Position numbers and translations under genes: made by a program. The notes beneath the pieces are model-generated. The model was given only the letters and a program-made list of their open reading frames with translations. It had not been told where the DNA came from and made no database searches. Of a stretch of DNA of 64,000 bases, positions 1 to 64,000 are shown piece after piece; positions within the stretch are counted from its first letter, which is position 1, and the number at the start of each line of letters is the position of its first letter. Source of the stretch: Styela clava (taxonomy: Eukaryota); contig NC_135251.1 of the NCBI RefSeq assembly GCF_964204865.1, forward strand, positions 558,001 through 622,000, written 5' to 3'.

Positions 1-55
1 GGGTTAGGGTAGTTCAGGTTGTGCGTCATCTTGGTGCGAATTTTTCCGGAGCGCC
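1..55. mobile_element. Right half of MITE family A (GG..CC ends, TTAGGG-like centre), cut by the window edge
   Basis: ggttgtgcgtcatcttggtgcgaa..ggagcgcc matches the right arm of the copies at 32562, 41502 and 54890. Confidence 0.75.
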
Positions 56-738
56 AAATACTCTACATATACATTAAATCTTCAATGGAACCTAACGTGA
101 ACTTTTGTTTTTGTATGATTGTACCCACAAGTGTTAGTAATCTAGAACACTTTACACAAATTTATGTTGTCTATGGATTATGTTAAATGACCGAAAATGT
201 CTTCCATTGCTATTGAGTGGGTGCGTCTCGTCATGCTTTGAGAAACTTTTATATCCGTTGCCTTGGATGAAAATAATTGTGATGTATTTCAACATTGATA
301 TTAATACCTGCAAGATATGTCTTTTCAAATTTAAAAAATAAAAATTGCCGACATAATTTAACAGCATTGAAAGGGTTAATATATAGCATGCTCCGTACTG
401 TTATCTAGTAAATATAGATCGAACGTTTCCACGTAGCAAAGTTATGCTTTGGAGGTTTTCCGAAGAGTTAATGGTTAGATATGTAATTCCACTCTGGGAT
501 ATTCTGAATGGATTCATTCTGAAGCTGTTCGAATATTGGTTGGAATGTTTTTCGCATTGTGACGTCATTTCCACGCGGAAGTTACGGTATAGTTAGGGAT
601 CTGTTCGAATAGTTTGTTTTTCTAGAATTCTAATTTTACCGTTTTGCTGGGGATATCAGTTATTGGTTTGCATCATGATGACGCCTTTGCTGAATTAGGT
701 TATTTTAATTAACTATATTGATGAATGATGAGAGTACG

Positions 739-1026
739 CAGGGTGGGCAGGGTTTTTGGATCAGGGGCCAAAAATTTTGCCCACCTAGACTGACGGGCCA
801 TGTAAGTATGACGTAAAGAGTTACTTTTTATGAACAATGTTTACCGTGTTACAAAGGCAACAGTGAAAACAATAAACCTCGTGCCAAAACTAAATTTAAC
901 GGCAATCTCAACAAATTCCTTGAGCGTTTTTTACCTGAAATATCAAAATTTGGTTTCATTTTGGTTGTGGCACCATCAGGCGGGCCAGATTGAATTACCT
1001 AGTGGGCCGTACTTTGCCAATGTCTG
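739..1026. mobile_element. Degenerate hAT (Charlie/Buster-type) MITE
   Basis: CAGGG..CTG ends with subterminal GGGCCA / GCGGGCC motifs; TSD not clear. Confidence 0.55.
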
Positions 1027-1371
1027 GCATAGCGTGTAGTCTAACAGAATATCTCCATGTTAGTGCTTCCTACTAGTTGTGGAGATTAGCTTAATGTTTA
1101 TTTCTGCATGCTGAGACTAACTATATTTGATTCCATCTTAGTAACTGCGTCAATAAATTTGCGATAATACTGCGATCTTTATTTTCGTAGGAATAATTAA
1201 ACAAAAAAAATGGTTCGGTTTTTTGTGCCCCGTGAGCCGTGATTATATCATGTCGTTTAAACTCTTACTATATGTAAAACTCTTATATATATTGGCATTT
1301 TGGCAATAGACCATTTTATGTCTATTCATTGCCCAGATGGAGGTTGTCTGTGCAGACTTACCAGTTGTGCA

Positions 1372-1602
1372 CAAGGGCGTACCCAGGGGATTTGCGGGTT
1401 GCCCCCCCCCCCCCCCCCCCCCCCCCTTGAAATGTAAAAAAATAGAATTTTCCTGTATCATACATAGCAATTTTTTATAGCTGGGAACACTTTTTAGACC
1501 CTCAAGGACTCCAGTGGACGCGCTAGCTGTTACGGTTTAACTTGGCAATTAGAAATTTCAGAACCCCCTATCCTTCTTGGAAAACTCCTCGCTACGACCC
1601 TG
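1372..1602. mobile_element. hAT-type MITE with internal poly-C tract
   Basis: caagggcgta..tacgaccctg TIRs; perfect 8-bp TSD gttgtgca. Related internal sequence occurs near 19590 and 30060-30230. Confidence 0.85.
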
Positions 1603-2740
1603 GTTGTGCATGCATTACTATATATGTGTAAATATACATTAGTTGCATGCAGGGATGTTCAAAAAGAATCGAATATCCGAATACATTCAAATTCATCATA
1701 TTCGATATAAAAAAGTTTTGAATTTAGGAATAATTTGGAATATTTTTATTTGAAAATTAGAGAATTTGAGCCTCCAGACAGCCGATCAAAACGTTCGATA
1801 TCTTAATTAACTAGCAACACAGAAAAAATTGATTATATGTTTGTGCCGTTTTAAATGTGATCAACATGAAGATACAGTCATTCATGTAAATTTCCACAGG
1901 AACTTGCCCCAATTTACTATGTATTCTGGAGAGAGAGAGAGACGTATTTATTCGTCAAACAAAAACAATCGTAAACAAAAGCAAAAAAATAAATGTCTTT
2001 TTTGTATTTTCAATGTCATCAGAGCCAGCTCCACTCAATATTCCACATTCGATAATATTTTTTCAGAATGTAATCGGAATAGTGAAAAATTCAGTTTTGC
2101 AATCCCTGGACTATATAATTGTGCATATATCGTTCATCATTTTATTTTATTAATAAAACCAGACTTTCGAAACGAGGAAACGATTTGCTCACTATTTTGA
2201 TATTTTGCAATTAGGCGTTGTCAATGCTTAACATAAAAACATTCGTTTTACGTAAGCTAGCGTGCGTTACAGCGCGCAATTCTCCCTTGGGCTACATTAT
2301 GTACGTCTGTGTCGCATCTTTTTATATCTACGTGATTCCATTTTTAGACATTTGTTGCATAAAACTTATTTATGCTCGATTTAGAAGGATTTGTTGACGC
2401 AAAGCCCTGATATTAATGGACTTTGCGTGATATTGATGCTTTTACTATTTTTTCTAAGTTTAAATCTTGTATGTCACAACAGCTTATATTATTTATTAAG
2501 TATAAGAATAGTCTATTGTTGTATAATCCGCTTTGCAGTTCATTTTGATTCCGATATTCCTAGATCAAGTTGTCTTACAGCAAGATTGCCTTTTGGTGAA
2601 AACCTAGTATACTTTGTATTTTGGCTTAAAATGAACTTATTTGAAATAGGTATTATGTTTTTGTGCATTGAATGCATTTATATAGCTTAGGGGCCGGCGA
2701 GCTTCAGTTTGCTTTTTTGTGAATATTCGAAATTGATATA

Positions 2741-3171
2741 TAGTAGAATCTCCGCTAACGAAATAACCCGAATACGAAAGGCCGAAAATCGAAAATTTAA
2801 AAAACGCGCTCCCGGCCGTTTAATGTAATGTTTCATGTAATTTTGAATTTATTGTGTGTGTTTTGAAGCATAGCCAAGTCGGCCAACGCCAATGATAAAC
2901 AAACATACGGTTAGTAGTTTTCATTCGTTATTTCTCTAATCTTTCGTCTTTCCATATTTACCTTTCCTATTCATTATGCAGTAATTTAATTCTGACATGT
3001 ATTTGTTACGGGTTTTAACCATTATTATAATTTAAACAAATATTATGTTCAAGTGTGGGTGTTTAGGACGAATTAGGGCATTTATAGGGTAAAATGCGTT
3101 CCTACTCACAAATTATCTGCTCACGAAACGGTTTCCGGAACGAATTAATTTTGTAAGTATAGATTCTACAG
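2741..3171. mobile_element. Tigger/pogo-like (Tc1-mariner superfamily) MITE
   Basis: (c/t)agtagaatct..agattctac(a)g ends in TA context. Confidence 0.6.
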
Positions 3172-4070
3172 TATATATATATATAATACATTAATAATAT
3201 GAGATATATTGAAATAGACTTCTAAAACGTTTTGCAATTTTTCACCCAAGTTCATACAAATAACTTCCAGTTTGAACTCGCTGAACCAGTTTTGAATTTT
3301 TTTTACTGATTTAGATAGGTTTGTTGTCGCATAGTCCTAAGATCAATGGCCTATTTTATTTTTCTAAATGGTATTAGTAGGCAGTTTATTCTAGATCAAG
3401 ATGTTTAAGGTAATTTATTAGGTAGGAATAGGCAATTTAAAAAATTGTAGGTAAAGTTTGGAAATATATTTGTAGCGCTCCGTTACACGTAACTTATACT
3501 AATTTTCTACACTTTGAATAGTTCATAATAGAAGCATTTATATGAATCACAATATACTAAAAAGGCAAAAATATTTGCAATACAAAAATTCCCCCATATG
3601 GGGAGGAAAGTTGGCTTAGGCGCGGCGTTAACTATGCCAGAGAGCTGAAGTTTGGTTTGTGTCAGGTTTTAGGCCCGATTTAGACGGATTTGAGATTAAT
3701 GGCTTATCCGTGATTGGGATGCTTACGTTATTTTCTAGTCGCCAGAATTTAAAACTTGGTTTATGTTAGAACAGGCTATAGATGTATTTATTAGGCATAG
3801 GAAATAGTATTCCATCGTGAAATTGATTTAGAATATTCTAAATAAAGTACCGAAAAAATCTGGCATGCTTAGTTTTTTTCTGCAAATTGCTGGAATTCCT
3901 GAACATTAAACTATTCCCCTTAAGCGCTGCTTATATAGCTTGAGGGAGGTTTTCATCATTGGTTTTCTAAAAATTTTCAACTTTGAATTTAATTTTAATA
4001 TACCTGTATTCTAGAATGTTTACCTTATTAAGATACCTGAATGTTGTCTTATGTAGGCGATACCGTAGGG

Positions 4071-4352
4071 CAGGGTTTACCAAACTGGAGTCCGCAGAAC
4101 CCTGGGGGTCCGTGATGACTGCACAGGGGGTCCGCAACGATGTGAAAAGACTCTGATCAATCTTTAACGATTGATTTCAGTCAAAAAGCCATTGCATTAT
4201 TTTGATTGATTGTGTCGGACGAATACCCATTGCTGTCAGAAAAGGCAATCAAATTGGTTAGGCACAGAAATTTAGACGGGACAAGATGGGGGTTCATTTA
4301 AAATAAAATTCACAAACAGGGGTCCGCGGCCCAAAAAGTTTGGGAAACACTG
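4071..4352. mobile_element. hAT Charlie/Buster-type MITE
   Basis: cagggtttaccaaact..agtttgggaaacactg; TSD ccgtaggg/gcttaggg with central TA. Confidence 0.8.
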
Positions 4353-6105
4353 GCTTAGGGAGTTTAATGTACACTGTACAGTTTTAAAATAGGCAAATGC
4401 AGGAAGAACGCATCAAAAAGGATGGGAACCACTGGTCTGATCCATCGAGCCGAGACCGCTGTGATATTTAGTTGAACAGTATTCGTGTAGGGCCGTTTAG
4501 CTGCAAATTTTAGGCCAATGTCTTTCGTCCCGTATGTGCGTAATTCACCACTATCAGTCTTTGTGCTTTTAGAAATACTTGTTGGGCCCGTAACTTTGCT
4601 CAGAGTTTACTCTATTTTACTTCTGAGTGAGAGCGCTTGGCACATATTCATACTGTCTATATTACATCAATAACGAGCTATAGCGCCAAAGCGTTTCCTT
4701 GTACTTTCATGTTGAGAAAGTCAAACTCTATGTTTCAATGCGAATCGTGTTACAAAAAGCAAAACAAATGTTCTGTAAGTTCATGTTAATTAAGTCGAAT
4801 ATTCTTTCCAATGCACGGGGATTCGTGTTACAAAAAGTAATCGGACTAGGATATTGGGCATTCTGCCACGTTATGACCGTCTCTGCGCGCAAACGGAAGC
4901 TCACGTGTGTCAAATATTATTTTCAATGTGTCCTGTTTTTTGTGTGTCAAGAAATAAGTCAACATTAACATTGAGAGATTTACAACCGAATGTCAGGGAT
5001 AATTAGTGCCAAACATCGTACGCAGAAAAACATTCTCACGCATGGCATTGATTTTCTCAAATTAATGAAAAACAAATGCGCCGTTAGTATGAAAACCACG
5101 GGAAGCTCCTAATGTTAGCGATTAATCGCTGTGATTGACGCATAGACCATGCGACATGACGTTTCTGTCTCGGCTCCAGAAAGATTTCGGTTCATGGTGT
5201 ATTCTAATTGACATGCTTGGTAATTTTCACGCACATTAAGGATAATTAATCTAAACAAGACCGTTTTTTTTAGAAAATGCAATGTGCTGTTTCATTAATT
5301 TACGACGGTTTTTTTCATCTTTCACATTTCGAACGAGGATCTTTGAGAGCTGCCACTGGTATGGGTGGCTGCTATTTTTAAAAATGACCGTAATCTTTCT
5401 TAGATCTGTATTCTGCTGCGATGTCATCATAATGCCATATAGTTGTATCTCTGTCGCTCCGGGTATCACTTCGTATTTTCGGAAATTCAAATGTTTAAAT
5501 CATTCCTCCCTCTTCTTCCCCCTAACCTGGATAATTACTAATTTTTTACTTTGAAACGTGGCGTTTTTTTATATTTCAAATTTTGCGTTAGTGACGGGCT
5601 TTATACAAAAGATCCAAAATTTCCGCTTTCATTTCAACAGCGTTTCGAAATTGCCAAGCTGATAGCGAAACCCATAATGAGATTATTAATTGAAATTTGG
5701 AACCATGTTATTGTAATTACGAAGCACTGTGGCTTGCCGGGTTAGGTTGGTCGCTTGGCTCGATTGACAAAAAAATTACCCCGAGTGATAATATTTTTAC
5801 ATCACATCACAAGAAGAATCCTTGCTCCCACCGGTTATCGACTACGAATCAACAGGATTTTTGACTCCATACGAAAATAAAATAAATCCCGCTCTGAATA
5901 ATCTCATCTCGCTCAATCTCTAGTATGCATCTGCACTACAAGGCTAATTACTTGGGTTGGGACCATGCTATTGTGCAGAATATGCGTTATCGACAGTGTT
6001 TTTTAACGATTTCCCACGTCTTTCACTCCGACCAACTATTTTTGTAATTAAAAAAATTCGAGATCTTCAACTCTACCAATGGCCCCTAACTAATATGTAA
6101 TCGGA

Positions 6106-6295
6106 GGTTACCGTACATTTGAACCCACGTACATTTGAACCCATGTCATTTGCACCTGCATACTATTGCATCTATGGAATTTTTGTTTTTTTTTCACGGA
6201 GATTTGAACCCATACTAACCCTAACCCATGGGTTTTAGCATCCGCATATAGATTGAACCCACGGATATACACATGGGTTCAAATGTACGGTCACC
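6106..6295. mobile_element. MITE family B (GG..CC TIRs, 9-bp TSD, Mutator-like)
   Basis: TIR ggttaccgtacatttgaaccc / gggttcaaatgtacggtcacc; flanks gtaatcgga / ttaatcgga; internal ctaaccctaaccc. Confidence 0.85.
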
Positions 6296-9200
6296 TTAAT
6301 CGGATTGCCCATAGAAGGGAATAACGAATCTTAGTTGACTAAAAATTGACTTAGAATACGAATTAAAAAAGATAATGGAAACACGTCGGAAATTGGGGGT
6401 AGGCCGAGGGCCGAAAAATTAGCTAACGGAATTCCAGAATCCTAATTTATTCGAACACGACTTTTAATCCGTCCCACAGCGCAATGCGTTTCCTCCGACA
6501 TCGACATCGAATACTATTTAATTATTCATATTATTGGATCGCGGGAAGTAGTATTGTGACGCAAAACATCACGTGACTACCCAACTAACGATTGAGTTAC
6601 TCGGGTCGTTTGCATTAGTTACGAACGATTTTTCAGGTCAATTTTGAAAAGGTCATCATTGATAGCAACGGGACAAAATTAAAAGGTTATTGCGTGGCGG
6701 TTTTTCTTCCATAAGAACACGCGCTCTTACTCTGACGTGAAAGCTAATCTTTGAGCAAGTTCCGCCCGCTCACTCAGAATTTAAAAACTCAACTCTGAGC
6801 AAAGTTACTTGCACTCAGAAGTAAAGGAGATTCATCTCTGATCAAAGTTACGGGCTATACGTGAAATTCTAAGAGTTACTGAAACTGTGTAGAATTATGG
6901 TGGTTCATACGCGGGACTTGACGCAAAACTATAGCAGGTAAACGAACGAATCATACAGAAACAGTAATTCAAATGTTTGTTTATTTTCAAGTAATTATAA
7001 AATTTAGAGGTTCTGTTTTTCTGAGTGGCCATCCTGTATATATATTCAGGTAAAAGATACACGCTATAGTTCCTTTAGTATATCATGCTCTGATGAAATT
7101 TTCTGCATGGAAATTCGAAACGCCGCATGTTACGTAGTTGTGCTCTGTATCGCCGCAACAGAACCAAATTAGTCGATGTCACATTACTGAGGAAATCATA
7201 TTTTTGTAATTAATATACCTGTGCAGTCGATAGGCGCTGATTCGTAATGACAGGAGACCAAAAATGTTCATTTCTGAAAAATGTGACATGAGGTTTTACT
7301 GTGGCAATTTGGTCTAGGCCAGAGGGACTTAACTGTTATCTTATGATTTCAAAATAGATATACGGCACAACCTAAAATCAAAACTAAAACAGTTATAGCT
7401 TTGAGACCCAGACCAACGCCTGGTCCGTAATGGTTGAAGATTATAAAAGTATTTCTAAAAAATGTGTCATAGACTAATTTAGTTTTACTGCGGCGGTGTG
7501 TCCACAATATTGTCATTGTAATTTCCATATTATAAAACAAAAATAAAATCTATAAAAATATCAACTAATTTGTTCAAATTTATCTTTTGAACATGATCCA
7601 ACTTAGGATAAATTTAAATAAAAGTCAACATTGTCAATTAATTTCCATTCAAAAACAACAAAAATAGCTTTTTGCATCGTCACGCAGTTATTTCTTAAAC
7701 AAAAACTAAAATAATGATTGTTATAGAATAAGTTAATTTGCAAAATCAATCAGACGGCTTGGATAATCACACTGTGAAAAAACAGAAAATATAGTTGCAT
7801 TTAACGGTGATTAATATTAACAACAAAAATCCATCGTTTCAAACTAAACTTATGTTAGTGATACTATGTGACAAGACTCTTGAATCACTTAGAATTGTAA
7901 TCTTTACTTTTGCTTTATAGCATAAACGTTAAATAACACTTAGTTGTGAATGATATTATATACATAACCCACAAATGGTGTTTTATCAGGTCGTTTGTAA
8001 CCCACGAATTCAGAAAAAGCCAAACCCGTATGAATTACTATTCGGAAAATATTTTAAAAAAATATTTTCGGATACGGAATATCAAATACATTCTAATTCG
8101 GTCACGTTCGACAATGAACAGATAGAAGCAACGATGGCTGAACCGAAAAATGTGCTGTTCCAAACACATTTTAAGATACATTTTTGAATTTTAAAATTTT
8201 CTAAATTGGCCACCATGATCAATAAAGGTCGACTATGTTTTTTAACAAGCTTGAATTCGGAAATGTGGGACAAATAATAAATGATTTGATTAATTCTCAA
8301 ACGTACTGTGAGATTTCAAATTACTAGAAGTAATAGGATATCATGTATTCAACAGTTAACTGATATAATTAATTTTGAATTGATTTAGTTTGGATATCAG
8401 TACATCTTTTGATTCTTTTGAAGTCTTTCGTTATGAAAATGACCGGATTTCCGTTAGTAGGGCAGGTTTGACGCACGAACGCGTTTTGTTCTGTTTTGCA
8501 GACGTTTTACTTACGCAAGTCACGCACGGGAGAATCGTCTGTGACGCACGCGACGAGGGTTTTCAATCGACAGTAACTCAGTTTGAGTAGATTTCTGCTG
8601 TCGTTGTTTGATTTGTTTGTGCCACGTCTGAGCGAGGATAGCTTGTAATGTTGTCAAAAACTAAGTTTTGCAAAATCTTGCTGCCCATGGACAAATACTA
8701 AACGGAATGTAGTGCTTTTATGACGGCAAACTTAATGCCTTAATGACTAATAAAACGATCATTTTTACAGAACATTTATTCACCCAGAAATTACCCCGAA
8801 CTAAGGAGGCGGCTCTTGTGTGCACAATTATTATGTCCTGATAGGGTTATTTCACAGGCTGTTGTCACTTTGTTGAGCATGAATTGTTTGAACATGATGG
8901 GATTTGGAATCTACCAATCAAAATAACTCTCTGAATACCACTGGGATATTAAACAGGGGGCCATGAGTGCTTAAATCCTACGGAATGGGGGCCACGACCC
9001 ATAAAAGGTTGGGAACCACTGGTTCAGATCCTTTGTTTTAAACCTTCCGAGTCATTACGGCGCTGCCACCAATGCCGAACACCCGCATGAATTGCCGTAA
9101 ATATATTTTCTCTCCTGGGATCACGCGTGACGCCGCAACCGACTCGCGTTAGCAATCGATCTTTCGTCGCCATGTAAGGGCAGAATTTCCTTTTGATATT

Positions 9201-9788
9201 TTCATATATTCCGTGCAAGTTGCCTTGTGCATTACTATCTATAAGTTCCCATGGCCTATATTTCGAGCAAGGCCCTAGTCAAAATCTCGCGCGCAAATCC
9301 CATTCCCAAAACTTTGCGTTTTCTTGCTCCCTCGACTAGAAGGCGTGCTTTCACATCTCTTTCTTTTGTCACGGTCACGTGTGACTTTTTACGTCACACA
9401 CCTTCATGGCTGTCCGCTAGTCCAGAAACCTTGCCCGCCCCTGTTAGGCCAATGATATTCAACATTTTTGCATTTTCAACCCTCTTAGTAAATACTATAT
9501 ATTTACCCCCCTGTATTTAATGATTTTGTTATTTATTGGCAACTAGTTGTTCAATGTCGCGGAGTGCTAGATAATGCTCAACGAATGTCAGATTCAATGT
9601 CAAGTCGGATTCTCGCTTTGGATTTGTTTTTGTATTGTTTTACTTTGAATTTAAAAACCCTAAAGCTCTTACCCCAGTTTAAGAAATGTCCTGTTCGCCC
9701 CCATTCGTTTCCGGTTATGCAATCAAATCACGGTAAAACGAATTATATTTCGTAAAAATTGCGAATTCTACCAAAATGATTATCGATT

Positions 9789-10070
9789 CAAGTCACCTCG
9801 GTTATGTAAACTAACCTGGGTTAGTTCATGGGGTCGCGATTCGCAAACGACCGATACAGCTTGAACTTTTTTTCACCCAGTTCGGTGTTTAGAAACGTCA
9901 AATACAAATGTCTCGACATAGGAAAATCCGCGACCAAATCGCGACTTACATTGAAAGCTAGATACAAGTCGTGGGTACGAGAACAAATTTCTCAAATAAA
10001 AATTGATTTTTCAGTCCAAGTCACCTCGGTTATGTAAACTAACATGGGGAAATGTTTAGGAAGTCGCGAT
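9789..10070. repeat. Direct repeat, 27-bp exact core, spacing about 228 bp
   Basis: caagtcacctcggttatgtaaactaac at 9789 and 10017. Confidence 0.75.
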
Positions 10071-13000
10071 CCGAATCGTCTGTATTATTTTTCACCTTTT
10101 TTATATAAACATTGCAAAATAGAGAGTACGATTCCCTACCATTCGTTGCACCGTTCTTGGCCATCGAAAACAAATATAGGTTGTCCATGAAGTCTTAATT
10201 TTTTTTAAATTCCTAAGGAAATTTATCGATATCATATACACTTTTGACCGTCACAGATGTAATAAATGAATTGAAAATACTTGATCAATTACTGATTAAA
10301 AAACAACAAACCTGGTTAAGATATATTGAGAATTGAAATTCTAAATGGAATTTATGGACAACCTGAATGTTAATGTTATGTTGACGCTGATTTAAGAGCC
10401 AGAGCCTGAGTATAGTTCTTCTCCGGCTGGACTTTACACACGAATTGTAGAAATTGCACAATGCTGTAGTCGGAGTCAAATATTTTTATCCGGATTTGTA
10501 ATGTTGCCTGCATCCAGATAGAATAAAAAATGTCTCGATCACTTCAACTCTGCCTCGAATCGTGCATATTTTTAGCCAGTTGCTGTGATAGAAGCCAAAT
10601 ATTTCGACCCGGATTCCGAATTGTTCGTGTTTTATAACCAATATTGATTGTATGCTGTAATAGGAGTCAAATATTTTCATAGGAATTCAGAGTCGGATTC
10701 GGCATGTAGTGCTTCTATGACCGCATAATTAAATAAAACAGTAACAAAAAACAATGTTTTTTACATAACATTTATTTCCTCATTATTTATTTTATTTGTC
10801 GTCCGCGACTTTCAGAAATCGTTGCAGAGATGCTTGCAAGTTTTTAAGTTATGGTACTTCCTACGTATACAATTACTATTGAGCAACACTTTAACACCAA
10901 ATACAAAATCAACAATAACATTTAATAGAAAACAAAACCAACTTCTAGGTTTTCGTTCAAGAGACTAGCGACACAAAAGAATTCCCAAGCGACCCAGTTT
11001 AGGGTCGCGACCCATAGGTTGGGAAACACTTTACGCTGTAGTAGGAGTCAATTATTGTGACCCGGATTCCGGCCATGAAGGGTAATATATCCCGGATCCG
11101 GATAGCAATATATCAGACTCTGCAACTACATCGACTACCGCGTATTATCAGTATTCTAGATCTTTAATTATCTCTAAAATGCATCTGACACGATGTTTTG
11201 CCAATACCGCCCCCTTCTTATCGATTTTATAAAAGCTATGATGCAAAAACGTTCGAAAAATGTAATGTCATTTCGTAGTTATGAGGTAGTGGTGAGGTAC
11301 CGAAAAGATATCGGTCATAGCAGGCTATAATTAATCGGTGGCTGCTTGTGTTGACTTTATATTAGTGCGTGGGGCAGATGGGGATGCGACATATTTGGGA
11401 CAGCCTGGATCGGATAGGCAATGCTGAATTGTAAAGATACCGCTTCTTATGGAAATAGTAACTCTTTACAGTATCAGTTGTCTCTTGCGCAGAGCTTTGA
11501 TCAGAGTGACGTCAAACGCGTCATAAAATAAGTACGTACGAATTTGAGCTGAGGCATTTAACAGAGATGTTTCATGCAAAATCTCCTCATTTTGAAGTTC
11601 ATTCAAAATACTTGCATTCCATCTTAAAACGTATTCGCGTATGTTTAGGCATTATTGCGCCACAACACGTTTCACACGAAGCGTAACGATGACGCCAAAT
11701 CACGGGACGTCGGTATGTGATATCACAACTTCTAACAAGCTCAGCTTTTTAACTGGAAGTTCTATGTAAATGGGTCAACTACGCACTTTTTGAAATTTGT
11801 TAGAGGCTTCGTGAATAATAGTCGACCCCGTCACGGGCTCCATATCACCAAACGTTTAAGAAGCTGTTCTGCTCCATAAATACGACCTTCATAATGCAAA
11901 AACCGATTTCTTTTGTACTCATCACGTTGGTAATACATGTCACCATCAAATGCTGTTAAATATACTGAATGTGTTTAACAGCTTGATACAGAAACCCGCC
12001 AATGTTTGATCACGGTTTTGTTTTATTTGTTTTGCGAGCAAACCTCCTTGGGTCACGCGATTTTGCGTCTGTTTGCGTCGTTGAACGCTCAGTAGGGAAA
12101 CAGTACCAGTGTTATATATAGTTGTGGTATGTATGTCTGTCCCTAGAGATGTACAAACCTAATATTTCACTATTGCTAATGCATTCTTAAACATTGTTAT
12201 GTAGAATGCTCTGAACATCGAGTCAGGACCGAGTCACGCTACAGGGGTGGTGACTCCTCTACGGCCCATCTAATTGGGCCACATGGTCCGTGGCACATCA
12301 AGCTACACCATGAAAAATTCAACCATCTTACTGAAAGTTTTCAATTTTTACAAAATTGTCAATGTTCGAACCAAAAAAAATCGTCAGATGCCACCAATTT
12401 TTTCTTACGATAAGCCTTTATATAAAAATAAAGCAAAAACCAAGCTACAGAAAAAGATATTCCTGCAGTATGTGTACCAGGTTAGGGTTAGAACTAAATT
12501 TTGTTCAGATTATTCACATTATAGTTCTATTATGAGTTTGGGGACTGTCTGTGTTAGCCAAGTGAATAGTCCCTTCACACAACTTGATGGGCCGCGGAGT
12601 CACCATTTCCACTCGAGCCACGGGTCTGACGTCGAGTCAGTCACCTATTTAAGTTTCACCATTTGTTAGTTGATGACGAGACAGTGATTCTCAAGCGATG
12701 GGGCCGTCCCACAAGGGTGGCTTAAACAATTTTATGAGGCGACGTGAAGCTAATAGGAAATAAAAGTATTTGTCAAATTTGATATTTCCCGCCTTATTTT
12801 GAATACCTACATTTCTTCATTCAGATTTCAATTCCATTCGCGTATTTTTAAAGTGTTTTTTAAATAAAACACACTTCAAAAAGTCAGCAATGAATACTTG
12901 GGCAGGATAACCTTCACATTTTATTCTTTTATGTGCTTAAGCTGGCGACGCGTTATTTTTTATAGTTGCAATTTTTGCTTTGTTTGATTGTGAAGTGCCT

Positions 13001-13719
13001 TGTTCGGAATGAAAGACATAATAAATGCACTGAATAAAATATTTATTATCCCCGAAAATCCGCTGGTAACCGAAGTTTTAAGGTGACGTCATACTGGGAA
13101 TGTCATAAGACTTCCAATAAGCACCTAACAATAGTTGTACGCTCTTTTTTTGCGATGCTGGCAACGGGTTATTTGTCCTGGCATCAAACTCCACTTTACC
13201 TTATGGCTGGTGATTCCTTTATTTGTCAAAAGGGCGAAGTTTGTGTACTATGTGGATTCCTGTCAATAAGTCCACACCCGACGTTGCCAACACGGAATCA
13301 CACTGTGGAAAAATATGAAAATGTTACTTATATTTCACGATAAATCACTTTAGTAATGTGCTGTCGCGAATTTCGCATAGTCCTATGATTGATATCGTCT
13401 TTTATATCTTATCCGACCGTGCTTAGTTAACAAACAATCAAAGATAAATTAGAAGTCATGTGACAAATGTATTTTCCTCCATTTTTTTAAAAATTTCACG
13501 ATTTTTTCAATGTTATGAGACCCTGCCGTATTTCGTGATATACATCATATTAGTCTGTCATATTGCGTCGCTAGTTCGTTGGTACCTTTTGTGGGCCAGG
13601 TTGTTGGGAACAGGGATGTCCCAAGTTGAATGCGTTCAAAATTAGTTTAGCTGATTATATCAATATTATATTGAAATTAATAAAAAACAGGTTTAAAATA
13701 ATTGGATAGTACTCTAACA

Positions 13720-14097
13720 CAAGGTGGTCCAAAGTTGCGATATTGGAGGGCAGCATAAGATTTTGAGAAGGCCTTGCCGGCCGCAGTCGAAAAATTCAGA
13801 AGTGATCAAAATACTGCAAGTTTAGTTACTTTAAATTTATTAAAAAATGAGATTTTATCGTTTAATCAGGTTATTGTAGTGTTGCATCTTGGAGTTTTTG
13901 ATTATTTATGTTAAAGGAAGATAAATAAAGAACAAGCGAAACAATAGAACGATGTATTGTTTCTTGCTTCTAGTTACTGCTTCAGATAGGCGTTCCGTTA
14001 CTGTTGTCACATGGCCCACGCTTGAAAATCTTCTGCGGGCGCACGTAATGTGTCCGCGGGCCGCGTGCGACCCGCATGCCAGGGTTTGGACCACCTG
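13720..14097. mobile_element. hAT Charlie/Buster-type MITE
   Basis: caaggtggtccaaa..tttggaccacctg; perfect TSD ctctaaca. Confidence 0.9.
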
Positions 14098-15139
14098 CTC
14101 TAACATATCCTATATTGAGATTAACAGAGCTAGATAAATCAGATCGCGAAATTAGTGGGGAGGCGATAACGGTATCGGAAATAGAGTTCTCGAAGAATTC
14201 AGCTGGTCGAAAACATCGTTTTCCTTTTTGTAAAATCACAATTACACAAAAGTGCGAATGAACTCTAGTCTAGTTTGTAACGTGGCGCTGCTGTAAATGA
14301 GACTCAGATTAGAATATTCGGATTACAATTCCTGATACAGTGATGGGGACATTTTGTATGTGGCCGCAAGGTTATCAAGTACAAATTCCATAATGCCCGT
14401 TGAAATTGAAACGGCTTTACCCTTTAAATATTCGCTCTCTGAAGGAGGGAAAAAAAAAAGGCTTTTTTAGTACAAACTCCATGGCCCCACCGAATAGGGG
14501 TCTTCTCCTGTGTATCACTACTCCCAAACTTAACCAAGTTAGGGATACTAACTATTTCCTAGTTGCAATACTTTCTTATTCTTGTAATGTTCCGCTTGAA
14601 ATACGCAAATATAAATATCAGATGCTTGATAACATACGTCACTGTTGCTATGACATCAGAATTTTAAATAAGAACAAATGAAGGATTAAATATTACTACT
14701 AAACAATAGATAATGCCTGTATGGACAACGTATAATTTGTTCGATCACAATATCCCTTCGCATCCGACGAAATTTTACACCGGAATAAATTAATAGAAAA
14801 GTTCAGGGCGATAACTGTAAAGTTTTTAAGTAAATTTAATCGAATTTTTCGGTCAATTTGAAGCAGATTACAGTACATCCGCCCTTTTAGAATATTACAT
14901 TTTCGCGTTCGCGCTTCTTACCCTACTCTGATAAATTTCGAATAATTTTGATTTGTTAATTAAAAGCCTTATGGGGTGTTTGAGTGAGCGTCTGAAGTTG
15001 TTAACATTTGCTTATATTTTGTGCAGTTATGTCTCATACATAATTCATGTCGATACCGAACCATATTGCGAGATAGCCCAGTAGCCGTGTGCTAATACTT
15101 TTTGGCAGTCAAGGGTGGATAAGTCAGCAAATCAGTTGT

Positions 15140-16020
15140 GGTTTCACTAGTTTAACTACTCATCCTTCTTCTTCGGTTATTCCAAATGAAGAGATGGGTA
15201 TCCTATGTGATATTTTCGCGCAGTGGATTCGTAAGTGAACAGTTTTAAGAATGCGGTAGCAAGAGTAAAAAGGAATTTTCTATGTGGTTCAAGAATCGTG
15301 ATCTAAAAACAGTGTTTATGAGATTTTTGTTTGAGATATCAACTTATCCTATATTTCTGCGCTGGCCGATCCGGATGCATATAATGCAAGGATGCTCATC
15401 GTCCAAAACCAGTTGGGGTAACGCGAGTTTTTCTAATTCTTTTTTTTTCTAAGCTTTTGCGCTGTCGATCTATATGTGTTAATTCAGGGAAGCTGTAGCA
15501 AGAGTAAAAATGAATTTTCTATTGTTTCAAGAGTTTTGAATCACCTAAATCAGTGTTCAGAAGTGTTTATATACAAATTGCAATAAATAATCAAAAAGCG
15601 TTTCAGGGTGAGGGGAGCCGCGAGAAACCAATCGAGCAGTGGTACAAGCAAATATACAAGCAAATAATAATCAAACTATTTATGTTATTTGAAAAAAAAA
15701 TACGTCAAGGCATGCAAACCTGGTATACTCCAGTAGTCGCGCGTTTCAACAACAACAAAAAAAACACGCGAATGTACATACTTCTTCTTCTTCTTTTTTT
15801 TGGCTATGCTGGATGAAAATATGGCTGTAATAGCTATTCTAAGTGATCCAAACGCCATGATCATCTGAAAAAAGTGTCTACAACTCTCAGTTGGGTAGTT
15901 TAACTATTTATTCTTCTTCTAAGCTTTCCCGCTTTGGATCCATATTTGTATAATTCAAGGATGCCGTAACAAAAGTAAAGATGACAAATCTAGTGTTGCA
16001 AGAGTTTTAAATCACCTATA
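15140..16020. repeat. Degenerate tandem array of a dispersed repeat (about 3 copies)
   Basis: gtagcaagagtaaaaa..aattttctat at about 15257, 15495 and 15966. Inverted relatives occur near 7870 and 19410-19480. Confidence 0.55.
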
Positions 16021-18046
16021 AGCATATAATTCGTAATACGCCAACATAATTTGGTATCGTGTCGGTAGCTGTTAGTATTTAAGCGGCCTGTCGTACTTTT
16101 ACTTAGGAATCTCCGTTTTTTTTGAGTGAGTGCGTGTGACCTCAGTTCCACTAAATATTATTGCGAAGGGCCAAGGAAAAATGATTCTTCTCGGAGATAG
16201 TTGCTCAATTATTAGCAATCCGGCTTTCGTGAACGTTGAAATGTAGCTTTCTGCACCAGTCTTTGCCTAGAACGGGGGTTCCTATATAACCTGGGTCGGA
16301 TTTACTAATTTGGGATGAATTTCACCAGCTTTTTCTTCAATGTAGACCAGGCCATCGGTTGTCCTGGATTTCAAAGATGTACCTGTTTTAGTTTTGATAT
16401 TAGATTTTGCCTTATCCCCATTTTTGGGCTGTTAGAACCAAAACATTAGCAAAAAGCGATTTTTTTATCAGCGCGACAAAAAAGTATGGTTCTATACACG
16501 CTCAACGTAGCCGAAGAGATTTCTTTTGTTTGATTGTTATTTCATAAAGGTAACTTTGTGACGTTGCCATTCAACGTAACAATTTCATTCCGCAAGGCCG
16601 ATTATGAAGTAGAGGTTCTATTATTAATGAACAATATGCACGCAGGTGTGACGGTATTATTTAACTTTTAAAAAAATTGATAAAGTTCACTCCATATTTA
16701 TCGTAATGTTAATAAAAATGTCGATTGCGGTAACGCTCAAAAACGATCTCATTTCACATCATTTTTATTTTATGCGTCGGACTCGTAGTTAATATGTGAC
16801 ATCGCCCTATTTGATTTTGATTTTAAGTTGATGCACAAAGTAGCGTGCAGTGTTTTTGTACGTGGTTATGTACCTAACTAGGTAGTTTGGTGTTTTAGAA
16901 TTTATTTTGGGGTTAATTGGGATTTTGAGTGGATTTTTCAGTGGTGTTGATAAATTCTAGTTGTTGAATTAAGTATTTGTCCAAGTAGGACCGACATTGT
17001 TCAAGCGAAGCATTATAGAAATAATGTGGTTGTGCTGGCGCGCAGCATCACGTGGAATAATATCTTTATTCTGGCTACAACATGCTTGCATTTTACTCAA
17101 TATGGCATATAAAATAGCCGATGGAAACACGTTAATACCATAACTAGATTTGTTTATAAAACAGCAGAGTGTGGAAGGTGCTGGAACTCTTTAGTAGAAG
17201 GGTTGAGATTGCTTTCATCAGCCGACCAATGTTACAACACAATTCACAAGACAATGTGACACCACAAGACAATGTGACGTCACAGGCCAGGGCACAACTC
17301 TTGAAAATTTCAGGATTGTTGAGCTCGGCCACCTAGTCTCCGGCGTTTGGCGCGTCACATGACTTAAATTCACTCCACGCTTCAGTGCACTTTAGCTATA
17401 AATAAATCTTGTGTCTTAAATTAGAAACGATAATAAAAATGTTGTTCCTATGAATGGAATTTGACAGTTAGAAAGGAATGGAAGTTAGTCTCGCGTAACC
17501 TCGACTGATGGTTATTCCTCTTATTGTTGTAAACTGTCTGTCTCAGGAAGTGTGAATTTGGCCATAGGCTGAAAGTCACAGAACCGAATTTGTAAGAGTG
17601 CGATGCGGGATATTTTTGAACCAATTCAATTAAATACACATACAATTTGTACTTTGTTGAAGATACCCGAACACCTTCAAATATTCCATATTTAGAATTG
17701 TTTTTTGTATTCATAGAAAATATTAAATTATTCTGTCCTGACCATTCCCCAAACTTCGAACCTCAACATCAATGACAGTAATTCAATAGTTAGGACCATT
17801 GCTGTCAACCGCTGGTTCATCGTCGTTTCCGCGAAATGATTGTACTGAATACTTTAATACAATAAGATTGAATTTATTTTTTAATAGTATATCCAATGAA
17901 CCGTGAGATTCCGACATTTCACGGTTGACTTCACAATATCTATTTTCTGTTAAATTTTTCTAAATATAAACTTTTTTGTTGACCTTTTAGGATTAGCTAT
18001 CATTAGATAAGGTGATATGTAGTTTATGTGTTAAAAATTATAAGTA

Positions 18047-18149
18047 TGACGTCAAAAAGGCACCCATTGTTACGTGATAAAAGCGAGGAGGGGAATCCCC
18101 TGACGCAAAGTTTGAAAAAACTTTGTTTGGAGTCGAGATCCAGGTACGT
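18047..18149 (+). promoter_or_regulatory. Composite CRE / NF-kB / bZIP element followed by a splice donor
   Basis: TGACGTCA at 18047, TTACGTGA, GGGGAATCCCC at 18090-18100 abutting TGACGCAA at 18101-18108, and CAG|GTACGT at 18144. Confidence 0.4.
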
Positions 18150-18917
18150 GCTGTTTACGTCTTATTTTTTTCTTGTCAGGAGTTCTGTGGTATTGGAAGT
18201 TTGCCGGGTTTTAAACCGTATCCGGCGTTGTATATATGGATGGACTCGACTCAGCACAGTCCCAAAAGTACAAGACAAACTTTATATTACATTATTTGGA
18301 GATAGATGTGGAGAACAGTTTTTTCCGGTGGTCGGCGTGAAATTGACACGGAATGACTGATTTTCTAGAATATATGTGGGTTAACCCTCTGGTACAATTT
18401 TAAATATAACCAGTTTTGTGCTTCTCACATAACAGTCACTGCTCGTGTAGGGCGCGGCGTGAATGTGTAGATTATTTTAGGAATGCCATGTTATATAGAA
18501 ATTCACATTCACGCTTCTTTTCAGCACCTTGAATGATAGCGAGAATGAATGCACATTTACCAGCGTTCTCTTGTAAGATGAAATTTCGTGTTCGCGCTTC
18601 TTACTAGTACCCTTGATCAAAGTGAAACTGCACGCACCTTTACGAGCGAAATTTCGCGTTCGCGCCTCTTTATAACACCTTTTGAATCAAAACGAAACCT
18701 TTATGAGCGGAAACTTGAGGTCGATGCCGGCGCAGAACTATTATGCGTAGTCTGCCAGGTATGCCTGGAAAAACCCCGCGCAGGTCACGAAACTGAAGCG
18801 ACGTGACATCTGCGATGCCTGAGAACGTTTGCGGGTAAAAATATCCACGTAGGCCAGTAGTTTCCAACCTTTTTTGCTAAATTCCTTCCTTCGCTTATTG
18901 TAAAAACTCTGTGTTTC

Positions 18918-19100
18918 GGTGACCGTACATAACCGTGTATAACCACGGGTTCAATCTATATGCGGATGCTAAAACCCATGGGTTAGACTTAGTATGGGTT
19001 CAAATATCCTCGAAACAAAACAAAATTTCCATAGGTGCAATAGTATGCAGGTGCAATTGTCGTGGGTTCAAATGTACGTGGGTTCAAATGTGCGGGAACC
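18918..19100. mobile_element. MITE family B, inverted second copy
   Basis: Reverse-complement match to 6106-6295 along its length. Confidence 0.85.
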
Positions 19101-19232
19101 TAATCAAATACTTTGCTGTGTTCATATTAGCGCGTTTTGAAGGTCGGAAGCCTGCCTCGCCTATGAAATGTAAAAAAAAAATTCTGTATCATACATGCCA
19201 ACATAGTTAAGCTTCTAAGTGACACAAGCACA

Positions 19233-19378
19233 TCTGACCATGGTCGGACTTCTTCAAACATACATAGTTCAAACTAGTTGTACTTCTTCAGTAGTACTTC
19301 TTCAGACATACATACTTCAACTATCATAGTTCAACTAGTTGAACTATGTATGTCTGAAGAAGTCTGACCTTGGTCAGA
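19233..19378. repeat. Long palindrome with internal partial duplications
   Basis: tctgaccatggtcggacttcttcaaacatacatagttcaa..actagt..ttgaactatgtatgtctgaagaagtctgaccttggtcaga. Confidence 0.85.
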
Positions 19379-21570
19379 CGAAACGTTACAGAAATATATT
19401 TGTGTTAGTGTGCAGTGAGACTCTTGAATCACTTAGGATTGTTATCTTTACTCTTGCTACAGCATCCTTGCATTATATGCATACAGAACCACCGGCACAA
19501 AAGCATAGAAGAAGGATAAGTAGTTAGTCTCGCAGAAACCAAATAATCAGCGATAGTTAAGCTTAACGCGTTTTGAGGGTCAGAAGCCTCCCCCCCCCTT
19601 TTTTTTTTGAGAGAAAACGGTTCTTCTGTATGGTACATAGCAATTTCTGAGCTTCAAACGCAAACATAGTTAGAAACCACAGGATTATGTTGAAGTATTT
19701 GTGGAAACAAGACGAGTCTAACTAATAGTTGATGTTGTGAAAAATCTGCCTCTCTCTGCAAAATATGTACTGTAACGCTATTGCTTTCATCATTTAATAG
19801 TTTACTAGTGATACTGAAGTTCATTACTCCGACAATGTGGTGTCAATTTCAATCGTAGAACTCTTTTTGTAGCCTATGGGACACATTTATATGATAGTTG
19901 GCCTCTCGTTCGAACTGATTTTAGTCCACAAATAAGCAACCATTGTTTCTGTCACCAAGAGGTAATACCCCACCCACTCAATCAGCTGTTTGCGCAGTAG
20001 CTGTGATGATAGTATTTCTCATTATTCGCCCCCGCATTTCGGCTGAAGTTGGCAGAAGGCATTTTTAGATTATTGATTCTCAGCCAACGGATTTTCTTCA
20101 AGATAATTTGGACCCGTAACAGATTTTGCGTGCAATCTTCCGAAGTAGTCCAAAAGGTATGAATGCAAATAATTTCGTGTCGCTGAAGAAGATTAGATAT
20201 TTCAAATTTGCTGTAAATTATAACAATAATCAAATGATTGTTATCTTAACTTTTCAGCATTCCAAAATTCAAACACATTGAATACACATTTACTTCTGTC
20301 TGTGTTTTCTTTTTTTGTTTAATATGTCAAATTTGTAATATACTGTATTGGTATTAATTTGCAGCAAGTGGGAAAATAGTAATCTGGGTGTTTATAAAAT
20401 GCTTTAGAGTTCTGTGTGTTCTTCGTTGAATCTCCGATGGCGCTATAGCGTAAGGTCTGTCACCTACCCGTGTGTAGTCTTAGGGCTGGGGAAATTGAGT
20501 GTTATTGCTAGATTTAATATATAGAATAAGTGAAGCAAAAAACAAATCATTGTGGAAGGAAAATAGGGTAAGTGTGGTAGACTTCACGCATCGATTTTAG
20601 AACGTATTCGATACTCCATATTCCAAAATATTAACTCAGAATGTTTTCAGGGAAGCAGCTGGAGTTTTTGCTATTCACCATTCTATCACAATTCGATACA
20701 CCATTCCCAAGTGTGCCATTATCCAAGCCTAATTAATCGAAATTCCCCGCTTTTACCGCAAAGGTCTCGCGCATTCCTCGCAGGCCTAAGGCTGGTACAG
20801 ACTCCCGTGATATTTTGTTATTTCTACGTGCGGGACTTTTCCTGTTTTACGACTTGAAATTTCCCTCCATACCGCGAACGGAAGATTCTTATGGAGAAAT
20901 ACTGGGATATACGTGTTAGTTGCTTACCTAACCTGGGATTCTATAAACGACATGATTTAGGTTTTGGGAGATTATCGCGAGTATAACTGTAAGTTCAACA
21001 ATTATTATGTTCGCGTATACTTCTGTTGCCAATATCATTATGGCACTGACCGCACATTTCAAGCGAGAAAAAGTCCTGAAGTCAAATTTCTTAAAATATA
21101 ATCATCAAGCTCAACGATAAAATAGCAATTTTTAATATCTATTCTGAGAGTGAGTGAAGCGCTAAGATGGTTCGTACGGTATTTAAATTCTGAGATACGA
21201 ATTTTCCTAAATTGTCAACTTTGCTAGGCCTGATCCAATTTTCTATATGCTCGGTTATTCAATAAAATAAAAGCTCTTAAATTAGATAATTCTCTCTAAT
21301 ACTCTTCTATTTATATACACCTTCATTACACTTTTAGATCGACTTTTACGTCATAATAGCTTCAAAGAACAATCGAAAGCTTAATTGTTTCCTAGAGTGA
21401 TGTATTATTATGTCATTATCATTCAATTGTGTTCTTGATTGTGACACAATAACTGCGATTAATTTATCACCACTTTGTTCTTTTTGTCATAAATTCATAA
21501 TTGTGAATAAAATGGTGTACTGATAATTGGTGAAGAAGTTACGCGCAACCACTACCTCGTTACGTGTGGA

Positions 21571-21950
21571 CAGGGTCGTAGCCAGGAATTTAAAAAATGG
21601 GGGGGGGGTGGAAATTCTAATCGCCAAGTGCAACCGCGGCTCGCCGAAGTTTTTGTGTGGCTCTTCTCGCTTGTAATAATTTAATTTTATCCTAATTTAA
21701 CTGAGAGAAACTGTAGCGTAACATTTTTTTAATTCATTAAGCAGTTGAAGATTATATACTTCGCAATATTTTTATTATACTTTTGTGTAAAGTTCTTTTC
21801 AGTTCACGTTATTCTAATAATATAAATTTCAAAAATGATGCGGCTCTCACATATTTTTGACTTGATGCGATTCTTATACTAAAATTTTCTGCCACCCCCA
21901 AAAGGGGGGCAGGGTTCCGACCCCAAAACCACCCCCTGGCTACGCCCCTG
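21571..21950. mobile_element. hAT-type MITE
   Basis: cagggtcgtagccagg..cctggctacgcccctg; TSD cgtgtgga/catgtggg. Confidence 0.85.
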
Positions 21951-22085
21951 CATGTGGGTCTCCCTAGTGATATCAGTAGGTTTCCTTATGAAACGAGATT
22001 TCGATTACTTAATTACTGTGGAGGGAAATTTGAAATTTTCAACTGTGCCATTCCTATATTGTTCGGAAGATAATATTACAAAATG

Positions 22086-22299
22086 GGGGCTCTCGAAGTA
22101 TGCGAACCAAGATGGCGGACATCGGAATGTAATATGTGTACTAGGTTAGGGTTAGGCCATAATTTTAGCTATAAATACTACGGGAGGCTCTTGGCTAGTC
22201 TTCGAACTGATAATAGGACTAAAATAAGGAAAATTGGAAAAAAATTATCGCCTAACGTTCCGATGTCCGCCATCTTGGTTCGCATCCTTCGGGAGCACC
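22086..22299. mobile_element. MITE family A, long form
   Basis: Inverted arms of about 45 bp, 8-bp TSD acaaaatg on both sides, internal ggttagggttagg. Confidence 0.9.
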
Positions 22300-22879
22300 A
22301 CAAAATGTAATATCACCAACAAATATTGCTATCTTTTATATAACACATGAAAAATCATATCCGAGAATAGCAAATATTCCCATATTTTGAGAATTTTTTC
22401 GGGCAGTGCTGTTAAAGTCCCGCTAATCGCCATATACTGGTGTGTGTGAAGCGTCTTCTATATATAGATTTAATTTTAGGGGATTGTTCTTCGTATTTTG
22501 AACGGACTTGCGACCAAAAACGAAATCCCTAGCGTTTTTACTATTTTTTCAATGGACTTTCAAGTCGATGCCAATCGGCGTTAATCGACCTGCATGTGGC
22601 TGTCATCGCGTTTAGTTCAGGTTATGGTTCCGATTTTTAGCAAACTTGCTACTAATATCGAAAGCCGTTGACTAACTTTTCCCGTCAGTGTTGACTCGCT
22701 TCTTTTCAAGTCTCGCGTTAACCGACTTCCAAAAAGCTTTTAGTGTGTCAGTGTTTCTCTCATTTTTTCTATTTCCGTCTGTATACTTTTGGTATGTGGT
22801 TATGGTTCCTATTTTGAGTCAGTCGCAACTAATAACGAAAGGCTTGTTATGTTCCTCGCGGTCACGCTTTATCTGTATC

Positions 22880-23300
22880 CTCTGACGCAAATCTTCTGGT
22901 GTATGTGCGCGTGCACATTGCGGTAGATTAGTGCAAGGTTACGTCACGTTGTGCGTGCGTAGAGTGAAACGTAGTGCGTGTGCGTGCGTGCGTACTTTCG
23001 ACGGCTACGGCCGAGTGAGTTGTTTTGTGACGTTATAATGAAGAAAAAAGACGTTGCCCGCTGGCTACTTGTCGTTCGATAGCGTAAGCTATTGTGAGCC
23101 TCGCGCACGTTTAGGATCAGTCGCGGCCAGTATTGCTTTAATATTTTATAGCTTTTGCCTGTTTTCGTTAAGTATTTCACCGTTTAAATGACGCGAGCTG
23201 ACGTTCTTTATTCTAATAGATATATTAGCGTTTGCGTGCTGTTAGTCAGACGTTGAATTTGTTGTTTTTTCGAAACTTCCGTCTTAGTAAAAATCAGAAG
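22880..23300 (+). promoter_or_regulatory. CpG-rich candidate GMEB promoter / 5' region
   Basis: Sharp local CpG enrichment (GTGCGT repeats, TTACGTCACGTT, TGACG and ACGT motifs) immediately upstream of the first coding exon. Confidence 0.55.
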
Positions 23301-23353
23301 TTTAACTCGAATTTAGTCGTTATTTTTTATGTGTTTATCAATGTTTAGAACGC

Positions 23354-23367
23354 ATGATGGGCACCAG
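23354..23367 (+). CDS. GMEB: Probable first coding exon of GMEB (MMGT + ag)
   Basis: tttag|aacgcATGATGGGCACCAG|gtatat. The phase-2 donor matches the phase-2 acceptor at 29878 and gives MMGTSSLQSTESMDIERK. It lies just downstream of a CpG-rich promoter-like block. An alternative start is the ATG at 29900. Confidence 0.6.
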
Positions 23368-26300
23368 GTATATTCATATTGGGAATATATAAATCATAAC
23401 ATGTGTAAGCAATACGATGTAATATGCCAGCATTTCGAATTTCTATACAGAAAACTTCGTCAGGGCAAGATGAGGTGAAGGCAAAATATTTAGCGTGATA
23501 CCTTATCTGGAAACACAATAAAAAGATTTGACGACTATCATACTATGGCGATATTAGTTTACTACCGTACCGTACGCCATTTATATTACGCCGTGATAAT
23601 TTCCTTGCTATTTATTTATGTACGCCAGTGCCCTGGTGAATTTATCGGGTGGAAATCACATCGCTTACCGGAGTTATTCATTACAAAGAAACACACAGAC
23701 TTCTAATTAGGCGTTTATAATAGGTGATGGTAATTTTGTCAGTAAAAGGCAGTTTATTTTTTCCACCTCGTATCACAATTAATCAACTCATATAATACTT
23801 TGTACGAACGGATGCAGAAATAAACTAATGAAATCGCATAATAGCCAATACCGGTTCATTTTATGATGGACCACCGTGTCTCGTCCGGTTATTATAGTCC
23901 ATGGGAATATTGGATTAATTAATTTATTTAAAACATGAGTCGATTATTGCAAATACCTTGAAATTTTAGTATATGCTACATTTTACTTAATTTTAGGTAA
24001 TTGTATGTTTCAATCTATTCTAGCTAATTTTAATTTGTCTTGTGAATGGTGAATTATGACGTCAGAAGAGGAAAAAGATAACAGGTGAATAAATTACACG
24101 GTGTATTCGCGGTAGCACCTTATCAATGGAACTAGAGAACTTGAATTTATTGGCAACTGCGCATCACTTTCATTTTGGATTTTACAATTAGTTACCTCTC
24201 GTTTCGGGATAATTTGTGATTTTAAGAATGCCTTATTGTGATTTACAACATTTCAATGAGACCTATAGCGTTTGACTAGGGCCATGGCTCACTTCTGGGC
24301 CACAGATCTATTAAAAATTGCTAGAGTTGTTGATAAATTTAGTTGAATTTGATTGTATTGCCACTGAGTGATGACCGATGACGCTGTTTTTTTGTTACAG
24401 GGTGGAAATTTTCTCCTAATTATTATAAAGTGAAAGTGCCTATTTTTGCAGACAAGATTTTTTTTGTTTTTCTTGTAGCCATAGTGTTTTAATACAATGA
24501 AAATGGGCCATGAAGGTTGAAAACCACTGGAATAGACTAGGGTTTCACAAACTTTCTGTCCATCGGTACCATTTGGACAATTTATAGATTCGCTCATGTA
24601 CGCCCAAAATTGTACTGCTTGCTGTAATTGGAGAAAATAAGTATGTGAACTGGGAAAGAATGCTTGCTGTAGTTGAAGCTTCCAACAAGGTGAAATTGTG
24701 ACTCCGTAATGAATTTAAACTTAGGTCTTCAAATTATTAACATCAGGCGATAGAAAATATTTTATGGCAGATTGTAAATTATGAAAAGGTATCATTATAA
24801 TAATCTAATGTGCCCCTTGAAAAGTTGAAATGTACCATCGGGACTAGACAGTGTTCGTGTGCAGTTCAAACTCCTCGTCCAAGCCATAATGGCGGAATAA
24901 TCCCCCCCCCCCCCCCTCATAAGAAAGGCAGCTCTAGTTGTTAGTTACTTCTTGCCCTAGCCTTGTTCCTGGAGGAATACGTTCTTGCGAGTCTTTGCAT
25001 TTTTTAAAATCTCGTAATTCAGTGGTTTCCAGTCTGAACGTCCCATAATAGCCTTGAATGCGCTACGATCGGTGCATGAATTGATCAAATTGGTGAATTA
25101 ACGTTGGGATGGGGAGTACGAATGTCCATATTACATTTTACTCAGTATTGGTGGTTTTTGTGCACAAAACAAGCGCTTGTGTCTCATTAAATGCGCATTT
25201 ATGTATAACTTTTCAGCGTAACAGATTTTCATTAAAGTCGAATATTTGGATATTTTCTACAAAGCTCTCGCCACTGAAGGAAAAATGGTGAGATTTTAGA
25301 AAAACATCTCCGCCACATTTGAAAATTACAAATTAGTGTTTATCCATTTGTGGTTTAGAATGATTTGAAAATTCGAATTCCTAGCGCAATCTGCATTCCA
25401 AACACTAACTGGATAATCACCAATTTTCTTATTTTCAAGTATTGGCGGGGACTTTGTACAAATCATCCAAATATTCTCTCCCTATTCGTATTACAGAAAG
25501 TAAACTGTGGGAAATTCTATCCTATTAGTTCCTAAATACGAGTTCATGAACCGTATGCTCCAGTTCCACGTAGGCGTTTAAACCGCAGTATACGTGTCCC
25601 CTCACCTGATACCGCGGGCGCTCGTTACTGCAAATGAAATGTAAGATCTTTATCAGTGTTCATTTCATATAGTGGCTTAGCGGACTAAGAGCCCGCAATG
25701 TTCCCATCGCATGTCACACCCCATCTCCACCAGGACTTCCCTGACCTTTGACCCCGGAAAAAATTTTCAACCTTTACCATTGAAAATTTTTCATGTTTAT
25801 TTTGAAAGTGCTTCGCGAGTTGCAACGTGGTTAAATTTTCAAAATTCATAGCATTAAACCCGCCTGTCATTTAAAAGTACTGGCAGCTAATTTTAGCCTA
25901 GCTTTTCCCGGAGTAATTTTTGATACCGTAACTAGAATAGAACTCTTCGAGAATTAGGTTTCGTGGTGGTTTTATTTCATTTGTTATGGATTGTATGTAG
26001 CCGGTGAAGGATGAACAACATGTATATGCCTTAATAGTAGTGGCATGTAGTAAGAAGTGAGCGCTACAGGTTTGTCAAAGTTTCGAATGTCGGACTTTAA
26101 AAAAATTAGGTCAACCTAATATTTCGTGCCTGCAACTACTAGAAAGCCTATGTTAAATAAAGGTGCGGCCCGCGGCTCCTCCCATTTGTATCTGTACTTC
26201 TTGTATTAATGGTTGCACACCTCTGATTTAAATGGTACCACATGAATATGTGGTAAGAAGCAAAGATTTCGTTAACGTTTCGTATCTTTATACACACGCA

Positions 26301-29300
26301 CTTCATCAGCGCGATGCAGGTTTCTATCCATTGTCGAGATGAAGTTTGCTTGTACAGCCATCGGAAACGTTGCCAAAACTGCCATAGTATGTGTACCAAG
26401 TCAGGGTTGGGCCATAATTTTATTTCAATTTTCCTTATTTTAGTTCTAGTATGCGTTCGGTGACTGTCTGTGTTAGCCAAGTAAATATACCCCCTTCGCA
26501 TAGGTTTCAGTCCCTTTACACAACTTGATGTAAAATAGGGGAACTGAATTAGTTACCTCAATATTGGTACACATACTTCTGGAACGCCGGCAAAACTATG
26601 TTACCTGCTCCTTACAAATGGCGCGCGTATTACTTATACACCCAGGATGATTTTCGCCATGCAGCCGACCTTTAGCTGTATGCCTGTATGTATATGTACG
26701 TTTATTCGAGCCTTGTCGATACAACAGTTTACGGTATTTACCGTTGAATGGTTGTAATTGCGTCACGTACGTTACGGTCGGCTACAAACACGTCATATCC
26801 GCCTAGATATCCGGTTCGCGGGTTACCCGTTTCCGGTATATTAATTTCCCTAAAAGGTATTTTATTGTTAGTAATAATAAAATTTATTCGAGCCTAGAAA
26901 ATACCGAATACAGTGCAATGTATGGATTCATATTTGCGATTATTTTTGGTTGGCTAAAAACAGCGTAGTACATTGTATATTCAGTGCTGCTGGCAACGGG
27001 TCGACGGACATGTTGAAATATGTCATTTCGACTTCAAGTTCGCTTCTGAAACTCAAATTTATAATTCTTAGTAATTCTTTGAACTGATTCTCGTTACGCC
27101 TAATTAGCTCGACTATTGCGTGACAATACGTTTGTTTTTCATTGATTATGAGATCATATTCAGTCAGACAGACCACGCACGCAACGGCGAAGTAATGTTA
27201 ACCCTCTTTATCATATTTGTGTATTTTTTCTTTTATTTTTGGTTAGTTATTTCAGAAGGGTTTATTTTTGTCAAATTATGGGAATAATGTTCCACACCAT
27301 TTATGGATTTAATCATTTTAGAGATGATTTTATCCAAAAAAAAAAAGATTTTTTCGTGTAAAGTTTTGCTCACTAGCTTATAGGCTACATCTCATTTTTT
27401 CCACTTTTATTCATGTAATATCACAGCGTAATATCTTCGTATTTTTCACTTATATTGTTCGTCAAATGTGATATTTGTGTCTCATGTTTAAACCTCGTTT
27501 GAAGCTACCCTGAATTTCTGGCCTGTGCCGTGTTAAACGTGTGGTTCTGTATGCGTGCAATGCAAGTATGCTGTAGCAAGAGGGACGCCTATTACAAGAT
27601 ATTCAAGAGTGTCGCTGCGCGCTAACGTGAATACAGAAATATTTTAAAGTAAGCGTGCATAAACCTTTTATTTTAACTCAAGCAAAGATAGAAAATCGGA
27701 AAATTAGTGTTGGGGAAATAACCGTGCGCATTGGTTAGTAAATTTATCCTTGACCAAGCATGGCGACGTATTCCATTAAACATCATAATATAACACGTTG
27801 TCGTTATAACTGTGTTTAATGACCTGATATTTCCTTGGCGAGTTTCTCTGACTTAATATCCAGCGATACTACTGTGTATTCCTATTGTAACGTAAGCAAA
27901 GGGCAGAAAATTAATGGCGGGTCAATACCGAGCATATAGTCAGCAATTTCGAGATGATTGCATTCGGTAAAGTTGGTTGTTGTTGGCCGAGCATGGTTGC
28001 CTATTTCATGAGATCATAATTAAACTAGCACGTTTCCGCCATAACTTTGTCGAAATTTACTTATTTTGCGTAATGTTAGCTTCGGGCTCTAACCACTCTA
28101 ACCAGAAAGCTAAATTTATTTTAAATCCGCTCCATTTCGGTTGCTTATTTGTTTGGTGATAATATGAAAACGTATCGTGAGAGATTCATAATTTATTTAG
28201 CGGGAAGGAATTTCCTATTTTAATTATTACAATACAATGGTGATATCGTCTTCCGAAAAAACAGCATTGTGCGTCACAATTCCCAAGTTTAGAACCGTCG
28301 TGACATTTGAAGATTGACCCACTTGCGTCGAAACGTGATTTATTCGCTCAAATTATGGGATAAATCTTGCCACGGTGATTAGAAGGTTAATATTAAACGT
28401 CGGAATATAGTTTGTGCAACAGCATATGACGTTTTTTGCGTCACGGTTTGCTTGGTGGTGGGTGTGCAGCGCGCGTTGTTTCATCTCGAAAGAATTTCAC
28501 GGCGCGTTAACCCGAGCCTCGCTGATTTGGATATGAGAAGGTTTTCTTATTTATCTCGGGAACGGAAAGTGGATAAAACAGTTCAATCACGTGGCGAATG
28601 ATGACCTTTTATCCGGTTACCAAGTCTGATATGGGGTTACTTTATTAGTTATTTGTTTCAGATACATGGACCGGATAGTTATTTTTACGCGAAAGCACTG
28701 ATATATGCTTTTGACAATAAAAATTTAAAAAGACATGAAAAAATAAACTGACATTGATTCAAAAGAATTTGTTGAGGATTCGCGAAACACGCAATGAGCA
28801 TCTAATTAGCGACGTCTTGTCGAGTTGTCTTTATAGTGAGTTCAGTTGCGATTCATATTAAGAATGCTGGTATCGAGAATACCTTATTTATTTTGTTTGG
28901 TAAACTGAAATGCCTAGGTTTCCTTACATTTATTCTTATTCCACAACAAACTAATATCAAAGGAATAAATGCGTTGCCTTCAATGAATTAAATATATTAA
29001 GGTGAACTTACTTCAAATTAATGGTTTCATTGCAAATGTTGTTTGTTCATGTTGATTGTTCATGGCTTTTCAGTTAACACTTCCAGTGTGTCGAAGTACG
29101 ATCAATATTGCTTATTCTCCTTCATGTACAGTGTGGTAGAGGGTTAATTGCCCCAAGGCACAAGTTGCGCTCGGTCGTTAACACATCACTACGTTCTATT
29201 TGTTTAAGGTCTAGAGACGCTCCTATTGGTATTTTTTTATTCATTCCGGGAAGAGGAAAGCCGATAAGGCAGCTCAATAATATAGTGAATCACAGCCTGG

Positions 29301-32300
29301 TGCTGCACATGGGAATAGTTGGCCCAGTATTTATTTCAGATACATGGACTTGCATTGAGATTTGACTGGTTTATATTTTTATTTATCCTGAGGGTGGCTT
29401 TGGGAGGGGAGGAAAGTCGATAGGACGGCTTGATCATATGGCAAACTGTGGCCCTTTATCTAGGTACCTGTCCATGTTCGAGTATGGGAATAGTTGACTG
29501 ATTTTCAAGTTGAACAACTAGACTTTATCCTAATACATTTTTAATTTCAACTATACTCTATTGGTAAATTCGTAACATGGCACATTGAAATGTGTATACC
29601 TAATTCTTAGCACCATATGCCAATAACAATCTTCCTATATGTAGGGAATAGTAACTGGCGGTCATCTGCCCTATAATCATGAACTTGAAAACAATAGATC
29701 TCATTCAAAGAACACCTCGACGGGCGCTAGATATATATTCAATAATAAATTTGTGAACCTTACTATATTTTGATATATTTGCAAGATCTCCCTATAATAA
29801 TTCTTGGCACTTTCCTTCCCTAATAAATATAAGAAATCATCCCTCATTTGTTTCAATCATTTGTCATTTCTTTTCAGTTCCCTACAATCCACCGAATCAA
29901 TGGACATAGAACGCAAACCACCGACCCCTCACAATGCAGATGACAACAGGACTCATTCTCCCAAACCACAGGTGAGATTTTATAATTTTAGTAGTTTTTT
30001 TTCACTCCGAAGAAGGCTTTGTGCAAGCAGTTACTTATAACTAAAGATCTACGAGCAGGGGTGAGAATCCCCCCTTTTGAGATTAAAAAAAAAACATTTT
30101 TCTGTATCATACATAGCAATTTTTCGTAGGTTGAAATGCTTTTCAGACCCCATGACTCTTGAAAACCCAGGTCTTCCGGTATCTGACGGGACCCGCTAGC
30201 TGTTAGAGTCCAGCTTGTCAATCAGAAATTGCAGACGCAAGATTTGAAGCAGTTCATGCCTTTCAGAAAAATTTCTCATATTTGGAGTTTATCATCTCAA
30301 ACATCTCAAACCCCTACGCTAACATAGTTGAGAAATCTCTTTAACTCAAAGGACTTCAATCCCACCATAATTCAATTTGTTCCTATTTCTCAGGAATCTC
30401 ATCCTATGATGATCGATGGAGAAAATGAGAAAATTGTGATTATTGGAGATCCAGGGTAAGTGTCAGAACTGCTTAGGTCAGCAATTTTTTTTATCACATT
30501 GACAATTAAAGTCTTGGGTTCGGCAATCTTATTTTGGTGCTGGACCAAAGGTATCAAAGTTCATTTTGTTTTGCCAGTATTAGGTTTGCTTTTAATCATA
30601 TTTTAACCAATTCAGACAATAAAATACAATTAATAAACTACGGTAATGCAAAGGGTTTTTACGAGCCTCTGGAATGTGTGATTGGGGTTTTGCTTCACCA
30701 ATAAGGTTGAAACCTAGATAGCGATCGGAGACAGCCAACTTATCAATCTGCGGTTTCGATTTCTTAGCTCTGACTCAATAGTGACACCACGTGTCCCGTC
30801 ACCAATTAATTAATAACTCGCTAATTATACGACATAATTCATCCAAAATCAATAGGCTTCTGGTCCGAGATAGGATGAATGCACATTCAACCTCGCTTTC
30901 GTGAGATATTGCGTAACATACGAAAGTGAAACAAACGAACAAATACCAATCAACATACTCATCGAAATCGATAAGTAACCATAACAACTGATCTATTGAC
31001 CTTATATTACAGTGGGCAAATCAATAAAGACGCTCAGAGTCCGATGATGGCTGGATCGCCAATATCACAGAAATCACAAGATGGCAGCAATGAGATGAGG
31101 TCTATTGTCCTAATCAACGAGAGGTATGGGGCCTACTATTTGGAATACATTCTGAAATAATATGTTATAAAAGAGGAAGAGGAATAACGTACATTTTTCT
31201 AATTTTTTCGAAGCATTTATGTATGGTACTTAGGATTTAAGTTCTGTAAATAGCAACGTGTGTTATTCATCGCCTTTAATCCTGTATGGTCAATTTTAAA
31301 GTGAGTGTGTGCAAATTTGCTCAGAGATGAGTCTTCATTACTTCTGAGTGAGTTCCTATAATTTTGCTCAGAAATGTGTTTCCTTCACTTCTAAGTGGGT
31401 GAAAATAAATATAATTATCACTACAGGGAATACAATGCAAAAACAATACAAAATCGTTGCCCTAAATTTTTTTTATTCTAATTTTCTTAGAACCATGCAT
31501 GATCATATCAATATGGACATTTTTTTCTAGCTCGGGCAGTGTCAGTACAGTTCCAGTAAGCAAGGATGGACACCTGATGCCGCCATCACCCGCACACACC
31601 CCCCAACCACCCATATCTCAACAAATGTCAACAGACAATGACCACGGAGTCAGAGCTCTCATGGTTTACAATGAAAGGTGAGTGTTTGAAGTGGATGTTT
31701 TGTGTACCAGTTTAGGGTTAGGCCATAATTCTATTTCGATTTTCCTTATTTTAGTTCTATTACAAGTTCTGGGACTGTCTGTGTTATCTAAGTGAATATA
31801 TGCCCTGCCCATATATTTCAGTCCGTTCACACAACTTGTTTGAAGTAGGCGAACAAAATTAGTTACCTCCATATTGGTACACATACTTCTGGAGCGCTGA
31901 ATTTTCTCCTGTAAAAATAGGGCATAAATTGCTTCGTGAAACAGATCAAAACTATAAATTCTGATTTTCTATATTCTTCCTAAACATGAGTTTCATCTTT
32001 TTCAGAGGCGAACCAGTAGCAGACCCGATAATACAATATGTTCCTAACCAGAATAGAGAGGACAGGTAAATACTTTAGCAAGAGTTGAAAGGGTTAAATT
32101 TTAAGAAATTATTTGTTTTGTGCTAATATGCGAGTTTGTCCTATCTTGTTTCTCTTTAAGTTGTCTCAAAGCTAGGCTACTTAGCTTGCAATCGGAAGTA
32201 AGGACATTACAGATAGGAAGAGTTGCAAATTCCCCTACCTAACCTGTTCATAGCTACATATATATTTTCCATTACATTTGCCTAATAAAGCCCCGGATCA

Positions 32301-35300
32301 AGAGAGTTGTTTAAGGTTCATCTTGAAATTCAATATTTCATTATCCAGTTGCAATGAAGTTTGCTCACTCACACAACCACTCAGAAATAAAAGAGCAGGG
32401 TATTGGATAACCAATGATATGTCAAGAGTTAATGAAACTGAATTATATCATGGTGTTGCATAATGCATACTCAGAAGTAGAGGAGACTTATCTGAGCAAA
32501 GTAATGGGCGATCATGAATGTCCAGAGTTACTAAATGGAATTATTGAGGTGCATTACACATGGCGCTCTCAAAGTATGTGCACCAAGATGGCGCACAACC
32601 TGAACCATAACCAGGTACACATACTATGTTCAGGTTGTGCGCCATCTTGGTGCACATTCTTCTGGAGCTTCTTACACATCAGTAACTACCAATTCGCACG
32701 AGACTTGGGAAGTTATCGTCAAAAGAAAATGGCGACTAGTTGTCCAGATCCCAATCCTTATTTGGTGAGATTTCTCTGTTTGAAAGTGTGTGATTCAGTT
32801 TGTATCAGAGATCACAGCGTTACATTCAGACAAAGTACTTCCTATCTGTCTTATTGAGATTTGTCATCGGCGCTTTGGAAAATGTCACCATTCGAGGTCG
32901 AGTGAAAGAAACGATTTGTAGAGAAATTTGAGCAATTCTAAGGGTACTTTATGATTTGTCATTGCGGCTTTCTCCACCGTCGAGTCCATGCATTGATTGT
33001 CCGCACACCAAGCATGGACTGTTAACAAGACGATAGGCTGTGGTTCACAATGTGATTAAGTCATTTTATTGAATCCATTTCCCCAGGGAAAAAGGTATGG
33101 AAATTCTATTCAGCCTACCACACTTACTGAGTATGTTTGAGAGATTCCTGGAGTTCTTTCCCATCATACGGTGGTTCACAACCGTCAGTTGGTTACTGAT
33201 TCCTCTACCATCAAATCCATTTTTCCGAAGTCAAATAACTAACTAATCCCATACCAGACAATTCAGTTTATGCCTTTGTGATGTGACAGCATAAAGCTGT
33301 CTTATCCACCTTTCTCTTTCCACAAGATAAATATAAAACTCTTTTTTTTTTTATCTTTGTTTCAGTTTGCTGATGAAGGAAGACAGTTATCCCATAACTT
33401 GTGGCAACAGCAAAGGAGAATTACATTGGAAGAAATTTATTTGTCCTGGCATCAATGCTAAGTGTGTCCTGGTAGGTTGGGACTAAATTAATTGCATTAT
33501 GGTTATTTGTTTTGTTTGTGGCATTTGTTTTTCAACATCAATGGATTATAACTAGACTAACAACCAACTTGCACTCCACAGCTTTTGTACAAATAGTTTA
33601 TAATGTCTTCATAAATATGTATTACAACGATACTTAAGTAAAGAATATTAGAAATAGTACAAAGTGGTACAAAGTTAAATTTCTTGCCTAAATTAATTGA
33701 ATAAATTCTTTTCTTGAGTGGAATTTCCTTCTGGCTGGGGAACCTTGCATTAACTAATAAATCAGTGACGCTCAAACTTTTTTGAATATTGACCCGCAAG
33801 ACTCAACATTTGTGAATCTAGTTTTGCTTTTAACATTAAAAGTTATCAGTTATTTTATGCGCCGTGCTGACTACTAAAACCCAATGAAAGTAGAAAAACA
33901 GGTGTGGTCAAAGAATTAAACATTTCACAGTCAATTAACCTATAGTCGTCACGAATAGTATCTAGTTAAGGTGTTATTTGCCTGTGGCCGCTTACGAGTT
34001 GATGAGTCAGTTCCTAGTTTGATGACCCTGTCTCTAATTGTTTGTTTAGTGTCACAATGTATGGATGACGCCGAAAGAGTTTGTTCAGGAAGCCGGAAAG
34101 TCTACATTGAAGGATTGGAAACGAGCAATAAGAATTAATGGAACCATGTTAAGGTGAGTTTGTGTAGGCTATGTGAGGAAATACGAACCTTGGCCCAGAA
34201 TAATTTTTCTTGAGCTTTACCACTGTAAAGTTTTTGATGCCTATTTCGAGGGTTGTCACTTACAAACTAATTTCTATGTTCATATCATCATTTTGATTCA
34301 AACTATCTATATATCAAATCAATATATCAATCAATCAAACTACCCTGATACTAAGCATTGATTTTACATTTTGTTAAGTTATTAACACATGTTAACTTGA
34401 GACATCAACCAAATTGAATTACACCCAACCCTTGCTATTATTTTTATAAAATAGTATGAAACTGTAAATTTGCAATGATAACTGGGTGTTTAGGAGCTGG
34501 AGCTCAGCTATTGTCCTAACTCCAACAAAAAGTTGGGAAAGAATTTACATATTTATCCCCGGGCGAGGAAAGTCGATAAGGCGGCTTAATCTTATGGCGA
34601 ACCAAGGTCTCTCGTCCGGTTACCAGTCCATGTCGAGTATGGGATTTCTTAGTTATTTGTTTCCGGAAGCGCGGATTGATGATAGAGGAAGCCGTATCCG
34701 ACCAGCGGTTACGTGAACCACCTCTCCTCTCGCACATGACCATCTCCAGATGGGATTCAAACCTGCAAACTCACGCAAGATAATCAAAGGTGCGGTGGTG
34801 AACGTATTCCTAACGCTCAGCACGATGAGCCACACCACCAACTTATAGCTCCTCGGCAACCGTTCTAGCTTTCTAGGCTACTTAGAAGATTTTGGCTGCT
34901 AACATATCAGCACATGAAAATTTTTCATCCATTGTTTAGAAAAATGATTGAGAGCGGTGACGTTGACTACTATCAACACGAGACAAATTGTTCGAACCAA
35001 TGTCGAAGCAATAAAGGAGCGAGTTTGGAGGCCACTTCGAGTAGAGAGAGTTTCAATCATTCTTTTGATCTGGCCGACACAAAAGATGTGAGTGGAGTTT
35101 TATTAAAGAACGATTTCCATCTATGTAAATCCGTGGTTCCCAAACTTTTTAGGCCGCGCACTCTTTTTCAGAATTTGTCAAGTCTCGCGCCCCACCTTAA
35201 AAATAACTAGCTAACAATAAGCTACAACTAACAGATAGTAGGGCGAAAGTATGTTTTATTCTAAAAACACGTTGAAAATTCGTGGATGGAATGTAAATAC

Positions 35301-38300
35301 CCAAAATAAAGCAGGCAAGATCAAATCTAACGAATATTTTATTTTTAATTAGCTTAACCCCCACCCTTAAAAAATTCGCCGGCGTTTGAGAACCACTGAT
35401 GTAAATTATATAGAGCATAATATTTTGAGTGAGGCCACAGCCAGTGGTTTGGGGTCGACGGCGTGTTTTCAAACTCATCATGGACAGAGTAGATGTCGAA
35501 AGGTTCGTTAAGCCAAGAGACCACAGGCCTCAAACAAGTCTGCTCAACAAAATTGCTATTGTAAACTGGAATTGCATTAGGTGGATTAAAACAGATAAGG
35601 CTTAACATAACCTTAATCCGAACCAAAGCCAAGATTTATATTGCAAAGCTATTTATACAACTTGTCTCCAGGAACTGAAAATTCGGCTCCGACCCCAATA
35701 TCTGTAAAATCATTATCTATCTATAAACACACTGCCTTTCGTTTTTCCTAGGCCAGAGTCTGCAAATATAGTCAACCTGAAGCAGGGGTTGAGTATAGTT
35801 TTAAAATAATCCATCAATTCGGTATGAAAAACAGGGATTAAAAACCAAAAATTAGTCTTTTCGTCGTTGTTTTCAAAACAACTTTTTCAATTTTCACCCT
35901 TGGGGGTTGAAGCCCACTGATGTTCAATAATCCCAAATTTTATTTTTACTTTTGAACATTTTCATCTGTCTGTCATGAAAGGGCCGTATTAAACAACTGG
36001 TTAAGTTTTATTCACAGCATTCGATGAACGAAGGGCCATCCTTGGAACGATCAAACTCTGAAGATAATACGATGTTATTGAACGCGAAACGAGCTATGTT
36101 ATCCGTGCAGAGATTGTCACAGGAAAGCCAGAAAAGTTTTGGTGAGTCAACATTTTTTCGAAGTTCAGTCTATCCAGGGTGATGCACAATGCTGCTGTGG
36201 TTTGAAAATAGACATTTTTTGGTCAATTGGATGTTGAAAAGTGTTTCGCAATAACAAAAAGTCATTTAAAGTGACATCATTGATTTTCTGCCTAGCTTGT
36301 GTTCAGAAATTTGGTAGTTATGCGCCATTTTTTTTCTACACATCTATCCGCATTTAGGCAGCGTTTTCTCCACATCTTCACGCTACATTTTAAACAAGTC
36401 TATAGATGAGCATCTATCTATGAGCATTCACTGATACTTAATGAGCTGCTATTTTCAATATTGGCGAATTTTTTCCATTACACCAGTGGTTCCTAAACTT
36501 TTTGTTCGTTCGGCACCAAATTATCACAGGGAAAAAAATCATGTCGCACCTACACAAAAAAAAATTGATATCTTCGAATGAAACTCAATTTTGTGATCGT
36601 CAATGTATGTTTTATGCTTTTTGAAGTTTAAGCCTAAGGAATAAATGCAATGTCAACAAAACAACATAACGTCATAACATTTGCATTTATTTATCTAATG
36701 AGAGTTGTGCGGCTGCTGCTCTGAACACCTAGTTACGATTAACACAATTCTGATAATTTTTGGGGCTTCCTTAGCAAATCGCTGCGGTGCACTAGCCACT
36801 ACATTACTCATATGTTAGATGAGCATAGACTCGACATTTCCGTTGCAGCATTGCCTACTCAGTTTATTACACATGGGTTGGATGGTGAGCACAGGGGTTT
36901 GAACCAGTTATCACCAACTCTCTGCATCAACACCTTAACCACTGAGCCATAGATTTTAATTCTGAAATCTTCATTCAGGTGGAATGAGTTCGTTAGAGCG
37001 GTCAAGTTCAGAAGACTCAGGATTGGCTCCTTCACCTCAGCTAGATGGGATGGTCATGAGAGAATCCATTGCCACAGCTGACAAGATACAAGGTAGATTT
37101 ACATGTTTGTATCGTGTTTTCATGTTAACTCTGTAGCAGTGATTCTCAAACTTTTTGGTATCGAAACCCCTAAATCGAATTACCAAAAGCTCAATTGTTC
37201 CTTTCATAAAATGCAATTTCCAGCATGCAATATATCATGCCGTCCATCCTTACGCGCACTTAACTTAGTCTATCTATTTGTTCAGATCTCCAAGCGTTCT
37301 GGTCTGGAATTATCAGAACTGACTTATTTGATGAAGTTGTTCAGGATGTTGTTTCACAGGTGAGTGAGAACATATGACTTGCAGTGTATCTGTGTCGACT
37401 CTTTTATTTATCTGTGCTCCCGCCGCTGTTAGTTAAGAGTTTGCTGGAGAGTCAGTAGTTTATTTTTAGTTGCACAAGCACTGAAGTAAAATAAAAATAA
37501 TGTATTTCAGCATGAAGAAAGACACAATAAACCAGTAATGGTTATTGAGCAACGTCATCTATAAAGACCTATTGAGTCTTTCAATGGAGATGACCTCAAT
37601 AGACAAAATTTTGCATAAATAAGCAATCGTTTTCGTTTTCGATAATGATGACACAATTCCCCCCCATTGCTGATTTTCATTCTTTTAATTCTCTCTCTCC
37701 CAGGTTTCATCGATACAACATCGAGCAAAAACCTCCCCGATAGTGTCAGCGGAAGACGCCGTGATGATGACAAATCTTGCAAACGCTCTGGAGTTGATTC
37801 CGACAATCGCTCAGAAGATGGCAACACATAAAATGACGGTGGAAAGACAGGCTGAACAGTCAAATCTCGCTATCCAAGGTGGGTCCTAGTCTCCTTTTTG
37901 AGTGAGTGCCCATAACTTTGATCGGAGATGTGTCTTCTGTACTTCTGAGTGAGTGTCCGCAACTTTGATCATAGATGCGTCTGCTGTACTTCTGAGTGAG
38001 TGCCCATAACTTTGATCAGAGATGCATCTGCTGTACTTCTGAGTGAGTGCCCATAACTTTGATCAGAGATGCGTCTGCTGTACTTCTGAGTGAGTGCCCA
38101 TAACTTTGATCAGAGATGCGTCTTCTGTACTTCTGAGTGAGTGTCCGTAACTTTGATCAGAGATGCGTCTGCTGTACTTCTGAGTGAGTGCCCATAACTT
38201 TGATCAGAGATGAGTCTTCTGTACTTCTGAGTGAGTGCCCATAACTTTAAAGATATTCTGGCACTCCTGAAGTATTTGTAACAAGATGACGCACAACCTA

Positions 38301-40398
38301 AACAACCCTAACCTGTTACACATACTATGTTCAGGTTGTGCGCCATCTTGGTACGAGTACTTCAGAAGCACCGATATTCTTTTATTTTGTGGAATGGAAA
38401 AGTAGGCTGGAGGTCTAAATTGTATGGTAAACCAACTGGGACCAGCAGCCTCATGAAAAATTCCGTACTCGATTTTCTCCCTGCTGGATTATTTGAACAG
38501 CCAGCCCACGCAGGATTGGCATGGTGTAATGCATTCCCCTCTGTTAAAAAACTCAAAAATCTTTTCCAGAACTGGAGCGAAAACTGGCGGAACACAAACG
38601 CTATGAAATAGATTTGAAGCGAAAATCACAGCATCTTGAGAGCGTGATTAATCTAACGCCGAATGAGAAACGGAAAAAGAAAAATATGGTTCGACTCTAC
38701 CGCCAGAAAGCTGTGGAACATCAACCAGGTTAGTCCGCGACCCCAACATGATCAGGTCCATTGCTTCTATGACTAGGTAGAATCTATTAACCGTGATTAT
38801 AAAAAAAAAAATTTGGACATCAAATATGAAACATTTAGAAGATGAATAAATTGTTAAAACGTGCTCAAACCCATCAAGCTATCAGAAACTCGCTAAAAGG
38901 AGACAGCCTAAAACCACTGAAAAACAATCTCAAACATGCAAAAATCGTCAAAACCTACGAAAAAACTCGCTGAAACATCTAGATAAATCGGATTGCAAGT
39001 TGGTAATTTAATCAGGGTCACATACATCTCCCCGTGCTCGCTTTAAATCACTTGTGAATTCATGATAAGTACGGGGGAAATGAAACAAAGTCACAAGCCC
39101 TCGACTTGAAGTTGAAAGTAATGACAGAATTAAAAGAATGCGCTTGGCCTATGTGCAAGTTCATTTAATGCCAGAAATGTCCAATAGATATGGGCTGATG
39201 CAATTCAAGTCAACAAATAGCTAAATAAAGGAAATTCATGTAAATCTGAATTCTTTTCAATTCAGGCTGTCATAAGTTCCTATTTCTATCCCATTCACAG
39301 GTCCTCGGGTTTCAAACTCAGGTTGTTTACCAGGTTAGGGTTCAGGTTATGCGACATCTTGGTGCGCATACTTCAGGAGTACTCAAACTTTCAGTGTCTG
39401 TTACACAACCAGTTGTGGTAATGTTCCTAATCTAAGCTTACCGACACCATGGCTACGTAGACATTTCAATTTCAGCTACGTGACTCGAACATATTGTGTC
39501 AAACTTTTTCTAATTTTATTGTTTACCTTTTCATCTGACCAAGGTTAGATTACCTAAGAGAAGTCAACTAAAAGCCACAACTCTATCACTTCGGATTTTT
39601 GAGATTAAAATAGGTGATTCAAGTATGACTTGAATTAATGATTTAAGTGCGCTCCAGAAGTGTGTGTACCAACATGAACACTATGTTAGGTGAATTTCAA
39701 AGTCTTCCATAAATTTAGCTTTGTAACGTTTCATTCGAGCAACGTCAAACTTTCCCAGTCAATCATTTTTTACCAATGATATTTTATTTCAGGTCCAAGC
39801 GGTCAAGCTGGCACTTCAAGGTTGTCGGCCCCCGATATTGTTGGAGTCGTACCCACTAACCCTCTGCTGCGCTACCCATCCGAGATGTGGGTCCCTCACT
39901 CAAGTTCTGCTGTCGCACATGCACTACAGGTGATTAGAAGGTTAACAAAGTTCTTTTTCCGATTATTTCTGAAACTAATTAACTTTTCTCATTTTCAATA
40001 TGAACTCGTAACTAAACTGTAATTATTCAGCCATATGACTAACGCTTCTGATGTCATCTCTTTCCCCAGGATAAATGTGAAAATTTAGAGCAAAGTTGTT
40101 GGCAACCTCTCAGAAGTGAATAAGACTTTTGTTATGTGAACTCTTTCATTAGTAACAGAGATTCATCTCTGAGTTGCACACTGCCACAGCTATTGCAACT
40201 ATATATAGAGTAATAAAAAAACTCATTGTCTTGGTGAGGTGTCTTCAACAGTCCTTTCTTTTCCAGCAGGTGGCATCCAATCAGATCGCACAGATGAACG
40301 TATCGGGTCGTATGATCAGCATGCCCATCCCCCCACATCTCCTGTCAACACACGACCCATCCAGTTTCCAAGTAAACCAGGACTCCAGTAAGAAATGA
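23354..40398 (+). CDS. GMEB: Glucocorticoid modulatory element-binding protein (GMEB1/2-like SAND-domain transcription factor), spliced, about 598 aa
   Basis: Coding exons with GT-AG sites and matching phases: 23354-23367, 29878-29971, 30394-30455, 31013-31123, 31531-31677, 32006-32065, 33366-33471, 34050-34153, 34940-35087, 35752-35787, 36018-36141, 36979-37092, 37286-37359, 37704-37878, 38570-38728, 39793-39929, 40267-40398 (total 1797 nt). The SAND region reads YPITCGNSKGELHWKKFICPGINAKCVLCHNVWMTPKEFVQEAGKSTLKDWKRAIRINGTMLRKMIESGDVDYYQHETNCSNQCRS and matches recalled vertebrate GMEB closely. Downstream blocks FWSGIIRTDLFDEVV, DAVMMTNLANALEL and ELERKLAEHK..KSQHLESV match the GMEB coiled-coil region. 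Exon 1 and the 36-nt exon are less certain. Confidence 0.93.
26383..26588. mobile_element. MITE family A, truncated long form
   Basis: Collinear with 31700-31897 and 12466-12586 (gggttgggccataatt..gactgtctgtgttagccaagt..ggtacacatacttctgga). Confidence 0.75.
31700..31897. mobile_element. MITE family A, truncated long form
   Basis: Collinear with 26383-26588. Confidence 0.75.
32562..32671. mobile_element. MITE family A, short palindromic form
   Basis: Inverted arms, perfect 8-bp TSD ttacacat. Confidence 0.9.
33366..35087 (+). CDS. GMEB: GMEB SAND domain exons (33366-33471, 34050-34153, 34940-35087)
   Basis: KDWK DNA-binding motif. The GMEB-specific Zn ligands (Cys of FICPG; His and two Cys of QHETNCSNQC) are all present. 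Confidence 0.97.
34550..34839 (-). mobile_element. tRNA-derived SINE, family 1, near full length
   Basis: Minus-strand head ggtggtgTGGCTCATCGTG (A-box-like) and GGTTTGAATCC (B box). Related copies lie at 44895-45180, 28550-28675, 29235-29365, 29380-29500 and 33130-33330. Confidence 0.75.
35131..35398. mobile_element. hAT Charlie/Buster-type MITE in a GMEB intron
   Basis: ccgtggttcccaaac..gtttgagaaccactg; perfect TSD atgtaaat. Confidence 0.88.
36883..36950 (-). pseudogene. tRNA-like head (SINE family 2 or tRNA pseudogene)
   Basis: TGGCTCAGTGG A box, GGTTCAAACCC B box, ends ..CTCACCA. The acceptor stem cannot pair, so this is not a functional tRNA. The following body (gtgtaataaactgagtaggcaatg) recurs around 53955-54225. 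Confidence 0.6.
37896..38248 (+). repeat. 47-bp minisatellite, about 7.5 copies, in a GMEB intron
   Basis: Unit ttctgagtgagtgcccataactttgatcagagatgcgtctgctgtac, starting at 37943, 37990, 38037 and onward. Confidence 0.95.
38260..38372. mobile_element. MITE family A
   Basis: Inverted arms, perfect 8-bp TSD gatattct. Confidence 0.9.
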
Positions 40399-40530
40399 TG
40401 TCATAATGGTACCATGACATCACTACTATGAAGTCATATCTATGTCAAGCTGCCGTCCAAGAGTCCGTGAACTCTGATTATGATGTCTAGACTATAAAAA
40501 CATCACAAAGCTGATGTGATGTCACAATAA
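40399..40530 (+). other. Start of GMEB 3' UTR with first AATAAA (about 40525)
   Basis: Follows the TGA at 40396-40398. The UTR may extend to about 42.5 kb, where further AATAAA and U-rich tracts occur. Confidence 0.4.
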
Positions 40531-41501
40531 AAACCTGACGCTTCATGTTTGGTAAAGTCTTTTGTCACGTTTGCGCTTTACTTGTTTCATCTTTTGTGAC
40601 GTTATAATTAAGCTGAATTTATTTATGATGTCACATTTCTTTTTATTGTGATTTCATAATGATTTATACATATAATATATATATAACTGTTTGAGATTAT
40701 TAGGGGGATGCCATGAAGCAACAGAGTTATTTCCAATCTGCCTAAATATTGATTTCTTACTAAAGCCAGAAATTCATGTTAATTACTTTGCAGAAAATAG
40801 GCTTTTGGTAACTTTGCTCAAGAGATGAGTTTCATTCAATTCTGAGCGAGTTTTCGCAACCTTTTTTTTTGAGACGAGTCTCCTTTGCTTCTGAGCAAGT
40901 GCCCGTAACTTTGCTCAAGTTTTCTTTATTTATGAGTGAGTTTATATGGTTCTGAGAATTTCAGTGTTTCCCAAAACCTTACTCTGATTTTTTTTTTATT
41001 TCTGCGTAAATGCGAGTGACCTAAAAATAATCAGTAAATTTAGTAGCAATTTATTATTTGAAAAAGTTCCGTCTTGCTTTTTTTTTAAATATATTTTGAT
41101 TTCTTGTATTAGTCTCGAATTTAAAAGTTTGAATATTCAATGAATATTAAGTTTTATGATGTAATAATTGTCCTGTCGACATCCTTCTTTATGATATAAC
41201 AATCTATAGGTTTCTCTCAACTATTATTGCTCTAATTTTGAATATCGACTCCATACCTTGTTTCCAAAAAACCTTTATAAAAATCGACATTCGTGCGGGC
41301 TCACCCTAATTTTCTTTCTATTCTAAAATGGGAGCTCACAGGGCAGGAAGTTTCCGAAACTTTAGATGAGATATATAAATGTACTACGGTTTTGTGTATG
41401 AAACTGCAAGTCCTTGTATATTTCCTACTTCAGATCCGTATGTAGCCATTGCCACAAGGATGCTTGGACGAGATAGTATAGGAGTGATAAATAAGAAAAT
41501 G

Positions 41502-41599
41502 GGTGCTCCTGAAGTATGTGCTCCAAGATGTCGCATAACCTGGTACACAACCTGAGTTCAGGTTGTGCGCCATCTTGGTGCGCATACTTCAGGATGTCC
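41502..41599. mobile_element. MITE family A
   Basis: Inverted arms ggtgctcctgaagtatg..catacttcagga; degenerate TSD agaaaatg/gaaaaatg. Confidence 0.85.
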
Positions 41600-43731
41600 G
41601 AAAAATGTAATTTCTTTGCTATTTAGTGAATAGAGTTATTTCCATGGAAGCACTGCATGGTCAATCTATCATGGGTGGTTAGATATCCTGCTCTGTCGCT
41701 TTCGAATCCCTGTTTGCTTACTTCTATTAGCAATCTTCTTACTTTCATTTAAGGAATCTTGATCTTGCTTTGACGGAAATTGCATTTCAAAAACTCTAAA
41801 ATATTGGAAATTTACCCGAACAGTCTATCGCAAGGCTGTCCTAGAATATGTATTTCTTTTGTTTGTACTCATTGCCTTGGAGTTGTTTTAAAAGACTTTT
41901 TTTTTTAATCCATAAGGGCACAAATGGAAAATAAACTTCTTTGGGAAAACATATCTTTTTGACTTTTAAACATCTCTAACTTCAACTGAAATACTTTGAA
42001 AAACCAGATCAAAAAGTATTTTTATATAATTTTTTAATTTGAATTATTTCGAAATTTCAACATTTGTCCTTTGTCTTGAAACGCAAACGCCCTGTTTGAA
42101 ATGCTCGAAAAATTTATTGTTGGTTTTTAAGTATTTGAGGATGAAGTCACTATGGATAATGTTTACAGCAAATTTTCTAAAGTATTTGAGCATTTATTGC
42201 ATTCATGAACAGACTTGAGCATGGCACACACATCGTTTGCCATCACTTGTGCATTTGGTCACTGGGATTTCAATTAGCTGCAATGCTTTTGCAACTAGAT
42301 TTCGGCAATGGATCATGGTCCCCTATTTTACCAGTTGAGAATGTACCGCAAGCAGTCGCTATCTGGATACAAAAACAATTCATCTTTCTGCAGTAAATGT
42401 ACAGTTGATTTAACTCTTGTTTTTATATTTTTATTGAATTTCTTGAAATTTTTATTTTTTATGTTTTCGACACAGTTTTCTGTAACTTTATTCAAACCAA
42501 TGTATTTTGAAAGACATTGTTTTCCCCACAAGGTGGGGATATAATTTTTATTTGGGCTTGTTGAGGTGGGGACCCCCAGTCAAGCATACACACAGGAAGT
42601 GGTTTTTCCGTTTTGATACAAAATGTATTACACCCTGAGTGAATTGAACACAGGTTTGCAACCCATTTTTTATTCACTGGCTCATAATTTGCCAACAAAG
42701 ACTAAATATAGTTTCAGTAACTCTCGGCATTTAGGCTGTTGCCAGTTACTTTTTTCACAGAGATGAGTCTTCTTTATTTCTTAGCAAGGCAACACAATTC
42801 TATATATAGTTTTAGTTGCTATTATCATTTCAGTGATGGTCGATTTTTACCGTGAGTTTTATTCATTTCTTAGTGAGCGCATGTAAAGTTATCAGAAAAA
42901 AACGCCCTGACCTGTTACACTAACATAGTCCAACCTTCCATGTTCGGCCAATGCTAGATTGTTTCAAACTTGGGATACGTTTGAACTTTTGACCCCAAAA
43001 CATCCTTGGACCTCACAATTAAACCCCTGCGCAATTTTTACTCTTTGCTTGTTGTGACGTCATCATCGGTGACGTCATATTTCTTGTGAATAATGTTCCA
43101 CTTGATGTTGTTGCAAGTAATTGTCAATACATGAAATTTTTAATACTTTGTTTTATCCAGAGGTGTTCAGTAGAACAGAGAGGATCACAGGGGGTGTGCT
43201 TCTACTGGAGTCGGATTTTTTTAGGCTGCCTGGAGTCAAAATTGATACTTTCAATAGCGATGATCGAATTCAAAATTTTGTACAGAAACGAAGTGTTCAT
43301 AGAAATCTGTAAAAAAAAGAGAGAGCTATGCTCAACTATACGGACACGAGATCCGAGCGTACCATTGCGTCGGCCGTCACGCTTCGCGGATTGACAATCG
43401 TGTTCCCATGAGAATCGGTGTATAGCGAAATTTTGTATGAAATATCAGATCTCCTAGGATTCACTGAAATTTTTGGAAGAAGATAAAAAGTCTGTCGCTA
43501 CTGTTATCTAGGATGGCATAGGTATTTCCAACCACTTTCTATTTTTGTAGGTTTCACAGGGAAACAACTCTGGTACTAACAATGAATTTGAAGTTTTAGT
43601 TGTAATATAAAAATTTCCAATCACACTAAATAAGATTCACAGGCTTCACTGCTTATTTCGGGTTGTCCGGACTTATAAGTGTTTATCACAATATTGTTTG
43701 TATTTTTATCACAATTCTCAAGAGCTCAAAG

Positions 43732-44183
43732 CAAGGGTGTGCAAACCGCGGGTCGAATGCGGCCCACAAGAAAAAACTGGAAGCCCGCGGAGAAGTGCTC
43801 ACTTTGAATGGTGTGGCCGCGAAACGAGTTTTTAGTTTATTTAATTGGGTACGTGCGAGCAATTCCAATCCCTTTGCGTCTCAAAGCCTATACCAGTTTC
43901 GGAGTGTCACTGTCATATTGGCAAACTAGCTAGTAAAATCCTGTTGCAAAATACACAATATTATAAAAACGTGTCGGTGTGACAATGAATTTGAATTTTC
44001 TCCTTTTAAATTTATGCGTTTTACGTCCATATTTTTGCAAGGACCCCTAATAATGCCTTAAGATCAATTCCAAAAAGAAACAACCTGTAACTGCTAGAAA
44101 GGCTATCTTAAATAAAGGTGCAGCCCGCAGTTTCATTCATTTACTTGTATCTGGCTCCCTATAATGAAGGTTGCACACTCCTG
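43732..44183. mobile_element. hAT Charlie/Buster-type MITE
   Basis: caagggtgtgcaaacc..ggttgcacactcctg; TSD gctcaaag/gcttaaag. A solo right end of the same family lies at about 26155-26225. Confidence 0.85.
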
Positions 44184-44894
44184 GCTTAAAGCCATATTGG
44201 AGAATATATCATCATGTAATAGTTATAGAAGGTGATTGTCATTTGAAGTTAGGCAACTGCTTAATTGCGAACATATAAATTTGTAGTGAACAGACATTTC
44301 TAGTCGGTTGCTCTGTTAGCTATGAAACTAAGAGTGGTCTGGTGTTATTAATTATAACTGATGAAAATGTCGTCTTCATCTTAACGTCAATCAGATTATT
44401 TGCATTATTATGTAACACGTAATTCTACATGTACGCAATAATTGAGAACTAATGAAGCGTGCAGCAGGCTTACATGGCCGGTGCACCTGACACACAGCTT
44501 CGTAAATTTTTTAATTTGTCAGAAGTCTGTAACGCTGTTTCATCGGTGTAGTGACGAATAGAGGTAGGATTACTGAAGTAAGCTGTATAGACAATACGGA
44601 AAACCATGACAATGCCCAGGATATATTACTGAAGACGTATGCTTTGTGATTTCCAGCACTCGCCAATCAATTCAGGAAGACTCAAATAAATGGTGAGTAA
44701 GTGGAATTTTGTTTTGACCTGAATCAGGTTTCAAAATGTGATTTAACCGAAGCAAATAAGCCCTGCAATGATACATCAAATTGTCTCGTTTGGTTACAGT
44801 AGAATAGAGTACTATGGTTAAAAAATACGTTATTCGGACGCCATAGTCTGTGGCTTCCATCAATTTTGCAATTGAAAAAATTATATTTATTACA

Positions 44895-45180
44895 GAGGAG
44901 AGGAATGTCGATAAGACGGCTTTATGTTAACCACTCTCTCCCAGTTACTAGTTCACGTAGGGTGTAGGATTAGTTCGCTAATTGTTTGCTTCATATCTAT
45001 GAACTTCATGGCGAAGGAAGCCGTATCCGATCAGCGGCTACCACCCTTCGACGGCAAAGAGTCCAGCAATCCTATCGCACATAACCATTCTCTATCGGGA
45101 TTCGAATCTGCAAACACGCGCAATGTAATCAGAGGTGTGCGATGGCAAGCGTGATTTTAGCGGAGCGCAACCGCTGAGTC
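44895..45180 (-). mobile_element. tRNA-derived SINE, family 1
   Basis: Collinear with 34550-34839; B box GATTCGAATCC on the minus strand. Confidence 0.7.
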
Positions 45181-47047
45181 GGTTTTGCATTTGCGTGATA
45201 GCATTCAAAGCCAATATACCTGAAGCTTTAGACTAGTTGAGTATTTACGTGCCGGCATTAAAAATTAGTCGAACCAGTAGCCGTAGTTTGCCGCGTGAAT
45301 AAATCACCTCGCCCGCTCCTCTCCAGAATAAAATGTGAAAACATGTACATTGGAGCGCAACTGGGCAGAATTATATTAACCATACGAGCGCCAGAGCTTT
45401 AGTATGAATTTAGAAAGCCGTGCCCTGAAGGAGACGAGGATGCCTAATCACGTGAAGAAAAATCACGTGAAGCGAATTCGCACCGAGGCACAATGAGATG
45501 TTGGTATATATATGGGGAAAGGCACAATGTATCCCCACGCGGATGGGGGGCTATTAATGCGAAACTTGAGCTTGCATATTATCAGATCAAGTCGAAGCTT
45601 GATAGAAGCTCACACGCAACGTAGCATTCACACTCAACACATTGCGCGTTTGGTTCAAAGTCATTTCCTGCCTCAATGAAACCACATTAGACGTGTAGCG
45701 TACCGGCAGTCTATGAAATAATTATCCAAGTTCAGAATATTTTCCAATATGGTCTGACGTCAAGTTTCTTCTCAATATTCACTTCAAGTTATGCTATTTT
45801 ATTCTATTTATTAATTATCAATCTTAATACAATCAAATACTCCAACGAAACGCATACAATAAAAACAACAAACACCACGCAGCACAATGCAAGGAAAACC
45901 ATATACACAATAAAAACACTGACGCACCCTGAAATTGAAGACAACTTTCAATAGAAGCAAAATGACCCCTAGAATCCGGTACATTGAACTAGCTTCTACA
46001 ATTTGCAAAACAGGCTGAAATAAGTTATGACAGGTATTTTAAAAGACCATTAACAATTCTATATATGCACAACATTTGAACAGTACTGATGATAGCTAAT
46101 TCCATGACAACAACCAAAAATACAACACTAAATGAACTGCAATGGCACTGCACTCAAGCAGCCACATCAGCCCACTGTCCAGCACAAAAACATCCAACAA
46201 ATCCCAATCCAACAATCACACAACCATCCCCGATATCCCATCGGAGACTAGAGGCACTTCCACAGACACTAAATACCAAAAATCCAACCGAAAACAACCA
46301 CACTGTACTGCTGCCAACCACAGCACACCCAACAGGACACCCCAAAGGACAGACCGACAGTGTCACAGTGTCCCCAGTGCCAAAAATACAGCAATAATAT
46401 CACAAGACATCATTCAAGTTTCTTTTTTATCTTTTACTCCGTTACATGTTTTTTGGACACGTAGTGGACATAACGATCGTTTCAATATTATGTTGTTGTT
46501 CTTTGAAACGTTTTTAAAAAGTCGCTTTTCTCTTCGAATACTGGACCAATTGCTTTGAAATTTTCAGTGGTTGAAGAATAATTTTTTCCCTAGAAGGCTA
46601 TTACTTTTATTTATTTCAAAATTTTGCGTGAATTCTATGAAATTTGATATTTCGTCTAAAATTTTGCTGTATTATTTTTTATCCATGGGAACACGGATTT
46701 TAGTCAGTGTCATGACTGGCTGTACGTTTTGATTCTGCAAAATTCTTGCTACTGGAAATTCAGAACTTTTTTGAGGGTACCGGTAGCGTCAAAGGTACCG
46801 GTAAGGACTGATTCGCTCTGGTCTGACGTGTCCATATATTTGTGCGTAGCTCTCTTGTTTTTTAAATAACCATTTTGCGGATCACAGGAATCAAACAAAG
46901 TTAGGGCGTTAAAATAAAATATATTAACCCTGTTCATCCAGTATTTAAAATGCAACTCATTGGACATAAGATTACCAATCACGTAAACGGCGTCTATGCT
47001 GCTGTCTGCACAAATTCAACATATTACTAATATATATGCCTTGTAGC

Positions 47048-47547
47048 TATGGTTACCATAATTTTGTGACTTCAAATCGGGACGCCTCGAAAGACAACGA
47101 CCCCTTAGCTATGATTTTATAACTTCACATTTTCCGATTTTACTACATAGGCCTACATTCCTACATTTAAAGCTGTCTCGGCTGTCTTTATTGACCATAT
47201 TGTTATCGAAATTTCATGCGCATATCTCTGTCCAAATATCGGGTTCAGTTCGAAAAATAGGAAGGAATTGACGTTAACGATACCGGTACAAATAATTCGA
47301 ATTTAGACTACTAATTAGTATTGGTTTTACATGCGATACGTCTGCCATCAATGGGAATCAGCGGGAAACGAACGCATTCACCTTCAGTAAGTAGGCTAGC
47401 GCTGCGCTGCACAGAAACAACAGTAACGAGAACACGTTTGTGTATTATGCTGGAAAAGCGGGACTTTTGGCTGACTTATCGGGACGGCGGGACAAAACGC
47501 TGAAAAGCGGGAATGTCCCGCCTAAAGCGGGACGTATGGTAAGCCTA
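47048..47547. mobile_element. hAT (Blackjack-like) non-autonomous element
   Basis: tatggttaccata..tatggtaagccta ends, repeated subterminal CGGGAC motifs, perfect TSD cttgtagc. Confidence 0.85.
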
Positions 47548-50500
47548 CTTGTAGCCTATCTACAGACTACAGTTTCCAAGATGCAGGGGCGTACTGAAAT
47601 TATTAACGGGATGCGACGCGTAATTCTAATTTATACATTGTTACGTAATGATAATGCCACAATTTTCGGATCCAACTGAAAACTATACTTTGCGTTTGGA
47701 AATACTTCGCGACCCCCACTGAATAGTTTTGCGACCCTTAGTTGAAAAGCACTAATCAGTACAAAGCATTTTATTATTATGTTTGTTTGTAGCTCTGTTT
47801 TTACCGGTGGGAATGCAGAATTGTAAACCAATGGGTATACACGACATATCGTGCTTTTGGGTCTGTTTGGTATATTTTTCAGCGATGTCCTGCGTTCCGT
47901 CAGACTGCGATTGTTTGCATGGGCCGTTTGCCGGTACTGCGCTTTGTGATATTGAATGCCTTAGTCTGTAAGTTATGGTGCTCTTCTATGAAATACTGAT
48001 ATTGGTATGTGGGCTATTTGCCAACCTTTGAATTTGCTCGCTGAACGGCCAGCGGTAGAGCGTAGAGGGCAGGATAGGACCGCAGGGTTTGCCAGTACCT
48101 GACTTCCTCTTTTGTAACGGCGACGGAAAGACGTAATTTATTGAACCGCGGCTATAACTGGATAGATCAAGGATAAAATATGGACTGTTTTATTCCAGAT
48201 AATTTCTGGAGTCCCAGCATTGAATGGTTAAAATACGCCGCAAGCTCGTCTACTCGAAGATTCTATAAGATTTTCTAAGACTATCAATTTTGTCTTTCAA
48301 ATGAAATCAACTTAGTTTTTAAGACGTAGATTTTAAGAAAGTGGACGCAGAGAACGTCCACGGTGCCGCTATTGATGTCGTGTACCGGAAGACTCAATTC
48401 AGTGCTAGCATCTCGCCACACAGCTTCCACAATTGCGCAATAGCTGTTATTTATTAGGCTTTCGTTACAGAGTCCAGCTGGCACTATAGTTTTCACAGTC
48501 GAAGCCGTAAATCTTTCTTCAAAATTAGCGAAGAGGTAAAAAAAAATTTGGAATGTTGAAAACCACTAGTTTAAAATTTTTGATCTCCAGGTGTCGCTGA
48601 AGAACAAATATTTACATAATTTTACAAATAATAATTCCTGGGTTTTGCTGGCTGATTGATAATCAGTTTAAAACAATGTCAAACTATTGTGTCAAAAAGG
48701 TCTTATCTTCAGTTTTCTAATAGTAAAGCCTGGTATACTTACGCAAGCATTCTCAGTGTTGGTGAAAGATTCTAAACCCTGAGACGCAAGTACAGTCGAG
48801 ACCGAGTCTCGGCAAACTTTAAATTCGGGTCGTGGGGATTAATTGCACAAGTGGGGTCGCTACTGTTCTAAGATCCGAGTCATGGTATATTTATTAGACA
48901 ACATTGGGATAGATAAATATAAGTTCTTGCGTTAAATCAACGTTTTCGATAATCGAATCAGGACATAATATTATGTTTTGACAACATTCACCTCGGTATA
49001 ACTACGGCCTATCTTGGGTTAATGCCGTAAAAGAGGACATTTCTTATTTTCGATCGCAACCTGGCAAATCATAGTTCAACGGAATTTTTCTTGAGACTCG
49101 CAGAATCAAGTTAATTCTCTCTGGCGGTTAGTCGAGTTCGAGTTTGTTCATTCACGTCGATTCTTGAAAAAGATGACTCCAATGCTATATGTCGCGTAGA
49201 TGTACCGAAAGATCTCACGTGTAGTGAGTACCAGCTTGAGGTAGAGCACACACTTATGGGTGACACCGCTCGATAACCATTACTAGATTTATCGCGTCTT
49301 CTTTCAAACTGGAATGCCATTTTTTTACATTTCTCAATTTTGTTTATACAATGTGTACTTTCGGCATGTGAAAAAATAAACTACTGACTTGGGGTAGATC
49401 CCACGCTCCTATAGTACTATCTTGGGGTAGATCTCACGCTATGTTTGGGGTGCGATATCCAAGCCTGTCTCAAAAAAAAATATAATCTTTCTGTGTTCAC
49501 TGCCACGTTTTAATGGTAAGGTTGTCATTTACTAACAAAAATACTGCAGCCGACGTATAGCGGTAGACCTTAGCATCCAGTTTTCTTTTTAGTAATCTGA
49601 ACAAAATCAGTCGTAATGTCGATTTTGCTATTTTATTACCAAACAAATAATATATACATTATTATAATAATGGATTGCAAAAGGTATAAATAGATTTGCT
49701 GGATTTCGTGCCGTTGTCAAAGATAAATTCTTTATTTCAAGCTGAAGAAATAAAGTTAAATTATTCGGTGAAAATAAAAAATAATAAAGATATAATTTCA
49801 TTAATATAAAAGAAATAAAACACTGTTTTTTTATAAATTAAAATTTTTGTGAAAAAACTTTCCTTTATTTCGGATTAAAGAATTCCAACGCATAAGAGAG
49901 TTGAACATTGTGATCGAATCTCATATCTATATATAAAGGTTGACATTACAAAACAATGGTTACAACTACGCTTGTTTATAGTAATACATGCACAAACGGT
50001 AAGACGTGAACGTTATAGTATAATTTAAATTGCAGAAAAATTTTATCTGGGAATTGAATTCATTGAAAAGATTTTACTAATCTAAATTTTTAGATTTTTA
50101 CTAGTTGTGCATGTTTCATACCATATTGGTTGTATTGGGGAAATAGACCTCGCATTACTTCGCTTCCATGGGGAATGAGATTTTTGTATAGACAAGATAG
50201 ACAAGCGGCGGGTGATAGATGTTTGTGAGATCATAAGTGCCACAGAAAGTGGGAACAGTGTTACGCAATAGTTACCTGACACGCGACAATCGAGTTCATT
50301 GATAATTTTGAATGACGTCATAAACCTTTGATAAATTTAAAAGATAAAATAAACAAGCATTGATTGTGGGAACCGGATAAGATAAAACATCGGAACACAC
50401 CCGCTGTCGCAAAGTTTGCTGAAGAAGCTGCTTCACAAACTCACTCACAAATGGATTGTTTTTCGACCATGACGTCAGAGCTCACAACAAAAAATTACAT

Positions 50501-51684
50501 CAATCGTCGGATATAAATAAAATGAATACGATTATGTTCTCCGTTGTTGTATGATTATATTGAACGAATACCGAATTTATTTTTTTATTTGAGACTGGGT
50601 ATGTTTTTGGGCACGAAATTACATACGAATCGTTTTGCTAAATTGTTGTCAGGGTTGTTTGTTCTCCCCAACTAATGATGGGCCAATCCATTTCAAAAGC
50701 TATGTCCTTGAAGATGTTTGCAGCCGATTGAATGCTATTACTTTTAATTTTTGGATTTTTTCTACAAAGACCCCGCCATTAAAATGAGGAATTAAAGAAA
50801 ACACCCTTGCCACGTTTAAAAAAATAAATTATTAATTATCCAGTTAGAGTTAGGTTTGGGAATATTTGAAAATTGGAATTCAAGCGCAATCTGCATTCCT
50901 AGCCCTCGCCCTAACTGAATAATTACTAAATTTTTTCATTTCGAGCGGCAGCGAGAGTACAAAAGATCCCGTGTTTTTCGAATAAAGTGGGATCCGATAT
51001 TCCCACCAAAATTAGAATTTTATTTTTAATTATAGCGGTTGGATTAAGAGATTGAAACTCAATCTTGGGATAATACGTTTTCAACGCAAACGCGAGGTCA
51101 TATTTTATTGTAAGCAAATTATCGAATGATTCTAAATAGAAATTTGTGTCATAAATTGTTGGAAATGCGACACCAAAACAAATTTAATATAAAAAGTTCA
51201 TTCATAAACATTCCACGTCCGAAGAGCCTTGACAAGGCGCGTCAATCGTAGAAGTAGGAATGTTACAATGAAATCCATTCATAGGATTTGTAGAACTTAT
51301 CATTCGTTTATATCGTTAAGTGCGTAATTTCATCAGTTAAAGTCGCCTTTGATTTTTGTGACCCGACGCCATTTTTCATGTAAAAGCGAATGATTCACAT
51401 CACATCCTTGCCATGATTGGGCGGGGTAATGCGATACTATAATGCGATTCATTTAAACGGCTTCGATGAATTAATATTTGACAAATATTAATGCCAGTTT
51501 TACCACCAAGCTGCCAAAAACCATCAAGATCTTCTTAAGTTTAAAACCATGGGATCATTACTCTTTATTAATATCTTCGCGGTTTTCCACGGCGCATTTC
51601 CGATTTGGCAAGCCTGTCATACTACAGTGGATTGGAAACTGCGATTTATTTAATTACGATGGAAAGTTTGCGTGTTTAAGATAC

Positions 51685-51965
51685 GACGTTACGTTTTTCA
51701 TTAAAAAAGGAGGTGAATGAAAAAAACTTAATATGTATGTTTCACATAGATTTTTGATGGCGTTGGCCAACATTTTTGTCGGTGAAATACAGGCCAATTT
51801 TAAAAAATTAGTGAATTTCATCGCCGTTACGTTTTTCGTAAACACAGAGGTAAATAAAAAACTTAATATGTATGATTTACATTGATTTTTGACAGCGTTG
51901 GCAAACATTTTTGTTGGTGAAACACAGGCCAACTCAAAAAATTAGTGAATTTCTTCGCTTATGTG
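51685..51965. repeat. Tandem duplication, period about 135 bp, 2 copies
   Basis: cttaatatgtatg at 51727 and 51862, followed by collinear sequence. Confidence 0.85.
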
Positions 51966-52835
51966 TTTTTAATAAAAACCGACATATTTGGCATTGACTG
52001 ACATAAGCCGTGTAGTAATATATTAAAACGTTTTCTCAGGAAGAAAAACTTTTGGTGAGGTTGTCGCGGATGTCGAGACAAATTAAAGACAAATTATTGA
52101 AATTATTAGCAGAAATTACCATCGCTTCAAACGTATTGTTTTACATGAATTGGTTTTTACGTCAAATGATAATAACGCAGAACGAAGATCGTAATCAATT
52201 ATACCGTCACAGTACACTGTTAAAAATATATATGAAAATTATGTGTATTTTCAAAGTTAGAAATATTACTGCTGAAAGCTTACTAGAAACCCGTTAACAA
52301 TCCATTGACAAGAGCATGCAAAAATATTATCAGAAAAGCGTATTTGTTGTTCTAAACATCTGTTCATGCGGTATTCTTTTTTACAAAAGTTTTATATATA
52401 ATGCAATACGATTTTTTTCTTTGAACGAGGCCGCCAAAGATCCAAGTTTCAAGCACAATTTGTGCTTCAGTGATATTAGCTTTACAATATTCTACGAAGG
52501 TTATTCCCCAAGAAATATGGCGGCTAACTTCGAAATATTTTACAGCATTATGGAACCGTTAAATTTGATTCCCAGGGCTTTCTTCAATGAATGGCGGCGA
52601 TAATTTTCATGTTTTGTCGTATAAAAATAGGAGAATAATATGTGATCGCCTCATCGCAGTTCAGTCATCGTCTTTGTATAAAATCACTGTCGCTCTCAAC
52701 TGTGTTCATCACAGCGTGTCTTATAGTTCACATCATCACAGTGGTTTGATGTCTTATCTCCCTTGGTAATCAACTTTCGAACCGTCGAGGTTTCCCATGA
52801 ATTTTTGTGTCGAACATAATTATCTCTGCTCCACC

Positions 52836-55800
52836 TCACGAGTAAAATAATTTGCAATGCGATGGCAGATACACCCAGTCGTTACAAATTTGATATTTTG
52901 AGTCTCTTGCAGGAATAGTTCCGCAATCTTTTACTTTATGAGCGTCTTTCATTTTTGCTGGATCAATCACAATGTAGGCTTTATGCGCAGTCATTGCCAT
53001 TCCGCATCGTAAACTTTGAGCATCTGAAAAAGTATTTTCAAATATTGGGTTTTGGTCTTTTGGACTTGTAGAAAGTGTTAGATTAGTTCTCAAAACACGA
53101 TTCGTGAGTCAAAGACGGGTCACAGGTTAAGTCCGTAGTCGAATCAATCAGTGAGTTAAGTCTCACTGGCGTTTGGTGGCGTACGTGTCCAAGTCATTTA
53201 GATATCTCGAGTCACGTCAGTTGGTGACTCGAGTGATGATAAGGCCCGATATTGCATAAAAGTTCTGTCGGAATATAGGCGAAACAATAACATAGGCTCT
53301 GGCGATGTCACAAACGATGCGCTGTGGATGCGTTTGCTATTAGGCGTCTCTCATAAGTTAAATCGTCACTTGTTGAATCACTGTTTCCTGACCAGGAAAA
53401 AATTCAACGGTTTTAGGGGGAGAATTTGATGTTCGTTTTTGCAGGTAAATTTGCCGATTTTCTTTACTTGTTTACGTTATGTGATACATATTTAGAGGAT
53501 TTTTCAAAAAGGACATTAAAGACCATCATTTAGTGGCGGATCTACCCGAATAAATCTGGGATATGAATACAACCATCTTGGCTGTGAACTAACATAAGCG
53601 ATCTCACCTCTAACGTTGACCGACATCACTGGATCGCTGTGTTTGCAGCTTCCCATCTGAAACCATTGTGAATATCCGTCATAAAAGTAAATATCGACAA
53701 GCTGTCCTGTAGCTCTGTGTATTGCACGACTAGGTGACTCAACGTTCATATCAGTTATGCAAAGTTCCTTACTAACTCTTCTGTCTCGTCTGGACGATTG
53801 TCGCTTTACTCTTCTTCTGAAATTTAACAAATTCGTTTGAAACTAGCGCATTATACATGTTATTAAAGCAGTTAAATAAGCAGTATTGGTAGCAACTTCT
53901 GTTAGGCGTTGACATGCCAATCGGAACCTATGGAACTACTAGTAGATTAGAAACTAAGTGTAGTAAATTGGGCGCTCCCGTAGTATGTGCAACAAGATAT
54001 CGGACACCTGAACATAGTATGTGTACCAGGTTAAGGTTAGGCCATAATTTTATTCCAATTTTTATTATTTTAGTTCTATTACGAGTTCGGGGACTAGCCA
54101 AATGACTCCCGTAGTATTTGTACCTGAAATTATGGCCTAACCTGATACACATACTACGTTCCGGTGTCCGCCATCTTGGTGCACATACTACGGGAATACC
54201 GTAAATTGAGTAGGCAATGTCGTAACGAATAGATTTCTGTTATTTTCAAATATATCCTCTCATTTTTCATAATGACTTCTTGTGAATAACCGTGGTTAGA
54301 GTGAAATGTGTCCGAAAAATTGTATGAAAGTGATTTCAGTTAATTGTGATTTGCCTCTATTTATCTAATTTCACAGCCGAACGCATGTTAATAAAGTTTC
54401 TAACCCTGACTTACTTTACAATATTTTTTGGTCGCTCCAAATTTTCAAAGCTGAATGCATTATCGTCGCCGTCTCTTTTCGATCGTTTCTTTCTCCCGGA
54501 TGTGCTAGGAGTCTGGATATCATCTTGACTTTCTACACTTCTACTCAGTCTTGAGGACGAGAATGAAGATTCGAACTCAGATGAAAGTCGTAATTGATTT
54601 TGTTGGTTCACAAAAGATTTCACTGAAAACCAAATCAGTATAAATTAAAACAAGAGGGCAATACTTGAATATAGGCGATTAAACTATCATTATCTGACCG
54701 AAGTTCTGGTAGCCTATGTAACTCAAACTGAAATTTGGCTCAGTACCGAGTTAGCGAATTCAAAACAACGAAGGAGAGCCGTGGCGGCCACACTTAACAA
54801 ATTAAGAACATTGTTCCCGTAGTCAGTAGTTTGTTTTTTACCGTATTGAAAACACACATTGTACATACAGAACGAGGTAAAAGAAAAAATTACCTCCTGA
54901 AATATGCGCACCAAGATGGCGCACAACCTGAACTCAGGTTGTGTACCAAGTTGAGGTATAGGTTGTGCGACATCTTGATGCGCATACTTCAGGAGTACCA
55001 GAAAAAATGCATTCAGTGTGGAAGGGGACGGGATAAACCAGTATTGGTTATCGAGCAGCGTCAACTATAATAAGAAATTAAAAATGAACAGTAAAATTTC
55101 GGGTGATATATCGGATATCACAGAAATCAGAAAAATAAATAAAAGCATAATAACATGGGAAATCTCATATGATCTCGTCTACCAGGTACTCATATTAACA
55201 TACTCACATGTGCTTGTTGTGTATAATCCGCGTCTCCCACTCATCACTGATCCTCCCATGCATAGAGTAAGCTTTGGTTTGTTGGCATCGAAGACCTGTG
55301 ACGGTACATTTGGTGAAATTTTAGTTTGGTGATTCAAATCGGGTCATAAAGAGTCATTTCAAACGATTCTTGAACTAATTTTTAATAACAAACTTGGCCG
55401 GGCTTCTGTGCCATTGTAATATTTTATCTTTTTCAATAAACCAATCAAATATCCGAGCATCGACTTTATTGCGACTTTATTGTTTATTTGCGCAAATCAA
55501 CAGCGGCTAAACATTTGAAATACCAGCAATTGCGAACATTAGCTCGCTTTAGTGTTTTCCTCGACATTGTCAGTTTTTAGTTGTTTAGTTGTCAGTTTTT
55601 TAGATATGAAATTACCAACTAAATTGTTCTCTTAGTTTAATTACGGAAACTTTTTTTTCGGATTGAAAGTATGAAGTATAAAGATAACATAGATACTCGT
55701 TCAAAACTTTCCAAATGCTGTTATTCCTCATTGAAACTATTACAAGCAAATCCATTACTGCGCTTACCTTCTTTGCAATGTCAGGTGCAGCGTCTTCAAA

Positions 55801-57680
55801 TCTGCAAACAGTTGAATTTCTATAAGCTTGCAACTCGCATCTTCGTTTTGTTGTTAAACTTGAAAGATCGATCCTGCCTGCTTCGTCAGTCTGAGGTTTT
55901 CCTCTTGTTGGCCTTGCTCCTGTAGAATGATTATCTATGTTAGAGATTTTAAAATTGGGACCTCACCCTCCATCTTGGGACACGCGAGCACAGCTCTTCG
56001 CTATATATCACTCGCGATGACTAAATTGATTTAGTCTGTATGTTGTTTTTGCTTCCATTTTAATTATGTGACCGATATGCTTTCATTTTTTTGGTTTCTT
56101 ATTATAAATCGTGGCGCATAAAATATCTGATGAAAACATCCTTCATTCTGAAATCACATAGAAATAGAAGCTACTGCTGTTTACTTTTGGTGAATGATTG
56201 GAGAAAATGTGCGAATTGCAGATATGTGAATTACTATTACAACCCATGGTTAGTAGGTTCAGTACAACCAGGCAGCCATACTCTTTGATCTCATTGTACG
56301 GTGTAACGTTTTACTGCTGTATTATTCACTTTCACATTCGAACTATCTAGTTGTGTTGTGGTTTGAGTAATTATTGATGGGAAACCGCTGACACGTGCGC
56401 GCAATTACTCCAAGCAATTAAACGATGCTGAATTAATGTTTTTATAATTATCATGATTAGTTTACGTTAAATATTTTATACGGCCCTCATATTCACTCTG
56501 AACAAGGTTATATACAAGCATCCACGAAGCCGGAATCTACTCGAGTCGGCATTGCCTCTACCTAATTTGGTGAGATTTGTTTTGATGAAATGAACTCGCG
56601 GTTCACCATTATATTTACTAATATTATCATCTTCACGGGTATCGTTGCTCAATAACTAATTTCTATATATTTTTTTGTCTCCCTTTATGCTTAAGCCCAA
56701 TTTTAGATTATTTTATATTCATAATATACAAATGTATTCTCAGTGTGGTGAAAAACATTAACTACTGATTATTGTTAGACGCAATCGGCCGTCAGTCATT
56801 TAGTTCAAGTTTCTGGAATTCAGACCAGAAATTAAGTAATTTCCTATCATTAATGCCGCGCGCTAATGGCGTTTTACCATGTTTTCGACAATTTGTTTAC
56901 GAGGTTTAGCAATTAAAACGTTCAGAAAAGCCGCGTTAATCTGAGGTATTTACCGCTTACAATGTCTAATTCCGTCTTGCGCCCACTCAATGATAAGTGT
57001 TTTAAATACTTTTGTTTCAAATGCGGAATTTAAGAACTTTTTTAAGCAAAATAAGATTTGCGAATGAAAAGTATCAATTTTCAAAAAAAAAAAAATTCAC
57101 CAAGTTCTAGCCGAAATTTGAGTTGATTGAATTGGGAACAACAGCGGATTGCGATGCATTTTCCATTGACCCAGCGACCAGCACTATGTGCCATGCACGG
57201 TGTAACAATATTAAATATGTAATGACAAATCGCAGGAACACACTAATGTCGTAGGTTATTTCAAATAATTACTTTGCTTATCACTGGCTGTTTGTCTTGA
57301 GATTTGTTTGGAGAGAAAGGGTATAAAAGAAATATATTTTGTTGAACTATAGCGACTTCTGAATTAACAGAAGGGGTGCATCCATAATCAATAGTTTGGG
57401 AATGAGATATAAATATGTGGTGTTGCTCAGGGATTTCTCAACATTCAGTCACGGGTCACCCGAGTTTTGAGTCCGAGGTCAAATCGAATTACTGAGTAAA
57501 GTCGCTCTGGAGTTAGTTGAGTGCGAGATATTACATTCACATCAAACCAAGCAGTGAGTGTAACACTTGTCGATTCCATAAATCGAGCCTCCCAAATACA
57601 TTTTGTCAAATACTGAATTCAAACGAACCTGTGGTTGGTTCCTCGTCTTCGTCGTCAGGACGCTCGCAGCTGTCTGGGAT
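52836..57680 (-). CDS. Neurotrophin/Spaetzle-like (cystine-knot cytokine superfamily) precursor, 5'-incomplete, spliced
   Basis: Minus-strand exons with matching phases: 57629-57680 (IPDSCERPDDEDEEPTT), 55768-55919, 55208-55295, 54415-54622, 53608-53816 and 52836-53023 (stop). Furin sites RKKR, RSKR, RVKR and RDRR precede ELC-x8-P-x2-A-x5-G-x2-V..QWF-x4-C ... RC-x6-HKAY ... DWVYLPSHC, the NGF/Spaetzle strand pattern. No signal peptide is seen in the window. Confidence 0.8.
53971..54200. mobile_element. MITE family A, long form, inserted in a SINE remnant
   Basis: Inverted arms, perfect 8-bp TSD gtaaattg. Confidence 0.9.
54890..54999. mobile_element. MITE family A
   Basis: Inverted arms, TSD agaaaaaa on both sides. 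Confidence 0.85.
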
Positions 57681-60600
57681 CTAAAAACGAAGATGATAAT
57701 GAATTAGACAGGTAGTGAAAATAAATGATCGAGAACTTAGTAGTAAAAGTGTGGTCAAGTACGGAACATAAATTCTCGATATTTAATATTGTGTAAACTG
57801 TGATCCGGACATAGTCAAGTCTAACGCCTTAACCGCTTTGTCATTGCACCCGCTGAGGAAAAAGAGATTACCGCTTTTGACAAAAATATTGTAAGCGAAT
57901 TGCAACTTTATATAAATATCCGGAATCATATATTTTCACATCTACACAACTCGGTCGCGAACCGCCGACACCTATCGTATTACATCATAGAGACCGTATT
58001 TTGATATATTATTACATCATAGAAGCCGAATTAATTTTGTTGTCATCCGGTGTTTAGCAGATGACACCAACTACATGAGAGTTGCAATAACAAAATTTTG
58101 TCAATGTTAGGTTGCAAATATAACTTTGCAAATTTGAGGTATTGCTCATGTCGTTAGGCGCGGTTAAATTACGTTACAAATCCGGATCTGAGTTTTTCCT
58201 TTGATTTCAATTTCTGTTTACATAATAGCTCAGATCAATGGTTTGTTTCATTGAAGATTTTATTTGTAAAAATGATACAGCAAGATATAAATCTATAATT
58301 AATAGGGTTTCGAAGATTCAGTTTATTATATAATATCAACTTAAGAACATTTTTCATAAAATCGTGTTACTCAAAGTATTATTTGTGTACAGTTCGGGCT
58401 ACACTGTAATAACGAATAACAGTAGATTTAGAAATTATCCGAACAAGTCTAAATCGGTCAAACAAAAAAGATTTGATTATTTATTTTGCGCTAGAACTAT
58501 TCTGGTACTGCGTTTTATTTACGCATTCTACGTATCGACGCATGGAAACTTATTAATATTCCTTGGTTACTATTTTATACGTTCATTCATCAAACTCCGC
58601 GTGAAAGCAGACGCAACGTGCGTAGAAACTGACCCGAAACCCATAAAAAATGTCAATTTCTATTCATTTTAATATTTGTGAAAATATCGTGTCATAAACG
58701 AATAGAATGGAACATTCTGAGTAATTGCGCAAAGTCACTTATTTTGATTATTAATATCAATTTGCCATTTCCTATTTTACACTTATTCAATTATCTTCAA
58801 GCATGCCTTACGCTATTACGTAGATTTACGTTATGTTTTATGTTGTCACGCATGTGCTATCAATAAAATGGATTCTTCTGACAATTGGGTTCGTATACCC
58901 ATTGCTATTTCTAACTTGTTCACGTACGCAGCGTTGCACGAACGTATTTAAATTAATGGCGTGCGCACAAAGTGACGTTTTGCGCGAACTTTTCAGAAAT
59001 GTCAGATTTAATTTTATTCGCATTGCTACCAATTTATAAATGTCAGTTCACTGTAACCGAAAGTAAAATATTCAAAATAAATACTATTTATATATTTAAT
59101 TGCTTTGAGATGACTGTGGGCTTGGAGTTAGTATTGTTCTTCATTTTCATGCGACGTAAATCTCTTCACTCTAAACAAGGGTTTGCAGTTATTGGGGTGG
59201 CTATATGTGAGAATGGAGGATCGATCTCTTTTCGATTCTGCACTGCCTATCTCATTTATAACACCCTGGGCGGGGCATAGATTGTTAGCCTGCGACGCCA
59301 ACTTGATCAAGTCCAACGCTTCAAGAACTAGGTAGAATCTATTACCCGGAATAAGACAAAATATGTTGGACGTTTAATATGAAACATTTAGAAGTGATGA
59401 TTAAAGTAACGGATAAAGTGTCGTTTGAAAAACATGATCGTTCACGAAATTAATACCAACGTGACAAATTAAAATGCAAAAATAAAAGTTTTCCAACAAG
59501 ATGGTTTCGATTGATATGAATAGAGCATGAATAAGGAACATATGATTGATTGAATGCCTCTAGCTATATCCGAGAATGAATAAAAAAATGAAAAAATGAC
59601 CCATTTCAAATAAAATTAGGAAAATAACAGAAAATAGTTGAACTGAAACTTCGAATCGTGCATGGATTGGATAATAAAGTGGAACAAATTTGAAAACAGA
59701 AAACCAAATGTGTTTGAACATTTTTTAGAAAGTTTGAACAAATTTTATTCCTCGTTAGAACCCAATCACTCATACCCATTTATTGAAGATTCTGCAGCAC
59801 CGTTTTCGCAACTAAATATTAACATTAATTGAATATATTTTTATCAGGGATATGGAATATTCGTAAGTTCTACACAGACTCTCGATTCCAAGGGGAAAAG
59901 GAATAACTCGGCTTTAACTCCAACTCTGGGGAGTGGAATATACAATTCCATATTCTAATGTAAACATCTCGAACCATGCAACCCTGGTTGTTATAGTGGT
60001 TTTGCTAACCCATCTGTACAAAGGTATACATACACATCTCAGTAATGTTGCACATATCACAAGTAAATTGCTAGTTTAAGTAAAACGACGGACCAGATAA
60101 GGAGTATTTATTAGTTAGTTTGGCGATACAGGTTCCAAGACGGATATAATTTTTTAATATTATTTGTTTTCAAACATCTTTCGATTCATAGTAAACATTG
60201 TTGATGACTTGTTCCAGGTTTTTGACATTTTATTGCGCTAGCAAGTAAAATTATTTTGCCCTTTTTTTCAATCCTAATCAGTTTCATATTCAATAATTGA
60301 AGAGGTGATTTCCTAACGAAGTTCCTATCGTGGTTGAAAACTGATTTTTGATGTGAAATACTTGGAACTCTGAAAATAACGAATTGTCAAAATGTTTTAT
60401 ATCTTAGTCATAGAAAGATGCATCTCATTTAGAATTCCAAGAAGAACAACTTAATCTAGAGAAAGATATTTGATCCGGATTTTGGTTTTTCAATTCTCAA
60501 AAATCCGACTAGAGACAAGAAATATTGCAGAACATCGGTAATCGCTAATGCATCATCAACTTGACAGTTATGATGTTTGATTTCCATCAGTGCTCAGGGA

Positions 60601-62630
60601 TTATCTGAATTCCAGATTAACCTCCAGATAACACAAAAAATTACGCAATTTAATATTAACATGCGAGAGATTTCATATGTTATTCACTCCGACAAAGCCC
60701 TGTACAAACATCGCGTGTCGGTAAGGAGCCACCATAGCTAAAAAGGTTCGGGATATTTTCGACTCAGCATTCCTGTTTTCGTTTGTAGTTCAATCTTTGA
60801 TGAATTATTAGCTATTGATACGACTCTACGACTTTTGCACAGTTTGGATACTTAGTATTCTTAAATATATATTAAAATAATACTGATCAATTTGAGAATA
60901 TGAAAAATACTAAACGAAAATATAAAATGAAAATTTCACCCTAAAATAATTTAGGTCCTCTTTTTCAAATCCGTTCATAAAGAATGTAACCCACAAGATA
61001 AATCGTAAGATTTGCGACCAAAACCACAAATATGGAAATGCAAGATTATAAGTGATTTGCGGTGTTGCGTTGACATGAGACACGAGATGATAGTCAACCT
61101 ATGAATGACATCATTGTGAACAAATCTCTCTCCCACGAGATAGAAACATAATTCGATATTTTCACTCAAACCTCGCTGTCAGAATATAAGCTTAGACGTT
61201 TAATTTGCCCGCAAAAGGAATTTTAATTTGAGCAATTTTATTCCAAAATTTGAATTTTGAAAAATATAACGACATTCAATAACTTTACTTAGACTTACTT
61301 TGAAATATTGTTTTGCCAAATTGATATGTAAATTATGTTTGTAATTTCGGCCATAAATTTCATAGAGGACTTGTTGATCATTTTTGGGCGAATGCTGTTG
61401 TAAAAAATCCTGCTCTCCGCTACGAAAAAACCGATCGAATTCAAATTTTTTAGTTTGAGTTCTCCAATATCCGATATTTTATTCAAAATTTTGCCGTTTA
61501 TTTTTGATTTATAAGAACTTTTTATGGAGTATGAAAAGACCATATTCCGTCGCACTTATTGGTCGATCTTTTCAGAAAATTCCACTCTCAGCTAAGGCCT
61601 GGCGGGATCTTCTATATTTGAGCATTGCTCTCTTGTCATATTCTATGTTGTTATATGAGTATATACTTATTAAAATTTATGAGATTTTACATACAACGTG
61701 CGTATTTGGAAGCCCAAGTTCATTTTTGGGAATCGGTTTAAAAACATCGTTGTGCAGATCTATTCAATTAGAGGTCAAACTTAATGAGAGTCTATGATTG
61801 ACTCAAGTGAGGATAAAAATAGTGAAAGCCTGCGGCGACTGACGTTATTTAAAGTAGTTCTGACATTTGTCTTAACATGGAATCTAGATTATTCTAACAT
61901 TTTGATGCGACATTTCCTACATGAGAGATTAGCAATGCTTAAACCTCATCAAACTACCTTCAATCGACAACATCCGATCTCTGCCGGATTTATCGACAAG
62001 GTATTTGACAACGGAACGTTACGCATATTCTTATGGGCGTGAAGATCTAACGCGATGCTACATCAAACTTTCAGGATCCACGGCTCGTTTCAAAAACTTT
62101 AAGCATTCGTGCTCTTCTATAAAAAGATCAGTTTCAGATCGTACCTATCAGTTATTTCATGCCCCACGTTTAATATTGAAAAGCCAACAAACGAAAACAA
62201 AAGAGTAAATGAAACAATAACAGTTGATTTACTCAACGTTGATTTACAAATTACTGCGGTCACCGGGAACGGTACCTATAGTGAAAGACTGATCGTGCCC
62301 CACCGAGGATCGCTCTGTTGCTCCCTTGATGGGCTGAGGACCCAGTTTAGAAAACTTTGGTCTAGCTAGAGTACCGACAATTTGTAGTTCAAAGATCTCT
62401 AGTTTAAAGAGTCATCCAGTTTGTTTCAAGTACCGATGGGTTAAGCTCCCTTGCCGAGATTATTAGAAAAGGAACGCTCCGCGATATGGGAGGCCCGCGA
62501 GACGATTGATACCAGATTAATAAAGTGACACATTTGACACATATGTTGCTATCGCGTTATGTGCGGTCATAATGCCATATTGACCACATCAATTAGTCAG
62601 AGATTATAAAAGACTTTCCGCCAAACTTAC

Positions 62631-62654
62631 GCCGCCCACACTGAACAACTTCCT
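62631..62654 (-). CDS. Candidate 24-nt upstream microexon of the minus-strand gene
   Basis: tttttacag|AGGAAGTTGTTCAGTGTGGGCGGC|gtaagt. Both splice sites are strong and the exon is open in all three frames (phase 0 reads RKLFSVGG). Confidence 0.5.
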
Positions 62655-63969
62655 CTGTAAAAATATGCGAAAAAGGGAATTTATTTCAATACCAACCGAT
62701 AACCTACGTGAATACAACGAATACCTACATGTGTGGAAACCGTAAATGCCTTAATGTCTCGATCAAATGTAAAATATTTGTTTTAGGCTGCGGCATGATA
62801 TCAGTTTGACATTAAATCGTAGGGAGTGTCTCCATCCGGATAGCGAAACCAAAATTTCAATGAAATCATGCAAATTGGTTCCTAGAAAGGATTAGAACTC
62901 TAAATTTTTAACTTTAACCTGTGATGCGACACAATTAAGTCTGACGCTTTTACCACCAGGCCATCTAACCAAAGTAGGTTTGATTTTATTGCAAAATCTT
63001 ACTCGAGCGTTTGTCCTACTTATACGATTAATCACTGACTTTTTTAAATGAATGAAATATAAAACAATATTTTCGTGTCACATCTTTGAATCTAAATAAA
63101 GATTTTGATAATGAGTTAAATAATTTGATGGAGAGGAATAGGAACCATAAAGTGCAAATAAATTAATACGTGATCCCTGGCGCCATATGGTCTGAAAGTG
63201 GATATCTGACATATTGAAATTTAGGGATAGATGGATGTATGGTTAAATTCAGCATTTGAACGGCTTCTTCTATAGAGGGTTATATGGCTGCCATATCGAC
63301 ATCGGGTTAGGAAAAGGGATGGATATATGGTAAGGTACTATCTATAATATCTATCGTCTGATCTGTGTGCTATTGGGCTGTATTATAAACAGCGTCGCAA
63401 GTGAAGTAAGTTTGACAAAACTTGTTCTGATTCCTAACAAAAGCGCTCGGAGATGAATGAAAACTTGCTATGCGTTAGCGTTTCGGTAATTAACAAGTAA
63501 TTACTCTCGCTAAGAAACTGTACAAATAATATGGAGAAATTCTTAGGTATTTTTAAAATTCTGTTTTTTTTTACGCAAACGTATCGCGTTGTCTCGTGAA
63601 ATAATTTATATCAGGTGATAGACACTGTGGAAAATTATGATATGTTTACTAACATCTTGCAGTATTTCTATAAATTCACTTTATTTAGATACGTCGCGAG
63701 ATAATATTGATTTAAACTCTCTAAAAAATGAAGAATGATGCAGAAAATTTATCTATTTTCTGATCTTCCTGGTGTAGACGAAAATAACGTGAAATTGCAA
63801 GTAATTTTAACAAAATTATTTACAGTGTTTAAAAATATCTGTAATTTTCTTGAACTTGCAGAACCCGTCGTAATTGTCTCCCACTCCTTCAGAAAAACGC
63901 GTTTTTAGCGAATTTCGTCATATTTATGGAAAATCATTTGGTGTGTTAGTCACGGTGACACGCCTGTAC

Positions 63970-64000
63970 CTTGTAAAATCTTTGAGAGACAAACAGGAGG
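63970..64000 (-). CDS. Candidate exon 3' end of the minus-strand gene, running off the window
   Basis: ..TTTTACAAG|gtacag donor. The phase-0 reading LLFVSQRFYK would join RKLFSVGG and then IPDSC. The phase-1 reading PPVCLSKILQ is also open. Confidence 0.3.

Follow-up and report, generated by a model that had tools for sequence, protein, structure and literature searches.

Does the DNA at 52836-53816 of the window, the 64,000-nt stretch of Styela clava sequence analysed here, encode a neurotrophin-like ligand whose cystine knot stands open? The knots of the NGF family and of Spaetzle pair their cysteines C1-C4, C2-C5 and C3-C6 and end in C-x-C. A reading of this locus from its letters alone had spliced two segments into a 118-residue domain with cysteines at 6, 44, 63, 90, 103 and 113, and had proposed that C3 and C6 were missing from it. 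Whether such a domain is expressed, whether its cysteine pattern is kept among relatives and whether its fold is that of a neurotrophin are taken up in turn below.

An expressed gene of seven coding exons

Positions 52836-53816 comprise the last two coding exons of LOC120335761, which has seven coding exons in all and lies on the minus strand; that this is a real gene is virtually certain. When exon 6 alone was searched exhaustively by HMMER, it matched XP_039259313 (P0001 below; "uncharacterized protein LOC120335761 [Styela clava]", 411 aa), to whose residues 281-349 the query is 100% identical, and exons 6 and 7 read jointly give residues 280-411. Because all six exons in the window translate into this protein with zero mismatches, the host is Styela clava, an ascidian, a point on which the sequence-only reading had been conditional. 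The features, all on the minus strand, are as follows, from the 5′ end of the gene.

G000:C2:625316-625654 (outside the window, where it would be 67316-67654), minus strand: exon 1, signal peptide and residues 1-113
57629..57680, minus strand: exon 2, 52 nt, residues 114-131
55768..55919, minus strand: exon 3, residues 131 (split) to 181; Cys-rich N-terminal domain, with a conserved N-S-T-V-C
55208..55295, minus strand: exon 4, 88 nt, residues 182-211; conserved block K-V-F-D...K-L-T-L-C...S-G-R
54415..54622, minus strand: exon 5, residues 211 (split) to 280; Ser-rich linker, with a conserved RKKR-S at 254-258
53608..53816, minus strand: exon 6, residues 280 (split) to 349; RRVKR, RRDRR, C1, the S-Q-W-F-Q motif and C2
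53024..53607, minus strand: intron 6, 584 nt, GT-AG, starting GTGAGA and ending TTTCAG
52836..53023, minus strand: exon 7, the last coding exon, residues 350 (split) to 411; C4, Ca/Cb and C5, seen in transcript contigs
52836-52838, minus strand: stop codon TGA; the protein ends C-K-L-F-Y-S, without C6
52400..52835, minus strand: confirmed part of the 3′ UTR, seen in transcript contigs

Within exon 6, 53609-53815 (minus strand) translates without a stop into 69 aa that start R-R-V-K-R and end V-N-V-R, and within exon 7, 52836-53021 (minus strand) encodes 61 aa, with C-K-L-F-Y-S as the last residues before the stop. A split Asp codon (G-AT), with its G at 53608 and its A-T at 53023-53022, joins the two exons. 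The resulting domain is identical, in its peptide and in the positions of its six cysteines, to the one that had been proposed.

Transcript contigs from four runs were compared with window positions 52400-58399 (6,000 letters). A 3044-nt contig from run X1 and a 3299-nt contig from run X3 cover 52400-53023, 53608-53816, 54415-54622 and 55766-55918, with about 54 more letters within 57600-57799; these exons are also covered in part by run X6, which comes from a separate study. Since the X1 and X3 contigs are spliced exactly at the boundary of exons 6 and 7, this junction is used in RNA; the predicted join of 53608-53816 to 52836-53023, for which an RNA-seq check had been suggested, is an exact GT-AG splice in the contigs of both runs. 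No alternative 3′ exon with a C-x-C end was found: the same contigs pass unbroken through the TGA straight into the 3′ UTR, which, judging from their sizes, would extend about 1.4-1.7 kb below 52400. Exon 4 was positioned from an 86-letter gap in the contig record, a depth bin and the GT-AG sites. A NAGNAG acceptor of exon 6 gives rise to an isoform, X2, with one Arg fewer. Five variants were seen among the contigs, of which four are synonymous, including the single one in the knot domain.

Scanning the window gave no first exon with a signal peptide, because exon 1 falls past the window end, by about 3.3 kb. The sequence-only reading had included neither the five coding exons further upstream, of which the window holds all but exon 1, nor the Cys-rich N-terminal domain.

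Architecture of the precursor

P0001 begins with a signal peptide (about residues 1-28), followed by an N-terminal domain (about 45-205) whose 10 cysteines include C-x3-C-x6-C-x3-C and a second C-x3-C, and which is disulfide-rich and probably helical. A Ser-rich linker carries RKKR (254-257), RVKR (282-285) and RDRR (290-293) and leads into the C-terminal domain, residues 294-411 (118 aa), in which cysteines 6, 44, 63, 90, 103 and 113 are Cys 299, 337, 356, 383, 396 and 406 of the full protein.

The sole other full-length relative found, the orthologue P0003 (356 aa), comes from a 1564-nt transcript contig. Homologue searches with P0001 and with profile A1 returned only these two proteins, so that the full-length sequences known number two, and a homologue search with the N-domain (region 40-210) gave P0001 alone. 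The two proteins align over their full length (BLASTP E 4e-51) and are 40% identical over the N-domain and 35% identical over the C-domain. By its sequence motif, a dibasic convertase site is present upstream of the C-terminal domain, the RKKR of P0001 aligning with RKER in P0003. RVKR and RDRR, which adjoin C1, are specific to Styela in this comparison. The domain had earlier been placed directly after RVKR..RDRR; these motifs are indeed there, but the site shared with the orthologue is RKKR 254-257 instead.

Cysteine pattern of the family

The canonical knot cysteines number four of six in Styela and five of six in P0003, and both proteins end C-K-x, with no C-x-C. The proposed assignment of Cys 6, 44, 63 and 113 to C1, C2, C4 and C5 agrees with the ends of the range that aligns with NGF (see below), which put C1 near NGF Cys15 and the last cysteine near Cys108. 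Conservation between the two proteins extends to all 10 N-domain cysteines and to C1, C2, C4, Ca, Cb and C5, where Ca and Cb are the extra pair; the predicted pattern of four knot cysteines plus two is therefore invariant in the orthologue.

P0003 has seven cysteines in its domain (spacings 38, 10, 7, 27, 11 and 10) and ends Y-C-K-H, without C6. One of the seven lies exactly 10 residues after C2, and its Styela counterpart is the Arg that closes exon 6; intron 6, which separates C2 from C4, falls at the residue aligned to this cysteine. The same 10-residue spacing separates C2 from C3 in NGF (Cys58 and Cys68), and the extra cysteine of P0003 would thus stand at the C3 position.

A profile of the last exon, run over the Styela genome, found four members only: LOC120335761 and three on another contig.

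Contig C4 at 25.15, 25.19 and 25.20 Mb: three paralogous last exons, from the last-exon profile search

Each of the three paralogues carries C4, Ca, Cb, the motif C-x-D-[WY] and C5, followed by 4-6 residues without a cysteine, so that the C4/Ca/Cb/C5 part of the pattern is conserved in them too. In two of the three, C2 is followed by C4 16-17 residues on, with no C3 between. Their candidate C1 exons, placed by guess, carry a G-G-x-I-I-x-N-N motif. A search for a second genomic copy of exon 6 gave a best other match at chance level (E 0.18, with internal stops).

Because the orthologue and the three paralogues all lack C6 and all carry the extra cysteine pair, the open knot is, by this comparison of sequences, a conserved trait of the family and not decay. 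The idea that C3 and C6 were lost together holds in part: C6 is absent from the orthologue and from the three paralogues, but P0003 retains a cysteine at C3, and C3 status differs among family members. Either C6 was lost first, or the seventh cysteine of P0003 is secondary, serving for example in an inter-chain bond.

A decaying copy or pseudogene was considered as well. It is ruled out by the intact open reading frame, the spliced transcripts, the conserved orthologue and the mostly synonymous variants, in keeping with the earlier argument that this copy had not decayed.

Predicted fold of the C-terminal domain

Sequence models do not recognise the domain. Pfam searches with single exons, P0001 and P0003 gave no match at E<=10, the NGF, Spaetzle and IL17 models included, and on this count the expected link to NGF or Spaetzle failed to appear; PDB sequence searches with exons 6 and 7 and with profile A1 returned nothing relevant. 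Over the whole genome, neither the PF00243 (NGF) nor the PF16077 (Spaetzle) HMM matched at LOC120335761, and the PF06083 (IL-17) HMM, for which at least 32 genome exons pass the cut-off, had none at LOC120335761 or its paralogues.

Language-model features do group the domain with known ligands. Exon 6 alone had an ESM feature score of 0.91 to NGF/Spaetzle clusters, and residues 294-411 scored 0.92 and 0.90 to Spaetzle clusters (197 of 256 features common in the best), although a score of 0.9 is, according to the tool, reached by 4-10% of shuffled proteins. The ten best family matches of residues 294-411 all belong to one clan, and its nearest clusters are those of Spaetzle and NGF, the two families to which the domain had first been likened.

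An AlphaFold2 model of P0001, built on a 2-row alignment, had a pLDDT of 30.8 and was left unused. The model of P0003, built on a 5-row alignment, has an all-beta C-domain with a pLDDT of 60-71 across 250-350 and long strands at 297-312 and 335-351. With this model, the top 35 or so rows of a Foldseek search against the PDB are all neurotrophins (best NT-3, 1b8k, prob 0.99, target TM 0.64). A VIA search, which is independent of Foldseek and covered 48,161 representative chains, put proNGF (3ij2_A, Z 6.5) and NGF (1sg1_A, Z 6.4) on top, with coagulogen (4.1) and IL-17A (4.0) next. In a second look by VIA, residues 238-356 of the model aligned to NGF 10-116, and 25 neurotrophin entries had Z scores of 6.5-7.2 (rmsd 2.6-4.4 Å over 84-104 residues), a Z of about 7 being, by the tool's own note, at a level where two structures may have no more in common than their general arrangement. 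After a gap came IL-17 and coagulogen (3.8), PTTH (3.3) and Spz1C (2.2).

Solved neurotrophins are thus the best structural matches of the model, one of the two families that the sequence-only reading had named. The structural evidence is one moderate-confidence model, of the orthologue and not of the Styela protein, and AlphaFold may have drawn on NGF in its training data. With these qualifications, we regard an NGF-type fold as a likely prediction for the C-terminal domain.

A candidate open-knot ligand

We consider it fairly probable that LOC120335761 encodes a secreted precursor from which a convertase releases an NGF-type domain with an open knot, likely a ligand. A proprotein convertase would free the C-terminal domain, which would adopt a neurotrophin-type fold with two pairs of long twisted beta-strands. 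C299-C356 and C337-C406 would tie the four strands, as bonds 1-4 and 2-5 do in NGF. Because C6 is absent, the ring-closing C3-C6 bond cannot form, and the structure would be an open arrangement with no true knot. C383-C396 would probably act as a local staple in a lengthened C4-C5 hairpin, about 20 residues longer than that of NGF. We lean towards this set of three pairings for the Styela protein, by a modest preference; the seven domain cysteines of P0003 make its own pairing ambiguous.

The released product would most likely be an extracellular ligand, and probably a dimeric one. For the conserved 10-Cys N-terminal domain that is fused to it no counterpart is known, and this structured N-domain may serve as a chaperone or latency partner of the C-terminal domain, or may itself be a second product.

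Relation to known ligands

Like the vertebrate neurotrophins (NGF, BDNF, NT-3 and NT-4; PF00243), this protein is built as a secreted precursor in which a furin-type site precedes a C-terminal domain some 118 aa long. P0003 is predicted to have a fold that superposes on NGF 10-116 as described, and cysteines stand at C1, C2, C4 and C5, and in P0003 also at C3. Unlike them, it is not matched by PF00243; the family is without C6, and Styela without C3 too, so that the ring stays open; the Styela C4-C5 hairpin is the longer by some 20 residues and holds the extra cysteine pair; and the Styela pro-region is a conserved 10-Cys domain, whereas the neurotrophin prodomain is Cys-free.

The Drosophila Spaetzle/DNT proteins (PF16077) provide the nearest ESM clusters and are likewise proteolytically activated C-terminal ligands of the cystine-knot type with long pro-regions. 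They differ in that PF16077 does not match here, Spz1C aligns with a Z of only 2.2 and the Styela protein has no C-x-C end. Horseshoe-crab coagulogen has an NGF-like C-terminal half, to which the P0003 model aligns over 238-352 (Z 3.8-4.1); this match is much weaker than those to the neurotrophins, and coagulogen has another architecture and a clotting function.

A precedent for the disulfide arrangement itself is the T1C type of IL-17 in invertebrates, whose knot has no cysteines 3/6 but keeps 1/4 and 2/5, with the four strands still tied (PMC11087794). The Styela gene differs from it in having no PF06083 match in a genome with at least 32 IL-17 exons, and in the low Z scores of IL-17 against the model (3.3-4.0). 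The suggestion of an undescribed knot-less subfamily therefore stands as far as a small conserved group exists, but not as regards the knot, since one without 3/6 had already been described (PMC11087794).

Two other origins for the NGF-like domain, and the chance that it is no such domain, have to be weighed against a secreted open-knot ligand. The gene could be what the chordate neurotrophin gene has become in tunicates, a genuine though highly diverged descendant whose product would signal by way of a receptor that is p75-like or otherwise not Trk; we hold this to be unlikely. The fold match to vertebrate neurotrophins in particular, well above Spaetzle, coagulogen and IL-17, would favour such descent, and so would the furin site ahead of the domain, the 10-residue spacing of C2 and C3 in P0003, equal to that of Cys58-Cys68 in NGF, and the Q-[WY]-F motif before C2 with a Pro after C2, a likeness to NGF. 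The silence of the NGF HMM and a Cys-rich, structured N-domain unlike neurotrophin prodomains speak against it, as does, more weakly, the finding that no Trk-type LRRCT_2 exon rises above the cut-off in the genome. Still less probable, in our judgement, is a lineage-specific tunicate cytokine of the Spaetzle/coagulogen/IL-17 (T1C) assemblage, perhaps a Toll or IL-17R ligand, whose NGF look would be that of the superfamily fold. The whole-domain ESM clusters closest to it (Spaetzle, 0.92 and 0.90) and the described T1C knot point that way; however, neither PF16077 nor PF06083 matches at the locus, nor PF06083 at the paralogues, for all the IL-17 exons that it finds elsewhere in the genome, Z scores of 3.8 (IL-17 and coagulogen) and 2.2 (Spz1C) compare with about 7 for neurotrophins, and T1 types are reported lost in tunicates (PMC11087794).

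That the NGF-like fold is an artefact of modelling and features, and the gene product an unrelated secreted Cys-rich protein working mainly through its N-terminal domain, strikes us as very improbable. It would account for the lack of any family match at the sequence level, for a pLDDT of only 60-71 from five alignment rows, for feature scores within reach of some shuffled proteins and for an N-domain a little more conserved than the C-domain (identities of 40% and 35%). It fits poorly with language-model features and structure search, by two aligners, all arriving at one superfamily, with an aligned range that spans the whole domain, and with cysteines that fall where the ends of that range predict.

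Ciona is reported to be without neurotrophin, Trk and p75NTR (PMC2772990; also PMC13663574). LOC120335761 offers a testable NGF-like candidate from a group of animals whose neurotrophins are said to be lost, under a RefSeq label of "uncharacterized" and recognised by no domain model; our literature search found no paper naming it. Were descent from the chordate neurotrophin gene true, the four genes of this family would represent what tunicates have left of the neurotrophin lineage, signalling without Trk; their rebuilt products would have an open knot, a long hairpin closed by a staple and a pro-domain that is structured and Cys-rich. The sister group of vertebrates would then have kept neurotrophin-type signalling in remodelled form. 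For the secreted open-knot ligand that we favour, the disulfide logic, with 3/6 lost, is not new; the novelty is to find it in a tunicate and in an NGF-like domain. If the NGF-like fold is real, the family would be a natural case of that fold working with the cystine-knot ring open.

Exon 1 and the N-terminal domain of LOC120335761

The 5′ end of LOC120335761, whose seven coding exons on the minus strand encode the 411-aa protein XP_039259313 (P0001), lies past the end of the window, separated by a long first intron from the remaining coding exons.

Exon 1 and intron 1 of LOC120335761 (minus strand)
G000:C2:625316-625654, corresponding to would-be window positions 67316-67654: exon 1, encoding the signal peptide and P0001 residues 1-113
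Window 57681-64000, continuing to about 67315: intron 1, about 9.6 kb long

Two readings had placed fibroblast growth factor sequence in this region. What had been proposed to be an 'FGF18-derived, Cys-rich secreted peptide' at G000:C2:625316-625654 is instead exon 1 itself. The proposal of an FGF8/17/18 gene from window position 62412 onward, within intron 1, finds no support at the HMM level, because the Pfam FGF model, run over the whole genome, had no match near C2:620-626 kb at E ≤ 1; it matched 20 exons elsewhere at this threshold.

Exon 1 and window exons 2-4 together encode a conserved N-terminal domain (P0001 residues 45-205) with 10 invariant cysteines, in spacings that include C-x3-C-x6-C-x3-C and C-x3-C, and an invariant N-S-T sequon. 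The domain is predicted, with low confidence, to be helical. No Pfam model matches residues 45-205, nor do they have a clear structural match. Searched against a word-indexed database, this region retrieved P0001 and nothing else; its sole known relative is P0003, the 356-aa orthologue from a transcript contig.

Paralogues and intronic repeats

Three paralogous last exons lie in tandem on another contig, and all share one cysteine pattern: C4, the extra hairpin pair Ca and Cb, and C5 are present, and C6 is absent.

Paralogous last exons
G000:C4:25151874-25152056
G000:C4:25193380-25193601
G000:C4:25203030-25203248

Candidate upstream exons of these paralogues carry C1 and a G-G-x-I-I-x-N-N motif, reminiscent of the I-V-N-N of Spaetzle.

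Within LOC120335761, introns 4 and 5 contain two related hairpin repeats, one of the pair having arms of 58 nt (90% complementary) and the other arms of 36 nt (92%).

Hairpin (MITE-like) repeats
Window 53976-54195: intron 5
Window 54894-54995: intron 4

Both look like members of an abundant transcribed repeat family: contigs from RNA runs pile up over both, with word depths of 10,000-140,000 and numerous rearranged joints.
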